A stretch of 64,000 nt of DNA from positions 103,472 to 167,471 of IMG/VR virus record IMGVR_UViG_3300036770_005754; one strand, written 5' to 3'. Below the pieces are notes generated by a model. The model saw only the letters and a list, made by a program, of their open reading frames with translations, was not told the origin of the DNA and searched no databases. Each line of letters starts with the position of its first letter. Positions within the stretch are counted from its first letter, which is position 1. Source of the stretch: a virus. The translations under genes and the position numbers were made by a program. Below are positions 1 to 64,000 of this stretch, in pieces.

Positions 1-737
1 TAAGCAACCCAAGGGTGCTTTATAGCAGCATTCTTATAAATCTCACTATACTTATCCTTCATGAATAGACCAATATCAGGGACATAATCTGATAGTAAAT
101 GGTAAACCTCCTCAGAAATCCTAAAAGACTTATTCCTAAAATCCATTAGCTGGTCAGACTCAACATGACACAAGTACTTCTCCCCATTAAGTAGGATGAA
201 GTGCAAATCATCCTTACCAAGGTAATAATCTGCTTTCTCGACATTGACTGTACACCATTCTGATTTGTGGCTCATGTCACTGGCTATTTTAGCCGCTTTC
301 CCAGTATCATCGATTCTCTTGACTTTTATTATTCTTAGTCCATTGTTATTGACTAGTATTTCTGAGTATGGTGGTTCTTCGATGCTCCAGTTCCTGCGGG
401 ATTCTTGGAGTTTGCGATTGCTGGGTTTTGATGCCCTTAGCTCTTCAAATTCTATGAGGGCACTGTGTATTATCCTGGAGGTGTAGTTGAATATGTTCTT
501 ATAGTTGGGGTTGTGTCTAGCTAGGATACTACTGTATCTGTTGTCTCTTATGTTATTATTGTAGATTTCTATTGAGTCTAGGATGTTGTTGATGTTTTCT
601 CCGTTGTGGTATTCTTTGATTCCCCATTCTTGTTCGTGTGGTTTTAGTGGTTTTAGTCTGTTGGCTATTTCTGGGGGTATGTTGGTGTAGTCGATTTCTT
701 CGGTGAGGGTTTTGGTTAGTATTTGGCAGAGCTTCAT
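1..737 (-). CDS. Variable-repeat protein, paralog C (truncated by window edge)
   Basis: ATG at 737 overlaps a TGA (ATGA). DNA 1-737 is nearly identical to 1334-2070, reading MKLCQILTKTLTEEIDY...EWCTVN...; the frame runs off the left end just as the repeats begin. Confidence 0.9.
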   Translation of the reverse strand, partial: MKLCQILTKTLTEEIDYTNIPPEIANRLKPLKPHEQEWGIKEYHNGENINNILDSIEIYNNNIRDNRYSSILARHNPNYKNIFNYTSRIIHSALIEFEELRASKPSNRKLQESRRNWSIEEPPYSEILVNNNGLRIIKVKRIDDTGKAAKIASDMSHKSEWCTVNVEKADYYLGKDDLHFILLNGEKYLCHVESDQLMDFRNKSFRISEEVYHLLSDYVPDIGLFMKDKYSEIYKNAAIKHPWVA

Positions 738-801
738 ATGTTGAAGTGTTTCTTGTACGTGTTTGCGGCGTTATAGTCTCTCATTATGTTGGTTCTGCTT
801 C

Positions 802-978
802 CAGTTCTATCTTTGTTCAGTGACTTAGTCAGCATACCTTTACTTTCTATCTGTTGGGAGATCCAGTAGTTGATACGCCAGAGCATCTAACATATCAACT
901 ACCGGATAAGCCTTGGTCAGAGCGGTGGAACACCAGCACTCACGTGCTCTGGCTGACAAAGAATATCTATGGCGTATT
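802..978 (-). ncRNA. 177-bp structured insertion interrupting the last repeat of paralog B (candidate structured RNA or MITE-like element)
   Basis: Flanked by 6-bp direct repeats (TGCTTC at 796-801 and 979-984). It contains a 22-bp hairpin at 861-907 whose four non-Watson-Crick positions are all G-U on the minus strand, and an AGCAC-GUGA-GUGCU GNRA hairpin at 935-948. The orphaned C-terminal cap (...YKKHFNI*) follows at 734-801. Confidence 0.55.
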
Positions 979-2070
979 TGCTTCAGGCCGCCTACGTTTA
1001 AGGACATGCATAGTATAATAGATAGCGGCCCCAGCGTTCTTCATTATGATTGGTTCTGCCTCGGGCCATCTACGTTTAAGAACGTGATGAGCATAATGGA
1101 CAGCGGCCCGGACGTCCTTCATTATGATTGGCTCTGCCTCGGGCCATTCACGTTCTAGAACGTGCTGAGCATAATAAACAGCGACCCGGACGTCCTTCAT
1201 TATGTTTGGTTCTGCCTCGGGCCATCTACGTTTAAGAACGTACTGAGCATAATAGACAGCAGCCCAAGGGTGCTTCATTATGATTGGCTCTGCTTCAGGC
1301 CATTCACGTTTAAGAACAGAATGGGCATAATTATAAGCAACCCAAGGATGCTTTATAGCAGCATTCTTATAAATCTCACTATACTTATCCTTCATGAATA
1401 AACCAATATCAGGGACATAATCTGATAGTAAATGGTAAACCTCCTCAGAAATCCTAAAAGACTCATTCCAGAAATCCATTAGTTGGTCAGACTCAGCATG
1501 ACATAAATACTTCTCACCATTAAGTAGGATGAAGTACAAATCATCCTTGCCAAGGTAATAATCTGCTTTCTCGACATTGACTGTACACCATTCGGTTTTG
1601 TGGCTCATGTCACTGGCTATTTTAGCAGCTTTACCAGTATCATCGATTCTCTTGACTTTTATTATTCTTAGTCTATTGTTATTGACTAGTATTTCTGAGT
1701 ATGGTGGTTCCTCGATACTCCAGTTCCTGCGGGATTCTTGGAGTTTGCGATTGCTGGGCTTTGGGGCTTTTAGTTCTTCAAATTCTATGAGGGCGCTGTG
1801 TATTATTCTGGAGGTGTAGTTGAATATGTTTTTATAGTTGGGGTTGTGTCTGACTAGGATTTTGCTGTATCTGTTGTCTCTGATGTTATCATTGTATATT
1901 TGTATTGAGTCTAGGATGTTGTTGATGTTTTCTCCGTTGTGGTATTCTTTGATTCCCCATTCTTGTTCGTGTTGTTTGAGTGGTTTTAGTCTTTCTACTA
2001 TTTCTGGGGGTATATTGGTGTAGTCGATTTCTTCGGTGAGGGTTTTGGTTAGTATTTGGCACAGTTTCAT
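967..2070 (-). CDS. Variable-repeat protein, paralog B (conserved 'EWCT' N-terminal domain plus 26-aa WPEAEP repeats; C-terminus cut by the insertion)
   Basis: 367-aa ORF with 4 full repeats plus a fifth interrupted at RRRPEA|NTP*; 78-bp DNA periodicity. Confidence 0.9.
   Translation of the reverse strand: MKLCQILTKTLTEEIDYTNIPPEIVERLKPLKQHEQEWGIKEYHNGENINNILDSIQIYNDNIRDNRYSKILVRHNPNYKNIFNYTSRIIHSALIEFEELKAPKPSNRKLQESRRNWSIEEPPYSEILVNNNRLRIIKVKRIDDTGKAAKIASDMSHKTEWCTVNVEKADYYLGKDDLYFILLNGEKYLCHAESDQLMDFWNESFRISEEVYHLLSDYVPDIGLFMKDKYSEIYKNAAIKHPWVAYNYAHSVLKREWPEAEPIIMKHPWAAVYYAQYVLKRRWPEAEPNIMKDVRVAVYYAQHVLEREWPEAEPIIMKDVRAAVHYAHHVLKRRWPEAEPIIMKNAGAAIYYTMHVLKRRRPEANTP
979..1350. repeat. 78-bp tandem repeats encoding 26-aa units (paralog B)
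   Basis: GCCTCGGGCCAT recurs with 78-bp spacing, e.g. at ~1058, ~1136 and ~1214. Confidence 0.9.
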
Positions 2071-3377
2071 ATGTTGAAGTGTTTCTTGTACGTGATTGCG
2101 GCGTTAGGGTCTTTCATTATGTTTGGTTCTGCTTCTGGCCATCTACGTTTAAGAACATGTATAGCGTAATCAAGGGCCCCTCCAGGGTTTTTTATTATGT
2201 TTGACTCTGCTTCTGGCCATCTACGTTTAAGAACATAAATAGCATAATTGGCAGCAACTGGAGGGTCCTTCATTATGATTGGCTCTGCTTCTGGCCACCC
2301 ACGTTCTAGAACATGAACAGCGTAATAATAGGCCGCCCCAGGGTCCTTCATTATGTATGGTTCTGCTTCTGGCCATTCACGTTTAAGAACATGATGGGCA
2401 TAATGGACAGCGACATTGTGATCCTTCATTATAATTGGCTCTGCTTCAGGCCATTCACGTCCTAGAATGCTATAAGCATAATCGCAAGCAGCCCCAGCGT
2501 CCTTCATTATGATTGGCTCGGCTTCTGGCCATTCACGTTCAAGAACATGAATAGCATAGATACTAGCGGCATTAGGTTCCTTAATTATTGTCGGTTCTGC
2601 TTCTGGCCATCTACGTTTAAGAACGTCAGCAGCATAATTGGCAGCGTCGATAGGATATTTAATCACAGTATTCTTATATATCTCGCTGCGATTATCCTCC
2701 ATGAAGAAACCAACATCAGGAACATAATCTGATAGTAGATGGTAAACCTCCTCAGAAATCCTAAAAGACTCATTCCAGAAATCCATTAGCTGGCCAGACA
2801 AAACATGACATAAATATTTCTCACCATCAAGCAGAATGAAGTACAGGTCATCCTTGCCAAGGTAGAAATTTGCTTTTTCGACATTGACTGTGCACCATTC
2901 TGACTTGTTGCTCATATCGCTGGCTATTTTAGCAGCTTTGCCAGTATCGTCGACTCTCTGTACTTTTATTATTCTTAACCTATCATTGTTGACTAGGATT
3001 TCTGAGTATGGTGGTTCTTCGATGCTCCAGTTCCTGCGGGATTCTTGGAGTTTGCGATTGCTGGGTTTTGGGGCCCTTAGCTCTTCAAATTCTGTGAGGG
3101 CACTGTGTATTATTCTGGAGGTGTAGTTGAATATGTTTTTATAGTTGGGGTTGTGTCTAGCTAGGATTTTGCTGTATCTATTGTCTCTGATATTATCATT
3201 ATATATGGCGATTGAGTCTAGGATGTTGTTGATTGTTTCTCCGTTGTGGTATTCTTTGATCCCCCATTCTTGTTCGTGTGGTTTGAGTGGTTTTAGTCTG
3301 TCTGCTATTTCGGGGGGTATGTTGGTGTAGTCAATTCCTTCGGTGAGGGTTCTGGTTAGTATTTGGCAGAGTTTCAT
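2067..3377 (-). CDS. Variable-repeat protein, paralog A (7 repeats plus C-terminal cap)
   Basis: Start placed at MKLCQIL (3377) by homology to paralogs B and C. Seven WPEAE repeats, ending YKKHFNI*, with an ATGA overlap onto paralog B. Confidence 0.9.
   Translation of the reverse strand: MKLCQILTRTLTEGIDYTNIPPEIADRLKPLKPHEQEWGIKEYHNGETINNILDSIAIYNDNIRDNRYSKILARHNPNYKNIFNYTSRIIHSALTEFEELRAPKPSNRKLQESRRNWSIEEPPYSEILVNNDRLRIIKVQRVDDTGKAAKIASDMSNKSEWCTVNVEKANFYLGKDDLYFILLDGEKYLCHVLSGQLMDFWNESFRISEEVYHLLSDYVPDVGFFMEDNRSEIYKNTVIKYPIDAANYAADVLKRRWPEAEPTIIKEPNAASIYAIHVLEREWPEAEPIIMKDAGAACDYAYSILGREWPEAEPIIMKDHNVAVHYAHHVLKREWPEAEPYIMKDPGAAYYYAVHVLERGWPEAEPIIMKDPPVAANYAIYVLKRRWPEAESNIIKNPGGALDYAIHVLKRRWPEAEPNIMKDPNAAITYKKHFNI
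2110..2660. repeat. 78-bp tandem repeats encoding 26-aa units (paralog A)
   Basis: GCTTCTGGCCA and close variants recur about every 78 bp, seven times. Confidence 0.9.
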
Positions 3378-3391
3378 ATGTTTAAGGACTT

Positions 3392-3763
3392 CTATCTGAG
3401 AGAGACGGCCAAGCTTATAATAGAGACGATTAACGACCCAATTATTGATATGACCGCACTCCAGAACCCCCATTTACTGGAGATAGTTGAATCGTGTTCT
3501 TGTTCTCTTCTATATGCTGCGAATTCAGCATCTAGTGAATTGATATCTCTGATTATATTATTAAATTGTTCGTTATTTGGGTGGTATCTTAGTCTATCGT
3601 TGATCGTATCTCTTGTATTGCTTATTTCATCTTGTATGTATGATTGTATTTCTACACATCTGTCTTTCAACCTCTCGACAGCCATATTTAGACGCTCGAG
3701 TTCAGACAGTACTAGTCTTCTGTACTCGGCCCAATCATCAGTAGTTTCGTCTTTTCGGGTCAT
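3392..3763 (-). CDS. Coiled-coil protein with C-terminal transmembrane helix (holin/XhlA-like candidate)
   Basis: Charged heptad-like body followed by hydrophobic WGFWSAVISIIGSLIVSIISLAVSL. Confidence 0.55.
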   Translation of the reverse strand: MTRKDETTDDWAEYRRLVLSELERLNMAVERLKDRCVEIQSYIQDEISNTRDTINDRLRYHPNNEQFNNIIRDINSLDAEFAAYRREQEHDSTISSKWGFWSAVISIIGSLIVSIISLAVSLR

Positions 3764-4232
3764 GTCTGTTCCCGCTTCTATACACCGAACTGAACCTGCT
3801 TTCAGCGTCTTTACACTTTGAACAGCTCAATGGTACCTGTCTTCCGATGGCATATGTTAATCCGTTTCTCCAAGATGTCGCGTTCCACTCTAACACTATA
3901 AAATCGTCTTCTCCAATGTTTGATTTAATGCGATATCTATTGTGAAAACGCACGATATCATGTTCTGACATGTATTCGAGAATGTCTCTTGTCTTTTCAA
4001 CGTCGTCCGGATGAACAAAGTCTATGAATGGTACGGATAGGAGTTCATCTTCCGACCATCCGAGAATTTTCTCCCATGATTTGTTGATCTTTTTAAGATA
4101 GCCGAGCCTATCTGCCACACAGCATAGATCAGGTGCAAAGTCGAAAAATTCGTCCTTTGTATTGTCCAATTCTACCGTCAAACGTCTTATTCTGTCCATC
4201 TGAGTTGGCGGAAATTCGATCGATTTCATCAT
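3738..4232 (-). CDS. Stand-alone PAS-domain protein
   Basis: Classic PAS signature FFDFAPDLCCVAD..G.LKKINKSWEKILGWSEDELLSVPFIDFVHPDD; C-terminal CxxC; no output domain. Confidence 0.85.
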   Translation of the reverse strand: MMKSIEFPPTQMDRIRRLTVELDNTKDEFFDFAPDLCCVADRLGYLKKINKSWEKILGWSEDELLSVPFIDFVHPDDVEKTRDILEYMSEHDIVRFHNRYRIKSNIGEDDFIVLEWNATSWRNGLTYAIGRQVPLSCSKCKDAESRFSSVYRSGNRHDPKRRNY

Positions 4233-4238
4233 TGTTCC

Positions 4239-5039
4239 TCATGAGATCGTGAAGATGAATTTTCTACTGACTCTCATAGAGCCATCCGGTAGAATTAGCT
4301 TTAACCAATATCTATATGTTCCCTTTAAAAATTTGTAAGTATCAAGGTCATACTGTATAACCCAAGGGTTCGATCTATATGACCCATGTCTAATTCCTAT
4401 TCTAGCCGGATTATCATTAACGAGTAGTTCACAGTGCTGTGTCTCTATGGAAATGTATGGTTTCAAGAATGGTATCATCGGATTGACTAAGTTGAAATTA
4501 TAATCATATAATGGGAGAGGCATTAAGCCCACCTCTAGTGGTCTAACTTCTGGAGAGTGAAATCTCTGATCTAGCGGTTCAAATGCGAATTTTATAGTCT
4601 GTAATGAATCGCTACAGAACCAACTATCAGGGTAGATCCAAAACCTGTGGCAACATTTTAATAATAACGGACTATTGGCTATATCATCTATATCGCAGCT
4701 CGTGTCTTCACATGGGTTGACGGCGAAATAGTACCAAAGATCGAAATAAACATCAGGTGCAGAGAAATCACTTGGTACGTGGTATAATAAATGATACTTG
4801 CCTGGTATAGTGTCTGAGTTAGTACCGTCGGACTCTTGGTACAATGGCAGCGGATAAGACTGGTCTTCGGGTGAAACGACCGGCACAGTCGACACCAAAT
4901 TATGAGGTGCAACGGATGTTTTGTATATTTCTACATATCGGATTGCGAATGGGTCTGATAAGACACCATTGTTATAAAAATCGACATTCAAGTCGACGAC
5001 ATTACCAAGGCGAGCAGATATTCGTGGGAATGTGTTCAT
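4239..5039 (-). CDS. Hypothetical protein, probably virion structural (beta-rich)
   Basis: 266-aa ORF with a GAGGA RBS, next to baseplate genes. Confidence 0.6.
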   Translation of the reverse strand: MNTFPRISARLGNVVDLNVDFYNNGVLSDPFAIRYVEIYKTSVAPHNLVSTVPVVSPEDQSYPLPLYQESDGTNSDTIPGKYHLLYHVPSDFSAPDVYFDLWYYFAVNPCEDTSCDIDDIANSPLLLKCCHRFWIYPDSWFCSDSLQTIKFAFEPLDQRFHSPEVRPLEVGLMPLPLYDYNFNLVNPMIPFLKPYISIETQHCELLVNDNPARIGIRHGSYRSNPWVIQYDLDTYKFLKGTYRYWLKLILPDGSMRVSRKFIFTIS

Positions 5040-5115
5040 TAGAAATCCTCAGCCGGTGTTATTCTATATTTGGCTGAGGGGGCGATAATAGACCTCGTCT
5101 ACGAAATAGGCCGTG

Positions 5116-5292
5116 TTACTTTCTAGGCCCTCTCCTTGACATCGACCTTGATTGTTTTTCCTCTCTTTCTTTATTCTCCTGAATCTCTTTATTTAATCTC
5201 TTCATAAACCAGGCACGTTCTTCAGATGTCATTTGATTCTGTTCAAACAAACTCAGTTTACAATGGTACTTTAATTGGAACTGTTGCTCCAT
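5116..5292 (-). CDS. Baseplate hub assembly catalyst, T4 gp51-like (frame open to 5400; possible frameshift extension of the upstream gene)
   Basis: F.L..H...S..E...M..EER.WF...L pattern, directly downstream of the gp26-like gene. Confidence 0.65.
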   Translation of the reverse strand: MEQQFQLKYHCKLSLFEQNQMTSEERAWFMKRLNKEIQENKEREEKQSRSMSRRGPRK

Positions 5293-5317
5293 TAAAGAAT
5301 TCCACGCACGCTCGTAT

Positions 5318-6358
5318 TCATGATCGCTTTGACGGGCGAAAAAAGTTTTCCGTAATCGGAAGCTCCACTGTATGTTCGCGATTGCAATCTGGACATTCAA
5401 CTATCACAGAATTGTCAATGCCTGGTGTATGTTCACGTAACCATTCACGAACTGTAGCAGTATCTTTAGCATGCATTTGCTGGACGAATTGTCTAATTTT
5501 GAAAGGATCAGTAGACCCCATCACACTAACTATAACCTTCTCCAGATTTTCGGTAACTGTATCGTCCAATTGCTGTGTCTGCTGTCTCTGAGCATTAATG
5601 TCAAGAGATCTCTGTTGGCCACGTGTTTTTACGCTACCACCAGGTCGAACTTTCAACTTCTCTTTCGTTTTCCTCTTTGCGAGCATGGCGTTCGCATCAT
5701 ATGCTCTCAAGAATCGAACGGAAACCCAGACATCATTTTTCACGGCAGCACTTAAGTACGGCAAATTAACTCGAAATGGTTCTTGACCAAGGGACGCCTT
5801 AGCCCAATTCACAGTCTTTGCCAGATCATTTAAATCATAAGCGTGTGTTGAGACAGCTTGGCATTCTTGGTTTGGGCAAGTAAATGCGAACTCGTAAACA
5901 TTACCATGCGTTATACCACGCAAGAAGTATAGTAAGAAAACGCGGTCGCCGAGCAGAAGATTAATAGGATCAAAACCATCCGGGAATTTGCAGCATTCTC
6001 TGAATAAGTAATCTATAGACTGTCCTGATTGGGCTAAACGTTGGGTCGCAAGAATCTTTTCAGCATTCAGATTCATGGCGCGAACTTTGACTAGCCCATC
6101 GTCCCACGCCCCGTCATAATAATAACCCTTACTCGGGAGATAACAATCTTCCCATGGTATCAACTGATCAGCTGGAAGCTGCAGAATCTTATCCAAAAAT
6201 TCTTCTGGGTTCTCACCCGGCGTTCTTATACCAGAGATATCGCCATAGTGCTCGGAGATATGATTAATATGTTTCTCTTGATTGTTCGTCGTTCGTGTGT
6301 CATCGCCGATGACTACTTCTTCGTTCAAATCTTCTGGAACCGTACCATCTGCGCTCAT
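5318..6358 (-). CDS. Baseplate hub subunit / tail assembly chaperone, T4 gp26-like
   Basis: LPSKG motif, VKVRAM, two CPxxC zinc motifs, C-terminal ENFFRP; follows the tail tube genes. Confidence 0.75.
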   Translation of the reverse strand: MSADGTVPEDLNEEVVIGDDTRTTNNQEKHINHISEHYGDISGIRTPGENPEEFLDKILQLPADQLIPWEDCYLPSKGYYYDGAWDDGLVKVRAMNLNAEKILATQRLAQSGQSIDYLFRECCKFPDGFDPINLLLGDRVFLLYFLRGITHGNVYEFAFTCPNQECQAVSTHAYDLNDLAKTVNWAKASLGQEPFRVNLPYLSAAVKNDVWVSVRFLRAYDANAMLAKRKTKEKLKVRPGGSVKTRGQQRSLDINAQRQQTQQLDDTVTENLEKVIVSVMGSTDPFKIRQFVQQMHAKDTATVREWLREHTPGIDNSVIVECPDCNREHTVELPITENFFRPSKRS

Positions 6359-6411
6359 TTTATTTCCTATTTTGGTGGTTGTCGACTAGTGTAATCTATA
6401 TACTTATTAAA

Positions 6412-6942
6412 CTACTCAACACTAGTCGTCTCTTCTGCCCAATCATATGTAACTGTTACTTCTACGACTTTAACATCACTAGATGTGTAGGTTAAATCAC
6501 CATGCCGTATTACCGATGGCCATGACCCTTTTAATATCCAGCTATAACCATCTTTTGGTTCCCATGTCGGTGAATATATGTTTATCCTTGATTCTTTCTT
6601 GTAGTCATTGGCCAATTTTAGACCTGTCCCTGGTGTCCATACCGTTTCTCTCCACCGTTTTACTATTTTTATTAATCCGACAACATCATAGAATACTATT
6701 TTGACATCGTCGTATGAAACACTCTTTGCGAATTTGTATCTTAACGCAGAACCTTGCTGATTCTCAATATCGACTGTAAATGCTGGCGGTGTTATGTCTT
6801 TAGCATTTACTAGCAGTGTTTGGCTATCGCCGAATAATTGAAACACCTCCCATGTATAATTATGCAGATATTCTTGGAAAGACGAAGGCCCCCTCATAGA
6901 CCCTGCTTGACCGCCCACTTTCATGACCGAAAAACCCGGCAT
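6412..6942 (-). CDS. Tail tube-like protein (gp19 family), paralog 3
   Basis: W.LKGSWPSVI..GDL.Y.SSD...VEVTVTYDWA gp19-type C-terminus; starts MPGF. Confidence 0.8.
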   Translation of the reverse strand: MPGFSVMKVGGQAGSMRGPSSFQEYLHNYTWEVFQLFGDSQTLLVNAKDITPPAFTVDIENQQGSALRYKFAKSVSYDDVKIVFYDVVGLIKIVKRWRETVWTPGTGLKLANDYKKESRINIYSPTWEPKDGYSWILKGSWPSVIRHGDLTYTSSDVKVVEVTVTYDWAEETTSVE

Positions 6943-6943
6943 T

Positions 6944-7528
6944 TTAAGCCTCTTCTGCCTTATTGTATCTTAAAATAACAGATATCGTTGATATCTCAGA
7001 TTCTCTGTAAGATATCTGCGAAGGAGTTATTTTCTGCGGCCAACAATCATAGATCTTGTACGTCCATACTGGGTTACCAACGCCATCTAGCATTTGTAAA
7101 AAAGCATTTTTGTAGTAGTCTCTTGGTTTACCTTGTTTAGAATCTTGTAGTATTATCATTGATTTAGCCCACCAGTTATACAAATTTTCGGCAGCGGCGT
7201 TTTTAAAACTGCCGGGTGCATTGCCTCTCAATTTCTCATAGAACGTGAATTCTATTGGGGTCCACTTATTCTTACCAGGCCTATATATCTCATCTTGCCC
7301 AGAATGGATTGTAATTTCATCTATTTCAACAGTGGGTCTAGTGCATTTTTCAAGGTACATTAGTAAGTTCGAGTCCTTCCCTTTTCCTTCCATCGGCTCG
7401 AACACTTCTAACAAATATCTATGGTTGCGTGCTGTTTCCGATAAGTTATTTGATCCAGAGTATATCGAATCTTCCTGAAATGCGTCTTCGTCCAAACAGC
7501 TCTCTGCTGGTATGTTAAAACCTGGCAT
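6944..7528 (-). CDS. Tail tube-like protein (gp19 family), paralog 2
   Basis: PGKNKWTPIEFTFY, Y.K...L.MLD..G.PV..Y....CWP; starts MPGF. Confidence 0.85.
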   Translation of the reverse strand: MPGFNIPAESCLDEDAFQEDSIYSGSNNLSETARNHRYLLEVFEPMEGKGKDSNLLMYLEKCTRPTVEIDEITIHSGQDEIYRPGKNKWTPIEFTFYEKLRGNAPGSFKNAAAENLYNWWAKSMIILQDSKQGKPRDYYKNAFLQMLDGVGNPVWTYKIYDCWPQKITPSQISYRESEISTISVILRYNKAEEA

Positions 7529-7546
7529 TCATTCGTTCCTTTATAT

Positions 7547-7576
7547 AGCGAAGGCCCGGTGAACCGGGCCTTCGCT
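7547..7576. promoter_or_regulatory. Perfect 14-bp inverted repeat after the major tail tube gene (mRNA-stabilising hairpin or attenuator)
   Basis: AGCGAAGGCCCGGT-GA-ACCGGGCCTTCGCT; no U-tract on the minus strand. Confidence 0.6.
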
Positions 7577-7601
7577 TGAGTCGGCGACACAGCCGACATC
7601 A

Positions 7602-8180
7602 TTATGGACAGCTTGGAGAGACCGGAGAAGCACCGGGAGCAGAAGTACATGTTCTAACAGCACGATCGTACCTCATAGTCGCTTCACATGTCATTAAGTC
7701 AGTAGAAGCGTAATCAAGTTCTTGCCAATTAATGGCCTGAGGCCAAGTACCAAGCATTTGCCATTGCTCATTAGTCTGACCAGCACCATCAAGCATCACC
7801 AGAGAAGCAGTTCTCTTATAATACCTAGGATGCGCAACAGACAGCTGCTGCATATTCACAACAGTCTCGAGCCAGTGGTATAAACCGCGTGAGATATCAG
7901 GGTTCTGCTCAGAGTCATACCATATCATCGTAACAGGGTCCCAGTCTTGCTTACCAGCAAAACGTGCGACTTCCTGATTATGATGCATTTCCGGCTCTTC
8001 AAACTTGAAGCTGGGCCTATTTGCTTTCTCTAGTACAAGCAATTCAGCTTGCGAGAAAGTGCCTGTGCCTCGGCCCAACGTCTCAAAAACCCAACGATGC
8101 TTTCGCCGGATCTCTAGAGTATTAGAAGGGCCTTGAGAAGAATAGCCGCCACCAAATGGTTGAATGTTAAATCCTGGCAC
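7602..8180 (-). CDS. Major tail tube protein (gp19 family)
   Basis: GTG start at 8180 after an AGGAG RBS gives MPGF like its paralogs; AGKQDWDPVTM, GTWPQAINWQELDY, MRYDRA; directly after the sheath gene. Confidence 0.88.
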   Translation of the reverse strand: MPGFNIQPFGGGYSSQGPSNTLEIRRKHRWVFETLGRGTGTFSQAELLVLEKANRPSFKFEEPEMHHNQEVARFAGKQDWDPVTMIWYDSEQNPDISRGLYHWLETVVNMQQLSVAHPRYYKRTASLVMLDGAGQTNEQWQMLGTWPQAINWQELDYASTDLMTCEATMRYDRAVRTCTSAPGASPVSPSCP

Positions 8181-8205
8181 TGACGTTCTCCTGGTGAATG
8201 ACCAA

Positions 8206-11076
8206 TTATCCAACTGCTGTTGCGGCCGTCACGATACCACCAGCAGCAAGCACCTCTTCAGCAGAGAAGCTAGCACCAGTTCGCAACACAACAAGATTTA
8301 AAACGATAAATTCGACAGCACGCGTGGGTTTCAAGAAGACAGAAACCCAAAGCTCATTTCTGTCGATTCTCTCAGGCGTATTGTTCGTCTCGTCGACAAT
8401 CACTCTGAATGCTGTTAAACCACGACGAGCTTGGATATCGGCGAGGAATGGGTCGATCGTGGCAACTACCTGCTTCCAGAGGATCTTATCATTAGGCTCG
8501 AAGATAAAGTTACGCAACGTCCTAACAAGATTCTTCTTTATGAAAATCAGTAGCATTCTGACATTAACACGATCAAGAGCAGACTGCGTTCTCTGCAAAG
8601 TCCTCTGACCATAAACTACGATACCGTCTTGAGGGAACTTCACAATAGGATTAACAGCATTACCAGAACCGTAAAGAAGGTCCCTTTCGCCTTGGGACGG
8701 AGTATATTCGACATCCAAAGCTGTCAGCAATCGGCCACGACGGAGACCAGCCGGTGCGAACCACTGTTCAGCATCACGGGCAGTCCTACTGAAAACAGCA
8801 GAAACATGGCCAGACGGCGGAATCCAAATCTCATTAGCCGAAAACTGATCGAAAACTCTCAACCAGCCCCAGTAAAGAGCACCATAACTACTATTGACAG
8901 CAGCGCGAAGGTCTGAAATCAGCATACCATTATGCCAATCGACAACCTGCTGAGGACGAAGACCGAAAGGAGGATCAACGATGTATAACACATCACCGCG
9001 ACTCTCACACATCTGAAGTGCTGTACCAATCACAGCACCAGTGGAAAAGCCCGGAGTGACAAGCAGATTTATGTCAATAGTCTCAGGATTCTGGAAAGCA
9101 TAAATACCACCAGAAGTCGCTGGATTACCAATTACCGCCGCATCAAGTTCACTCGAAAAAGCAGGATCTAACGGAATACCATTAGCCATCCCGCGAAAAT
9201 GTTTCGTGTTGACCTGAGAGGGCAATCTAACAGCGAAAGTAGAAGGATCATTGATGTTGTTGTTCAAGAACGCAGGGCGTTCTTCCCAATTCACATAGGC
9301 ATTTCCATTCATCCCACCAAGAGAGGTCCCGGGATTGATGAGATTCGCAATGTATCGAGCCTGCCTCTTATCGAAACTGACATCGTCAATAGCTTCGACA
9401 GGTTGATTATTCTTATCCAAAACAGTCAAACGATAGCGACCAGCGGAATCGCCAACACCGTCGGTAAACAGTTCGAGAGTAACACTGAAACCAGAAAGCC
9501 AAGTCCCAGCAGAGGGCGCGACAAGCCACCCAACCACGTTCTGGAAGTAAGCGGCATCAGCAGCACAATCCGGGCCAAACGGATCGGTCTCGCAAGACAG
9601 AGGAGTGGAAGCAGTGATCTCACCAGAATCTGGTAAAACCAGCCTATTGTCGTCGAACCCGCGATACGCTCTCTTATACGGGTAAACAATATTCAATTCT
9701 TCGGCAAACCGCAAGGTCTTCAGATTCGAATAGTTAGCCATTATCTGTAGAGTATCTAATTGACGCCCAACAGATGTTTCAATAACAACGTGAGTATCCC
9801 CACTAGGAACAGTAATAGCATAAGAATTCCATAGCACGCCACCAGCGACCACACCAGCTGCATCTATTACCGCAGCAATAGACTCAGTAGACTGGTTCAA
9901 GCCAATGGGAACGTTGAACGAAGCTTCCGTCGTGTTAGACTCGCCAATCAAGTTGATTTTAACACGATTGTTCTGAGTCGTGATATTGTAAGGGCCAGGA
10001 TCAAGACCGAGCAAGTAAGATCTTGGAATATCCCAAGCGTATTGCTCAGTACCACACTCAAGAGCCCAGCCTTGAGTAGACATCAACTGAATACGCTCGC
10101 CTGCGACAGTACTTCTGATCTGCGGGATCGTTGAACCATCTTCCATGGTATATTCGATGAAGATATAATCTTCACTACCAAGAAGCGCATTGGCCGCAGT
10201 GATGAAAGAATCGACCGTCGTATATGTCGCGAGCGGCATCGTATAAGTCGTCGGAGACAGATTACCATCAACAGCGATCGAGAACGAACGATTATTCGGA
10301 GCAGCACTCCAAATGAACGTATCATTCTCATCGATCTCACCTGAAGAAACAGAGATCTCCAGAGTTAGACCATCACCAATGGAAATCGCATCAGAGGTCC
10401 CGTCTCCGTTACTATCTGCAAAATAGCCCTCGGCGACTATTGAACCGTCACTATTTCTAACGACCTGATAACCAGCGCCCACAAATTGAGCATCTTCTGA
10501 CAAATTGGGTGCCGATGTGATAACCATCACCCACGACTCGTCGGCGGAACCAGTGTAAACGCCAGTCAAAGTCCCAGAGGCGGATGTTGGACCATCTGTA
10601 GATGAAAGGTCAGCATCGCTATATTCCACAACACTTGTTGATGCATTATGGAAAGTGAGTGGTGTTGGGTTATTGTCGACACCGTCCCCAACAGCACGCA
10701 AATTGATTCTACCATAATCAATGCCCGTAAAGAGAGGAACTCGGCCCCACCCTTTACCACGACCACCAGATGTGTCAATACAGATATCAGACAATTCCTG
10801 AGGCTGACCATCTTCGCATTCGACGCCCACTCTCATAACATATGCCGCGTTGCCTTCTTCAAGGTATGACAACACAGCATACATCAGATAGCTCTCAGGG
10901 AATGGCTCCCCAAAAGTCTCTATGGCTTGCGTGGAGTTCGTGATTAAAATCGGAGTGTTCAGAGGGCCTTTCTTAGCGGTCCCAATAAACCCGGGCCGAA
11001 GCGGGCCAACGGCTGTTGGCAGTACGCTGATGTCAATTTCTCTTGGGAAAACGCCGGGGCTTAAGAACACTGTCAT
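8206..11076 (-). CDS. Tail sheath protein (gp18 family)
   Basis: N-terminal LSPGVFPREID...GFIGTAKKGP; C-terminal PPSGHV, WFAPAG.RRG, VNPI, GQRTL, RVNVRML, FEPND, NNTPERID, KPTRAVEFI. Confidence 0.97.
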   Translation of the reverse strand: MTVFLSPGVFPREIDISVLPTAVGPLRPGFIGTAKKGPLNTPILITNSTQAIETFGEPFPESYLMYAVLSYLEEGNAAYVMRVGVECEDGQPQELSDICIDTSGGRGKGWGRVPLFTGIDYGRINLRAVGDGVDNNPTPLTFHNASTSVVEYSDADLSSTDGPTSASGTLTGVYTGSADESWVMVITSAPNLSEDAQFVGAGYQVVRNSDGSIVAEGYFADSNGDGTSDAISIGDGLTLEISVSSGEIDENDTFIWSAAPNNRSFSIAVDGNLSPTTYTMPLATYTTVDSFITAANALLGSEDYIFIEYTMEDGSTIPQIRSTVAGERIQLMSTQGWALECGTEQYAWDIPRSYLLGLDPGPYNITTQNNRVKINLIGESNTTEASFNVPIGLNQSTESIAAVIDAAGVVAGGVLWNSYAITVPSGDTHVVIETSVGRQLDTLQIMANYSNLKTLRFAEELNIVYPYKRAYRGFDDNRLVLPDSGEITASTPLSCETDPFGPDCAADAAYFQNVVGWLVAPSAGTWLSGFSVTLELFTDGVGDSAGRYRLTVLDKNNQPVEAIDDVSFDKRQARYIANLINPGTSLGGMNGNAYVNWEERPAFLNNNINDPSTFAVRLPSQVNTKHFRGMANGIPLDPAFSSELDAAVIGNPATSGGIYAFQNPETIDINLLVTPGFSTGAVIGTALQMCESRGDVLYIVDPPFGLRPQQVVDWHNGMLISDLRAAVNSSYGALYWGWLRVFDQFSANEIWIPPSGHVSAVFSRTARDAEQWFAPAGLRRGRLLTALDVEYTPSQGERDLLYGSGNAVNPIVKFPQDGIVVYGQRTLQRTQSALDRVNVRMLLIFIKKNLVRTLRNFIFEPNDKILWKQVVATIDPFLADIQARRGLTAFRVIVDETNNTPERIDRNELWVSVFLKPTRAVEFIVLNLVVLRTGASFSAEEVLAAGGIVTAATAVG

Positions 11077-11133
11077 CGCTTCTACTCCATCGCCAATACT
11101 GGTGTGTTAAAATTATCTTTGACGGTTAAACTA

Positions 11134-11388
11134 CTAACTCATCATCGCTTCTTGTCTCTCTGCGACTAGTTCACTATCGTGCAGAATTTTAATGAAGCCT
11201 TTCTTCTTAAGATTCTCCAACTGATCTTGCCGTAAATGCGCCTTAGGTAAAAGGACATCATGGCCGGGCTGTATTCTGATCTGTGATTCATTCATATAGA
11301 AATTACCACCAGGCGGCCTAGCTTGAAGCTGAATGAGCTGGCGGCTGTTGTTGTAGACTCTTATCACATGTGATCTGTTCTTCTTCAT
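11134..11388 (-). CDS. Small pre-sheath protein; paralog of 31675..31905
   Basis: Shares NxSRQL, IQPG and QLE...G.I with 31675..31905. Confidence 0.7.
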   Translation of the reverse strand: MKKNRSHVIRVYNNSRQLIQLQARPPGGNFYMNESQIRIQPGHDVLLPKAHLRQDQLENLKKKGFIKILHDSELVAERQEAMMS

Positions 11389-12272
11389 CTGTTAACCTTT
11401 TCTGCAGCTTTTTTAGGATCATTGATCGGCTCAAACCAGAGCTGACCACCAGGAGCACCAGTAGCCTGAGATTTTGAGGCCACCAAAATCTCTCCAAGTT
11501 TCTCTTTCAGATTCGCGACAGTACCAAGGACAGTTTTAACAATTTTCTCGGGAAGAGGCAACCATGCTTCTGCCGCACAAGATACTTCATACCGTACATT
11601 TGCGTGTTGATCAAATCCAGTTTCTTTATCACTAGCGTCATTGTAACCGCCAAACCTCAGCTGAACAGCACCGGCTATCTTACCATCAAACATTCTAAAT
11701 TCAGCTAATGGGTTAAAACGATTTAAAACCTGGAATAAAATGTATTCAGCATCTCTCTTCCGCTCAGCCCATATCACGAGTTTGTAATCCACTAACCACG
11801 GGGTCGGTCTGAATACCTTAGCGGCCTGATCAGCCCTCCTGCTGAGGTATCTGACAGTCATCGCGTGATATGGCGGGCTGAATTTTTCAGGATTAAATTC
11901 AGCAGACTCCCGGCTAATTGCCGCGAGTGGTAATCTAGCACGACCCTCTTTTAAATCATCATTCCAAATCAGCAGGCTCTTATCACCACCAGAGATCTTG
12001 ACTCTCATAAAACGATAAGAATCTTTAGTCGGGACTCTTATGCCGGACCAATATTGTTTCATCGCCTCATCAAGAGAACGGAAACCAGGTTGTAAAAACT
12101 CTTCCAAATGGTGTGGATAAGCTAGAAAATCAGTGCCGTCGAAAGGGTTTCTACCGCCCTCGGCATGACTCAATTGCCTAATGGATGGAATATCTTTTAG
12201 CCCATCAGGTATATTTGGACTGTTTACATAACCATTCGCAGAAAAATCAGAATTCCAATTATAAGTCGGCAT
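11385..12272 (-). CDS. Tail completion / sheath stabiliser, T4 gp15-like
   Basis: RLP...ISR....FNP pattern and 'P.P..V.Y.L.IWA....DA..I..Q....FNP'; start set at MPTYNW after GGAGG; located between neck and sheath genes. Confidence 0.7.
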   Translation of the reverse strand: MPTYNWNSDFSANGYVNSPNIPDGLKDIPSIRQLSHAEGGRNPFDGTDFLAYPHHLEEFLQPGFRSLDEAMKQYWSGIRVPTKDSYRFMRVKISGGDKSLLIWNDDLKEGRARLPLAAISRESAEFNPEKFSPPYHAMTVRYLSRRADQAAKVFRPTPWLVDYKLVIWAERKRDAEYILFQVLNRFNPLAEFRMFDGKIAGAVQLRFGGYNDASDKETGFDQHANVRYEVSCAAEAWLPLPEKIVKTVLGTVANLKEKLGEILVASKSQATGAPGGQLWFEPINDPKKAAEKVNR

Positions 12273-12292
12273 ATTGTCCTCCCGATGGAGGT

Positions 12293-12583
12293 TCAACTAT
12301 CTATTAACGGTATAAAATTTGCCGGATTGCGAATAGAATCCATAAACTGTCTGACCTTAGTATCAATATCATGTAACTCATCGGTATTATTAACAATTAT
12401 TTGACCGGACAGTGTTAAGTTTATCTTTGGACCACTTACACTTTTACCAGATGGTACAAGTTCCAACTCAGGAGATATATCAGCGATCTTACCTATTAAG
12501 CCATTACTAATGGTATTTAAAAAAGAATGGTTCGAAGTATCGAAGCCGTCTTTATAATTAACTAGATTCTCTATATTGCCCAC
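12293..12583 (-). CDS. Hypothetical protein
   Basis: 96-aa ORF packed in the structural operon. Confidence 0.6.
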   Translation of the reverse strand: MGNIENLVNYKDGFDTSNHSFLNTISNGLIGKIADISPELELVPSGKSVSGPKINLTLSGQIIVNNTDELHDIDTKVRQFMDSIRNPANFIPLIDS

Positions 12584-13190
12584 CTGTCACCACCTGTTCG
12601 TCGTCTTGAAGATCTTCTTCCGGCCTCACAGTAATATCAGCAGTCAGAGTCTCCATCTGGCATGTCAAGTACAGCCATGTGTATCTAAAATTCCCGCTCG
12701 GAGTAGTATTCAATATTCTATAGTTTCTGGGACTTATCGCGACGGTCGCTGCATTATATGGCAACTGCACAACATCGCCTGCCCTGAGCATTCTTTCACC
12801 AACAAGATTGTTTATTTCGTGGTGGTCAAATATTACTTCTGTCTTATTAATTATCTCCGCCCCCCAGACCTTTAATTCAGCTTCCAAAGGTTGTGGCTTA
12901 AAGTAACCTTTGATTTTAATTGGGTTCCAGTATGTCGGGTCTGCATCCTCATCCCATACGCTATCGAAATCTGCATTGTCAGTTCTCAAATAGATCGTCA
13001 CTTCAGCACCAGATACTTGTATCATCTCCCTAACTTGGGACCTAGCCATGCGTATGTCGGCTGACTGGTTGTCATGTATGGCTACTGGCGTATGTCGTTG
13101 TTCGACATCTGACCTATTAGTCGCCAGAATCGTATTAAAGGTATCTGGGTCAACTTGCCCAGTATTGATTGCGAATCTGTGTATTGTCAT
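12558..13190 (-). CDS. Head-closure / neck protein, T4 gp14-like
   Basis: E.I...GA.V..Y, D..WDED....Y, AGDVV.LP; located upstream of the gp15-like gene. Confidence 0.65.
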   Translation of the reverse strand: MTIHRFAINTGQVDPDTFNTILATNRSDVEQRHTPVAIHDNQSADIRMARSQVREMIQVSGAEVTIYLRTDNADFDSVWDEDADPTYWNPIKIKGYFKPQPLEAELKVWGAEIINKTEVIFDHHEINNLVGERMLRAGDVVQLPYNAATVAISPRNYRILNTTPSGNFRYTWLYLTCQMETLTADITVRPEEDLQDDEQVVTGGQYRESS

Positions 13191-13193
13191 ACA

Positions 13194-13826
13194 TTATTTT
13201 TGAGCATCAACGCCCCAAGGCGGAACCCTAGGTAGTACACCGACCCCCGGCGGAAATCCGCCCTCTTCTCTATATGGATCATTCACTGGGGCAGGTATAT
13301 CCTTAAAATCGGGCGATGGGCAGTACCCCATGCCTATAATATCACATGCGTCATAATTTTCTTCGAGTGGTAGTTCGTCATTAGCTAACTTACGCAATTC
13401 CTCATACCAGTCGACATATCTATCACATGGGCAATTTATATTAACTGGTGGTAATACTAGCCATTTTTGCCTTCTGTTGCCTCTATTGAAGTTATTTCCG
13501 AACTTAACGTACGATCCAGGTATATGTTGTAGAGCGTCATCAAGATCTACCAATGAATTCCCGCATCTGTTTTTGGACAGATATATTGATAATGTGGCTG
13601 ATGATAATGAAGAAGTTGGTTCGCAACCGGGGACTAAGATCTTGTTATTAGCCAGGACTTCTAATTGTAGGCTGTATTGTATCTTATCTTGCTGTGGCGA
13701 TGTTAGATAATAGCAATGTAAAAGATTAAATCTATCGACTGAGCTACTTAAATTGTCTGGCGGTGTTACCATTACTGTGAATGGTCTTCCCCACTGGAGC
13801 ATACTGCTCCGTTGTGCCGCTGTCAT
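13194..13826 (-). CDS. Hypothetical Cys/Pro-rich protein
   Basis: 210-aa ORF with a 4-bp overlap onto the upstream gene. Confidence 0.65.
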   Translation of the reverse strand: MTAAQRSSMLQWGRPFTVMVTPPDNLSSSVDRFNLLHCYYLTSPQQDKIQYSLQLEVLANNKILVPGCEPTSSLSSATLSIYLSKNRCGNSLVDLDDALQHIPGSYVKFGNNFNRGNRRQKWLVLPPVNINCPCDRYVDWYEELRKLANDELPLEENYDACDIIGMGYCPSPDFKDIPAPVNDPYREEGGFPPGVGVLPRVPPWGVDAQK

Positions 13827-15001
13827 TGGAATTTGCCTCTGGTTGCTGTTGTGCCATCATCACTTACATTAGCTGTCGCCACTGATGTTACCGCATCATC
13901 TCTAAAGACAGTTTGTGTGTTCGAGGTCTGTGTTAGCCGATTCTTAGCGAGCATGAATAACCAGCTAATTTTATCTTTCAAGCTACTATTTGATGCTGGG
14001 ACAGATGTTGGTTCGGCACAATCATCAATTGCTATGGCACTAACAATTTGGTCTTTGACCTGTTCTGGAGTGATGGTTGCCAGTCCGAATCGAATTGCGC
14101 TTATAATGTCTGTATTGATCTCTTGAACATTGCTATCCATTCGTCCATCTATTAGAGAATCTGGTAGACGCGATTGTATATTCTGTGTGTCTTCCTCAAT
14201 ATCGTTCACTTGTAGTGTCGTTGCTAGACCGGCCTGAATGTCTGTGATTGTATGGACATGGCTCTGTGGCAAGATCAAAACAACATCGCCAGCCTGCGGA
14301 GCGGATGTCAGAGGATCTTCAAGTACAACGGTGACTGTCATGTCTCCGTTGTTGGTCCACGTGAGGATTGGGCTGTTCTGAAGCGCTATGTTCGCTGTAC
14401 CTTCCTCGAAGTACAAAACAGAATGCTTCATCGCACCTGTCGGGTAGTCCACTCCTGTGAGATTGAAAGTAGTTACGGTCGGTGCCGGTGAAGCAGCAAC
14501 CGTACCGTCGATAGTGGCACTGGCCTTCCTAATATGATTTATCGTCCATCCGAGACTACCCGGTATCAGGTGCTGACTGATCATTTCGTCTGAAACAGCG
14601 TCGGCTATTTCGGCTGCGGTTGGTGCCCCAAATCGTGCGGTCTGATAATCGACTGCATCGAGAGCAATCAGCAAATTCACGACGGCCATATTTGTCGCAC
14701 CGCGGAATTGAAGTGCCACTTCGTTGCCACCGTCAAGTGCTGCATCCGGAATGCCGATCTCATACCAACCTGGCATGTTGGTATTATCGACCGCGACGAA
14801 CCCGCCGCTGGTCCATGTGCCGAGCGTTGCGGTTGCCAGTGTGATCTGCACCTCGTTGTTGAGGTCTCCGGCGTAGTAATAGGCCACAAGTCCGCTGGAG
14901 TTGTACACCAGATTTGCCAGCCCGCTGCCGTCTGTTTTGCTCGTGTCGGCAATGAATATCAGCCGCCGCACTGATGTTGATCCGCGTTTGATTGGCCTCA
15001 C
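13823..15001 (-). CDS. Putative virion structural protein
   Basis: 392-aa Thr/Ala/Gly-rich ORF with a PGWYE beta motif; GC-rich 5' part; 4-bp overlaps at both ends. Confidence 0.65.
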   Translation of the reverse strand: MRPIKRGSTSVRRLIFIADTSKTDGSGLANLVYNSSGLVAYYYAGDLNNEVQITLATATLGTWTSGGFVAVDNTNMPGWYEIGIPDAALDGGNEVALQFRGATNMAVVNLLIALDAVDYQTARFGAPTAAEIADAVSDEMISQHLIPGSLGWTINHIRKASATIDGTVAASPAPTVTTFNLTGVDYPTGAMKHSVLYFEEGTANIALQNSPILTWTNNGDMTVTVVLEDPLTSAPQAGDVVLILPQSHVHTITDIQAGLATTLQVNDIEEDTQNIQSRLPDSLIDGRMDSNVQEINTDIISAIRFGLATITPEQVKDQIVSAIAIDDCAEPTSVPASNSSLKDKISWLFMLAKNRLTQTSNTQTVFRDDAVTSVATANVSDDGTTATRGKFQ

Positions 15002-15672
15002 TGATCTACTCCTCCGCGGATGTTCACGGGGCGGAATCCGCCGCCGGATGATTTTGCGATGCCTGTGTCTTGGATTGAGCCGATAGCCCCTAGATTGCTG
15101 CTGCCGGTCGTGTAGGTTTGGCTCACGGCAGAAACAGACGCGACAGCCGCGTTTGTGTCGTGCAAGACGATTTTTGTGGCCGATGTGCCCGCTTGCACTG
15201 CCCGATTCGTGTAGCCGCTTGGGGCTGAATCAATTGTACTTGCAGGCTGATTTGTCATTGCAGCCGCCACAACCCACTGATCTGGCGTCAAAATCCCGGC
15301 AGTATCTCCCGTTGCCGGCATTGCTGGCCAACTCAGCGTCGTCCCTCCTGTTGAAGACACGCCAGTGAATCTTGCTGGTCCCATGAGGATATAATTTGCA
15401 TCATCCCGATACACACCGCAAATTATAGTAACGGCGTTTGTCCACGTGCCGCTTGTTTCGGATGCCGATGCTGCAATCTTATAGGCAACCGTCAACGATC
15501 GTCCGTTGCCGTCGAATGCATATCGGACATGCAATCTAAGCCAGCCTGTAGGTGGCGTGATTTGTGCCGTCGTGCTGGCGCAAACCATCACCAGCAAATC
15601 GCCGGCCTGATGCGTGGGCAGCGTCAAACTGTTCGCCTCTGCAGATGCTGCACCAACGAAAGAGATCGTCAT
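14998..15672 (-). CDS. Putative virion beta-sandwich accessory protein
   Basis: MTISFVGA..LTLP..QAGDLLV..TPPTGW..YKIA...E pattern typical of phage surface proteins; GC-rich. Confidence 0.6.
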   Translation of the reverse strand: MTISFVGAASAEANSLTLPTHQAGDLLVMVCASTTAQITPPTGWLRLHVRYAFDGNGRSLTVAYKIAASASETSGTWTNAVTIICGVYRDDANYILMGPARFTGVSSTGGTTLSWPAMPATGDTAGILTPDQWVVAAAMTNQPASTIDSAPSGYTNRAVQAGTSATKIVLHDTNAAVASVSAVSQTYTTGSSNLGAIGSIQDTGIAKSSGGGFRPVNIRGGVDQ

Positions 15673-16244
15673 TGCGTCACCGTAGCCGCTGCCAGAAACG
15701 CGGCTTTAACCGTGTCTATGGTGCGATCCGGATTAGAGAGAGCAGGCTGAATCGTCTCGTTGAGAGCGTTTGCTGCCCATGCGTCGGCCGCTGATGTGCG
15801 GGCTGCGTCCGATTTCTGCTGTGCAAACTGCTCCGCTGTCAGGTCTTTGAACGGCCGTCCGCCGTCAAGCCGGTAAAACGAATCAATCGTCTCCGACTGA
15901 TCGCCACCGAGGATCTGGGCGATGCCAGTGATCACAGCATGCACTCTACCTGCAGGTCCTGGCTGTGTGGTGCGAAGGTCGCCGCCTTCCAGCATAAGGG
16001 CTTTAAGGTCTCTCAATCCCGCCTGCATAGCACTAGACAACTGCCCAGCCTGCAGCATCTCCTGCAATGTGCCGAACCAAGCCGATCCGTCGTAGGCAAG
16101 TAGAGCGGGGTCACGATCTTGCCGCAGCCACCGCCGGACAGAGGGCGCCGCGATGTTCGAGCGGCTGAGCGTCTGCAATGTTGCGACGATCTCAGCGTCT
16201 GTTCCTGTCAGCCCAAAGGATTGTGCGGCTTCAATGGCGTTCAT
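15669..16244 (-). CDS. Hypothetical protein
   Basis: 191-aa ORF with a GAGGA RBS, in the GC-rich cassette. Confidence 0.7.
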   Translation of the reverse strand: MNAIEAAQSFGLTGTDAEIVATLQTLSRSNIAAPSVRRWLRQDRDPALLAYDGSAWFGTLQEMLQAGQLSSAMQAGLRDLKALMLEGGDLRTTQPGPAGRVHAVITGIAQILGGDQSETIDSFYRLDGGRPFKDLTAEQFAQQKSDAARTSAADAWAANALNETIQPALSNPDRTIDTVKAAFLAAATVTQ

Positions 16245-16377
16245 GCGGCGGATTCCTCACTGCGGTCACTACAGACTTGTTTCACGATGCTCGTGTTGAT
16301 GACGATTGACAACAGAGTTTTGTCAAGAGTCTTGCCCATTTCAACGATCATTCCTGAATTATTGGTTCAAACACAAT

Positions 16378-17160
16378 TCACCATAACCATAGTCCCATTG
16401 GTTCACCTAGTTTCAGTGCGTTCTCAACAAGCTCCGCTTTCATTTTCTCGCCCTCCTGGACTAGATCGGAACCATCATAACTAATCGAACCACCATCTGG
16501 AGTTGGCATTCCTTGTATTTTTCTGCGAGAATGCCCAAGGACACATTTTGCTTCAGCCAACATCATGTCATAACAGATTTTTCTTGCCTGAGGACTTCGA
16601 AAATGATCGATAACAGGCACATACATTACCACCACCGGGAACGCGCCCTTTGGAGTCGGATACAATCTAATCATCTGATCCTTAGCACTGAGAGAATCAC
16701 CTTGAGCATTACTGACACCCTCATTGATGACTTCCCAATGTCCTTCTGTGCCAAGGATTTTCTGGGAGAATTTTCTATAAGCCTGCAATAAATGGTAATC
16801 AGTCAGTATATTCTGTATACCAGATATATTGCCGATATTGAACAGAAATGATTCAGCACCGAAAACATCATCAATCCTGGTGGTGACTGGGTCCCAGCTG
16901 ACTTGTTGAATCCAGTAAGCATCGTGTGGTAGTGGGTATGTCGATTGTAATGGGCTGGTATAGAACAAGCCCAGTTTCTGTTCTCTCGGGAAGTATCCAG
17001 CTATGAAATCCCCAGACACTTTCCAGATAGTTTCCCACTGGTCTTCTGTTATTTCTACTTCGACTACTGGATGTCCTAGTTGTGTCAGGACATATTTTTT
17101 CATCGGCTCGCTACGCAGCTTTAGGACTGATGGTAGGTCTGCTGGTGCTATTATTGCCAT
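16378..17160 (-). CDS. Neck protein, T4 gp13-like
   Basis: K.Y.L..LG.PVV.VEIT..Q, LYPTP, and LA.AK..LG..R.K..G...PDGG.I..DG..L..EG signature. Confidence 0.85.
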   Translation of the reverse strand: MAIIAPADLPSVLKLRSEPMKKYVLTQLGHPVVEVEITEDQWETIWKVSGDFIAGYFPREQKLGLFYTSPLQSTYPLPHDAYWIQQVSWDPVTTRIDDVFGAESFLFNIGNISGIQNILTDYHLLQAYRKFSQKILGTEGHWEVINEGVSNAQGDSLSAKDQMIRLYPTPKGAFPVVVMYVPVIDHFRSPQARKICYDMMLAEAKCVLGHSRRKIQGMPTPDGGSISYDGSDLVQEGEKMKAELVENALKLGEPMGLWLW

Positions 17161-17172
17161 TTTCGATCGTTT

Positions 17173-17709
17173 TCACAGAGGAAAGTGGTATCCCTTGTCC
17201 CCATATGTAACACCAGAATATTCTATTCTAAATATTGAATAGATTATGTCTGGTGGTAATGTGCTGAGTTCTGTCTCTATGGTTGTCTTCAGGTTCTTGA
17301 CTCCGCTGTCTATCGTTGACACTGGGCCTGTTAAACATGGTGAAGAACCTGGACCGTCGAGTGTTTCTCCGGCGTGTATTAGTTGTTTGTCCGGATGTGG
17401 CTGTGTATTATTGGCTCCGGCATTGTAGAAACCGGTTATCATTGTTTGGGCAGGTACTTCACCGATTTGTGGTTTTACTGCTAGTCCTGCTGACATTCCT
17501 CCAAAGCCGCTGCTTGTACTTTGTGATAATTGTTGACCACCGCCTGGCGTCGCTAGATTCAGTGATGTGTTTTGACTAAGTGCTTCGTACATGTAACTGG
17601 CTATTTTTTGCATGTCTCGCCAGTTTTCGAATTTTTTACTCTTTCTTAAGCCAGATCCATGGTTTGGTACTATGCGGATATGTGCTGTAAACGGTACCCA
17701 TCTTGCCAT
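17173..17709 (-). CDS. Hypothetical protein
   Basis: 178-aa ORF with a GAGGTG RBS and an upstream CAAAAATA motif. Confidence 0.7.
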   Translation of the reverse strand: MARWVPFTAHIRIVPNHGSGLRKSKKFENWRDMQKIASYMYEALSQNTSLNLATPGGGQQLSQSTSSGFGGMSAGLAVKPQIGEVPAQTMITGFYNAGANNTQPHPDKQLIHAGETLDGPGSSPCLTGPVSTIDSGVKNLKTTIETELSTLPPDIIYSIFRIEYSGVTYGDKGYHFPL

Positions 17710-17752
17710 TTTATCACCTCATTTTGGAATATACGGTATTTTTGATTTATTT

Positions 17753-18424
17753 TCATTGGCGATATAATGGGTGTACGTTGCTTTCGCATGGTCCTAGGAT
17801 TATTCTGTCTCTGGAGCTTATTAGGGTGTTGATTAAGTTGACTATCTCGGATTGATCTGCTGGGTCGTTTGGTATGTTGTCGGTTTTTTCTTTTATTAGT
17901 AGCAATGTTTCTTGTAGTGCTTTGTCGTTTGTGGCCGTATCGACTATCGTTGATATTAGCTCTTTCAGGTCGGTGCTTATTACGCGTTCTGATACTGCAC
18001 CGGTTTGGAATGCTTCTTCTGATATGCTGTCTTTTTGGGTTGTGTACAGTGTTGATGCGACGTAGTTCTCGTTTGTGACTTTTACTGTTCTGTTTTCATC
18101 TTCTGCTATTAGAACTTGGTCTAATATTTGTGCTCTTTCTTCTGTCCATGATTGTGCGTCTGGTATTTCATATGCTTGGTATACTGCTTCTTCTGATTTT
18201 ATCCTGACATACCATTGTGCTAGGCAGGTTTCTTCTGAGTCTGTAGCTATTATTTGGTATATTCCTGGTGCGTGATCTATGAATTGACATGTCCACATTG
18301 CTGCTGCGTTTGTGGCTTTGGTTATGTTGATCCCAGTCCCAACCACTGTGTCAGTTCCTATTTGGAATGTTTTCACAGTGGTTGGTGTTCCTTGGGCTCC
18401 GAACCGCACTGTTTGCGTTGTCAT
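17753..18424 (-). CDS. Hypothetical virion-associated protein
   Basis: 223-aa ORF; C-terminal IKEKTDNIPNDPADQS motif typical of phage structural proteins. Confidence 0.65.
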   Translation of the reverse strand: MTTQTVRFGAQGTPTTVKTFQIGTDTVVGTGINITKATNAAAMWTCQFIDHAPGIYQIIATDSEETCLAQWYVRIKSEEAVYQAYEIPDAQSWTEERAQILDQVLIAEDENRTVKVTNENYVASTLYTTQKDSISEEAFQTGAVSERVISTDLKELISTIVDTATNDKALQETLLLIKEKTDNIPNDPADQSEIVNLINTLISSRDRIILGPCESNVHPLYRQ

Positions 18425-18645
18425 TTTTCTACTTGTTGTTTTAGACGGTTAAGCAGATCTGTGCATGTTGATAGGACGTTTGATGCTTTGACCATGGATT
18501 CTTGGCCAGCTGTTGCTAGTTGTGCGTTTGCTATTTGTTTTGCTCCTGTTTCCATTAGCACCATTATGTTCATGTAGTCGTTTTTGGTGATTCCTACTTG
18601 GATGATTTCGGGTTGTTCTGTTGAATCTGCTTGCGAGTTTTGCAT
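18421..18645 (-). CDS. Small helical protein
   Basis: 74-aa ORF with an ATGA overlap onto the next gene. Confidence 0.6.
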   Translation of the reverse strand: MQNSQADSTEQPEIIQVGITKNDYMNIMVLMETGAKQIANAQLATAGQESMVKASNVLSTCTDLLNRLKQQVEK

Positions 18646-18702
18646 TGTGGCTTCTCTTAATGTTTATGAATTTTGACCGTTGTTTGATTATTTACTGATT
18701 GA

Positions 18703-19422
18703 TTATACCGGTTCTGTCGGCTGTTCAACTGGTACTATTGGTTCTACTGGCGGTTCTGGCGGTTCTGGCGGCTGTTCAACTGGTGCTATTGGTTCTACTG
18801 GCGGTCCTGTCGGCTCTGTCGGCTCTGTCGGCTCTGTCGGCTGTTCAACTGGTGCTATTGGTTCTACTGGCGGTCCTGTCGGCTCTGTCGGCGGTTCAAC
18901 TGGTGCTATTGATTCGACTGGCTGCTCTGTCGGCGATTCAACTGGTACCACTGGCTCTGCTGGCAGCTCTGTCGGTTCTGTCGGCGGTTCACCTGGCTCT
19001 CCTGACTCTCCTGGCTCCATTGGCTCTATTGGCGGTTCAATTGGTTCTGTTGGATATCTATCTCCAGTTAAAACAATTGACCCACCAACTAACTCATATG
19101 GTACTGGGGATGAGACTTCTTCAGCTTTTATGATTCCAACAGAAGCTAAAAAGGTTCCCAAAGACCCATGATATTTAAATAATTCAACGTCTCCGCCAAG
19201 ATGGACAATGCCGTCATAAATGCCTGGTGGTGCTAAGAGCCTTAGTTCATTCAATATTTTTTGGGCGTCTTCGACTTTATATCCGGGAACGTTCCACATC
19301 ATTTCCCGGCCCATGTCATATAGTCGTTTGATTTCTTCTGAAACTTGATTTGCGAACAATAGCATTGCTCTTGCTCGTTCGCGATGTTCATTCTTTTGTT
19401 CTTCTACTTGAAATAGTGACAT
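18703..19422 (-). CDS. Protein with a long Pro/Glu-rich low-complexity C-terminal tail
   Basis: Start MSLFQ after GGAG; ~115 C-terminal residues of PTEP/PVEP/PPEP repeats. Confidence 0.8.
   Translation of the reverse strand: MSLFQVEEQKNEHRERARAMLLFANQVSEEIKRLYDMGREMMWNVPGYKVEDAQKILNELRLLAPPGIYDGIVHLGGDVELFKYHGSLGTFLASVGIIKAEEVSSPVPYELVGGSIVLTGDRYPTEPIEPPIEPMEPGESGEPGEPPTEPTELPAEPVVPVESPTEQPVESIAPVEPPTEPTGPPVEPIAPVEQPTEPTEPTEPTGPPVEPIAPVEQPPEPPEPPVEPIVPVEQPTEPV
18706..19050. repeat. Nested 9-bp and ~69-bp tandem repeats encoding the Pro/Glu tail
   Basis: GGCTCTGTC is reiterated; GGCTGTTCAACTGGTGCTATTGGTTCTACTGGCGGTCCTGTC is repeated at ~18770 and ~18839. Confidence 0.85.
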
Positions 19423-19424
19423 AT

Positions 19425-21071
19425 TTATCTCCAATTGTTAGATTTTATAAATGGATTGGTTGGCACCCAGACACCGTTTTGTTTTATGTAATGACCTTCA
19501 GTTTGTTTCCATTCTCCGTTATTTTTGACCCATGTCTGGGAAAGCTCCGATGTTGTTTTCGGTGACTGTTGACGCATCGCGAACATTCCGCCGCGACCCA
19601 GTTGGTACAGGCTTCGCACCTCATTTGCCGACAGGGCGCGATTCCAAACTCCATAATCCGCGCCTAGTCCATTCAACTGCTGAAATGTGTTTTGCCCACC
19701 TGAAAACCACAGCGCGTTAGTCGAATTACCAAATACGCCAGTTGCTGACACCGTACTGCCGATCTGTAATCCATTTAAATAAACACGCATGGACGATCCA
19801 TCCCAAGTAGCCACCAAATGCTGCCATCCCGCTGAAATCAAAACCCCTGTACTGAGCGTTCTTAAAGTGCCGCCGGTTGTTAGATAAAATGTGATTGCTG
19901 ATGCTTCGTGCATTAAAATGAACCCGGAACCGCTCCATTTTGACATGTATCGCCGTTGCCCTGATACAGCGCGATCCGATATCCAGCAGGCGAGCGACAG
20001 CGATGAAAGTCCGGCGTATAGCGCAGGATTCCCACAGTTAACAATGTCATTTGAACCATCAAAATCCAATGCGTATTTCCCACCACTCACCACCCAATCC
20101 GTCGCCGCGTCCATGTTTGTGAGCGTGCCGTGGTTTTTATATGGTCCGTGATCTATTAATCTAGTTCCTGTTGGGCCCAAACTAGGACTCCATGCTCCGA
20201 CTACACCTTTCCATAAATTTGGATATAATGGCTCCCCATCTCTTGGGGCGAAGCCATTGTGATAGCTAGGTTCGATTGGTGGTCTATTAATTAAAGACGC
20301 TCTATCTCGGCGTATTATTGTTGTTGGTTGTGTGAATGAATATATTCGTCTTCGCGGTTTACGTTGCAACATTCCACCGCGACCAAGTTGATAAATATTC
20401 GTTATCTCATTAGCGGTTAAACCTCGATCCCATAAGATAGCATCAGATACTAAGCCATCAAACGAATATGTTATATTAAGCACAGGTAATCTAGCACTAT
20501 TTCTACCTATGAAAAAATTATTTGTTCCAATCGCTGTAGACTCTGAGTCATGAATTCGAATATTGTTTTGGTAAAGTTGATATCGAGAGCCATTATTCAC
20601 AATAGTAAAAAGATGCCATGAAGCACGATTAACAAGCGGCGAAGGAGTGGCTGTAGCTCGACCTGTTCGCAACACCTCCATATAAATCATACCATCAGTC
20701 CAAACATAATGAGACCCAAAATTCGAGCTATCTTGAGCAAATGGAGGAGATGTCCTAGATTGACTTGTTGGTGTTGCCAGCCTTAATTTACACCAGCACG
20801 ACATTGTAGCTGCATTAAGAGGTTGTACCGACCCAAGACTGCAAAAATCATCAACTCCATCAAATTCTAGTGCATATTGCCCATCGCTAATAATCCAGTC
20901 ATTGGCCACGTCCATATTAGTAAGTGAACCCCAATTATTGCTGCGACTGACATCATATAATCTCGACCCAGTCGGACCAAGAGATGGCGACCAATATCCA
21001 ACTACACCATCCCATAATTCTGGATTGTTAGATTCATCGTAAGTGCCATAATTACTCCAATCTGGTCTCAT
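19425..21071 (-). CDS. Tandem LamG / concanavalin-A-like lectin-domain protein
   Basis: Two copies of LW.GVVG.WSPSLGPTG.RL.D...AL.FDG..D...W.H...W.R.L.ANE...YQLGRGGM. Confidence 0.85.
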   Translation of the reverse strand: MRPDWSNYGTYDESNNPELWDGVVGYWSPSLGPTGSRLYDVSRSNNWGSLTNMDVANDWIISDGQYALEFDGVDDFCSLGSVQPLNAATMSCWCKLRLATPTSQSRTSPPFAQDSSNFGSHYVWTDGMIYMEVLRTGRATATPSPLVNRASWHLFTIVNNGSRYQLYQNNIRIHDSESTAIGTNNFFIGRNSARLPVLNITYSFDGLVSDAILWDRGLTANEITNIYQLGRGGMLQRKPRRRIYSFTQPTTIIRRDRASLINRPPIEPSYHNGFAPRDGEPLYPNLWKGVVGAWSPSLGPTGTRLIDHGPYKNHGTLTNMDAATDWVVSGGKYALDFDGSNDIVNCGNPALYAGLSSLSLACWISDRAVSGQRRYMSKWSGSGFILMHEASAITFYLTTGGTLRTLSTGVLISAGWQHLVATWDGSSMRVYLNGLQIGSTVSATGVFGNSTNALWFSGGQNTFQQLNGLGADYGVWNRALSANEVRSLYQLGRGGMFAMRQQSPKTTSELSQTWVKNNGEWKQTEGHYIKQNGVWVPTNPFIKSNNWR

Positions 21072-21625
21072 GATAAAGTGTCCACTATTGCAGGGTATAT
21101 CGGCACAACAATTAATCGAGAATCATTATCAATTGGTGTCGTTTCATTCCGAATAGCCTGCCCGAGATTATTATCGACGATCGGAGCAACATACCTCCCG
21201 CGAGGATACCATACAGACGGGTCTTGTGTTAGAACAGTATTGCCATCTGGTGTTGCGATAAGAGTAACCACTGGTCGTGGGGCTTGTCGCAGGTTCGCAT
21301 CTAGCGTACCTAGTGTATACGCCCCATCTGAACCAGTTACTTTTGCTGGCCATAAGGTGTTATTATATGATGATACCAAATATGCTTCCACAGTCAAGCC
21401 AGCAGTAGGTGCCGTACCAGTTTCAATCGAGAGATAAACTAGACAGAATTCGGGAAGTAGGAAGATATTACCAACGCTCAACGCTAGGTCCGCAGATTGC
21501 CCTTGTTGTGCCGACCCATTAGCGAGGTTGTTGAATGACAACTCCCTAGTGACCCCAGTTGCTCCGGGTTGCCCCCAAACAATTGCTGTGCCTTGTACGG
21601 TGCCAGAGAAATCAGGTAATGCCAT
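21068..21625 (-). CDS. Putative virion beta-sandwich protein (paralog of 21658..22194)
   Basis: Shares MALPD, LANG, PTAG and I.DN..G.A with its neighbour. Confidence 0.7.
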   Translation of the reverse strand: MALPDFSGTVQGTAIVWGQPGATGVTRELSFNNLANGSAQQGQSADLALSVGNIFLLPEFCLVYLSIETGTAPTAGLTVEAYLVSSYNNTLWPAKVTGSDGAYTLGTLDANLRQAPRPVVTLIATPDGNTVLTQDPSVWYPRGRYVAPIVDNNLGQAIRNETTPIDNDSRLIVVPIYPAIVDTLS

Positions 21626-21657
21626 TTGTTATACCCTCTCTATTTTGTATATTAAAC

Positions 21658-22194
21658 TCATAAACTATCCTCAACAGATTCTTCTAATGGAGTTAATCGA
21701 ATTACCATATTTTCCGCACTAGAATGAAAAGCCGCCCCACTGCGATTATCGATTACCAAATTAACATATGGGCCTTTTGGAAACATTAATCCGACAAGAG
21801 ATTTTTGAATCGTTGGGGTTGCTATAGCTGAACATATGTGAGCCCCAAGAAATTCCAATTGGCGAATAGCCACATCAATGTCATTATTATATCCAGTATA
21901 TGGGGCGTCATTTCCGCTGGTATTGCCTTGCCCAGCACCGTTTTCATTAGTATATGATGCGTAAAAGTTTACAGAATTCCCTGCCGTAGGGGTTGCCGCC
22001 ATTTCTAGTTCTACGTCAACTTTCCATCTTTGGGCCCATTTTGGACCAAGGAATAGGGTTTGAGTCTGTCTAGCACCCGCACTAGTGCCGTTGCCATTAG
22101 CAAGGCTGGTGAGTGTTACTACGGCATCACCGCCTGATGTTTTAATTGTTTTCGGGGTGCCCGATTGTGTTTTTGAATAGTCTGGTAAAGCCAT
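21658..22194 (-). CDS. Putative virion beta-sandwich protein (paralog of 21068..21625)
   Basis: Same shared motifs; AGGA RBS. Confidence 0.7.
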   Translation of the reverse strand: MALPDYSKTQSGTPKTIKTSGGDAVVTLTSLANGNGTSAGARQTQTLFLGPKWAQRWKVDVELEMAATPTAGNSVNFYASYTNENGAGQGNTSGNDAPYTGYNNDIDVAIRQLEFLGAHICSAIATPTIQKSLVGLMFPKGPYVNLVIDNRSGAAFHSSAENMVIRLTPLEESVEDSL

Positions 22195-22199
22195 AATAA

Positions 22200-22352
22200 T
22201 TATCCTACTAAGTTAAATTTGTATAAATTTGAGTGGTGACAGTTTGCCCTGTGGTCGATCTCCGAACGCACTTTGCAGAGCAGTTCATCGGCTGCCATTT
22301 GAGCCTGAGTTGCCTGCGGGATTGGATTGGTTGCAAAAATGCCGTCTGTCAT
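22200..22352 (-). pseudogene. 50-codon ORF, possibly a truncated gene carried in with the fibre cassette
   Basis: MTDGIFATNPIPQATQAQMAADELLCKVRSEIDHRANCHH.. starts 5 bp after the fibre stop; its GC-rich 5' part switches abruptly to AT-rich near 22230. Confidence 0.35.
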
Positions 22353-22357
22353 GTTGA

Positions 22358-24100
22358 TTATGTTCCGTATGCGAGATCTGCTATCTCAATAATTACAACC
22401 CATCGCCATATTTCCGATGCAATTCCAGTCACAGAAAACTGTACTGCTTCATTTGTATCGTCCGCAGTAACGGCGAGATCAGTGCTCGCATTGTCTTCGT
22501 GGTCTGTGCCAATCGTTTCCACATACACCAATGTGGTGGTACTGCCAACTCGTTTGATTGCGCCCTTCCGGACATAATGGGCAATGGCTGATCCGTCAGA
22601 TTTACTACCGATAACATTCGCGATAAAACCCCAAACCTTACCAGCAGGAAGTACCGGGCGAACGCTTTGATCGCTACGCAAAAACAAAACAGCGGGCGTT
22701 GCATCTGTTGTTTTGTTTGATGCGATTAGCCGCAAATATTGAGCGTCACCATTTGCCGAAAAACGCCATCCTGCGTGTGCTCGCGACGCATACAGGCCCG
22801 CGACTGCATGCCGACCAGTCGCAAATGAAACATCTCCGCTTGCCGCATCCGAATCGCCAATAGCTGCCGACGCAAATCCTGTTGCACTGGAAGCGATACC
22901 CATTGCAAATGTATACGCAGACCCTGTACTGCACCACGCGCCAGCAGCAAGCGACGACGATCCCAATGCCACCTGAGAGGCAGCACTTCGCACTGTCTGT
23001 AGGTCAACCGCGTTAGCCCCGCGTGCATTTCCGCCTGCAGTTGTGCCGTCTGGGACTTGCAGCGAAAACGCCCCTGAACCCTTCGGCACGATACTCACGG
23101 AAACATTCGTGCTGCTGCCAGTCGCCTGCAATGAAACGTGATTAACAGTATTATTGGGTGAGGTCGTGTAATTGACTGGGATCTCAAAACCTTGAACCCG
23201 CAAGACGCGGTCGCTGCCGCCCGCCGAGCCTTTTTCAGTCGCGATTGTACAAACGTTACCGGACCAGCCTATTGACAACCGCTCGTAGGAGGTGCTGCTC
23301 GTGAATGTATTGTAAATGCGGTAGGTTTGTGGATTTGTCGCACTTCGCTGCTCTAAAACCTGCGGCGAGCCAAACCCTAATAATGTAACGCTGCCGCTTA
23401 TTTGAATTCCGCCCGAAGAATTTAATTGCAAATTATTTACTGCGCTAGCATTCGTCCTGAACTGTATAAAACCACCAACGTTATTGTCGATGTATAGGTT
23501 GGCGCCGAATACGGAAACCCTGTGGTCATTGGTCCCAGTACCGAGTCGAATGTCTGCAGAATTAAAATACTTGATCCCGAGAAACCGTTGTGTGTCTGTC
23601 GTCACCACACCCCGAGCGGTTGCACTTGCGTCTGGTATGTTGAGTGTGTGAACAGTCCCCTCACTAACAATGTTAAAGTCAGTGCCAGCGGCCCCAGTGA
23701 CAATAGTCTGAGGGCTCACTGTAAGACCATTCAAGGAGGCAATACCGGTAGCATTAATGTTCCAACTTCTATTAGCCGATAAATCGTAGCTAACATTATT
23801 AATAGTGATAGTTCTAGCCTCTGGGACATAGTTCGTTAGCCCAACCGCTTCTTGGTACTGGAAATAGATATCCCCATCTGAACCACCGCTTGGTTCAATC
23901 GTCCCTGACGTAATTTTGGGAACGACGACACCGTCGGCGGTAATAACGCCGTTCTTGTTGACAGAGAACTTACTGGCATTGTTGACCAGCAGGTCTATGA
24001 GTGTACTTCCACCACCAGAAGCTATATCATTGATATTAGCTTTGATGCATGTTAAGTCAACTCCGGAATTATTCCATGTTGGGGCGAATTGTATTGTCAT
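22358..24100 (-). CDS. Tail fibre / spike-like protein 3
   Basis: Gly/Ser/Thr-rich; shares MTIQFAPTWN, PDASATARG, GGNARGANAVDL and C-terminal WRW....LAYG modules with its neighbours. Confidence 0.8.
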   Translation of the reverse strand: MTIQFAPTWNNSGVDLTCIKANINDIASGGGSTLIDLLVNNASKFSVNKNGVITADGVVVPKITSGTIEPSGGSDGDIYFQYQEAVGLTNYVPEARTITINNVSYDLSANRSWNINATGIASLNGLTVSPQTIVTGAAGTDFNIVSEGTVHTLNIPDASATARGVVTTDTQRFLGIKYFNSADIRLGTGTNDHRVSVFGANLYIDNNVGGFIQFRTNASAVNNLQLNSSGGIQISGSVTLLGFGSPQVLEQRSATNPQTYRIYNTFTSSTSYERLSIGWSGNVCTIATEKGSAGGSDRVLRVQGFEIPVNYTTSPNNTVNHVSLQATGSSTNVSVSIVPKGSGAFSLQVPDGTTAGGNARGANAVDLQTVRSAASQVALGSSSLAAGAWCSTGSAYTFAMGIASSATGFASAAIGDSDAASGDVSFATGRHAVAGLYASRAHAGWRFSANGDAQYLRLIASNKTTDATPAVLFLRSDQSVRPVLPAGKVWGFIANVIGSKSDGSAIAHYVRKGAIKRVGSTTTLVYVETIGTDHEDNASTDLAVTADDTNEAVQFSVTGIASEIWRWVVIIEIADLAYGT

Positions 24101-24101
24101 A

Positions 24102-26501
24102 TCAAACTCCGTAAGCTAATTCTGCGCCACTAACTACTGCTATCCACCGCCAGGTCTCATTCAACACACCGGTTACAGAGATTTCAAGAGCGTCGTTTGT
24201 GTTGTCAGCTGTTATTGACAAATTGCACAATGATGGATTATAGTCAGTACCTATTGTTTCTGGTGTTGCTTCTAACGATGTTGTACCACCGACATTTTTA
24301 ATATCGACTGTGCGCCTAAATCTAGCTCCTACCGATCCGTCGGACTTGAACCCCTTGATCATTACATCTGCAGACAAACCTTTACCCGATGGAATCGTCA
24401 AGCGAGCAGATGAACCATTTAGAAACAAGGTCACTGCGGAATCGGTTGTGGTTTTGTTACGGAGAACAAATTCCACTGCTTGACAATCGCCGGCGGCAGC
24501 AAAGCGGCCGGAAGCGCGGGCATCCATACCGTAACGATCTGCGACTGCCCGATAGCCACCAAACACGGATGAATATGCTGCCGATGCAGTATTTTCGCCG
24601 CCGCCAATTGCTGCGGCATCTTCGCTTTGAGCGCGATTGAATCCACCACCAGCCATCGCCCGCAGACCCGTAGCCTCGGAATATCTGCCCCCAAGATTTG
24701 CGGAATAACCTGCACTTGCGATTCCTTCTGCCCCGGCAGAAAACGAAAAATCACCCGTGGCTTGTCCGAAAATACAGGCCGAATTATTACCACTCGCCCG
24801 CACTGCCGACGGACCAAGAAACGACGCACTCCCGCTCGCCACGTCTGCGGCTGCACTACGCGATGTTGTGCGCAGGTCAACAGCGTTTGCGCCCCTCGCA
24901 TTGCCGCCCGCAGTCGTGCCATCAGGCACCACCAGCGAAAACGCACCCGATCCCTTCGGCACGATCGACACCGAAACATTCGTGCTAGCACCAGTCGCCT
25001 GAAATGAAACGTGATTAACAGTATTATTGGGTGAGGCCGTGTAGTTGACTGGGATCTCAAAACCCTGAACCCTAAGAACGCGGTCGCTGCCGCCCGCCGA
25101 GCCTTTTTCAGTTGCGATTGTGCAAACGTTACCGGACCAGCCTATTGACAACCGCTCGTATGATGTGCCGCTGGTATCTATATTGTATATATGTAGCGAT
25201 TGCCCAGTCGTGGCGTTCGCTAAAGAAATTATATCACTCGAATTTCCTAATTTTGAATTTAAAAGAATCCTTCCAGCGGCTGCAGAAGTACCGGCACCTA
25301 CACCACCGCTACCGCCAGCAAGCACTACATTCCCACCAGCCCCATTTGTAGTCGCGCCGTCACCACCATTACCTGCGGTAATTGTGATCGTACCGCCCAA
25401 ACCGCCTATTCGAGTGCCTGATGCCGATACCGCAGCGCCACCATTACCAGCAGTTAGTCCTATTGATCCACCGACGCCGCCAGTAATAACTCCAGACGTT
25501 CCGGTGACCGCACCACCAGCACCACTAGTTATTGACAACGGACCACCGGATCCTCCTGTTCCACCAGCAGCGCTAGCGATATTACCACGCGCTGTGATAA
25601 TATTGATAGCCGCTCCAGTGCGTGCAGTACTCGACGAAGTATGTGTTGAACCACTACCAGTAGATATTGTAATAGGACCACCGACATAATTACCAGCACC
25701 ACCACTATTAGACGGTGTGAATATGTTCACAGCACCACTATCAAATAAAAACACACCGCCAGGAGCACCATTTGATCCTGCGCCAACGACATTTACACTC
25801 CCAGCCGTTGCAGACGCACCGCCGGGATTTCCGGCGTATATGGTGACACTGCCGCCAGAACTAGCCGTACTGCCAGTATTCGCCCCATTCCCTGCCCCAA
25901 TCACCACCGATCCACCAATGCCTATGGGGAATGGAGATCCCGACCCTGATGACGCAGCGTTTCCAGCTAGAACTGTGACGTTTCCACCCGCAGCTGCAGT
26001 TACACCAGTACTGCCAGCCACAGCACCTGCAGCTGTTATAATAATAGACTGCCCAGCTAAAGATGAATCAACTTGTGTCGGAGCACCACCAGCTATTCGT
26101 AATGCCTGATCGACCGGCCCATATAAGTGTGTTATTTCACCTAACCCAGACCCCCAATTCAACACAGCCGTGAGAGTTTTGGCTCCTGCAATCGTCTGTG
26201 ATCCAGTAGTAATCAGCCCTCTCGCAGTCGTACTCGCGTCCGGTAAATTAAAGGTTATACCAGAACCAGACTGACTTATATTGAAATCAGCACCAGAAGA
26301 ACCTACTGAAAAATTTACAGGAACAGTGGAGCCGTTAGACAAAATAAGCCCACTTTTATTCACAGAGAATTTGCTAACGTCATTAACTAACAGATCTATT
26401 AGCGTGCTTCCGCCACCAGATGCTACATCGATAGCGTTAGCCTTAATGCACGTCAAATCGACGCCAGACTCGTTCCATGTTGGGGCGAATTGTATTGTCA
26501 T
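24102..26501 (-). CDS. Tail fibre / spike-like protein 2 with Gly-rich (GG.I.I.AG.GG) repeats
   Basis: Same shared modules, plus ~270 aa of glycine-rich repeats and YadA-head-like A.G..S...GG repeats. Confidence 0.8.
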   Translation of the reverse strand: MTIQFAPTWNESGVDLTCIKANAIDVASGGGSTLIDLLVNDVSKFSVNKSGLILSNGSTVPVNFSVGSSGADFNISQSGSGITFNLPDASTTARGLITTGSQTIAGAKTLTAVLNWGSGLGEITHLYGPVDQALRIAGGAPTQVDSSLAGQSIIITAAGAVAGSTGVTAAAGGNVTVLAGNAASSGSGSPFPIGIGGSVVIGAGNGANTGSTASSGGSVTIYAGNPGGASATAGSVNVVGAGSNGAPGGVFLFDSGAVNIFTPSNSGGAGNYVGGPITISTGSGSTHTSSSTARTGAAINIITARGNIASAAGGTGGSGGPLSITSGAGGAVTGTSGVITGGVGGSIGLTAGNGGAAVSASGTRIGGLGGTITITAGNGGDGATTNGAGGNVVLAGGSGGVGAGTSAAAGRILLNSKLGNSSDIISLANATTGQSLHIYNIDTSGTSYERLSIGWSGNVCTIATEKGSAGGSDRVLRVQGFEIPVNYTASPNNTVNHVSFQATGASTNVSVSIVPKGSGAFSLVVPDGTTAGGNARGANAVDLRTTSRSAAADVASGSASFLGPSAVRASGNNSACIFGQATGDFSFSAGAEGIASAGYSANLGGRYSEATGLRAMAGGGFNRAQSEDAAAIGGGENTASAAYSSVFGGYRAVADRYGMDARASGRFAAAGDCQAVEFVLRNKTTTDSAVTLFLNGSSARLTIPSGKGLSADVMIKGFKSDGSVGARFRRTVDIKNVGGTTSLEATPETIGTDYNPSLCNLSITADNTNDALEISVTGVLNETWRWIAVVSGAELAYGV

Positions 26502-26502
26502 A

Positions 26503-28542
26503 TCAAACTCCGTAAGCTATTTCTGCGCCGCTAACTATTGCTATCCACCGCCAGGTTTCATTCAATACACCAGTCACCGATATTTCAAGTGTATCGTTTG
26601 TGTCATCCGCTATTATTGATAGGGCACATCGCAATGGATTATAGTCAGTGCCTATCGTTTCTGGTGTTGTTTCTAACGATGTTGTGCCACCGACATTTTT
26701 AATATCGACTGTGCGTCTAAATCTAGCTCCTATTGAGCCATCTGATTTAATACCTTTTATCAAAACATCTGCCGATAGCACTTTGCCGCTCGGTATCGTC
26801 AGTAGCTTTGCATTTCCGCTGCTAAAATCTCCAGATCCATCAACAGATGAACTAGACGACATCCTCAAGCTTACCGCCGAATTCGTTGTTGTTTTCCCGC
26901 CGAGAACAAACAAAGAAAACTGGCATGAACCAGTCGCTCCACTAAACGCACCAGATGAATGTGCGAATTGTGAAGGTCTGTTTGAAAGAGACCGAAATCC
27001 GGTGGATAATGCACAGTTTCCTGAGGCTTGGCTTGAATTCAAGCTTACAGACGCTCTTCCACTAGGTTGGTTGCCTTCCCCAATGCATCCAGCGCTTTGT
27101 CCAGTAACAGAGTTGTTTACACCATTTAAACAACCGCCGTTTAAACCTGTAACTTGATTATTTTGTCCGCCGCCAATAAATGACTGAGTACCGCTGGCGA
27201 CAGAACTACCGCTACTACGAACCGTTTGCAAATCAACTGCATTCGCACCTCTAGCGTTTCCACCAACCGCAGTCCCATCTGGTGGTGGACCTAGTATAAA
27301 CGCCCCAGTTCCTTTAGGGGTGAGCACTAGATTCATATTAGCCGCACCAGTTCCAGCACTTTCCGCTGCTATCTGAGCGTATCTAGTTGAGGAATAAGTG
27401 CCGAACTGGAGAGCTAATCGTTCGTAGTTTGAAGTGTCAGTGAAGGAGTTGTAAACTCGAAAGGTTTGAGTGTTAATTGAATTGATCTGCTCAACAACGT
27501 TAGTAGGATTAAAAATCGGTCCACGTAAATCTAACCCGGCGCTATGTGTCCTGACTAACACGTAAAACGCAGCGACACCGGGTGTAAGCGCTAATGTCTC
27601 AGCACCATTACTAGAAAATCTGATATGCCCGTCGAACCCTTGACTATTTAATCCTGTGTTCGTATCTGTGCCGAAGCACAGTCCAGGTGTCACAATAGAC
27701 CCATTAGGTACAGATACCTGACTACTGAATGTCTTTGTCCCCGCAATCGTCTGCGATCCAGTAGTAATCAACCCCCTCGCAGTAGCACTCGCATCTGGTA
27801 TATTAAAAGTATGAGTAGTACCATTACTAACAATATTAAAATCAGTCCCAGTAGTACCAGTCGCAAACGTTTGAGCAGAACCCGTCAAACCATTAAGAGA
27901 ACCAAGAGCCCCAATACTAGAAGGAGTAATGGTGGCATTCGCGGCAGCAGTCAAACGCCCCTGAGCATCAACAGTAAACGTAGCAACCTGGCTAGAAGAC
28001 CCATAAGAATTAGCGACAACAGTCGTATCAGCAAGATTAAACGTTCGATTAGAACCCAAGTCACCGCCGCCACTCAAACCTGTCCCAGCAGACACAGTCC
28101 TGGTTTGAGGAGTGTACGTGGTCGATAAAAAAGTAGTCAAATCAGTCTGATTACTGATAGACCCAGAAATCGACCCCCAAGCAGCAGTAGTATCGGTGAT
28201 CTCGACGTATACAGAACCACTCCAACGATAAGTCCTCCCAGAATCTATAGCAACATAAATCTTACCAGGTTCACCAATAGGCGGAAAAGCAGCAAGATTA
28301 GAATATTCCAAAACATCATCAACATACGACGGCAACTGATCCGCCGGAATGAGACCACCAACCAAATCGGCCTTCAAAGACAAAGCACCATCAATATACG
28401 TGGAATCATATACACTAAGTAAAGACCTCACCTCCGAAGGAGTGAGAATCTTAGCATTAGACTTAACCTCTGTATTATTGCCAAGGAGTGTATTGGCAGC
28501 TAAATCTAAAACAGCAGAATATGGGAAAGCAGTTAAACCCAT
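26503..28542 (-). CDS. Tail fibre / spike-like protein 1
   Basis: QLPSYVDDVLEY..FP..GE.GKIYVA.D...YRWSGS.YVEI and VDAQGRLTAA fibre motifs; C-terminus near-identical to fibre 2. Confidence 0.85.
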   Translation of the reverse strand: MGLTAFPYSAVLDLAANTLLGNNTEVKSNAKILTPSEVRSLLSVYDSTYIDGALSLKADLVGGLIPADQLPSYVDDVLEYSNLAAFPPIGEPGKIYVAIDSGRTYRWSGSVYVEITDTTAAWGSISGSISNQTDLTTFLSTTYTPQTRTVSAGTGLSGGGDLGSNRTFNLADTTVVANSYGSSSQVATFTVDAQGRLTAAANATITPSSIGALGSLNGLTGSAQTFATGTTGTDFNIVSNGTTHTFNIPDASATARGLITTGSQTIAGTKTFSSQVSVPNGSIVTPGLCFGTDTNTGLNSQGFDGHIRFSSNGAETLALTPGVAAFYVLVRTHSAGLDLRGPIFNPTNVVEQINSINTQTFRVYNSFTDTSNYERLALQFGTYSSTRYAQIAAESAGTGAANMNLVLTPKGTGAFILGPPPDGTAVGGNARGANAVDLQTVRSSGSSVASGTQSFIGGGQNNQVTGLNGGCLNGVNNSVTGQSAGCIGEGNQPSGRASVSLNSSQASGNCALSTGFRSLSNRPSQFAHSSGAFSGATGSCQFSLFVLGGKTTTNSAVSLRMSSSSSVDGSGDFSSGNAKLLTIPSGKVLSADVLIKGIKSDGSIGARFRRTVDIKNVGGTTSLETTPETIGTDYNPLRCALSIIADDTNDTLEISVTGVLNETWRWIAIVSGAEIAYGV

Positions 28543-28596
28543 TTATATCTCCAGCCACGAGTTAACATATATTTGAACGGCTGGCGAAATATATAC

Positions 28597-28624
28597 AAAA
28601 ATGGCCCAGCTTACACTGGGCCAT
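28597..28624 (-). terminator. Rho-independent terminator
   Basis: Minus strand reads ATGGCCCAG-TGTAAG-CTGGGCCAT-TTTTG, just after 28644..29048. Confidence 0.7.
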
Positions 28625-28643
28625 AAAACATCAGCAACCAAAA

Positions 28644-29048
28644 CTAGACCATCACATCAGCAGTCAAATCACGGGCATCCTGATGCAAGTCTCTCGACAG
28701 GCCAGCAACAGTGTTCTCCAGAAACTTGTCATGACCAATCTGGAACGCAAAATCAACATCAGTCAGATTAGTCTGAGCATTAGAGAAGGATACCTGATCC
28801 TTCAAGCCAACTACAATCGGGAAGCCACGGCCAGCATTATGGCGAGCTTCACCCATGTAAGTGCTGAAATCAGAGACAGATGTGTCTCTGGACTTAACCT
28901 CAACAAGAATCTCATGAGCAGGAACGCTCATTACAAGCGGACGGAGGCGCTTAATCAAAGCAGCCACGGATTCGTGACGGTGCATATCACGATAAGAACG
29001 AATAGTACGATGCACTCGAATGTCGGTATTCGCAGGTTGTGCTGACAT
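28644..29048 (-). CDS. Hypothetical protein, likely a highly expressed late gene
   Basis: Start MSAQPAN after AGGAG; has its own CAAAAATA motif and terminator. Confidence 0.75.
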   Translation of the reverse strand: MSAQPANTDIRVHRTIRSYRDMHRHESVAALIKRLRPLVMSVPAHEILVEVKSRDTSVSDFSTYMGEARHNAGRGFPIVVGLKDQVSFSNAQTNLTDVDFAFQIGHDKFLENTVAGLSRDLHQDARDLTADVMV

Positions 29049-29137
29049 TTTGAAACTCCTGAACATTGTTACTAACTGCCAAACTATATTATTTTTGACA
29101 GAAGCTTCAAAATGTGTTAAGTACACCAACCCAAAAA

Positions 29138-29254
29138 TGGTGGCCGGTTGCTAGGATTTGCACCCGCGACCTACGATCCGTTAGATCGTCGCTCTAGACT
29201 ACCCTCTAGGACTAATAGTCCTAGATTGGCTCCATTCGGCTGAGCTAAACCGGA
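29138..29254 (-). tRNA. Degenerate tRNA-like gene (anticodon AAC) with a ~40-nt hairpin-containing insertion in the D-loop
   Basis: CCGGTT/AACCGG acceptor stem, TA-GCTC...GAGC D-stem, ACGAT-CTAACGG-ATCGT anticodon arm, AGGTC variable loop, GCGGG-TGCAAAT-CCTAGC T arm, and encoded CCACCA. Confidence 0.55.
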
Positions 29255-29288
29255 TGAGAACTCATTGAAGGATTCTCATTCTTCCACC

Positions 29289-29645
29289 TTACACATTTGG
29301 AATGATCTTAACACTGGCTACAGAAGGAGACACCACCTTCTTTTCCTCAGAAATCACTCCCTTCTCCATCAACTTTTTCTTCAGCTCACCAGACTTTGAT
29401 AAAACATCCTCATTAATCTTCAACACCAGCTTAGAGCTACCTTTAGAAGGTGAGCTAATAGTAATCTCACCGACACCCTTCACCACAATCGACTTCTTAG
29501 CACCAGCAGCATATTCTCGAAGCTTACCCTTCAAAACATTCAATCTTTCCTCGGCCTTGTTGTAATCGCTAAATACTTCAAACGCCTCTTTAGCGACTTC
29601 CATCACTTCAGATTCCACCTCAGATTCAATCATCGCAATACCCAT
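29289..29645 (-). CDS. Hypothetical Lys/Glu-rich protein
   Basis: 118-aa ORF; start uncertain. Confidence 0.7.
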   Translation of the reverse strand: MGIAMIESEVESEVMEVAKEAFEVFSDYNKAEERLNVLKGKLREYAAGAKKSIVVKGVGEITISSPSKGSSKLVLKINEDVLSKSGELKKKLMEKGVISEEKKVVSPSVASVKIIPNV

Positions 29646-29957
29646 ATGAAAGAAATAAAAATCACAAAAAGAGTTACAACACCATTTCTAGAAGCAATAC
29701 CGCCACAAATAGAACACTTCGATGCATATATTTACGCAGTGGTGAAAAGAAAAGAAGGGCTAAACATACCAGAAGACAAATACGGAATAGACGTGAGAAT
29801 AGATCCAGCAACACTAAACTGGAAACAAAAAACAATCACAATCACAATACCACTAAACATCAACACAGGGATAAAAACAATAAACGACCTAGAAGAAACA
29901 TGGTTCGAATCGCTAGAAGCAGCATTCATTATGATGATGCACAACGCATTACCATAA
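29646..29957 (+). CDS. Hypothetical protein
   Basis: 103-aa ORF filling the gap between two minus-strand genes. Confidence 0.65.
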   Translation: MKEIKITKRVTTPFLEAIPPQIEHFDAYIYAVVKRKEGLNIPEDKYGIDVRIDPATLNWKQKTITITIPLNINTGIKTINDLEETWFESLEAAFIMMMHNALP

Positions 29958-29958
29958 G

Positions 29959-30774
29959 CTAAATCCTATTCGCCCTAGTAATAGTATGATAATATCTAAC
30001 AGGCCTAGGACCATATAAACTATGATCACCAGGACCGTAAACACCAGACGACTGATAATGCAAAAAAGCAGTAGTCAAAATCGGCTTGCCCCTATAGGCC
30101 AAGTATAAAGCAATCAGCCTCTCAAAAACATGCGGAGTCCAAAAACCAATATCAGTCAACCGCAGCTTACTAATAATATTATATAACCTATTACCAAGAT
30201 AATCAAAAGTAGCACGAGAACACGCGAATTGATGCGAATAAATCATATTAGGCTGAGTATCCATAGCCCACTCATAAATCTCACCATCATACTTCTTGAT
30301 AATATCCCAGACAAAAATCTCATTATCAAAACAATGAATCATATACGGATCATACTTAGGTATCAAATGAGCATCAGTAGGTACAAACCAATCTTCCCAT
30401 AAACCACCATAGGCAACAGGAATAGTCAAAGCGATAGAAGAATGAGGATCGGCGTCCAAAGAATCATTCAACCTCCTCCAAGTCTCACCGGCCTTGAAAT
30501 GCAAATCAATATCGGAATGCATAATAGCCACATGATTGTCGCCAATTAGCTCATTAGCATGCTCCCAAATGGTCAAAATAACCGAGGATTCAAATAACGC
30601 AGAATTCCAGGAAGCATAAGTCGGATAAAAATCACCAGCCTCAGACAAATCAGAACTTTTATTCTTAGTCACACCACATGAAATCCTCCTGCTATCAACG
30701 AGCTTAGAATTGAAAGCCCTCTTAGGCAACAAATCAGCAGATTGCGGATGTAGCAAAACAAAAGATTTAATCAT
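29959..30774 (-). CDS. Glycosyltransferase-like protein (DUF4422-like)
   Basis: HSDID (DxD-like), YSHQF, and H.FERL..LYL motif. Confidence 0.55.
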   Translation of the reverse strand: MIKSFVLLHPQSADLLPKRAFNSKLVDSRRISCGVTKNKSSDLSEAGDFYPTYASWNSALFESSVILTIWEHANELIGDNHVAIMHSDIDLHFKAGETWRRLNDSLDADPHSSIALTIPVAYGGLWEDWFVPTDAHLIPKYDPYMIHCFDNEIFVWDIIKKYDGEIYEWAMDTQPNMIYSHQFACSRATFDYLGNRLYNIISKLRLTDIGFWTPHVFERLIALYLAYRGKPILTTAFLHYQSSGVYGPGDHSLYGPRPVRYYHTITRANRI

Positions 30775-30792
30775 TTCAAACCAATCGAAAAG

Positions 30793-31644
30793 TCAGAAAC
30801 CATGAATCAGCTGTAAGCCCTGCTCCCTATCAGTCCTCAGAGCGACCTTGCTCACACCTGTAGCCCTCAAATTCACTTCCAAACCATCATTAGCTTCAAG
30901 ACTAGTCGGAATATAACTAGTCAACTCCTTATCAGACCAATGCATATGTGTCCCGAGCATCTCAGGAAACCGCAACCGCCATTTATTATGAAGATATCTC
31001 AAATATGGCCAGTATTTACCAGACATACTGGCAGAATACTTCCCATAATGGACAATAGGCAAATGAGCACAATAAACCTTATAAGCAGCAGCACGAGCCT
31101 GTAAACACATATCGACACCATAAAAATGGAAACCATGAAACATAGAATCAAACCTTAAACCGGTCCTTTTGTTGACAGCTATCAAGCACTCGTCAGCACA
31201 ATGAACAGTCGTTATATCCTTAATACCATCCCAATAAGGCGGCTTACCAATATTCTCATCACTATCCCAAACAGACCCAACAGCAACAGTATCAACATCA
31301 AGAGAACCGCCCCACCGACCTATGTCTTTCCTACCATACTTCAGTGAAATACCAGCAGTACCAATGATACCCCACTCATCAGGAATAACACTAATAATAT
31401 CGCTCAATATATAGAACCAATCAAACAACAATCTAACATCCTGATGAGCAAATATTACTACATCTGATCTGGCTACATCCATACCAATATTCAAAGCATT
31501 GCTGGCAGAATATCTGTTGCCATTGTTGATAATGGGTATAATCTCAATATCATGCCCACTGCGGCAAGCATTCATAGAACTGAGAAGACATTTCTCAAAC
31601 ACGTCAGGCCTGGAAACACAGCAAACAATCGAAAAATCAGGCAT
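30793..31644 (-). CDS. GT-A fold glycosyltransferase (GT2-like)
   Basis: FSIVCC, AS.ALN.G...A..D...F.HQDV, G..G.AG, FD..F..FHFYG.D.CLQA, ..V.H. Confidence 0.85.
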   Translation of the reverse strand: MPDFSIVCCVSRPDVFEKCLLSSMNACRSGHDIEIIPIINNGNRYSASNALNIGMDVARSDVVIFAHQDVRLLFDWFYILSDIISVIPDEWGIIGTAGISLKYGRKDIGRWGGSLDVDTVAVGSVWDSDENIGKPPYWDGIKDITTVHCADECLIAVNKRTGLRFDSMFHGFHFYGVDMCLQARAAAYKVYCAHLPIVHYGKYSASMSGKYWPYLRYLHNKWRLRFPEMLGTHMHWSDKELTSYIPTSLEANDGLEVNLRATGVSKVALRTDREQGLQLIHGF

Positions 31645-31674
31645 CTGGCAAAACTACCATAAAGGAGAAATCAA

Positions 31675-31905
31675 ATGGCATCGAACATAACAACGATCAC
31701 CAACGTCTCACGCCAACTTGTCCCGATACTCATCAACAGCATCGACGCGACTAGCTCACAAGTCGGGTCAGACTTGATTGCCGCTAAATCAGAACAGACA
31801 TTCATACAACCAGGTGCCGAAATCAACGTCGAATCGAACCGTGTCGACCTAGCACAATTAGAACAAATGCGAAGAAACGGTCTGATAAGATTCGTGTCCC
31901 GGTAG
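31675..31905 (+). CDS. Small protein, paralog of pre-sheath protein 11134..11388
   Basis: AAGGAG RBS; NVSRQL, IQPG and QLEQMRRNGLIR motifs. Confidence 0.75.
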   Translation: MASNITTITNVSRQLVPILINSIDATSSQVGSDLIAAKSEQTFIQPGAEINVESNRVDLAQLEQMRRNGLIRFVSR

Positions 31906-31912
31906 TATCTAC

Positions 31913-32656
31913 ATGCTGTTTGTGGAAAATGAAATAACACCAATATTAATGGTGTCATACCATAGGCCAAACGACTTTAAAATATCCCTAAAATCAGTAC
32001 TAAACAACACAGATTGCCCATTTCATCTGACAATCCTCGACAACTCATGTGGCGGTCTGGATAGCGAATTAGACTCAATACAAGCAAGCAATGTGACAAT
32101 ATACAAGAGCAGCACCAATATAGGGAAAGCAGCAATAATAAATAAAAAATTCGCAGAAATGGTCGGAAACAGCACACACTTCATAACAATAGACGCCGAT
32201 GTAGTAGTGCCAAAGAAATGGCTAACAGAGATGAAAAGATCATACTACTCTGTGAGGAAAAACAACAAACCAGGAATAATAGCACCAGCAATACTCAGCA
32301 GCCTACAAGACTCCTGGCCCAAACAATTAGAGAATAATAAACTAACAATGCACCAAATCGGCGATCTAAGAGAAGTGAAATATTACAATGGACTATACCA
32401 AAACAGATATAACGCCGGACCATTGTTCCTCATAGATACCGAATTTTTCAAATCTGCTGGAATGTACTACGATAAACAATTATACGGGGCAGATGACGGA
32501 ATGTTATGCAACTCAGCAACAAAAATGAATAGATTCCTAGGCATAAACAGCAACGTCTCAGTCTTACACTCGAACTTCGATAGTACACCAGAATACATGA
32601 ACTGGAAGAAAAGAAACATCACCAAGGACGAGGACCAACGTGGTCATTGGGATTGA
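31913..32656 (+). CDS. Family-2 glycosyltransferase
   Basis: SY.R...K.SL.SV, ILDNS, NIGKA, IDADVVVP..WL, YGADD. Confidence 0.85.
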   Translation: MLFVENEITPILMVSYHRPNDFKISLKSVLNNTDCPFHLTILDNSCGGLDSELDSIQASNVTIYKSSTNIGKAAIINKKFAEMVGNSTHFITIDADVVVPKKWLTEMKRSYYSVRKNNKPGIIAPAILSSLQDSWPKQLENNKLTMHQIGDLREVKYYNGLYQNRYNAGPLFLIDTEFFKSAGMYYDKQLYGADDGMLCNSATKMNRFLGINSNVSVLHSNFDSTPEYMNWKKRNITKDEDQRGHWD

Positions 32657-33263
32657 TGCTATAATCACTATAATACCTCGAAATGACTCTACTTTCAACA
32701 GCGACCACCCTATCAAAAAGCTCAGGTGTATACTTAGCCCAATATTTCGATGGCCTACCATCCAAATCTGAGTCATTCACCCTTTGTAAATTATCAATCA
32801 TCTCTTCATCATATTTCAACCCGGACATTGATATTGCAGTTTTAATATCCCTAGCACCATTCTCTATTTTCGCGATGAAATCGATACCGCCAGGGACATA
32901 CTGTATATATTGCTCATATAACCAAGTCACCCAGCCGTCTGGTTTATATTCAAGAACGTTGCTCACAAACGTTCGAAAATCATTAGACGCACAACTAGCG
33001 TCAAGCGGATGATTCATTTTCCACCCACTCTTCATCCTAAAGGCCCACACGGATTGGTACCACGTTATGGGATGTCTAATGATTGTAAATATAAATCGCT
33101 CTTTGTACCATTCTTCCGGATGGTGGTCGAGTAATTGTGGAAAATGACTATGCTGGTGCCCTATCATGAAGGTATTGGTGGTTCTCCTCAATATCGAGGA
33201 CGCCCACATACCACCAGTCTTTGGAATATGAAGAAATACGAAATTTTTCGAAGCTAATGCCAT
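32619..33263 (-). CDS. Sulfotransferase (Sulfotransfer_2-like)
   Basis: 5'-PSB motif FLHIPKTGG and 3'-PB motif FTIIRHP..WY.S.W. Confidence 0.85.
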   Translation of the reverse strand: MALASKNFVFLHIPKTGGMWASSILRRTTNTFMIGHQHSHFPQLLDHHPEEWYKERFIFTIIRHPITWYQSVWAFRMKSGWKMNHPLDASCASNDFRTFVSNVLEYKPDGWVTWLYEQYIQYVPGGIDFIAKIENGARDIKTAISMSGLKYDEEMIDNLQRVNDSDLDGRPSKYWAKYTPELFDRVVAVESRVISRYYSDYSINPNDHVGPRPW

Positions 33264-34222
33264 CAGTTTACCATATTCTCAGCTTGTTGCGTGAAACCCA
33301 CAGCAGATAATAAAGTATGCATTCGATTGTGATAAGTATGATTCTTCAATACTTCGCTTTGAATACTGCGCATATTCTCCAATCGTTCGCCCTCATTCTC
33401 AGAATAGTGGACGCATAAATCGACAAAATTCTTGGGAGTTTGTGAAACAATAGCCGATGGCAAAAGCCTCTTTAGACTCGGCACAGTATCATGGACCGGC
33501 AGGGCACCGCACAAAGCGGCCTTGAAAACACGCTCTGGCACATCTATAGCGTGACTATGTGTGTGTATTTCGGAAATGCAAGGTGCCACTCTGCCGCTAT
33601 TCAGAAACTCGTTAGCCTGATCTTCCGGCAACGGTCCATTACAAATACCATCCGGCCAGTCACCCCACCCTCTAACAGAATAATTAATACCACGGTTCTT
33701 GGATTCAACAAGGGCCGGTAGCAAAAATGAGTCTATCGTCTTAGCCTTATATGCCCACCTACCGCCAAGATACACAATACCGACTGTTCTGTCTGATGCT
33801 GGCCTAATGTCTTTGAATATGGTCTTATCGCCAGCACACGGCATCGGGACCCACTGGACACCATGTTTAGTGGTCCAATAGCTCCAGATCAATCTATCAT
33901 CTTCACCACCATAGCCGAACACAACATCAGGTTTTTGATTTATAGTCCACCTAATATTGTCTTTATTTTCATTAATTCCTGGAATGTCGATCGGGCCATA
34001 TGGGTTAACATGTATAGCTACTTTGCAATTTTGCCTATTTGGAGGTATTGGTTGTTTATGCCCCGAACATCCAATATATAGGTCCGGGCCGAATGCCCTC
34101 CAAGTGCTTTCTATACCGTCCCATCTTCGTACTGTGTGGCCCTTGTCATGCAGAGCATTGAAAAAGCCATCTGTAATATACCCAAAAGCACCGCCGGGGC
34201 GGTTACATATAAGTACTTTCAT
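33263..34222 (-). CDS. GT-B glycosyltransferase (CgeB / Glyco_trans_1_2-like)
   Basis: D...F, IVYLG, V.GWG.W, ERVF.A..CG and VL..HTY.NR motifs. Confidence 0.8.
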   Translation of the reverse strand: MKVLICNRPGGAFGYITDGFFNALHDKGHTVRRWDGIESTWRAFGPDLYIGCSGHKQPIPPNRQNCKVAIHVNPYGPIDIPGINENKDNIRWTINQKPDVVFGYGGEDDRLIWSYWTTKHGVQWVPMPCAGDKTIFKDIRPASDRTVGIVYLGGRWAYKAKTIDSFLLPALVESKNRGINYSVRGWGDWPDGICNGPLPEDQANEFLNSGRVAPCISEIHTHSHAIDVPERVFKAALCGALPVHDTVPSLKRLLPSAIVSQTPKNFVDLCVHYSENEGERLENMRSIQSEVLKNHTYHNRMHTLLSAVGFTQQAENMVN

Positions 34223-36132
34223 TTGCAATACCTTTCGAAGGATTTTGAGTAACCATTGTTATTTAACTGAATATACTGCTTCTTGATCCTATCTTCCATC
34301 GATATTGCTTTTAATTGTGACTCTATTGTTTTATTCTTATTATGATGCTCGTTCCACCCATGTACACGTGGATGCCATAAGTGTAATAAATCAAATGTTC
34401 GTTTTTCTGACCATCGTGAAGAAGCTGATAATCTAGCGTAAAAATCGCAATCCTCACAACCATAACCCCAAAAATCTTCGTTAAACCCGCCGCACTTCCA
34501 GTAGTCGCTGACTGTGCAGGCCAATGAGCCACCTTCAAAATATCCAATTACTCTTTCGCATTGTACATCTTCGCTCACGATACCACTACTGTTAATCAAT
34601 CTCGTCGAATCCTCATTCGCATATATCACTTTACCGCCAATATGGCATGCCCCAAAATCTTCTAAGTTATTCCAGATCTCTCTTGTGTAATGTCCTTGTA
34701 CTAACATATCAGCATCATGTAAGACGACTTTTGATGTCAGAGAGTTATCAACACCGAAGTTAAAAGCTAGAGACTTGTTGAATAATGGGTTTTGTATTCG
34801 TGATACTAAATGATATCCGACTGGCTCATGTGCACTCACTTCTATTCTGGATTTAATGTCTTGTTCAATGAGCAATATGTTAATGACTGGAAATCTTTGC
34901 GCTCTAATATTATTGACCACTGAAATTATTGATTCGTTTCTCCCGGTCTCTCTAAATGGTATTATGTACGTTATATCATCCACTGCCGATCTATTAGTTG
35001 GCACAATGACTACCGGGGATCTGTTTTCAAATACTGCTTTTGCGTTTTTCAGATGTTGGTCTTTATTGTCTACGCTGGATTTTTCTGCGTGCGTTTTATA
35101 GAACTTATCTGATCCATTGACATCAAAGAAGCCTTTATCTTGCAGTCCCATCTCCCAGGCCTTTTGGGACCAATCGACGTGTTCCATTCCGTATGTGCCA
35201 TATGACTCATCGAAGTAGCCACATTTTTGTAGCATTGAGTTGGTGAATGCTAATACAGCACCATGCGGTTTTGAGTTCGATTTTCTTACTATTGTTCCGT
35301 TTCTAGTCTCTTGTTCACCTGGTTTCGCACCATATACGCCGACTTGTGTGTATGTGAAGTGGTGCATATTAGTCCGACACATAGCATCAGCATAATGCTT
35401 CTCCCATCCGTTTTGTAATATCTCAACATCATCATTCAGCAATATGCCATATTTAAATCTTGATAAGCATCTTAGTAATCTATTGCTGTTGCCTGCTACT
35501 CCAATTCTCGCACTGTTTTTGATCACTGTGAAGTTATTTGTGACACTATCTAGATATTTGAGTAATTCGCTGTCTGTGCTGCAATCGTCGCTAATGAAGA
35601 TTGTTGTCTTACGTAAATCGGTATATCTTATTATTGAATCTACAAGCCTTTTTAGAGAGTCACGTCTATTGTACGATAATATGCCGACTCCTATGTTGTT
35701 GCTGATCGGATAATGGTTATTCTCTAAGTTCGACTGTAATAGCTCTGTTGCGTTCGTCTGTAGCTTTCTGCCGACTATTTTTCCGACTTTGTTGTTTGAC
35801 GTGGTTAGCCGTTGTTGTGATATTTTCTTGGCTTTAATTATTTCTTGCCTTATTTTCCTACGTTCGACGCTATTTTCTTCTGCTGGAGGTTTTTGTGGTA
35901 CTTGTTCTTGTCTTTTTTGTATTATACGATGCTGCTTGAGTGGGATATTTCGCGGTAATGGTTGCTGTACCTGTTGAGATGATTGGTTGGCTAACTTGAT
36001 AAAACCTCTCGACTTATAACGATCAAAATATTCTGGTAATACGACTTTTGAGTGAGGTTTTACTCTAATTACTATTCCATCCGGGCCTGTTAGATGGACT
36101 ATGAAGCTGTTTGGGTTGATATATTCTGGCAT
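34219..36132 (-). CDS. Bifunctional glycosyltransferase (GT2 + GT7-like C-terminal domain) with an N-terminal small domain and basic linker
   Basis: SYNR, SDDCSTD, LLNDDV, GYFDE.YG.YG.EH.D; second domain IIPFR, FNKS...N.G, HDADM, GGFNEDFWGYG.ED.DF..R, HLWHPR. Confidence 0.9.
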   Translation of the reverse strand: MPEYINPNSFIVHLTGPDGIVIRVKPHSKVVLPEYFDRYKSRGFIKLANQSSQQVQQPLPRNIPLKQHRIIQKRQEQVPQKPPAEENSVERRKIRQEIIKAKKISQQRLTTSNNKVGKIVGRKLQTNATELLQSNLENNHYPISNNIGVGILSYNRRDSLKRLVDSIIRYTDLRKTTIFISDDCSTDSELLKYLDSVTNNFTVIKNSARIGVAGNSNRLLRCLSRFKYGILLNDDVEILQNGWEKHYADAMCRTNMHHFTYTQVGVYGAKPGEQETRNGTIVRKSNSKPHGAVLAFTNSMLQKCGYFDESYGTYGMEHVDWSQKAWEMGLQDKGFFDVNGSDKFYKTHAEKSSVDNKDQHLKNAKAVFENRSPVVIVPTNRSAVDDITYIIPFRETGRNESIISVVNNIRAQRFPVINILLIEQDIKSRIEVSAHEPVGYHLVSRIQNPLFNKSLAFNFGVDNSLTSKVVLHDADMLVQGHYTREIWNNLEDFGACHIGGKVIYANEDSTRLINSSGIVSEDVQCERVIGYFEGGSLACTVSDYWKCGGFNEDFWGYGCEDCDFYARLSASSRWSEKRTFDLLHLWHPRVHGWNEHHNKNKTIESQLKAISMEDRIKKQYIQLNNNGYSKSFERYCK

Positions 36133-36698
36133 TATCGCTTCGCTTCAATATACATCGGCTGAAACAAATTGGCAACTGGGTCGTGGTACAGGCGGAATCT
36201 TGTCGGTTTGAGGATTATATCACCCGAGTATGATCCAGCACCTCTAGCTATCGCGTCTATGATGCGGTCGTCGATTATTTCAGTTTTGATTACTTCCTGA
36301 ACGTCGAACATTTTGCTGAAAATGTCCCTGACCATACCTGGGCTTGCCATTTTGTTATATGCAGTCTGAACGTCTACTAATGTCAATCTGTCTGATATTG
36401 TAAAGAAGAGTTGGGCTTGCTCGATTCTTATTAACTTCATCAGATATAAGACATTTTGCAATTTACTGTCACAGAATTCTAGGGCTGTCTTTGATAATTG
36501 ATTGTCAGTTGTCAGATCAATGTTGTTGCCGTTCCAATCACCGTAGAGAACTACAATTTGGTCTTTTTCTGGTTGTCTATAAACAAGGACTGATAGGCCA
36601 TCATTGCCGTAGTGTCTTATAACATAGCAGAAAACATTGTTAACGTGCTGGATTAGACTATCGGGCATGAATTTCGGATACGGCAGAACCTGCGGCAA
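36132..36698 (-). CDS. Hypothetical protein (start uncertain; TTG at 36698 chosen)
   Basis: ORF open to 36851, but the extra part overlaps the upstream gene. Confidence 0.6.
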   Translation of the reverse strand: MPQVLPYPKFMPDSLIQHVNNVFCYVIRHYGNDGLSVLVYRQPEKDQIVVLYGDWNGNNIDLTTDNQLSKTALEFCDSKLQNVLYLMKLIRIEQAQLFFTISDRLTLVDVQTAYNKMASPGMVRDIFSKMFDVQEVIKTEIIDDRIIDAIARGAGSYSGDIILKPTRFRLYHDPVANLFQPMYIEAKR

Positions 36699-36699
36699 T

Positions 36700-37068
36700 T
36701 TAGATATACCAGATTCCGGTGTTTGCTTGCTTGTCGTGATGTTGTATGGCGTACTTCCCGTTCTTCGCACTGCGGATTTCCGATAGTTTGATTTTGTAGG
36801 TCTCTTTTTCTTGCTCTTGGCCCGACATAACGAAAAGCAAGTATGGGACACCGGCGAAAATTATGTGCAGATCGTCAGTGTCCTTATCATACTGTTTAAT
36901 TACTCCGTGCCACGTCGATAACCAACGTGACCATATCACGTAATCACCATATTGAGGAACATACAATGCCCTAGGCCTGTAGTGAGCCAATGGCGGCAGA
37001 TCAGCCTTCAGGCCTCTTAATCCTAGTGAGGCTGTGGGTGTAGATCTCATATCTGTACTCGTAACCAT
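36700..37068 (-). CDS. Hypothetical protein (SH3/Tudor-like YVPQYGDYVIW; start uncertain)
   Basis: 122-aa ORF in a packed operon. Confidence 0.55.
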   Translation of the reverse strand: MVTSTDMRSTPTASLGLRGLKADLPPLAHYRPRALYVPQYGDYVIWSRWLSTWHGVIKQYDKDTDDLHIIFAGVPYLLFVMSGQEQEKETYKIKLSEIRSAKNGKYAIQHHDKQANTGIWYI

Positions 37069-37510
37069 CTTTGATATCCCAGGTTATTAATGTGTTCTTT
37101 CTTGTACCACCAGTCCATTGCTTTATTAACGGATCAACCCACGTTAATCCATCTGCACTCTTTTTCATGGTAGCTGGTTTCATCAACTTACCATTAATTT
37201 CTAAGCTCTCGACCTCATCATCTGGTGATTCTAACCGTTTCTTAATTAGATCGAGTCCCTCGATAAGAATAGACCTTCTGCTCTTAGATTTAGTCTCTGA
37301 AGAAACCCGATATAGCACTCTATTACCATCTTCTGACTCTTCCAATAACGTCTGTATCGGAATAGATTGAGGTTTTAAATCACTATTAGGACCAAACTGA
37401 GCAACAACCGCCTGTATGTCGCTCAATGTATTAACCTGCACTGGTTTCAAAATCTCCTGACTCAACTTCTGACCTTCTCTCAGACGTGCTCGCTCCAGCG
37501 CCTCCATCAA
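37001..37510 (-). CDS. Hypothetical protein
   Basis: 169-aa ORF with an AGGAG RBS. Confidence 0.65.
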   Translation of the reverse strand: MMEALERARLREGQKLSQEILKPVQVNTLSDIQAVVAQFGPNSDLKPQSIPIQTLLEESEDGNRVLYRVSSETKSKSRRSILIEGLDLIKKRLESPDDEVESLEINGKLMKPATMKKSADGLTWVDPLIKQWTGGTRKNTLITWDIKDGYEYRYEIYTHSLTRIKRPEG

Positions 37511-37922
37511 TCACTCTCCTATGCAAAATATCTAAATCATAGGTCTTCACACGACCTTTCCTAATCAGTTCATATACAACATGAAAACACGTTGCTAATC
37601 TATGCGAAACAAAAGTAATTATTAACCAATTTACAATGCTGTAATTAGTAGTGCTTGCGATTACAGGGAAAGCTGAAGGAAGTATGAACAAAGACAAGAA
37701 ACCAGCCACCCAGACACTTGTACAATAACCGCAAGATATAAGCTTATCAAACCAAACCAATAGTGCTTGTAACCAGTTATCTTTTGGTGGCCCGTCTATT
37801 GGGTATATTGATTTCTTGATAAAATCTCGAAATGGTCTCATTATCTCAGACGAGGTGATAATTTCCGAAATTGCTTCAACTGCGACTGACATCAACAATA
37901 TTGCGATGATTTCAGCAATCAT
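37431..37922 (-). CDS. DUF1360-like membrane protein
   Basis: TM helices, S.I..P.R and LISCGYCTSVW signature. Confidence 0.7.
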   Translation of the reverse strand: MIAEIIAILLMSVAVEAISEIITSSEIMRPFRDFIKKSIYPIDGPPKDNWLQALLVWFDKLISCGYCTSVWVAGFLSLFILPSAFPVIASTTNYSIVNWLIITFVSHRLATCFHVVYELIRKGRVKTYDLDILHRRVIDGGAGASTSERRSEVESGDFETSAG

Positions 37923-38170
37923 TTAACTATCAGCCTGCAGTTCGGGTTGGAGCATTGGAATCTTTCTCTACCAGCAATATTTACAGTCATGATCACGTAC
38001 CCACATTTAGTGCACTTCTTGCCAGAAGAGATATGCTGTCTAGAAGCAATTACTTGACGATTCTGATTACCAGTAGGTGCGGACTGTTTCCGAGCAGCAC
38101 GAGATTGCCGCGGCTCTTTACGTTCTATCGTTTGTTTTCTAATCTGCCGTCTACCGCCACCGCAACACAT
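37919..38170 (-). CDS. Small basic zinc-ribbon protein
   Basis: MCCGGG start after GAGGT; CTKCG...CSNPNC. Confidence 0.7.
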   Translation of the reverse strand: MCCGGGRRQIRKQTIERKEPRQSRAARKQSAPTGNQNRQVIASRQHISSGKKCTKCGYVIMTVNIAGRERFQCSNPNCRLIVK

Positions 38171-38188
38171 ATTATTACCTCTTATCAA

Positions 38189-38318
38189 GGTGATTTGCAG
38201 GGCGAATCTTGCGGTTAGTAACCGCCCGGGGTCTCAACGGTATGACCTGTCTGAGAACTATCGCAGAGGGCCTAGGGCCCTGACTCGATCGTTCGACTCT
38301 GATAGATGCAGAATTACC
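38189..38318 (+). ncRNA. Candidate ~130-nt multi-stem structured RNA in an intergenic gap
   Basis: Closing helix GGTGATTTGCA/TGCAGAATTACC, with internal hairpins GCGGTT/AACCGC, GGTC/GACC, CTATC/GATAG, AGGGCC/GGCCCT and TCGA/TCGA. Confidence 0.45.
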
Positions 38319-38349
38319 ACACGAATTACAAGCCATAAACGCCTCCAAT

Positions 38350-39060
38350 TTAATTTTGGACGAATATGGTTCGATGGTCTACCTCACTCGCGAAATCCTT
38401 CCACCTACACATTATGCAAGGCTCCAGATTTAGTGCTTTAATAACTGGCCTCTTATTAGAGGCGGATATATTGTGCTCGACAGCACCAATCCATTTATAC
38501 GCATCATATTTAATGTGTTGGAACCAACAACCACCGATATTTTCAGAGCCGGATTTCGGTCTCAATATTCCAAGCTCGAAGCACGCAGAGGGAACAGCGA
38601 CCCAGTCACGACTTGGGTGTGGTTTGAAAAATAACAGTGGCCATCTTTTTTCACCGATCTTGTCAGTCAATATCTGTGCGTCATAATTGACTTGATGCCA
38701 CCACTCAGTAAATTTCGCTTTGTGTGGGTTTGCAAATAGGCCATCTAAGCTGAAGTTCTCGCCCTTTTTAGATTCTATGGCGAAAATGACTTTTCCAGTT
38801 ACTGGGATTATGTCGGCGACACCCTCGACGACAGCAACGTCATCGCCTCTACCTTCAATTCTACGCCTCCTGAACTCGACGCCGGACCATTCCGTTAGTA
38901 AGCTTTTACAACGCCTTTCGTGATTTTTCGCGGTTGCTACGTTGCGTTTGCCCACCTTTGAAAAGGTCTCTTTTCTCTGTTTAATAATCTTTTCTACCAA
39001 CTGCTCTTTAGTTAGTAACGATAACTCTTGTCTAGTCTTTTCTGCCCAATTCTCGGTCAT
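38350..39060 (-). CDS. PD-(D/E)xK nuclease, Holliday-junction-resolvase-like
   Basis: HERR...L..W.G..F.R, VADII...FAIESKKG, WW.Q...DA, PLLFFK. Confidence 0.75.
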   Translation of the reverse strand: MTENWAEKTRQELSLLTKEQLVEKIIKQRKETFSKVGKRNVATAKNHERRCKSLLTEWSGVEFRRRRIEGRGDDVAVVEGVADIIPVTGKVIFAIESKKGENFSLDGLFANPHKAKFTEWWHQVNYDAQILTDKIGEKRWPLLFFKPHPSRDWVAVPSACFELGILRPKSGSENIGGCWFQHIKYDAYKWIGAVEHNISASNKRPVIKALNLEPCIMCRWKDFASEVDHRTIFVQN

Positions 39061-39824
39061 GTGTTCTTCTCATTAAATAACCATTGAACAAATCCTGTTC
39101 TAGCTTTGCCGTTACTTGGAGTTACGCTATGGTATGCTGGGCTCTTTTTAAAATCACATAGAAATACCCTATTATAGGTTGGGACTATTTGATCCACCAA
39201 AACCAAATCATGCCTCGCGTTGTCTGGAAAACCGCCGCCGGGCGTTCTAGTGGATATTCTCTTAGGTGTTCCATTATAGACTAAACAATCTAGTCTTCCA
39301 TTTGGGTTATCTATTTGCGGTGAAGAAGACGAAAGCTCTTCATCGACTCGCCATAATTGAAGCAAACCACCATCGCGGGCCTTCCAGCCCTTATTAAAGT
39401 ACGATATTATCACCATGTCTCTTAATACTGAGTCAGTGTGGATCCAAAAACCATCGGCATTCGGCCTGTGGTATCTCAATTTTATCTCTGTTCCGGCCGG
39501 CGATCGTAAAGGAGTGCCAGTCAGATATGCGCAATACCTATGCCATTCGTGATCAAAGAACAAATCAGCACCAAAATCATCCCTTTGGGCGAATTTAACA
39601 GCTCCATCGTAGGGTAGAACTTTACCATCTCTGACCCTGTCTTGTTCAACACTGAAACTCAGATTATGGTGTGCTTTTATTAATTCATTCAATTTGTTCT
39701 CATTAAAGAAATTATCTAGGACAGCGTATTTTATGATCGGTTTGGCCTCTATGGATTCTTTGATATCGCGAACAGTTCTGTCTGCCAAGTATATTGGATT
39801 AATCCATTCGTCTATTGCAGCCAT
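39057..39824 (-). CDS. 2OG-Fe(II) oxygenase (prolyl-hydroxylase-like)
   Basis: V.DNFF, HTD iron motif, Y.N..W...DGG.L.LW, P.YNR..., YHSV.P, final Arg. Confidence 0.85.
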   Translation of the reverse strand: MAAIDEWINPIYLADRTVRDIKESIEAKPIIKYAVLDNFFNENKLNELIKAHHNLSFSVEQDRVRDGKVLPYDGAVKFAQRDDFGADLFFDHEWHRYCAYLTGTPLRSPAGTEIKLRYHRPNADGFWIHTDSVLRDMVIISYFNKGWKARDGGLLQLWRVDEELSSSSPQIDNPNGRLDCLVYNGTPKRISTRTPGGGFPDNARHDLVLVDQIVPTYNRVFLCDFKKSPAYHSVTPSNGKARTGFVQWLFNEKNT

Positions 39825-40509
39825 CGAATTTCACCGCATCTTTCCAATTTGTAATATGAGTATCGACTTTGTCGCCAGCTGGTTTTTTACCGGTCATATA
39901 ATCGAAATCTTTCACATATTCTTTTCTTGATCTCTTAACTTGCCATTCGTTAAAACCATCTGGATATCCATCATACAATTCACCATGGGCATGGCCAGCT
40001 GAGCCATGATATAGAAACATGTGAGCTATTGGTTGACCCATTTGGATTGTGAATTCACCGGGCTGATTTAGCATGTATACCAGGCCAAAGTTACCGACAT
40101 TCCACCATGCTTCTATCACAGCTTCCATACATGAATACTGTAAACCTCTGAGATTTGGGATGCCTTTGATGTATACGAAATCGCCTGGGTCATCAGTAAC
40201 TGGTACGAACTTCGCTTGAACTGTAAAACTACCAAACGCAGCATGATTGTCTACTTCGTAGTGCGATGAGCGTTTGATATGTTCAATTTCTGCTCTACTA
40301 TTGGTGTCACCGTTCCAGGTTACTTTAAATGTGCCGGGTGATAATATATAAAAGCCTAAGCTGTTTGCCATCGACAATGGCAGACAATGCCTAGCGTGAT
40401 TGTGGGTGGCATAATTATCCTCCCACCATTCTCGATGCCGAACGGCTGGTACTGGAACTAAATCTTTATCGAAATCGTTATGTAGAAATACTTTAATTCG
40501 ATTGCCCAT
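39799..40509 (-). CDS. DUF6065-like protein (dUTPase-like beta fold)
   Basis: R.WW, A.HCLPL..AN..G..I..P, G.PN, G.PIA motifs; overlaps the oxygenase gene. Confidence 0.65.
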   Translation of the reverse strand: MGNRIKVFLHNDFDKDLVPVPAVRHREWWEDNYATHNHARHCLPLSMANSLGFYILSPGTFKVTWNGDTNSRAEIEHIKRSSHYEVDNHAAFGSFTVQAKFVPVTDDPGDFVYIKGIPNLRGLQYSCMEAVIEAWWNVGNFGLVYMLNQPGEFTIQMGQPIAHMFLYHGSAGHAHGELYDGYPDGFNEWQVKRSRKEYVKDFDYMTGKKPAGDKVDTHITNWKDAVKFDGCNRRMD

Positions 40510-40787
40510 TATTGAAATCCGCCGCTCGCTGTCCTGAGATATGTTATGATTGTCGTCTGGTCCATGTACTGTAGTACGTAATTGCTTGCGGCTTCCGCTT
40601 CTATATAGGCTTTAACAGGTGGATTATTGGCTGTATTCGGAATTGCTGCATCCACCAAGACTCTGTGTTCCATCGAGGTGGATAGGTGTTGTCTTAATGT
40701 AATATTCGGATCATCTTTTTTAATTATGTTCCCAAGATGATCTACGTTAAGGACTGCGACTCTTGCGATGTGAACGCCTATGGCCAT
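40509..40787 (-). CDS. Hypothetical protein
   Basis: 92-aa ORF with an AGGAG RBS. Confidence 0.7.
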   Translation of the reverse strand: MAIGVHIARVAVLNVDHLGNIIKKDDPNITLRQHLSTSMEHRVLVDAAIPNTANNPPVKAYIEAEAASNYVLQYMDQTTIITYLRTASGGFQ

Positions 40788-40799
40788 AATATTCTCCTA

Positions 40800-41552
40800 T
40801 TAACAGATTAAGTGATCGAATTTCAAACGCCGAAGTTCAGCTACGAGCTTGTGATAATTAGTTACTCTGTCTCTCATGGAGTCTGGGTTTTGCTTTTGAA
40901 GCTTCGTTGCGACAGTATATGTTGTACCAGTCAGCCATGGTAATATTGCCTCTACTGCTGTTATATCGTTTTTGAACTTTTCATATGTTATTCTCTTCCT
41001 GTCTAAGTCTTTTGATCGTTCCATCAAGTATCTTCGTTCATCTCTGATTCTTTTGAGGTTTTCGCGTAGCGTATCGATTGGTACGTGCACTTTAGCGGTC
41101 TTCGGCACTGAGTCCCATACTGCACATTGTCTCGTCTTCTGCACTATCAGATCTGATATATACTGCATCGCGATATTGTCTCTGAACACTAGCAGAACTT
41201 TGACCCCGTTGTCCTTGAGATATTCCCAAAAGTTTTCTTCTTCGTTTAAACCGATTATTTGATGGGCCATTATTTTGAATCCTGCGGCAACGTTTGCGAC
41301 TTTATTGGTGCTGTTCCATGCTGCTGGTAGTGGCTTTGCGTTGAATAATGCGTCTAGTACTGATATTATATTATTTTGAATCAGGTGTTCTGGTACTAAC
41401 CCACGTGATCCGCTTATTGGTTGCATGTGGTGGTTGTGAGTGGACGGGTTTATCGGCTCCACCATACATCTAACGCCTTTGCCACTGGCTATGAGAGATG
41501 ATATCAGTGTTGAACCAGTGCGTGGTTGTGATAATATTACGAATTTGTTCAT
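40800..41552 (-). CDS. Sulfotransferase (Stf0-like)
   Basis: FVILS.PRTGST.., GFKIM, R.N...QY.S, ITYE, KQ....RD.V.NY. Confidence 0.85.
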   Translation of the reverse strand: MNKFVILSQPRTGSTLISSLIASGKGVRCMVEPINPSTHNHHMQPISGSRGLVPEHLIQNNIISVLDALFNAKPLPAAWNSTNKVANVAAGFKIMAHQIIGLNEEENFWEYLKDNGVKVLLVFRDNIAMQYISDLIVQKTRQCAVWDSVPKTAKVHVPIDTLRENLKRIRDERRYLMERSKDLDRKRITYEKFKNDITAVEAILPWLTGTTYTVATKLQKQNPDSMRDRVTNYHKLVAELRRLKFDHLIC

Positions 41553-42382
41553 TTTAGATGCTCGAACGGTGGTATTAGATCGTTATATTCTTGCATTAGT
41601 CCGTTAACTTTATGTTTTAGTATAAGCTCTCTTATATCTTTTGTGGAGAATGTCGTGCTGCTAGATAATCTCTTATGAATATACATCCTGTTCTGCAACA
41701 ATTTAGGACACAATGACAGATCTATGAGTAATAGATTTCTATGAAATATGTCTGAGCCATTATTATCTAGAAATTCTTTGAGAGCAACATGACTTTCTAA
41801 TAATACTTGGCTCTTTTTGGGCCCTATACCATTGTATCCGTCGATCATGTCTGATCTGTCGCCTATTATTGCTTTTTGGACTGCCGGGTTGATCTTTGGG
41901 ACTTCGACGGTTATCTTCTTACCTGGGTCGTATTGTTTCGATGATGAGAAGTAGAATGGTATCTGGATCATGTCGCTGTCTGATGAAATTATTATCGATT
42001 CTTGTGGGTGTATCGCTGATGTTGCGGCGTATATTAAGTCGTCTGCTTCCATCTCTTTTTTCAAATATTGCCTTACGTTCATATATGTGAAGAACTCTTG
42101 CGCCACGTCTGTCAATGATTTTAGTTCTTCAGATATGTCAGATTGCTGGTTTAGCGGCCTGTTTTTATAAGTTTTAAGTATTTTGCGACGCCATACGGTA
42201 TTTCGGGGGGCGTCCCAAAATATGTGTATTGAAGATGGGTTAAATAAGTTCATCCATCTTGTCAGCTGTCTTAACAATATAGTGAAGCAATGATATTTTG
42301 ATTCACTCCTATCAGATTTCATTGCCCATATTGATCGGTATATTGCGTTTCTGGCATCGATGAGTAAGTGGGTGCCGGACAT
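41549..42382 (-). CDS. 5'-3' exonuclease / T4 RNase H-like flap nuclease
   Basis: LLID, WD....WR....YK..R, EADD, SSDSD..Q, GD.SD.I.G..GIG.K. Confidence 0.92.
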   Translation of the reverse strand: MSGTHLLIDARNAIYRSIWAMKSDRSESKYHCFTILLRQLTRWMNLFNPSSIHIFWDAPRNTVWRRKILKTYKNRPLNQQSDISEELKSLTDVAQEFFTYMNVRQYLKKEMEADDLIYAATSAIHPQESIIISSDSDMIQIPFYFSSSKQYDPGKKITVEVPKINPAVQKAIIGDRSDMIDGYNGIGPKKSQVLLESHVALKEFLDNNGSDIFHRNLLLIDLSLCPKLLQNRMYIHKRLSSSTTFSTKDIRELILKHKVNGLMQEYNDLIPPFEHLK

Positions 42383-42392
42383 TTTTTGCCTT

Positions 42393-42423
42393 ATAAAGAA
42401 ACGGGGCCTAAATAGGCCCCGTT
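42393..42423 (-). terminator. Terminator hairpin after the SSB gene
   Basis: AACGGGGCCT-ATTT-AGGCCCCGTT followed by TCTTTAT on the minus strand. Confidence 0.6.
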
Positions 42424-42448
42424 CGTGGTTTATAGTTCGTTATTATGT

Positions 42449-43558
42449 TCAGTCATCCAGTTGGCTGAGGAGTTCGTTGATGTTATCATCATCGTCGTCG
42501 TCAACCACAGGCTTTGTGACTGTTTTCGATGGTTTTTCTGTGGTTCTAGCGGGCTTGGTTTCGCCATCATCGAGGGGCATTTCGTCGTCAAGTACGCTAG
42601 AACGCTTCGACGGTTTTTCCTCTCTTACGGTTTCTTGCTGACGATTCTTCAATCGCTGAGCTGCGTTTGGCTTAAGCTGCTCATCATCGTCATCATCGTA
42701 ATTCCTCGCTTGCGGTTTCTTATCTGGCTTCTTGGTCTCGTCTTTGTCGAAGCCACCGTCACTATCGTCGTCACCATCAACGACCGCACTATAAATCTTG
42801 TCGATCTCTTTGAGGTCCGGGGTTCGCACCTTATCCCAAAGATTATGTCTAGACCATAATAACTTGGCGATCTTTGCTTCGTCTGGATCGCCGTCTTCAT
42901 TTCTAATCATCGGGACCGGGGTACCATTATTGGTGATGAACTTACTAGTCTTGTAGCTGTTTTGTTTGCCAGCTTTCAAAACTTGGAGTTCATAAACAAA
43001 TGCGGCATTTTCATCGAAGAAAATTCCATGGACTTGTGGGTCCTCCGGATCTCCAGCGTCGTCTCTCATTAGAGCCGCGGTCCATTGGTCTATTAGCGTT
43101 TTCGAGGCGTTGTAGAATTTAACTGTCCCTCGGAGTGCTTCTGGATTTCCTTGCCAGTTTGTAAAGTAGATGTTAACCATATGGTATGTGGTTGGCATCC
43201 ATTCTTTTACAATCTTGCGGCGCTTCTCTTCGTCTTTATTGCCCTCTTCTTTCAACAGATCGAATCCAAAGTTGCATAGTTTGCACTTAGACCCATCCCA
43301 GACACGCGGGCAAGCGTGTGGCTGGTCTTTGATCCAGTGGTTGGCATGAGGTATGAAAAAGTTTTCCATACCTCTATTGACGACACCGGATTTTAGATTG
43401 TCACCCTTGTACAGCGGTGGTAGAATGAAGAACCTATACTTAATCGGTTCTTTGTCACTCTGCGCTTTTTCTGGTTTAAATTCGTCTGGGTCGCTATGCT
43501 TGCCAGACATCGTTTGCTTCAGTTTTTGGCGAATTGCGGCTACATCGTACTTGGACAT
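42449..43558 (-). CDS. Single-stranded DNA-binding protein, T4 gp32-like
   Basis: RFFILPP, H...CP.....C..C zinc site, long acidic C-terminus ending DDDDDNINELLSQLDD. Confidence 0.85.
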   Translation of the reverse strand: MSKYDVAAIRQKLKQTMSGKHSDPDEFKPEKAQSDKEPIKYRFFILPPLYKGDNLKSGVVNRGMENFFIPHANHWIKDQPHACPRVWDGSKCKLCNFGFDLLKEEGNKDEEKRRKIVKEWMPTTYHMVNIYFTNWQGNPEALRGTVKFYNASKTLIDQWTAALMRDDAGDPEDPQVHGIFFDENAAFVYELQVLKAGKQNSYKTSKFITNNGTPVPMIRNEDGDPDEAKIAKLLWSRHNLWDKVRTPDLKEIDKIYSAVVDGDDDSDGGFDKDETKKPDKKPQARNYDDDDDEQLKPNAAQRLKNRQQETVREEKPSKRSSVLDDEMPLDDGETKPARTTEKPSKTVTKPVVDDDDDDNINELLSQLDD

Positions 43559-43584
43559 GTTTTCCCCAGTGTTAACATCAAAAA

Positions 43585-44121
43585 TTAGTTGGTTTTGTCA
43601 AATTCGGCTTTTTTGAGGCCCATCAAAGATCTGCATATTTCATGCTTCATTTCGACGGCCCTGAGCATGTGCCAGATCTTGCCAGCGACCATTTGTGCTT
43701 TGGCTAGCCGAAGATCTGCGTCCGTCAGGTTTTTGTCTTGCTCTACTATCACTTTAAGTTGCTCTACGCTTATCTTGACGCCATTATCAGATGCCTCCTT
43801 CTGGACGAATTGTGTTGCTTTACCACGACGGACTTTCAAATTTCGTTCAGCAACGGCGACAGCTAAACGCAATTCTGAATAGACCGAAGACCAAAACATA
43901 TATTGTGCAGGAATGTCCTGCATCTGCTCTTCAAGAACTTCCATCTCGATTTCTAAATCATTTAGAACATCTACAGTAATCTTCTTCTTTTTAGTCGGGT
44001 CTTCAGGATCTGCGACCTGGAGTGTAACATCGAATCTGAATAAGGACGAAGAAGTCAATTCTTCTGGGACATTGTGCTCTATCCACTTTGGAAGGGATCG
44101 ATAGTCTTCTTCATTATTCAT
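43585..44121 (-). CDS. uvsY: Recombination mediator, UvsY-like
   Basis: Helical L.I....L....P..Y..W pattern, immediately upstream of the SSB gene. Confidence 0.6.
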   Translation of the reverse strand: MNNEEDYRSLPKWIEHNVPEELTSSSLFRFDVTLQVADPEDPTKKKKITVDVLNDLEIEMEVLEEQMQDIPAQYMFWSSVYSELRLAVAVAERNLKVRRGKATQFVQKEASDNGVKISVEQLKVIVEQDKNLTDADLRLAKAQMVAGKIWHMLRAVEMKHEICRSLMGLKKAEFDKTN

Positions 44122-44405
44122 TATTCGACCACTCTCTCAGGTTTCCATGCATCTCGATTGAAAATGGTAGTAGTCGACCCAACTGTTGCAACTGGCCTAG
44201 CTTTATTTAATACATCTTTTGATTTCTCCGATATAGTATCATCAACGAACCTATTGAAACCGGAGCTATCAGAATTCGCGTAGCCAGCATTATCACTAGT
44301 CTGAATGTGTTGGCGGCGCTTCTTGTGAAGCCTCTTCTTTGCTTTGACGGAAGCCTTCTTCCTGATCTTCTGTCTGATTTTTTCTTGCTGTTGTTTCTTT
44401 GACAT
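44121..44405 (-). CDS. Small basic protein
   Basis: 94-aa Lys-rich ORF overlapping the polymerase 3' end. Confidence 0.55.
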   Translation of the reverse strand: MSKKQQQEKIRQKIRKKASVKAKKRLHKKRRQHIQTSDNAGYANSDSSGFNRFVDDTISEKSKDVLNKARPVATVGSTTTIFNRDAWKPERVVE

Positions 44406-45609
44406 TCACAAAGCCCTTTTCTCTATATATCCTATAAAGTTTCCATTTCTTCCATCTCTTACCAATACTGACCTGCAATGGGAAAGCAGGGTTATAATCC
44501 AAAACGCCGGAAAACGGGTGAAGCATTATCGGTGCTATTATCTCAATAATAGCTTTCACATCATCAGGCGAACACGAGACAACCAAACAGTCATGTATCT
44601 CGGTAATCAACTTGTTTGGGACTCTGTCCCAAATCCTTCTCAGTACTAATTGCATTGCGTGTGCTACAGAACCCTGCATTATACCATTTAGAACAGCCAA
44701 CTCATTTTTAGCCTGTGACAATCTGAAACTGCGATTAAGTATCGTCTTTAAAGGTTTCCCTTCGCTGGCTATCCCCTTGCACCTATGAATCCATTTACCT
44801 AATCGCTTGTATACGCCAGACAAGGCAACACTATTGAAATCCATTGAGTTTATGGACTTCAATAAATACTTTTTACATTCTTCTCGGTCGATGACCTCAT
44901 CTGATTTGTTGCTGCTATTCAACTCATTCATTAACTTTGTGTATGGGTCGGAATCTTCGAATGCTTGTTGTAATTCTAAATCCTGAGATATTATTGATGC
45001 TACACGAATATCAGCACATATCCAGTCGAAGTGGATCATTACATCATGTTCTTGCCCGCCTTGTGGCGTCACATGATAATCCTCAGAAAGACCTTGTATA
45101 TTGAACCCTACCGACTTACTTCTACCGGAAAATGTTTTCTGTGACCATTTAGGTTGGACGGGATGATGATTTATCAGCAGGCCGATATCTTCAAGATCTT
45201 GGTAAACGACAGCGGCTTGTGCGAATATTTTCTGATATTCTTGGATTTCCACTGTGCTTAATTTTTCTAAAATTCTGCGAATTTTAGAATGATCCGCTTC
45301 TGGATCGACCGACGGTTTAAGGTCGCCAAGGTGCATGTCATATACATTCCATTCTCTATGGTCTCTTGGCAAATTATATGCTAATATGTGCGATTTGAAA
45401 TCGGATGTAATAATTTTCCGTCTTTTCGAGTTCGCCTTTATTATTATGTCTCTTATTGCTTTTTTAGTAGTATCAATTTTTTTAATGGTTTTACCAGCAC
45501 CTGGCCTGTATAAATCACACACTCTAATAATATCGCCATCTTTAATCCCAGTACAACGGGGCCGCCCAGTTTTATTATCGAATATTGTGTAAATGCATAG
45601 ACTGCTCAT
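44296..45609 (-). CDS. Short family-A DNA polymerase-like protein
   Basis: SGRS...NIQ, motif A FDWICADIRVA, motif B R..CK, N..MQGS.A, motif C EIHDCLV, FPL.VSIG..W; no recognisable exonuclease domain. Confidence 0.8.
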   Translation of the reverse strand: MSSLCIYTIFDNKTGRPRCTGIKDGDIIRVCDLYRPGAGKTIKKIDTTKKAIRDIIIKANSKRRKIITSDFKSHILAYNLPRDHREWNVYDMHLGDLKPSVDPEADHSKIRRILEKLSTVEIQEYQKIFAQAAVVYQDLEDIGLLINHHPVQPKWSQKTFSGRSKSVGFNIQGLSEDYHVTPQGGQEHDVMIHFDWICADIRVASIISQDLELQQAFEDSDPYTKLMNELNSSNKSDEVIDREECKKYLLKSINSMDFNSVALSGVYKRLGKWIHRCKGIASEGKPLKTILNRSFRLSQAKNELAVLNGIMQGSVAHAMQLVLRRIWDRVPNKLITEIHDCLVVSCSPDDVKAIIEIIAPIMLHPFSGVLDYNPAFPLQVSIGKRWKKWKLYRIYREKGFVNVKETTARKNQTEDQEEGFRQSKEEASQEAPPTHSD

Positions 45610-45710
45610 CGTCTAATTCAATACATGAAGATAATTTGTCTCGGAACGGACATAAAAATGTAGTAAGTATGAGAACTACAAAATTACATATATTCAACAT
45701 GGAAAAGTTT

Positions 45711-46178
45711 CTAATGTGAAGTAGCTTTCTTTACAGCATCTTCCATAACTTTGTTAGATGTAAAATACTTGGTCTTAGGATTATGCCTACCTTCGCTCTT
45801 CAATTTTTTATCAAGATAATCGACCTCACCAGGCACTCTGTACTTCGCATATGGATCATTGTTAGCTAAAGTATGGCGGTGCATATCACGTTTGACACCA
45901 GCACGATCCAACCAGCCGTACCCCCTGACCCAACCGTGAGTTTGAGAACCATACATTGTCTTAGTACAGTCATGGCTACCGCACCTTGGGCATTCTGTAG
46001 CACGATGCAGTTCTTCTTTGGTCGGATTAACGGAATGAGTCGTCTCAAATAATACGAGAGACTCATATAAATCCTTCGGCAAATACTGATCGCCCTGTGG
46101 GTCGACTCGCAAATCAGAAACATGTTTTTTATGTGCTTCTGATTTACAAGTGTTACATTCGTAGTTATAGTTCGCCAT
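45711..46178 (-). CDS. FmdB-like zinc-ribbon protein
   Basis: MANYNYEC..C ... CPRCGS. Confidence 0.7.
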   Translation of the reverse strand: MANYNYECNTCKSEAHKKHVSDLRVDPQGDQYLPKDLYESLVLFETTHSVNPTKEELHRATECPRCGSHDCTKTMYGSQTHGWVRGYGWLDRAGVKRDMHRHTLANNDPYAKYRVPGEVDYLDKKLKSEGRHNPKTKYFTSNKVMEDAVKKATSH

Positions 46179-46627
46179 TATACACCACATATTTCAAATT
46201 GAATTTTATTTGGCAGTTTGCACAAGATATTTCGTTCTGATAAAATGACCACCTTTTTATCAGCGTATGAGCCGCTATTCGCGTGAATAGTCGCGACGAT
46301 GTTTTTCGCACCAAACATCACATAATCGCCAACATTAACGCATGGTTTTAAGCGGCCACCAGCTCCATCTGCAACCCCTGGTCCAACGCCTACTACTAGA
46401 CCTTCATTTCGATACCTCTCTTCTGAATCACTGAGTGCTAAGAATGTTTCTAGTTCGGATTGTAGGACCGCCACGAAATCATTGGTGCACTCAACAGGTC
46501 GAATCTGTAATATCGGTTTATCAGACGCCGCTGGTGGAGCCGCCGACTTTACTGCTGCGGCTCGTGTTTGTTCTTCTCTTCCAGCATTTTCTGATTGCAG
46601 CAGGACGCTAGTCTTCGGAATTGTCAT
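46178..46627 (-). CDS. groES: Co-chaperonin GroES-like
   Basis: D.VAV...G.VVGVGPG....G......V.VGD.VMF...ILSE..IL. Confidence 0.8.
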   Translation of the reverse strand: MTIPKTSVLLQSENAGREEQTRAAAVKSAAPPAASDKPILQIRPVECTNDFVAVLQSELETFLALSDSEERYRNEGLVVGVGPGVADGAGGRLKPCVNVGDYVMFGAKNIVATIHANSGSYADKKVVILSERNILCKLPNKIQFEICGV

Positions 46628-46644
46628 TTCTATCTCAATCCTAA

Positions 46645-46848
46645 TTAATCGACCTTATGTGATTCTGGTTTTTCCAAGTTATCCAGATCTATATACGAAA
46701 CAGATGTCTTTCTCTTAGGTATGGCCGGCGAGTTTCCGACCTTGACTTGCATGGCAGAGCCATCTGGACACACAGAGAAGCCACTTCTACGCATCGTGTC
46801 TGCGATTGTTTGTGAGACTTCGACATCTATCATCACTCTGAATTTCAT
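46645..46848 (-). CDS. Hypothetical protein
   Basis: 67-aa ORF with an ATGA overlap onto the helicase stop. Confidence 0.55.
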   Translation of the reverse strand: MKFRVMIDVEVSQTIADTMRRSGFSVCPDGSAMQVKVGNSPAIPKRKTSVSYIDLDNLEKPESHKVD

Positions 46849-48188
46849 AATAATTCCCTCACTTGCATTTTGTTATATTCAATTTCACATTCGATTTGTT
46901 CGTGCTTTGGACCGTTGCGATTTTTGGCTATGAAGAATCTAATTCTAGGGTGGGGTGTTGCTTTTCGATCACTGTCACTCTGGTTAAGGCTAACCACATA
47001 GTCTAACGAGAATTGTTTAGCAAAGCTCTCGGCGACCTTATTAAGATCAGCCAACTCATCGCCCATGGCACCGCTTCGGTTTGTCTGAGTAGCAGTGAAC
47101 ACTAACACATTTTCATTTTTGGCTAGACCCCTGATTTCATTAGCGACATGCTTTTGTCTGTCGTAATCTTTCTTGTTATACTCGGCTACTCTACTAACCA
47201 TCAGGTCCATATAATCCAATATTATAACGTCTGGTTTCCAGCCTTTTGTTCTCTTTAGAGTATCAAGCAATGCATAGATATGATTGACACTGCATTCGTC
47301 CGGGGGCCACTCATAAATAGCGAATTTTTTCTTATAAGTCCTCTCCATAGTCCTTATCGACCTACGAATATATTCCTGTTTCTCGACAATGTCATCTAAT
47401 GGAACGCCTGTTGCAGCACCTAGGCATCGCATCGCTGTCTTAATACTATCAAGCTCAAAAGTGATCAGTAGGACGTCTTGCCCAATCTCGCCACCATTTG
47501 TTTCACCGCGTAACGAAGATATAGCATTATTGCACAACAATATGCTCTTACCCACATTCGTGCCAGCTAACCAGCAGACTACCTCTTTCTTAGAAGGCCC
47601 GCCATTATTAAGGAATCTGTCTAACTTTGGGAAGCCCGTAGTACGGTGGTCAATAACATCTGGTTGGAACAATATTTCCAGATTCTCAAAAAACCAGAAG
47701 CCACCTTCTGACACGTCAGCTATTCTATTCGCATTGTTTACTAACTCTTCGAGATATGTGTAATCACCATTTCTGTAAGCATCTATGGCCTCGTCGCTAT
47801 ACAATAATCCGTATTGTCTGTCTCTGGCCCATTTTAAAAGCGTGTCTTTAATTAATGGTATTTCACGAGGGTTAGATTTCCTCCTGACTAATCTTATGAC
47901 CTCCTCATGCGGGTCATCTTCTGTTAGCTTCGACGTAATCCTGTCATATAATATGTCTCTTGTAGGAATGACCTTAAATTCTTCGAACATATTTAGAATC
48001 TCAGCTATAACCCATTGAGATTCTAATCGTCGAAACATCGTCGGTTTGATAAACCCACAGACCGCAGTGAAGAACTGTGGGTGATCTAAAGATAGCGATA
48101 TTATCGCTTCTTCCTCAAAAGCCCCGAACGGATGTTTAATTGGGTCTTTGTTATCTTCTTCGCTCAACTTATCGAGAGTATTAGGCAT
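46845..48188 (-). CDS. Replicative helicase, T4 gp41/DnaB-like
   Basis: TTGF..LD....GG, Walker A AGTNVGKS, ITFE, ILDYMDLM, TATQTNR, AES, KNRNG. Confidence 0.95.
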   Translation of the reverse strand: MPNTLDKLSEEDNKDPIKHPFGAFEEEAIISLSLDHPQFFTAVCGFIKPTMFRRLESQWVIAEILNMFEEFKVIPTRDILYDRITSKLTEDDPHEEVIRLVRRKSNPREIPLIKDTLLKWARDRQYGLLYSDEAIDAYRNGDYTYLEELVNNANRIADVSEGGFWFFENLEILFQPDVIDHRTTGFPKLDRFLNNGGPSKKEVVCWLAGTNVGKSILLCNNAISSLRGETNGGEIGQDVLLITFELDSIKTAMRCLGAATGVPLDDIVEKQEYIRRSIRTMERTYKKKFAIYEWPPDECSVNHIYALLDTLKRTKGWKPDVIILDYMDLMVSRVAEYNKKDYDRQKHVANEIRGLAKNENVLVFTATQTNRSGAMGDELADLNKVAESFAKQFSLDYVVSLNQSDSDRKATPHPRIRFFIAKNRNGPKHEQIECEIEYNKMQVRELL

Positions 48189-48189
48189 A

Positions 48190-48522
48190 TCAACCTGCAG
48201 TAATATCGGAGCACTGTGACGATCTTTGTGATCTAATTCTGTCTAACTGTGCCTGTAAATTGGCTTCGACAAGCAACTGAGCGTCACAAACAGTAACAAA
48301 CTCATCTTCGCTAAAATACAGAGTAACGCCGTTTACAAGAGATGCCCTATCTCCATAATGGGACAATGCAGTGGGCTGTCCAGCCCTAGATCTCGTCGTG
48401 TAGACCCATCCGTTTGGGCCATACATTAACGTGCTGATCTGCACAGCTTCTAGAAACCCAAGAGCTGCTGATTCTCTGAGGTAGACAATATCCCCGGGTT
48501 CATATAATGGTCGACTAATCAT
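48190..48522 (-). CDS. Hypothetical protein (SH3-like YEPGDIVYL)
   Basis: 110-aa ORF in a packed operon. Confidence 0.65.
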   Translation of the reverse strand: MISRPLYEPGDIVYLRESAALGFLEAVQISTLMYGPNGWVYTTRSRAGQPTALSHYGDRASLVNGVTLYFSEDEFVTVCDAQLLVEANLQAQLDRIRSQRSSQCSDITAG

Positions 48523-49654
48523 TATCTAGCAGTTCATTATCTAAATCAGGTAAATCAGATGAACCCATTGGCTCTTCATCGACTATGCGACAATTCTCAT
48601 GGAATTTAAAAGCCACATTATATGTTTTATTAAGTATCTCATCGGCAAGATCGCGATCAGCTCTTAGAGCAGCTGAGGCAGCAGCGGCACCGTTGCCTAT
48701 TTTTCTATCTCCGTATGAAATCCAAGAACTGGTTCTGCTCATGACTTTACAATCGAGAGCAACATCTATCAATGATGACATAATGTCGATACCATATATT
48801 GGTCTAGACGGGTGACCAACACAAATATCAAAAGCAGCAGTCGTAAACGGTGGGGCTACTTTATTCTTAATTATCTTCATATTCGTTTGAAAACCGACAA
48901 CACTGTCATCATCTTTCAAGCTCGATCCACGTCTAACCTCAGCACGGATAGACGCATAGAATTTAAGAGCACGGCCACCAGGAGTCGTCTCTGGATTACC
49001 AAACATCACACCGACTTTCTCTCTAATCTGATTTACAAATATCACAGTAGTTTTGGTCTTGTTGATTGAACCCTTCAACTTTCGTAACGCTTTACTCATC
49101 AACCTAGCATGAGCACCTACATTCGCATCTGACAACTCGCCATCTAATTCGACCTGTGGAGTTAAAGCGGCAACAGAGTCAACAACTATGAGGTTGACCA
49201 ATGTCGATTTAACCATCTTTTCGACGATGTCTAAAGCTTCCTCCCCGCTGTTCGGCTGTGAAAATATTAGCTCATCAATATTAACACCAATTCTCTCAGC
49301 CCACGTCGGGTCGAACGCATGCTCGGCGTCGATAAACGCCGCTGTCCCAGGGACAGACTCGCCATCAGCGTTCGTAAACATGTGTTTCTGGCATGCCGCT
49401 ATGAATTGTAGGCATGCTGTGGTCTTACCACTAGACTCGGGCCCATAGATTTCGATTATTCTACCCTGTGGCAAGCCTTTACATCCGAATGCAACATCGA
49501 TCGACGGGACACCAGTGGAAAATGCTTGCACATTCACTATAGTATTCCTACCAACCATCACAGATCCGGCACCATGATCTTTCTCTATTAAACTGATCAA
49601 ATCAGCCTTGTTCTGCATTGCTGAAACTTGCTGCTTTTCTCTCTTCTTGGCCAT
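48515..49654 (-). CDS. recA: RecA/UvsX recombinase
   Basis: GLP.GRIIEIYGPESSGKTT, FIDAEHA, VDSVAAL, ARLMSKALRK, ETTPGGRALKFYAS, KNKVAPPF. Confidence 0.97.
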   Translation of the reverse strand: MAKKREKQQVSAMQNKADLISLIEKDHGAGSVMVGRNTIVNVQAFSTGVPSIDVAFGCKGLPQGRIIEIYGPESSGKTTACLQFIAACQKHMFTNADGESVPGTAAFIDAEHAFDPTWAERIGVNIDELIFSQPNSGEEALDIVEKMVKSTLVNLIVVDSVAALTPQVELDGELSDANVGAHARLMSKALRKLKGSINKTKTTVIFVNQIREKVGVMFGNPETTPGGRALKFYASIRAEVRRGSSLKDDDSVVGFQTNMKIIKNKVAPPFTTAAFDICVGHPSRPIYGIDIMSSLIDVALDCKVMSRTSSWISYGDRKIGNGAAAASAALRADRDLADEILNKTYNVAFKFHENCRIVDEEPMGSSDLPDLDNELLDND

Positions 49655-49919
49655 TGGAAAGGTTCCCTAGACTTTTGGAAATGTTCTCAAGGTTGTAACT
49701 TACGACTAACAAAACATCCGTAGCTGGTATACGTATTAATATACTGTTCTTAGCTAATAATAATTCATTACCATTAACAATCGAAACAACCGACCAAATT
49801 CCTTTAGGACTAGTATTCGTGCCAGGTGGAGCAGATAAATAAGTCACATTCTTAGTGGTAATAATACGCACTTGGTCGAACCTACCAATGCGGGTCTCCA
49901 GCATTCTACCAGTGCTCAT
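49602..49919 (-). CDS. Hypothetical protein
   Basis: 105-aa ORF upstream of recA. Confidence 0.6.
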   Translation of the reverse strand: MSTGRMLETRIGRFDQVRIITTKNVTYLSAPPGTNTSPKGIWSVVSIVNGNELLLAKNSILIRIPATDVLLVVSYNLENISKSLGNLSNGQEERKAASFSNAEQG

Positions 49920-49952
49920 CCATTCAAACCTATTATAGATTAGGAGTAAAAT

Positions 49953-50483
49953 ATGCTAACAAACGCTGAAGAAACTTTGCTCGAAGCTATTAAAACCATG
50001 CTGCAACATGACGCAGAACTTGGGTTAAGTATGCACGGCAAAGAGAACGAAGAGTCTGGCGAAACAGAACGTGGTTTCGAGTATTTACACAACCAAATCG
50101 ATGATATGTTTCAGCTCAAAGCAGCTGAATTAACACACGCTAATGGTGTATGCCAAGCATTCAACAAAGTACACTCATATAAATATGTGGATGATCCACA
50201 ATTTAGAACAGCAATGGAAAAAGAAATGGTCGCACAAGGAATACCAGCAAGCGACAGAACCAAAGCAATTGGATATATAGATTCAATAATGAGAGAACTA
50301 AAATCCGACAGGGGAGAATGGGCAGAAAAAGACTTCGGATTCAACCCAAATCTCGATGAAATAATGGACACAAATAATATAGAACAACCACTAGAATTCG
50401 AGACCCAAGAAGTTGAGGACTGGCCAACGAAATCGAATGTAAAATGGGAAGATGGCGATGCAAGCCCTGGTAGGACGCCATGA
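49953..50483 (+). CDS. Acidic hypothetical protein
   Basis: 176-aa ORF with an AGGAG RBS. Confidence 0.75.
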   Translation: MLTNAEETLLEAIKTMLQHDAELGLSMHGKENEESGETERGFEYLHNQIDDMFQLKAAELTHANGVCQAFNKVHSYKYVDDPQFRTAMEKEMVAQGIPASDRTKAIGYIDSIMRELKSDRGEWAEKDFGFNPNLDEIMDTNNIEQPLEFETQEVEDWPTKSNVKWEDGDASPGRTP

Positions 50484-50707
50484 AACTAAAAAACATATTA
50501 GCCAACAGATTAAACAATAAATTTAAAAGATCGAACTATTTCAGAAGACCGAAAATACAAACACAAGTAGCATATGACCAAGACAGAGGTATAGACTCAG
50601 GTTCAGCAACGTCTGGTGGATCTATGATGACTACCGGTATACCAATAAAACCAGAACATAGAAAATTCCTTGGGTACGGCGAAGAAGAGTATGACAGGAA
50701 CCTCTAA
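50480..50707 (+). CDS. Small protein with an MKLxxIL N-terminus
   Basis: 75 aa; ATGA overlap with the upstream gene. Confidence 0.6.
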   Translation: MKLKNILANRLNNKFKRSNYFRRPKIQTQVAYDQDRGIDSGSATSGGSMMTTGIPIKPEHRKFLGYGEEEYDRNL

Positions 50708-51408
50708 TACAAAAACCTCTCTATACGAGCGAAATCATCATCACTCAAACGATCTCTTGGTGACAATAACCTACCACAGAAAAAATGCACAAAGTCGCCA
50801 TTATTGATTGTGCATATCGCTAGCCCCCGCAAAGCAGCTTTATACCAATTCTTGATACCACAATCCCATAACCTTACCCACATCATAACACCACTATCAC
50901 AGACGTTACAATCCACCAACCATCTAACCATTGCTGAAAGATCAAATATCTTAACATCTATATTGCCGGACCGCTCTGAGATACCAAAAGAACCACTTAT
51001 TCTTGATATGTCCCAAATTGTCGGACAAGGATGGATAGGACCAAACGGCAACCTATATGAACCGGCCATTATTGCACCACTCATGATAGCATTAACCAGC
51101 CCGATAGCCCAATCTCTACCTGATATCAGACAGTCTGGTTCAATATGAATAAAATATAGATCTCCTCTGTTTCTCAAAAATTCTACAGCTACATCTATAC
51201 CTTCGCCATGTGATAATTTGCGGCCGCCAGCATCTAGAACGACACAATTATCATCGAAATACTCATCGGGCATTGGTTCAGATAGATTGTTGACTAGAAT
51301 AACCTCTTCCGAAAAATGCTCTCTTAAGCTACGTAGCATTACCTTTGGCCAATGATGATAAAAGATCACGGCGACGAACACAAACCTAATTGGCATGTGA
51401 TGGAGCAT
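50704..51408 (-). CDS. Glycosyltransferase-like protein (GT-A-like)
   Basis: ML.SLR, VILVNN, SHGEGID, HIEPDCLI (DxD-like), WDCG, F.HF. Confidence 0.55.
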   Translation of the reverse strand: MLHHMPIRFVFVAVIFYHHWPKVMLRSLREHFSEEVILVNNLSEPMPDEYFDDNCVVLDAGGRKLSHGEGIDVAVEFLRNRGDLYFIHIEPDCLISGRDWAIGLVNAIMSGAIMAGSYRLPFGPIHPCPTIWDISRISGSFGISERSGNIDVKIFDLSAMVRWLVDCNVCDSGVMMWVRLWDCGIKNWYKAALRGLAICTINNGDFVHFFCGRLLSPRDRLSDDDFARIERFLY

Positions 51409-52027
51409 TATACCAAGACTTAGCTTTCCAAGAAGTGATTAACCATTCCATGTAGTCAGCACCATTCTCACCATACCAACCACAAGCAAATGGTAGATGA
51501 GATTCTACTAAGAGTAAAAGACCACTATCTGTTACTCCAAAATCGACGGCCCCAGAAAACCAATTCGGCCAATCTATGTTTAATTTTGGTGGGCAGGCAT
51601 TTTCATCGCATCCAGAATACCATCCGGACGCTATTTCCCTTCCTTCAGCGATATAGTATCTCCATTCGTTAATAAAGTCGACAACTTCCGAGCACCAGTA
51701 CATGTCATCCTCAAGTGCCGTCGAACCAGAAGTAATGAAAGGTTCGAACCTTTTGAAAGAAGTAGCCGACTTAATGAATAACCCTGGTCCTACTTCTTCC
51801 TTTGTCCTGAGTGTAATATTCCTGCCGAAGTAGCCAGCGAGAAACGCTGGATAGAAATCGATAATGTCTGGTAGTTTCGGTAATATTTGAAGACAATAAT
51901 CAACTGAACCGACTGCTATTGTGTTTCGTTTCGGTTTTTTGATAAATTCAGCTTTGATTGATCTTTTCAATGACTGGAAATATATGGCACTAGCTTCTCT
52001 GCTACTAATTGGTTCTAGTGAAAACAT
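51386..52027 (-). CDS. ATP-grasp domain protein (R2K/DUF4343-like)
   Basis: VGSV, YP..L..YFGR, FIK....K.F, SEVV.F..EWRYYI, VDFG......LVE...P.A.G.YG. Confidence 0.75.
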   Translation of the reverse strand: MFSLEPISSREASAIYFQSLKRSIKAEFIKKPKRNTIAVGSVDYCLQILPKLPDIIDFYPAFLAGYFGRNITLRTKEEVGPGLFIKSATSFKRFEPFITSGSTALEDDMYWCSEVVDFINEWRYYIAEGREIASGWYSGCDENACPPKLNIDWPNWFSGAVDFGVTDSGLLLLVESHLPFACGWYGENGADYMEWLITSWKAKSWYNAPSHAN

Positions 52028-52054
52028 ATTAATACTTAATTCTGAAGGTGCGGT

Positions 52055-52717
52055 TTAATTTTTAGACAGGCTATTGGTATTCCCTACAATATTGTCTATT
52101 AATTGTTTGTCATCGCTCCTCAGATAATTGAGTACATCTACCATGCGATAGCCAAAAGCTAAACCGTGCAATAAATCTAGTTTACCGCCGGAACCACTTG
52201 CCTCAGACATCTCTTCGATAATATCCTCGTCGCCAGGCCATGCGATATAGAAGCCAGCAGGCCGTATGGAGGTGATTGGCGGAGTTGTAATATATGGCTG
52301 GACTAAAAACCCGCTTTCTCTTAATGATTCTAACGGGAGCCTGACCAAAGCAGCCAATCGCTCCCGCCTATGCATTTGGTTTATTGTAACCTCATCGCTT
52401 GGAGATGGTTGGTGTTTAGAAATCGTTTTGAAATTATCGACATGAAATCTTATTAATTTCTTAGTGATAATAGGCGAAATGTCATAATGCTTTAATAATT
52501 TATGAATAGCTTGCGGAGCACGAATACGATGTAAAAATTTATCTTCTATACCATCCTCTCCATAGTATCCTTGCAAGTATTGAACAGCGGTTTGAGTATC
52601 GACACCAAATTCGTCGACGATACCGTAAACACCGATTCTGTCGGTCTTGCCTTGACCTAAAAGTGCTCTTTTCACTCTAGTCTCGAAGCGTTCTTCAGCG
52701 ATTATATTAAGTCCCAT
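52055..52717 (-). CDS. Hypothetical protein
   Basis: Start set at MGLNIIAE; ends with a HGL.FGY...DV motif. Confidence 0.65.
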   Translation of the reverse strand: MGLNIIAEERFETRVKRALLGQGKTDRIGVYGIVDEFGVDTQTAVQYLQGYYGEDGIEDKFLHRIRAPQAIHKLLKHYDISPIITKKLIRFHVDNFKTISKHQPSPSDEVTINQMHRRERLAALVRLPLESLRESGFLVQPYITTPPITSIRPAGFYIAWPGDEDIIEEMSEASGSGGKLDLLHGLAFGYRMVDVLNYLRSDDKQLIDNIVGNTNSLSKN

Positions 52718-53255
52718 AGCCAGATCTTGTGAAGAACTGCTGCGGCATACCCATGAGTGAACTCTTAGCTTTATATGGTTCACCAGGCTTTGTGAATTGT
52801 TTTGTAGACGGGCTCAGGTCAATGTGTCCAGACCGTTTATTTTCGAAAACTCTGGTAACGAAGTGTATGATGCGTCTTGGTGTGGTTTGGCGCGTGGCTG
52901 ACGCATTCACACCTTCAGGGATTAATATCTGACCGGCTTTTATTTGTCTGGCTAGATCATGTAAATTATTATGATATGTTTCACCAAGATACATTCGATG
53001 CGTGCCAAGAACAAATAAATTCCATCCTATAATAGCTTTTCCTTGAGACATGTCTAATTCTTCGACATGTGGAACTACTTCAACTTTTGACGCAAGGGCC
53101 GGGACGACCATCGGGAGGTCTTGTATCAATGATGGATATAATTGACGATCAAAAGATTCAGTGAATCCTTTATCCATGAAATATTTAATCAAAAGTCTGC
53201 GAACTACTTCTAGGTTCGCTCTTTGTTTCATTCTATCAATATCGTATGAATCCAT
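52707..53255 (-). CDS. Hypothetical protein
   Basis: 182-aa ORF coupled to the upstream gene by a TAATG overlap. Confidence 0.75.
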   Translation of the reverse strand: MDSYDIDRMKQRANLEVVRRLLIKYFMDKGFTESFDRQLYPSLIQDLPMVVPALASKVEVVPHVEELDMSQGKAIIGWNLFVLGTHRMYLGETYHNNLHDLARQIKAGQILIPEGVNASATRQTTPRRIIHFVTRVFENKRSGHIDLSPSTKQFTKPGEPYKAKSSLMGMPQQFFTRSGYGT

Positions 53256-54442
53256 TAGTATTCCTCTTCATCTTCAATATATTCCTCAACTTCATCTATC
53301 AACTCTCTGAGTTCTTCTTTTATATTTTCTACGCTTGAATCTGAGTGTACTGCTTCGATCGTCCTGCTCAAAAGATCATGTATGAAGTTAGGGTCTCTCT
53401 TGGCTATCTTTGCGATTGTCTCCGCTAGCCTTGAATGTTCTGGAACGATTTTAAGGAAGCTCGTCCACAAGTGTGGGCCGATTTGGATTAACCATGGCTC
53501 ATCTGTTGTTTTGTCAGCGACTCTTAAGACTTTCTTCAGTTGCCCCTTCGACAAATGGGATAGACCATGGTGCGATAGTAATTCCATAACGCCTTTAACT
53601 AGTTCTTGTATCAGAACTGGGAATATCATGGCTTGAGCTACAATTGTCGGTCGATCTTCATCGTCATATTCTACATTAGATGTGCCAACTGCGGCACCAG
53701 CAAGGTTAGCGAGCGATGAATAATCCATTAACCAATATGTGTGTTCTGTGCCGGAGCTTAACTTATCATAAGCTTCTAATAATTGCGGGTCTAGAGCTTT
53801 CAATTCTGATTCGACGAATCTGTGCATCGTCATCATATTGTGGACGGCTGCTCCTTGCGTGAGAGCGTTCATGGTTATTCGTTTATTAATCTCACTGATA
53901 TCGACGTCTTCCTCGTCTTCTTCATCATCATTATGATCTAGAGATACATTTTGTGTCAACCTTGCATCAAGAATATCTCTTGGAACGTTCCATATTTTGC
54001 TGACTACGTCTTTCGCTATTTCTTCTAGTTGTTTGGCATATCGGCTTTCTATTCGCATTATTTTGTGCATTATTTGATATGCACCGCCGCCGATGCTGTT
54101 CATGTCATATGCTTGTAAACCTGGAAATGTTTTTCTTACGCGTTCAGCACTGGTTTGGAATGCTCTCTGAGCTGATTCATGGCCGTACATCGCCATAATA
54201 GGGTGTTTTGAGTACGGATGTGGTTGTTTTCTGATATCTTTCCAAAATCTTACTACGTTTTGGTGAGCTTCGTCGTCAAATGCTTCGGCGATTCTTTTCT
54301 TCCTTGCTTTTGGACGCGGGGCTTCTTTTGGTCTTGGTGGTGCGAAAGGATCGAAAGTCGGCTTTGGTTTTGGTTTCACCGGCGTAGGTGTTACCGGTTT
54401 TGTGGGTGCGGTAGTTGTGCCAGCTATTTCTCGTAGTTTCAT
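53255..54442 (-). CDS. Large-phage hypothetical protein with a Pro/Lys-rich N-terminus
   Basis: 395 aa; INKR...NAL.QGAA and A..FP.L.QEL.KG..E motifs; MKLREI start. Confidence 0.8.
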   Translation of the reverse strand: MKLREIAGTTTAPTKPVTPTPVKPKPKPTFDPFAPPRPKEAPRPKARKKRIAEAFDDEAHQNVVRFWKDIRKQPHPYSKHPIMAMYGHESAQRAFQTSAERVRKTFPGLQAYDMNSIGGGAYQIMHKIMRIESRYAKQLEEIAKDVVSKIWNVPRDILDARLTQNVSLDHNDDEEDEEDVDISEINKRITMNALTQGAAVHNMMTMHRFVESELKALDPQLLEAYDKLSSGTEHTYWLMDYSSLANLAGAAVGTSNVEYDDEDRPTIVAQAMIFPVLIQELVKGVMELLSHHGLSHLSKGQLKKVLRVADKTTDEPWLIQIGPHLWTSFLKIVPEHSRLAETIAKIAKRDPNFIHDLLSRTIEAVHSDSSVENIKEELRELIDEVEEYIEDEEEY

Positions 54443-54488
54443 TCGGTCACCCGTAATTAATTTGCGAAGTTATAATAAATTTTCCTGA

Positions 54489-54698
54489 TCAATGACTCCC
54501 GTTTAAATATTCATCGATTTGGGTTCGCAATTTTAATATCATTTCTATACATGGCTCTGACATAACTTGATATATTTTTTCGTTCTTTGGTAGTATGTCT
54601 CTACGTAATGATCCTAGTGCTAATTCAGCCCTGATTAACTGTTCACGTACGACTTTCAATTCTTCATTGTTTCCGATCGTGTCTCGAATTTCTTTCAT
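54489..54698 (-). CDS. Small coiled-coil protein
   Basis: 69-aa ORF. Confidence 0.55.
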   Translation of the reverse strand: MKEIRDTIGNNEELKVVREQLIRAELALGSLRRDILPKNEKIYQVMSEPCIEMILKLRTQIDEYLNGSH

Positions 54699-54754
54699 TC
54701 TAGTGGCCTTACTAATGTAAGTTAGTAATCTTAACTATTCTAGTTTAATTTTTG

Positions 54755-55425
54755 GATAGGGTTTGGCTCCCCCCATACAAGGAGATATTTGCGACAAAAG
54801 AAAATCGCGAACATCAACTCATATGATCTTGGTGACGACAGCGTGTCGCCCCATCCACGACATCAAGGCAAGCTCCAACACGAACCAATTTCAGGGGGAA
54901 GCTGTGTGTTGGTCGAAACCTTTTGCCATTCTCCTACCCACGTCGCACTCCCGCCAAGGAGGCCGTACACTCTACCAGTTTTGGTGCCTTAGGAGATTCG
55001 AGTTACCTGAGATAACATCACTTACTGTCAGTCCATCAGCTTCGTCTAGGCTACGAATGATTTGAAATTTTTGGTTGCCAAATGGCGTTAACATCGAAGA
55101 TTTTTCTTAATCCTAGACCCACTGCAGTAAAACTGAGTGATATCAGATTGGCATCCCAGGCATGTGGTACCTCAACCGTCGGGCTTGAGCTTCTTCTCTC
55201 CTTAAAACGCCCCTGTATTTCTTTTAGGCTCCAACATCATGTTGAAAACCAGCTACAGCAGGTGACCCGTACGCTTTTCGCCTTCGTGATCCGCACCCAC
55301 CAAATGATGGATGGCAAGAATACTTAAGAACCAACTGTAGCCGATTGAGGGTTAACATTGCAGGAAGTAGCAAACAACGCTACTATGTCCGATCACAAGG
55401 ACCGGGCGGCTCTGATCAACCGCTA
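54755..55425 (-). ncRNA. Candidate large (~670 nt) structured non-coding RNA
   Basis: The only long gap without a credible ORF; more GC-rich than its flanks; more than 12 nested helices, with non-canonical pairs that are G-U on the minus strand (see findings). Confidence 0.65.
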
Positions 55426-55459
55426 AAATATAAATACTAAGAAAGAGAAACAAACAACA

Positions 55460-56563
55460 TCAAAACTCACTAGACTCAATAACATACAACTCATCACCCT
55501 CATGCATTACCTCATCATTGCACCTATTCAAAATAGCAATATCAAGATCCTTAATATTCTTTGAATCACGCTCAACCCAAACCATAAACAAATTATGATG
55601 CAAAGCAGGAGAAGGGCCCTCCAAAATCTTCTCAGCATCAGGCTCCTTCTTAGGCTTCATCTCCATTAGCCTAACATCCTTGGCACCCCTCTTAAGTAAT
55701 TCCTGCTTAAGAACAGCTTTCTCATCATTGGTAAAATCTCGATCCAAAGCGATTCTAACCATCGCCCCAGAGACATCAGCCGACTTCACAGACTCATCAG
55801 AAATAGTAGTGAATTGTGGAGGCTGAGGAACGTCAGGAAAATAACGTGACCCAGCCTTCCAAATATTCACGAATTTATGGTTTGACGCCTCAATATCATA
55901 AACATAAAAACCATGCGGAACGTCTCCCTCATCAAACTTGAAAGGGATCGGAGAACCAGGATACCAAACATTTTCGCCAACTTGTTGCTTGCTATGAAAA
56001 TGGCCAGTATAAACTCTCTTGAATGTAGAGTATTCAAAAGTCACACTGGACCAGTCCTTAAGCAAGAAGCAAGTGTTGAGTGTGGCACTCCGAACGCCTA
56101 TATGAGTTAATAAAATGTCTTCATTGGGTCTATATTTTTCATGTTCCATGATGGCCCTAACGACTCTCATATATGCCTTTTCATAAGTTATGAATGGCAA
56201 GATCCAAAACTGCTGATTATCGATATCCAATAATTTGACATCTTCGATTACAGTCAGATGTTTCTTCAAAGGTGTCAGACTATTGACTCCCCAAGAATGC
56301 CTCAAGAACATGTCATGATTACCAGGGAATACTATCCAATTTTGGCCGTATTTCTCTTTTGTTTCCTCAAAAAATCTTGCAACTTGCGAATTCACATCGA
56401 TTTCAATCGCCTGCCTATTATGATAGAGATCACCTAGAACAAACATCACATCAATCTCATGTTCCGCACAATATTCACGCATTACGCGACAGGCCCAAAG
56501 TATATCATCAGTACGCCCGGGCACACCAAAATGAATATCAGCAGTAATTCCGACGCACGTCAT
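55460..56563 (-). CDS. sbcD: Mre11/SbcD/gp47-like metallophosphoesterase nuclease
   Basis: DIHFG, LGDLYH.R, PGNHD, LLTH, GHFH, YPGSP....F.E. Confidence 0.93.
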   Translation of the reverse strand: MTCVGITADIHFGVPGRTDDILWACRVMREYCAEHEIDVMFVLGDLYHNRQAIEIDVNSQVARFFEETKEKYGQNWIVFPGNHDMFLRHSWGVNSLTPLKKHLTVIEDVKLLDIDNQQFWILPFITYEKAYMRVVRAIMEHEKYRPNEDILLTHIGVRSATLNTCFLLKDWSSVTFEYSTFKRVYTGHFHSKQQVGENVWYPGSPIPFKFDEGDVPHGFYVYDIEASNHKFVNIWKAGSRYFPDVPQPPQFTTISDESVKSADVSGAMVRIALDRDFTNDEKAVLKQELLKRGAKDVRLMEMKPKKEPDAEKILEGPSPALHHNLFMVWVERDSKNIKDLDIAILNRCNDEVMHEGDELYVIESSEF

Positions 56564-56636
56564 AAAACACCCTTTCTATAGGATACAAAGATATTTTTAA
56601 AATACACTCGGCAAAATTATTGTGGAGGGTCTAAAT

Positions 56637-57152
56637 ATGTTTCACGCAGAACGCATGTCACTAAGTGATGGCCAATCATATCAAAATGTGTTAGTATATG
56701 AGGATGATGATATAGCCGAGGAAGATAAAATATTCGAAGAATGGACAAAAGTCATAATAGCAGATGGCGAAAGAATATTACTACACTTGTGGAAAATAAA
56801 AGTCATACATCTAGACAAAACCGTCCGAAGCACAAAGAATTCAATAAAGGCTGATAGGCTAATATTAGATGGAAACATCTCATATCAAGACATCTCGATA
56901 ATACCACATCCGGAATTTGAAGAAGCTGGTGTGCCACATTACTTTATCGGCCATATCGGGGGTATAGCTGGGCAATTGACCTATTCATGTCAAGGCGGAA
57001 CATATATTACTCACGACACCAACGTCTCGAGCATTATCATGCGTTCTTCAAGAAGGACTGGCGTTTCAGCTGCGTCAGCACCGATGATTAGTAAATCAAC
57101 TTTACCATTAAAATTAGCGAGAACCACGAAAATTAAGAAAGATCAGAAATAA
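56637..57152 (+). CDS. Hypothetical protein
   Basis: ATG after GGAGG; upstream CAAAGATA motif. Confidence 0.7.
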   Translation: MFHAERMSLSDGQSYQNVLVYEDDDIAEEDKIFEEWTKVIIADGERILLHLWKIKVIHLDKTVRSTKNSIKADRLILDGNISYQDISIIPHPEFEEAGVPHYFIGHIGGIAGQLTYSCQGGTYITHDTNVSSIIMRSSRRTGVSAASAPMISKSTLPLKLARTTKIKKDQK

Positions 57153-57290
57153 TTCTATAGCTTATAAATTACTTGATTGTATTTTATGATTATGTAACCA
57201 TAATACTGCGCATTAACCGGCCGCGACAGAAGTCCTGAGGTGGTCATTACTTGGTCAATCTACCTGTTTGAAGGCGATTAGAGAATACAA

Positions 57291-57488
57291 ATGCCACGAT
57301 ATAGAGTCAGCGGAACAGTAATAGCTTCAAAATATCTCGGAGAATTTGAGGCCGATACCGAAGAGGAGGCTATCGAAATGGCACTTAGCAGTGAAAATGC
57401 TTACGTAAGCCTGTGCCATCAATGTTCTGGCGAATGTGAAAACCCAGAAATTCACGATGCGAACGCGGAACCGATCGATGAAGAATAA
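57291..57488 (+). CDS. Small acidic Cys-motif protein, tandem copy 1
   Basis: MPRYRVSGTVIASKYLGEFEA...CHQC. Confidence 0.75.
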   Translation: MPRYRVSGTVIASKYLGEFEADTEEEAIEMALSSENAYVSLCHQCSGECENPEIHDANAEPIDEE

Positions 57489-57522
57489 TCGCTGGTTAAT
57501 CCGCTGTTTGGAGAAATACGAA

Positions 57523-57759
57523 ATGCCACGATACAGAGTCAGCGGAACAGTAATCAGCGGAGCAATAATTGCTTCAAAATATCTTGGAGAATTTGAGGTT
57601 GGCACCGAGGAGGAGGCCATCGAAATGGCACTTAGCAGTGAAAATGCTTACTTAAGGCACGCTAGAATATTGATAGCACAGACGGATTTTTGTGACTGCT
57701 GCGGAATTCATGATGCGAGTGCGGAACTGATTGAGGAATCTATCGAGCAGCCTCAGTAG
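57523..57759 (+). CDS. Small acidic Cys-motif protein, tandem copy 2
   Basis: MPRYRVSGTVISGAIIASKYLGEFEV...CDCC, after GGAG. Confidence 0.75.
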   Translation: MPRYRVSGTVISGAIIASKYLGEFEVGTEEEAIEMALSSENAYLRHARILIAQTDFCDCCGIHDASAELIEESIEQPQ

Positions 57760-57828
57760 CTCGAGCAATCACATTGAGTCTCAGAGCGAGTAGCTCAAAC
57801 CGGTAATCCCCTTGGTACAGGCAAAGGA

Positions 57829-58128
57829 ATGACGACATTGGCTCAGCAAAAGCAGACGGTGATTGCATTTGTCAAGCATTTTGGGTGTATTCAATATGGT
57901 GTATATCACGCACAATATCTTGGCGGCTACGTTTTGCGATGTAATGGGAGATACGTGGAGCAGGAGTATGACAATGTAGGCGATGATCTAGATGGGTGGT
58001 CAATTACCGAGATTCCATCAGAATCCAATGTGATTATGGTATGGGAGGGCGAGTGCGAAAACGAGTGGTGTGGTAAATGGCGACAGCCTACCGCTGATGA
58101 GTTGCAATCGCTAACAGAGGAGCCATAG
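57829..58128 (+). CDS. Hypothetical protein
   Basis: 99-aa ORF with a Trp-rich C-terminus. Confidence 0.6.
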   Translation: MTTLAQQKQTVIAFVKHFGCIQYGVYHAQYLGGYVLRCNGRYVEQEYDNVGDDLDGWSITEIPSESNVIMVWEGECENEWCGKWRQPTADELQSLTEEP

Positions 58129-58254
58129 CAATGACCTTTCGGACACATCGCCGCTGGTCAGCCCTACGACGCACATGTGACTAAATGGAAATTAGAACCA
58201 CCATGGCTCTTCAAGACTATTTCACCATCTACATCCTATTTCGGGTAATAATAA

Positions 58255-59967
58255 ATGTTTTTCAATTTAGAAGCAATCAAACATCACTTTCCTAAAGAAG
58301 AATTTCGAGAAGGTCAACTAGAAGCCATAGAATTCGCTCTCAATGCATTCAACTCTGGGAAAAAGATCGTAATCCTAGAATGCCCGACAGGTAGTGGTAA
58401 ATCAGCAATCGGCATGACCGTTGCGAATATGGTCAAAACATCATATTATCTGACTATCACCAAAATACTACAGGACCAACTTGTCGACGATTTCGGAGAC
58501 AAAATCGTCGAACTCAAAGGCAGAAACTCATACCCATGCACATTTTACGACAGGCATGGTCAAAAATTGGTCGATAGAAAATTGTGGTCAAGAGATGAAC
58601 TCGAAAGAATGCGTATAGAAAACGCAAATTGCACAAATGGATTTTGCAGAACAAAATGGAATCAACATGGTAAATTCAAATGCGATAAATGCTTCTTGAA
58701 AACGGGCGTTGATGGGAAATCGAAAGGAGATCTTGACACACTACCAATAGGTATGACATATAGCGCATGCCCATATTATGAACAAGTCTACAAAGCAGTT
58801 AAAGCCAGCAAAGTGGTTATGAACTTCTCTAGCTTTCTATTCCAAACCCAGATGACAAAGAGATTCGAAGACCCCAGAGACCTGATGATCATAGATGAAT
58901 GTCATAATATTGAACCACAATTATTAGATTTCATATCTTTCTCGATCTCTGACCAATATTTAAAAGACCATGGGGTATTGATACCTAATTTAGGTTGTGC
59001 TAGGGAATATAAGCGATGGATGAAAGAAAATAAAGTAGTTGAAATCCTGTTCAATACTATCAAAGAAGCTAAAGAAAATGGGAATGCTAGAACCGAGGAC
59101 GAACTTACCAAAACTCTGAAAAGATACCAAATGTTTTCAGAGAACGTCGATCTAGCCGATTCAGAATGGATATCAGAATACGAACTCAAAAACAACAAAG
59201 GAAACCATTATAATAGGGTGACCTTTAAACCAGTAATGGTTAAACAATTCGTTAATAATCTGTTGTTCAAGCATGCTCCAATGATCCTAATGATGAGTGC
59301 TACCGTCCTCGATGTTAATGTTATGTGTAGATCACTAGGTATCGACAGAGAACACGTCGCAGCATATAGAGTCAAAAACAGATTCCCAAAAAAGAATCGT
59401 CCGATATACATAAAGCCAGTAGCCAAGATGACAGGAGGAGCATCTAAAATGGGCGAATGGGCCCCGTTATTGATCAAAGAGGTAGACAGATTAGTCGACA
59501 AACATAGCGGTGTTAAAGGTATCATTCATACTCATAACTTCGCCATCATGGACCAACTATTGAATAAATGTTCAAGAGGTACGAAGAAGAGATTCATCAA
59601 TCAGCGTGATTTTAAAGACAAGAGCCAGATGTTAGAGCATCACGCGAACAGCACAGACACAGTTATAGTCGCACCGGCAATGCACGAAGGCATTAACCTC
59701 ATAGGTGATCTTAGCAGATTCCAAATAATATGTAAGGTCCCATATCCAAATTGTTTCGATGATAAACAACTTGCAAGACGTGTTGAAATAGACCGATCAT
59801 ATTATACATGGTTGACCGCTCTGAAATTAGTACAATCATACGGCAGATCAATAAGAAGCCCAACTGACCATGCTGTTACATATATTTTAGATAAATCCAT
59901 TGAAAGATTCATGTCAGACTCAAGTTCAATGTTGCCAGATTGGTTCAAAGAAGCTATCCAGAGGTGA
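58255..59967 (+). CDS. DinG/Rad3(XPD)-like SF2 helicase
   Basis: R.GQ Q-motif, ECPTGSGKS, LQDQL, KGR.SY.C, ACPY, DECHN, MSAT, EGINL, KVPYP, QSYGRSIR. Confidence 0.92.
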   Translation: MFFNLEAIKHHFPKEEFREGQLEAIEFALNAFNSGKKIVILECPTGSGKSAIGMTVANMVKTSYYLTITKILQDQLVDDFGDKIVELKGRNSYPCTFYDRHGQKLVDRKLWSRDELERMRIENANCTNGFCRTKWNQHGKFKCDKCFLKTGVDGKSKGDLDTLPIGMTYSACPYYEQVYKAVKASKVVMNFSSFLFQTQMTKRFEDPRDLMIIDECHNIEPQLLDFISFSISDQYLKDHGVLIPNLGCAREYKRWMKENKVVEILFNTIKEAKENGNARTEDELTKTLKRYQMFSENVDLADSEWISEYELKNNKGNHYNRVTFKPVMVKQFVNNLLFKHAPMILMMSATVLDVNVMCRSLGIDREHVAAYRVKNRFPKKNRPIYIKPVAKMTGGASKMGEWAPLLIKEVDRLVDKHSGVKGIIHTHNFAIMDQLLNKCSRGTKKRFINQRDFKDKSQMLEHHANSTDTVIVAPAMHEGINLIGDLSRFQIICKVPYPNCFDDKQLARRVEIDRSYYTWLTALKLVQSYGRSIRSPTDHAVTYILDKSIERFMSDSSSMLPDWFKEAIQR

Positions 59968-59970
59968 TCA

Positions 59971-61803
59971 GTGTTAGAGCTAAAATCGATTGAGTGGAAG
60001 AATTTCATGTCGTATGGCGATTACGACAATTACTTAGAACTCGATAATCTTGGACAGTGTTTAATCACTGGGGAAGTCACAGGTGATGAAAAGTCTGCAT
60101 TTGACGAGAGTGGATCATCTGTTATTAAGAAATCCAATGGTGCTGGGAAATCGACGATACCAAACGTGATCCTATGGGCACTTTTTGGCAGGACGATGCA
60201 TTCAGCAAACCCTGGCGACAAAGTAATAAATTGGTTTACTGGTAAAGACTGCGTCGCTAAATTAACATTTAAAAATGGCGATCATATCATAAGAACCAGA
60301 AATGCCGAAGGATTAAATGAGCTATCATTCATTAAGGATGGTGAAGAATTCTCTTCTAGTGTATTGTCGACATCCAAGAACCAACAAGCAGAGCTGAATA
60401 AAGCATTTAATCTCGATTGGGAACTATTATGTGGCTCAATGTTCTTTAATCAATATAGCAAACCATGGATGGAAATGGCTGACCAAACAAGAAAGAAAGC
60501 AATAGAGCGAGTTCTACATGTAGACAGATTTGAATATCGTTCGAAAGTCGCGAAAGCCAAATGTGATAAATTAGACTCAGAAGTTAAAAAATTACGTAAT
60601 AAGATCGAAGAATATAATAGAAATAAATTACGACTGGCCAATGAGATAACAAGAATAACTGAGGCAAGAGACAGATTCGACACCAACAGACAAGAGCGCG
60701 TTGCTACTATTATAGATTCAGCAAATGCTGCTTTAGCCAAACGCGACCTGATAGCATTACCAGACCTTGAAAAACTACAATCCAAATGGGATGTGATATA
60801 TAAAATCAAGAAGAAAATAGAAGACATGCAAACTACGGCGAACACCAGTTCAACCAAAATAGCCACTATAGAGGGAACAATATCATCGATTAGACAGAGA
60901 ATAAAGGCTTGGAAAGATAAGTCGGGCAAATCATGTGGCTTGTGTGAACAATCTGTCCCAGCAACACATACAGCAGCTAAAATAGAGCCACTACAAGCCG
61001 AACTTGACAAGAAATTGGCTGAGATGGCGGAAGAGCGAGACATACTTGATTCGAGCTTAGAGAAGATAAGTTCTGCTAAGAAGTTACTAACAGACAAAAC
61101 GCCAGAATTGACAATATCAAATGCCAGAGATATCTATAAACAATGGGAAATGTACGATAATGAATATAAAAGATTATTGAAATCAGCCGACCGAGTTGCG
61201 GTAGAAACCAACCCTCATGAGGACACTTTGGCTGAAACAATTGAACTAAGCGAAAAGTGCGACGAGGACGTCAAAAAAGCCGAAGGTGAGATAGAGAGGG
61301 TCGAATATCTTAATAGACACTTCAATTATATTTATAAAGCTTGGAATGATAGGACGAAAATTAAGAGTTTCGTTTTCCACGAGCATATACCATATATCAA
61401 CCGTAGGTTAAAACATTATCTTGATGTTTTCGGCCTTGATATCCAAGTTGAACTAACACCGGCTTTGGGCATAACTAGCAATATGTGGGGATATGAATTT
61501 GAATCTGGTGGTGAGCGGAAACGGACCGATGTAGCATTCATGCTGGCTATGTTCAATTTCCATGAACAGATGTACGGTAGGCAGTCTAATGTACTAGTTT
61601 TAGACGAAGTCGACGGGCGATTAGATGACGACGGCATTGACTCCCTTATAAATGTTATAAAGAACGATTTAGCAGATAAGGTGGAGACTGTCATGGTTAT
61701 CTCTCATAGAGACATGATGCATGATACTTTCCCAAGAGAATTGTGCATTAGACGTGCTGGTGATGGCGATTTTCGCGGCTTCTCGAAGATCGAGTTAATT
61801 TGA
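59971..61803 (+). CDS. sbcC: Rad50/SbcC/gp46-like SMC ATPase
   Basis: NFMSYG, SNGAGKST, coiled coil with CGLC zinc hook, SGGE, VLDE, ISH. Confidence 0.95.
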   Translation: MLELKSIEWKNFMSYGDYDNYLELDNLGQCLITGEVTGDEKSAFDESGSSVIKKSNGAGKSTIPNVILWALFGRTMHSANPGDKVINWFTGKDCVAKLTFKNGDHIIRTRNAEGLNELSFIKDGEEFSSSVLSTSKNQQAELNKAFNLDWELLCGSMFFNQYSKPWMEMADQTRKKAIERVLHVDRFEYRSKVAKAKCDKLDSEVKKLRNKIEEYNRNKLRLANEITRITEARDRFDTNRQERVATIIDSANAALAKRDLIALPDLEKLQSKWDVIYKIKKKIEDMQTTANTSSTKIATIEGTISSIRQRIKAWKDKSGKSCGLCEQSVPATHTAAKIEPLQAELDKKLAEMAEERDILDSSLEKISSAKKLLTDKTPELTISNARDIYKQWEMYDNEYKRLLKSADRVAVETNPHEDTLAETIELSEKCDEDVKKAEGEIERVEYLNRHFNYIYKAWNDRTKIKSFVFHEHIPYINRRLKHYLDVFGLDIQVELTPALGITSNMWGYEFESGGERKRTDVAFMLAMFNFHEQMYGRQSNVLVLDEVDGRLDDDGIDSLINVIKNDLADKVETVMVISHRDMMHDTFPRELCIRRAGDGDFRGFSKIELI

Positions 61804-61812
61804 GGAATACCA

Positions 61813-62013
61813 ATGGATTCAGAATCTGTCGCTACGCTTGAGTTACAACAGGATTTGTTGAAATATCGAATTTTATGCGGGAAGCTTCAAGCAACTGTTT
61901 ATCGTTTGGAACGAGAGCGAGATGGGCTTCAAAAAGCCTACGACCTATTACAAATAAAATCTGGGAGGCGAGAAAGAGAATTATTACGGCGATTGTGGAG
62001 ATTACAAAAATAG
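61813..62013 (+). CDS. Small coiled-coil protein
   Basis: 66 aa; GAGGA RBS. Confidence 0.55.
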   Translation: MDSESVATLELQQDLLKYRILCGKLQATVYRLERERDGLQKAYDLLQIKSGRRERELLRRLWRLQK

Positions 62014-62190
62014 CGAAATGTTATATCGAACATCACAACGAGCGATACTTTTTTGCGACGATTCGACGCATAAGTTCGCGGGCAAAATTGCTCCGCTTGA
62101 AGAGATTAACTGGCAATATCCTTCAATTGCCTGTTGTATTCGAAAAATTCGAAGACCAAGAACCGTAGCACCAACCATTGGGTATAATAC

Positions 62191-62394
62191 ATGATTACGC
62201 ATCGTCATATCAAATCTGCTCGCAAGACACGCAACTGCACTCGGTGCGGTCAGCAAATAGACAAAGGACAACCCTGTGATGTGCAAGCACATACGTGGGG
62301 GCAGAAAATTCTGACAGAACATCATTACCACGCTGAATGTTGGGAAGTAGTGATGGCACTCGAGCTTAATAAACAAGATATTCGACCACGATGA
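62191..62394 (+). CDS. Small zinc-finger protein
   Basis: ARK...C..CG..I.KG...H..C. Confidence 0.65.
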   Translation: MITHRHIKSARKTRNCTRCGQQIDKGQPCDVQAHTWGQKILTEHHYHAECWEVVMALELNKQDIRPR

Positions 62395-62430
62395 TTACGA
62401 CCATACATCGCGTTCCTCGGAAACTATGTT

Positions 62431-62655
62431 ATGCCAGTATTCGACCGCACAGGTCAAAAATTCGATGTAAGCGACCGTGTGTGGCTACACAACCGAAAGT
62501 ATGTTGTTATAGCTGTAAACAGTGAATTAAACTTAGTCGAAATACTCGGCACTGATGGCCAGATATGTTGTCTAAACGCAAAGCATTGTGTCGTGATACG
62601 TGAAGAACGACTACAATTAGATCATGGACAGTATAATGATCACAAAATTAGGTAA
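62431..62655 (+). CDS. Small SH3-like hypothetical protein
   Basis: 74-aa ORF. Confidence 0.5.
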   Translation: MPVFDRTGQKFDVSDRVWLHNRKYVVIAVNSELNLVEILGTDGQICCLNAKHCVVIREERLQLDHGQYNDHKIR

Positions 62656-63880
62656 TATACTCAAACCATCCTATGTTAGCTAATATATCAACATTATCAG
62701 AATTAGACAGCATGACAAGGCTAACTGTATCGCTAGTTCCGTTTATGAATTTACCAATCTGATATTTGAAATCTGAAACATTTGCAATGTTGATCGAACC
62801 TTGCTTAGGGACATACCCAGATAATATATCAACCCCACCCGATATAGATGTCGCTAACGTATTGTATTGTACGACATTGTTAGAATGATTATTCCACGAA
62901 TTATTGTCTAACGTGCCATTTACAACCAATTTATACAATGCTATCTGATTTGACAGCACGTCTATGCTCAATGAACTCGGAACGACTATTGAACTGATCT
63001 TTGTAGATGATAATCTCAGTGAGATTATTGGATATGCTACATTTTTGTCAGCTAATTTTTTCGAAGTAGTTCCTAAACCGATATTGAACGATTTCGGTAT
63101 CCCCTCGAACCCTGCTTCTGAAACAACACTGTTGCATATTTGCTTTAACGTATTTGGCATGCTCGTCTGCCCCAGATTCGTTATTTCGGCCCTAAGTGGC
63201 AGACATGCCGTTGTCATGTATGTTCCTGTGATTGGGCTGGATGACTCAGCGGTGTGCTTAAATGTATGACAATGGATATATTTCCCACCAAGTATAAATC
63301 CAATTCTCACATCCCCGACTCCTAGCCATTCGATATCTATCCACAATATTAGTGAATAATTGAATTTACCACTCATGTCTATGCCACTTGGGCCGCTTCC
63401 GTCAAGTTTATCGATGTTCCAGTTAGACCTTTGTACTCTTGTTTCGTTTACGCTACCAGATGTTGATGATCTTAATACAAAATTGATGGTCAATCCATCT
63501 TGTTCTATGAAGACGCCGTTATCAGAGTCGAAGTAACCTATTCGTTGTCGTAAATTGGTTTGTGGCGGCGCTAATGTAAATGTTGATAATATCAATAGCG
63601 ACTTGCCAGGCTGATAAGCCATTATACGTTTTGTCTGTCTTATGACCTGTGATCCTGTTTCGGTCGTAACGTTCATGTTAATTAGACTACTATTTGAGTC
63701 ATGTGATATAGAACCTCCGGCGGCTACTGCTGTGTCCCATTTACCGTTGTCTTGGTATCTAAATTGACTGTCGAATATCGTATACGGTGAGCTGACTCTG
63801 AATCTACCGAATGCGTCAATAGATCCCGGCGGGAATTCTGATATTATTGAATTACGTACGTAGCTCATACTATGTGCCAC
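62648..63880 (-). CDS. Putative virion structural beta-sandwich protein
   Basis: DAFGR.RVS.P.T.FDS, RQT....YQPGKS, WN.DKLDG.GPSG, EWLGVG.VR motifs recognised from large myophage virion proteins. Confidence 0.75.
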   Translation of the reverse strand: MAHSMSYVRNSIISEFPPGSIDAFGRFRVSSPYTIFDSQFRYQDNGKWDTAVAAGGSISHDSNSSLINMNVTTETGSQVIRQTKRIMAYQPGKSLLILSTFTLAPPQTNLRQRIGYFDSDNGVFIEQDGLTINFVLRSSTSGSVNETRVQRSNWNIDKLDGSGPSGIDMSGKFNYSLILWIDIEWLGVGDVRIGFILGGKYIHCHTFKHTAESSSPITGTYMTTACLPLRAEITNLGQTSMPNTLKQICNSVVSEAGFEGIPKSFNIGLGTTSKKLADKNVAYPIISLRLSSTKISSIVVPSSLSIDVLSNQIALYKLVVNGTLDNNSWNNHSNNVVQYNTLATSISGGVDILSGYVPKQGSINIANVSDFKYQIGKFINGTSDTVSLVMLSNSDNVDILANIGWFEYIT

Positions 63881-64000
63881 TCCTCTCCATCGTATATCAT
63901 TGAGAAAGCTTCTCTTGCATAGATCATTTTGTTGCTTTCGCCGTCTACTACGTTTGATATTTTGACTAGTTTATTGTCAGTAGCATTTTTTACTGTACAT

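Follow-up and report, generated by a model that had tools for sequence, protein, structure and literature searches.

A region of some 670 nt in the genome of a T4-like phage is without a credible gene, and the question it raises is whether it encodes a large structured RNA and, if so, of what kind. It lies in a window of 64,000 nt (the whole stretch of DNA that was analysed), which belongs to a virus record of 176,558 nt that is about 49% complete. The sequencing run that matches the record best comes from a subsurface metagenome, perhaps the origin of this DNA. We know of only a few RNA classes, from bacteria or phages, that are this large and structured. Those to which a function has been assigned are ribozymes or belong to core machinery, and GOLLD, ROOL and OLE are open questions. 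A first-pass annotation, made from the sequence alone, had described the region as the largest gap without a credible gene, and it does lie in the largest gap of the 176.6-kb contig that has no ORF of at least 105 aa. The bounds proposed at that stage, 54755-55425, agree with the conserved bounds to within a few bases. Comparison with relatives shows a conserved, non-coding, multiply pseudoknotted RNA gene of one clade of T4-like huge phages, its fold kept in dozens of viruses.

Genomic setting and extent of the gene

Pfam and PHROG scans recovered a T4-like myovirus gene set, with the gp23 capsid, gp20 portal, tail sheath and tail tube proteins and, on the replication and recombination side, UvsX/UvsY, gp32, SbcC/SbcD, a DnaB helicase and a family A polymerase. 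One weak match to a Planctomycete cytochrome domain (E 2e-4) is a hint at the host and no more. Near-complete relatives bearing the RNA measure 354-408 kb. The RNA region sits between sbcD and a 69-aa ORF, in the following arrangement.

54756..55424, minus strand: whole RNA gene, the conserved block in alignments A3 and A4; probable 5' end near 55424, probable 3' end near 54756-54766
55431..55437, minus strand: heptamer GTATTTA, about 6 nt ahead of P1; candidate promoter or processing element
55460..56563, minus strand: sbcD (gp47-like) nuclease gene (PHROG 100, E 3e-36), the usual upstream neighbour
54489..54698, minus strand: 69-aa ORF, downstream and outside the RNA element; swapped for unrelated sequence in X2 and X3

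The Logan contigs X2 and X3 retain 54711-55460 though the neighbouring downstream ORF, which had no family match, is exchanged. The gene usually lies within a recombination gene block, with an SbcD homolog at most 2.5 kb upstream in 21 of 33 rows, and there is one copy in its own contig and one per record in the whole-record model search. Elsewhere in the contig, a second gap without long ORFs (761 nt, G000:98939-99699, in L175) lies outside the window. Within the window, two adjacent short ORFs at 57291-57759 on the plus strand have the same N-terminal protein segment, a recent duplication, and the first belongs to PHROG 9642.

The heptamer reads GTATTTA in 22, GTATTAT in 7 and GTATTTG in 2 of 31 rows, a count for which row starts were chosen by that motif; its spacing to P1 and P2 is nonetheless constant in the alignment. 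This spacing would be compatible with a -10 element. The orientation is opposite to that of the motif enriched before these phages' genes, which counts against a promoter reading: for the reverse complement TAAATAC, the 28.6 kb upstream of starts have 7 copies, versus 9 in the 245 kb that gene bodies occupy. The contig has just one other intergenic copy of the heptamer, and it faces a gene in the TAAATAC direction. A scan of the minus strand for sigma-70 promoters and terminators found none. At the 3' end, a SUAUA motif lies about 8 nt past the G tract. A 349-aa sigma-70 region-4 protein (L209:16584-17630, plus strand, in G004) is a candidate reader of the 5' heptamer; it is common to the three complete RNA-bearing genomes and has no BLAST match in the four RNA-lacking ones.

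Homologs, coding potential and inheritance

A single SbcD protein query found no loci, and an SbcD alignment query led to 48 IMG/VR loci. BLASTN and nhmmer recovered the region in 11 of 91 loci, three of them weakly and all on the strand of sbcD; against 50,697 GenBank phages, BLASTN gave three chance matches of 25-28 nt and nothing else. Core motif scans yielded true matches in 11 of 22 and 9 of 20 cases in IMG/VR and 26 genuine ones among 36 in metagenomes, and a third motif pattern added one new record among 8 matches. Model R1 was applied first to the loci and afterwards to 50 records in full. Of the 48 SbcD records, 16 have the RNA by this model, and the 12 best-scoring rows are all among them; among records at least 90% complete it was found in 3 of 11. 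A GTDB motif scan, an exact-motif test blind to diverged forms, gave 10 matches, all false and none above 18 bits. With model R2, no member was found in G016, G017, G019 and G028 (covered except for at most 0.4 kb), nor in another five records. Homologs range from about 490 nt (the L033 group) to about 860 nt, some bounds being rough or cut, and reach about 1,190 nt in L009; the mean pairwise identity of 26 full-length rows is 50%.

Coding was rejected for the ORFs of 100, 81, 67, 49 and 40 aa. Conserved coding in the short ORFs had been named at the outset as the outcome that would speak against an RNA, and the relatives' matches to them are partial, with stops or frame breaks even in close relatives. 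Insertions or deletions of 1 nt occur among relatives at 54795, 55010, 55064, 55101 and 55399.

On a quick SbcD tree, from which the near-copies L033, L035 and L048 were left out, all 22 RNA-bearing rows fall within one group of 33 rows (SH-aLRT 96). The other 11 rows are without match, so the RNA is dispensable or diverged in part of the clade. RNA presence needs 3 changes on this tree versus 17 in shuffles. Identity of the RNA core follows that of SbcD (Mantel rho 0.70, 0/2000, n=21), which is consistent with mostly vertical descent with some loss or divergence. The phages that keep the RNA have SbcD proteins with no more than 38-90% likeness, and this retention points to a maintained function. 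The flanking genes differ in identity and orientation across 33 rows and no neighbour stays fixed: the nearest upstream ORF is directed away from the RNA in 12 of these rows, and the nearest downstream ORF is directed back in 4. Five records have the RNA inverted or separated from sbcD by kilobases; L009 has it inverted upstream of sbcD, and the distance is about 6-17 kb in G001, G002 and G005. Because the neighbours vary in this manner, the RNA is not the cis leader of one gene, and it is probably independent and trans-acting.

Two possible partner proteins were rejected. For the 395-aa downstream protein, 43 loci were found, and the 15 searched with R1 had no real match. The neighbour c0, present in 24 of 33 rows, is a protein with collagen repeats; RNA-lacking loci have it too, so that its proximity reflects synteny only. 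This conserved, cysteine-rich protein (560-840 aa; L002:6030-7781, plus strand, and 23 other rows) often follows the RNA or sbcD; it is without a PHROG match and absent from the window's contig.

RNA-lacking relatives have ORF-free gaps of 600-800 nt of their own (L275:9288-9913 in G016, L282:1370-2176 in G017 and L300:17414-18048 in G028). The first two have no Rfam match at gathering score, and the third contains repeated blocks. G017 also has a second structured non-coding stretch (L284:2975-3400, plus strand; z -2.56), which follows a 16-nt unit repeated about four times and has UGAUAGAGUG and CGACC...GGUGC in common with the RNA described here. It scored below 3 bits with R1, had no match with R2 or Rfam, and was excluded from the member count; a further new RNA and a very remote relative are both conceivable.

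Strand, covariation and fold

The first-pass annotation had advised a search for homologs near sbcD and a covariation analysis; the homologs exist, and their covariation is strong. In a MAFFT alignment of 27 sequences, the 40 pairs of the core are 92.8% paired and 26 of them show compensatory changes. Its covariation score was equalled by 0 of 500 shuffles and its pair count by 3, with slid controls at 33-53%. In a model-fitted alignment of 34 sequences, which is biased towards the fitted structure, 30 of the 40 core pairs show compensatory changes. Eight further helices were set against 300 shuffles each: P2, P3, P4, P5a, P5b and pseudoknot A scored above every shuffle, pseudoknot C above 297 of them, and P4b never covaries. 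All covariation shuffles ignore relatedness, and the results are not probabilities. An alignment-free duplex test gave greater strength for cognate than for non-cognate partners in all six pairings tried, with P3 and pseudoknot A the weakest. The relative X3 is about 94% alike; of its 39 listed substitutions, 17 are at paired positions and affect 13 pairs, of which 4 are changed in a compensatory and 6 in a consistent manner, and 3 are broken, at or beside helix ends.

The minus strand had been proposed from the recurrence of G-U oppositions. It is fixed by their excess over A-C in four core helices (81 versus 8). Single-sequence folding favours the same strand (z -2.25, with 1 of 20 shuffles as good; plus strand z -0.03), and among 14 members the proposed strand is favoured in 8, the other in 5, with 1 tie (8 shuffles each). 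Single-sequence folding is only modestly better than shuffles and does not by itself decide the strand, and the proof therefore rests on the homologs. Taken across these, the gene, its strand, its helices, the lack of a conserved ORF and the co-variation with SbcD are direct observations, and the region almost certainly encodes a selected, non-coding structured RNA.

What defines the fold is a set of three pseudoknot pairings over long range, together with a 22-nt loop that hardly varies and a linker that varies greatly. From 5' to 3' the layout is P1 and P2; a domain closed by P3 with P4 and pseudoknot A; P5 with its CA bulge and variable linker; AACUCGAA; P6 round the 22-nt loop, P7, the GA bulge and P8; P9 and P10 around UUCGA/WGCU; and finally variable hairpins, then a G tract paired to the C-rich loop of P10. 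The elements are as follows.

55366..55423, minus strand: hairpins P1a (55423-18/55411-06), P1b (55405-400/55394-89) and P2 (55384-79/55371-66), with a conserved CAUA linker
55162..55358, minus strand: 5' domain, closed by P3 (55358-55/55165-62) and containing P4 (55343-34/55259-50), P4b and variable hairpins
55215..55323, minus strand: pseudoknot A, GUAUUCUU (55323-16) with AAG-A-AAUAC (55223-15)
55005..55161, minus strand: long irregular helix P5, with P5a (55161-53/55013-05), P5a2, a conserved CA bulge, P5b (55136-30/55034-28), P5c and P5d
55051..55111, minus strand: linker at the tip of P5, variable, weakly structured and often A-rich
54913..55001, minus strand: pseudoknot B, UCGAA (55001-54997) with UUCGA (54917-13)
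54930..54996, minus strand: core domain, with P6 (54996-90/54936-30), the nearly invariant loop, P7, an invariant GA bulge (54944-43) and hairpin P8 (54963-45)
54989-54968, minus strand: nearly invariant 22-nt loop inside P6, AG-R-YRCC-RAA-N-YUG-RUAGAG
54859..54927, minus strand: P9a/P9b (54927-18/54869-59) and P10 (54912-06/54881-75) around the UUCGA/WGCU internal loop, with a C-rich loop at 54902-54894
54766..54902, minus strand: pseudoknot C, loop-to-tail or kissing, GCUUCCCCC (54902-894) with GGGGGGAGC (54774-66), and variable hairpins between

In the 5' half, P2 is paired in 126 of 156 cells, with compensatory changes in 5 of 6 pairs and 0 of 300 shuffles as high. The same shuffle result holds for P3 (86/100 paired), P4 (213/250), P5a (194/219), P5b (170/182) and pseudoknot A (149/181), in which 6 of 8 pairs are compensatory; the duplex of pseudoknot A has -4.6 kcal/mol for cognate versus -3.1 for non-cognate partners. 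A G-C to A-U change in P4 at 55341/55252 is present in all three runs that cover it, and P5 carries an A-U to G-C change at 55138/55020 in X3. A 5' pairing, GUAUUU/GAGUGU, and a GCACC/GGWGC pairing did not covary and were kept out of the model. The segment within P5b measures 75-287 nt in 24 members and tolerates tandem repeats. In the linker of G003 (L008:5427-5567, L189:1-130) a 9-nt unit recurs 15 times or more; the contig opens and closes inside this linker, which makes the number of copies uncertain and perhaps a product of assembly. Shorter linker duplications occur in L003, L009, L010 and L115.

About 30 invariant positions are grouped in a 145-nt 3' core. P6 is 98.8% paired with compensatory changes in 5 of 6 pairs, and such changes affect 9 of 9 pairs in P9 and 5 of 7 in P10; by the window's register, P7 pairs in 58 of 100 cells. 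The loop of P8 is of GNRA type in 13 of 34 members. Pseudoknot B, 95.6% paired, is nearly invariant, with one clear compensatory change (G-C to A-U in L009/L194); the L032/L033 group has UCAA upstream and UUGA nearby, where the alignment is uncertain. A pseudoknot C duplex is possible in 26 of 26 members, including the variants CUCCACC/GGUGGAG, CCCCAC/GUGGGG and CCCCGC/GCGGGG, with -16.5 kcal/mol for cognate versus -12.7 for non-cognate partners. By column it is paired in 132 of 175 cells, with 3 of 300 shuffles as high and slid controls also high, at 0.59-0.69. A candidate fourth pseudoknot on the minus strand joins the invariant core-loop CC (54984-54983) to a GG in the P8 loop (54955-54954), with 5-6 pairs in L007 and L124.

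The helices named in the first-pass annotation are all present in the sequence at the positions it had given. Judged by alignment A4 and the relative X3, 9 of its 13 hold and 4 are mispaired. The strong ones are GCGGUU/AGCCGC (45/52 cells paired), AGUAGC/GCUACU (120/150), CGGCUACAGU/GCUGUAGCUG (203/240) and CCAACAC/GUGUUGG (155/175). Five others are confined to subgroups or poorly aligned, namely CAUCCAUCA (44/69), CAACA (60/119), AUAUCAC (52/128), GUCUAGG (99/160) and GCGACA (32/83), and X3 has compensatory change in three of them. The AGGAGA at 55202 had been paired with UCUCCU (55/123), where the conserved partners are UCUCCUA/UAGGAGA(54936), paired in 171 of 172 cells. Also mispaired were AUCUGA/UCAGGU (63/142), UUACUG/CAGUAA (69/150) and GGCAA/UUGCC (77/124), in whose place the alignment has GCCUGGGAU/AUCUCAGGU (185/210), UCAGUUU/GGACUGA (163/175) and AAGGU/GCCUU (117/124). 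The minimum-energy fold tends towards the same four mispairings. The three pseudoknot pairings were absent from the earlier helix list.

Possible functions and relation to known RNAs

We assign a probability of about 40% to a trans-acting scaffold like GOLLD and ROOL that assembles into an RNA multimer. The analogy is one of architecture: the RNA is phage-borne, of similar size, and combines a conserved 3' core, a looser 5' domain, a free linker and long-range pairings. It would be transcribed on its own during infection, from an element around GTATTTA, as the rows in which the upstream gene is directed away suggest. The 3' core of the transcript would fold compactly and its 5' domain more loosely, and at least one of the three long-range pairings is predicted to form between molecules, most plausibly the C-loop/G-tail pairing or pseudoknot A. 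The variable linker would be left free for holding or displaying cargo, and the invariant 22-nt loop is predicted to be the surface at which a conserved partner, for example the ribosome, a tRNA or a protein, makes contact. All three long-range pairings could instead be intramolecular. The distance from tRNA genes, unlike the situation of GOLLD and ROOL, counts against a scaffold, and the dense invariant unpaired bases fit catalysis or ligand binding as well as scaffolding. Since these bases are many and clustered, binding to a protein or the ribosome and ribozyme activity stay close as rivals.

The invariant single-stranded loop and bulges would also suit an RNA that works as a monomer, binding some machine of the host or phage (the ribosome, RNA polymerase with a sigma factor, or a nuclease) as a decoy or regulator like OLE or 6S RNA; we regard this as somewhat unlikely. 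The usual location in the recombination gene block speaks for it, as do 24 of the 537 ORFs of G004, which have matches in G003 and G049 yet none in four RNA-lacking genomes. Scanning of 19 of these 24 put names to the sigma-70 region-4 protein, an Rrf2-type regulator, a NucS nuclease and a methyltransferase. Against such a partnership, these 19 proteins and two orthologues contained no known RNA-binding family, no gene is fixed beside the RNA, and the co-occurrence of clade proteins is expected from shared descent alone, which accounts for them as well as partnership does.

It is less probable again that the RNA represents a new large ribozyme class, in which the 145-nt pseudoknotted core would process or join phage RNAs in trans and have its active site at the invariant loop, the GA bulge and pseudoknot B. 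The clustering of invariant positions in that core favours the idea, and so do two resemblances: pseudoknot B, P9, P10 and the WGCU joiner follow one another along the strand much as in the P3-P7-P8 pseudoknot of group I introns, and P7/P8 with its 2-nt bulge is reminiscent of group II domain V. In addition, RNase P RNA (RF00010) was absent from 5 of 5 RNA-bearing records, three of them near complete with 6-20 tRNAs, and was detected in 11 of 14 controls. On the other side, no Rfam ribozyme model matched the window or 16 homolog loci at E<=5-10, there is no apparent substrate or guide, and P9 varies at every pair, leaving no fixed G-binding pair. A group I P6 equivalent, R/S motifs and a fixed G-site pair are likewise absent, and the group I model (RF00028) has no match over the RNA. 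A weak score with a group I model at G000:55811-55963 on the minus strand (18.1 bits, cut-off 50) falls inside a long ORF and is probably chance. That the RNA interrupts no gene had been noticed at first reading; in 33 rows the flanking genes are whole, unrelated and variable, with no halves to rejoin, and a group I or group II intron was rejected. A group II intron or ORF-less derivative was also discarded, neither a domain V/VI nor an Rfam match being found, as was RNase P RNA, which had no model match in the region or 16 homolog loci. The earlier impression that signatures of RNase P, tmRNA and group II domain V are missing is borne out, the models being silent over the RNA and the features not found.

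It is very improbable that the region acts as DNA, as a replication origin, recombination site or domesticated mobile element with no functional transcript. Its location in a replication and recombination block, the similar TAT-containing motifs at both ends and the 5' motif facing away from the RNA would fit such an element; G-U tolerated ten times more often than A-C, the GNRA-type P8 loops, the single copy per contig or record and the co-variation with SbcD argue against it, and no transposase, reverse transcriptase or homing nuclease is linked. A retron or other RNA associated with reverse transcriptase was rejected on the same ground: the scanned ORFs of the contig contain no reverse transcriptase, and RVT_1 occurs in 1 of 5 RNA-bearing records (G003:180540-181160, minus strand, L331; 459-aa frame), where some 174 kb separate it from the RNA.

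The most improbable reading, and one largely refuted, is a tmRNA that has diverged or been split and uses the linker as tag reading frame. In its favour, UUCGAC and a 3' GGACG-G-rich stretch resemble motifs of the G028 tmRNA, the linker lies at the tip of a long irregular helix with a short frame ending VA or AA plus stop in four members, and one RNA-bearing genome has a 137-nt mini-tmRNA. Against it, the RNA offers neither an acceptor stem nor a T-arm nor a CCA end, UUCGA has its pairing partner upstream, 27 members have no common frame, a 1-nt insertion at 55064 shifts the linker mini-ORF in the 97%-identical X2, and the ARAGORN and Rfam tmRNA models are silent. ARAGORN found no tRNA or tmRNA in the region, and its 956 calls at a lowered threshold were noise. 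Canonical tmRNAs (RF00023 and permuted forms) share with this RNA several pseudoknots, a long irregular helix with an A-rich loop and the UUCGAC motif; they differ in that here there is no tRNA-like domain and no conserved tag frame, and the phages are without SmpB (absent from 5 of 5 RNA-bearing records). Two RNA-lacking genomes have canonical tmRNAs, versus none of 3 near-complete RNA-bearing ones, too few to weigh. Mini-tmRNA genes of 135-140 nt (L197:1501-1640, minus strand, in G004; L198:1501-1635, plus strand, in G017) have an acceptor stem, UUCGA motif, T-arm and apparently the first pseudoknot, with little or no tag region; they score 55.7 and 41.7 bits with Rfam and were missed by ARAGORN.

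A check against Rfam, as first advised, gave no match in the region at gathering score; relaxing the limit to E<=10 brought up six fragments there, all by chance. The 16 homolog loci had no relevant match at E<=5. The GOLLD model had no match at E<=10 in the region, at E<=5 in the 16 loci and at E<=1 in 5 RNA-bearing records. The ROOL model had none in the region, the 16 loci or the RNA-bearing records, and 14 control genomes gave none either, which leaves the search of those records with no positive control. The first-pass annotation had left the choice between a ROOL/GOLLD-type class and a new one; a large ornate phage RNA stands, and a new class is favoured. We found no account of this RNA in the literature covered, most subscription papers being outside its scope. 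The motifs in the available part of PMC10690425 measure at most 151 nt, and four of its supplements contain neither the core 12-mer nor the contig id; its uncompared models could include a fragment. The text of bioRxiv 10.64898/2026.10.21.760802, as far as available, has no mention of sbcD, ornate, jumbo or huge phage, and its uncompared supplements could likewise include one. The RNA thus belongs to a real, apparently undescribed family of large pseudoknotted phage RNAs, outside every family tested.

ROOL and GOLLD are described in the available part of PMC12286853 as phage-borne RNAs of about 600-800 nt with several pseudoknots, some proved intermolecular, and a non-conserved linker; GOLLD has a conserved 3' and a looser 5' region. 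By the same partial account, whether cage formation is common among large natural RNAs is undetermined. An unrelated family with variants of about 490-1,190 nt, a mapped 145-nt core and three long-range contacts makes this question directly testable, and in vitro transcripts suffice, with no need for phage culture. The tRNA-island neighbourhood frequent for GOLLD and ROOL is absent here, the nearest tRNA being 45-92 kb from the RNA in 4 of 4 genomes. A multimeric cage free of protein and a high abundance on infection are further marks of GOLLD and ROOL. From ROOL (RF03087) the RNA also differs in its helices and conserved motifs; from GOLLD (RF02032) it differs in a linker that takes tandem repeats and in which no tRNA was found. 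With ROOL it shares, as far as PMC12286853 was available, phage encoding, a length of about 600-660 nt, several pseudoknots, a non-conserved linker and the absence of a known protein partner; with GOLLD it shares, on the same basis, a size of several hundred nt, a conserved 3' core, a looser 5' region, an insertion-tolerant linker and covarying long-range pairings. The likeness to both thus lies in a length above 450 nt, several covarying pseudoknots and a non-conserved linker.
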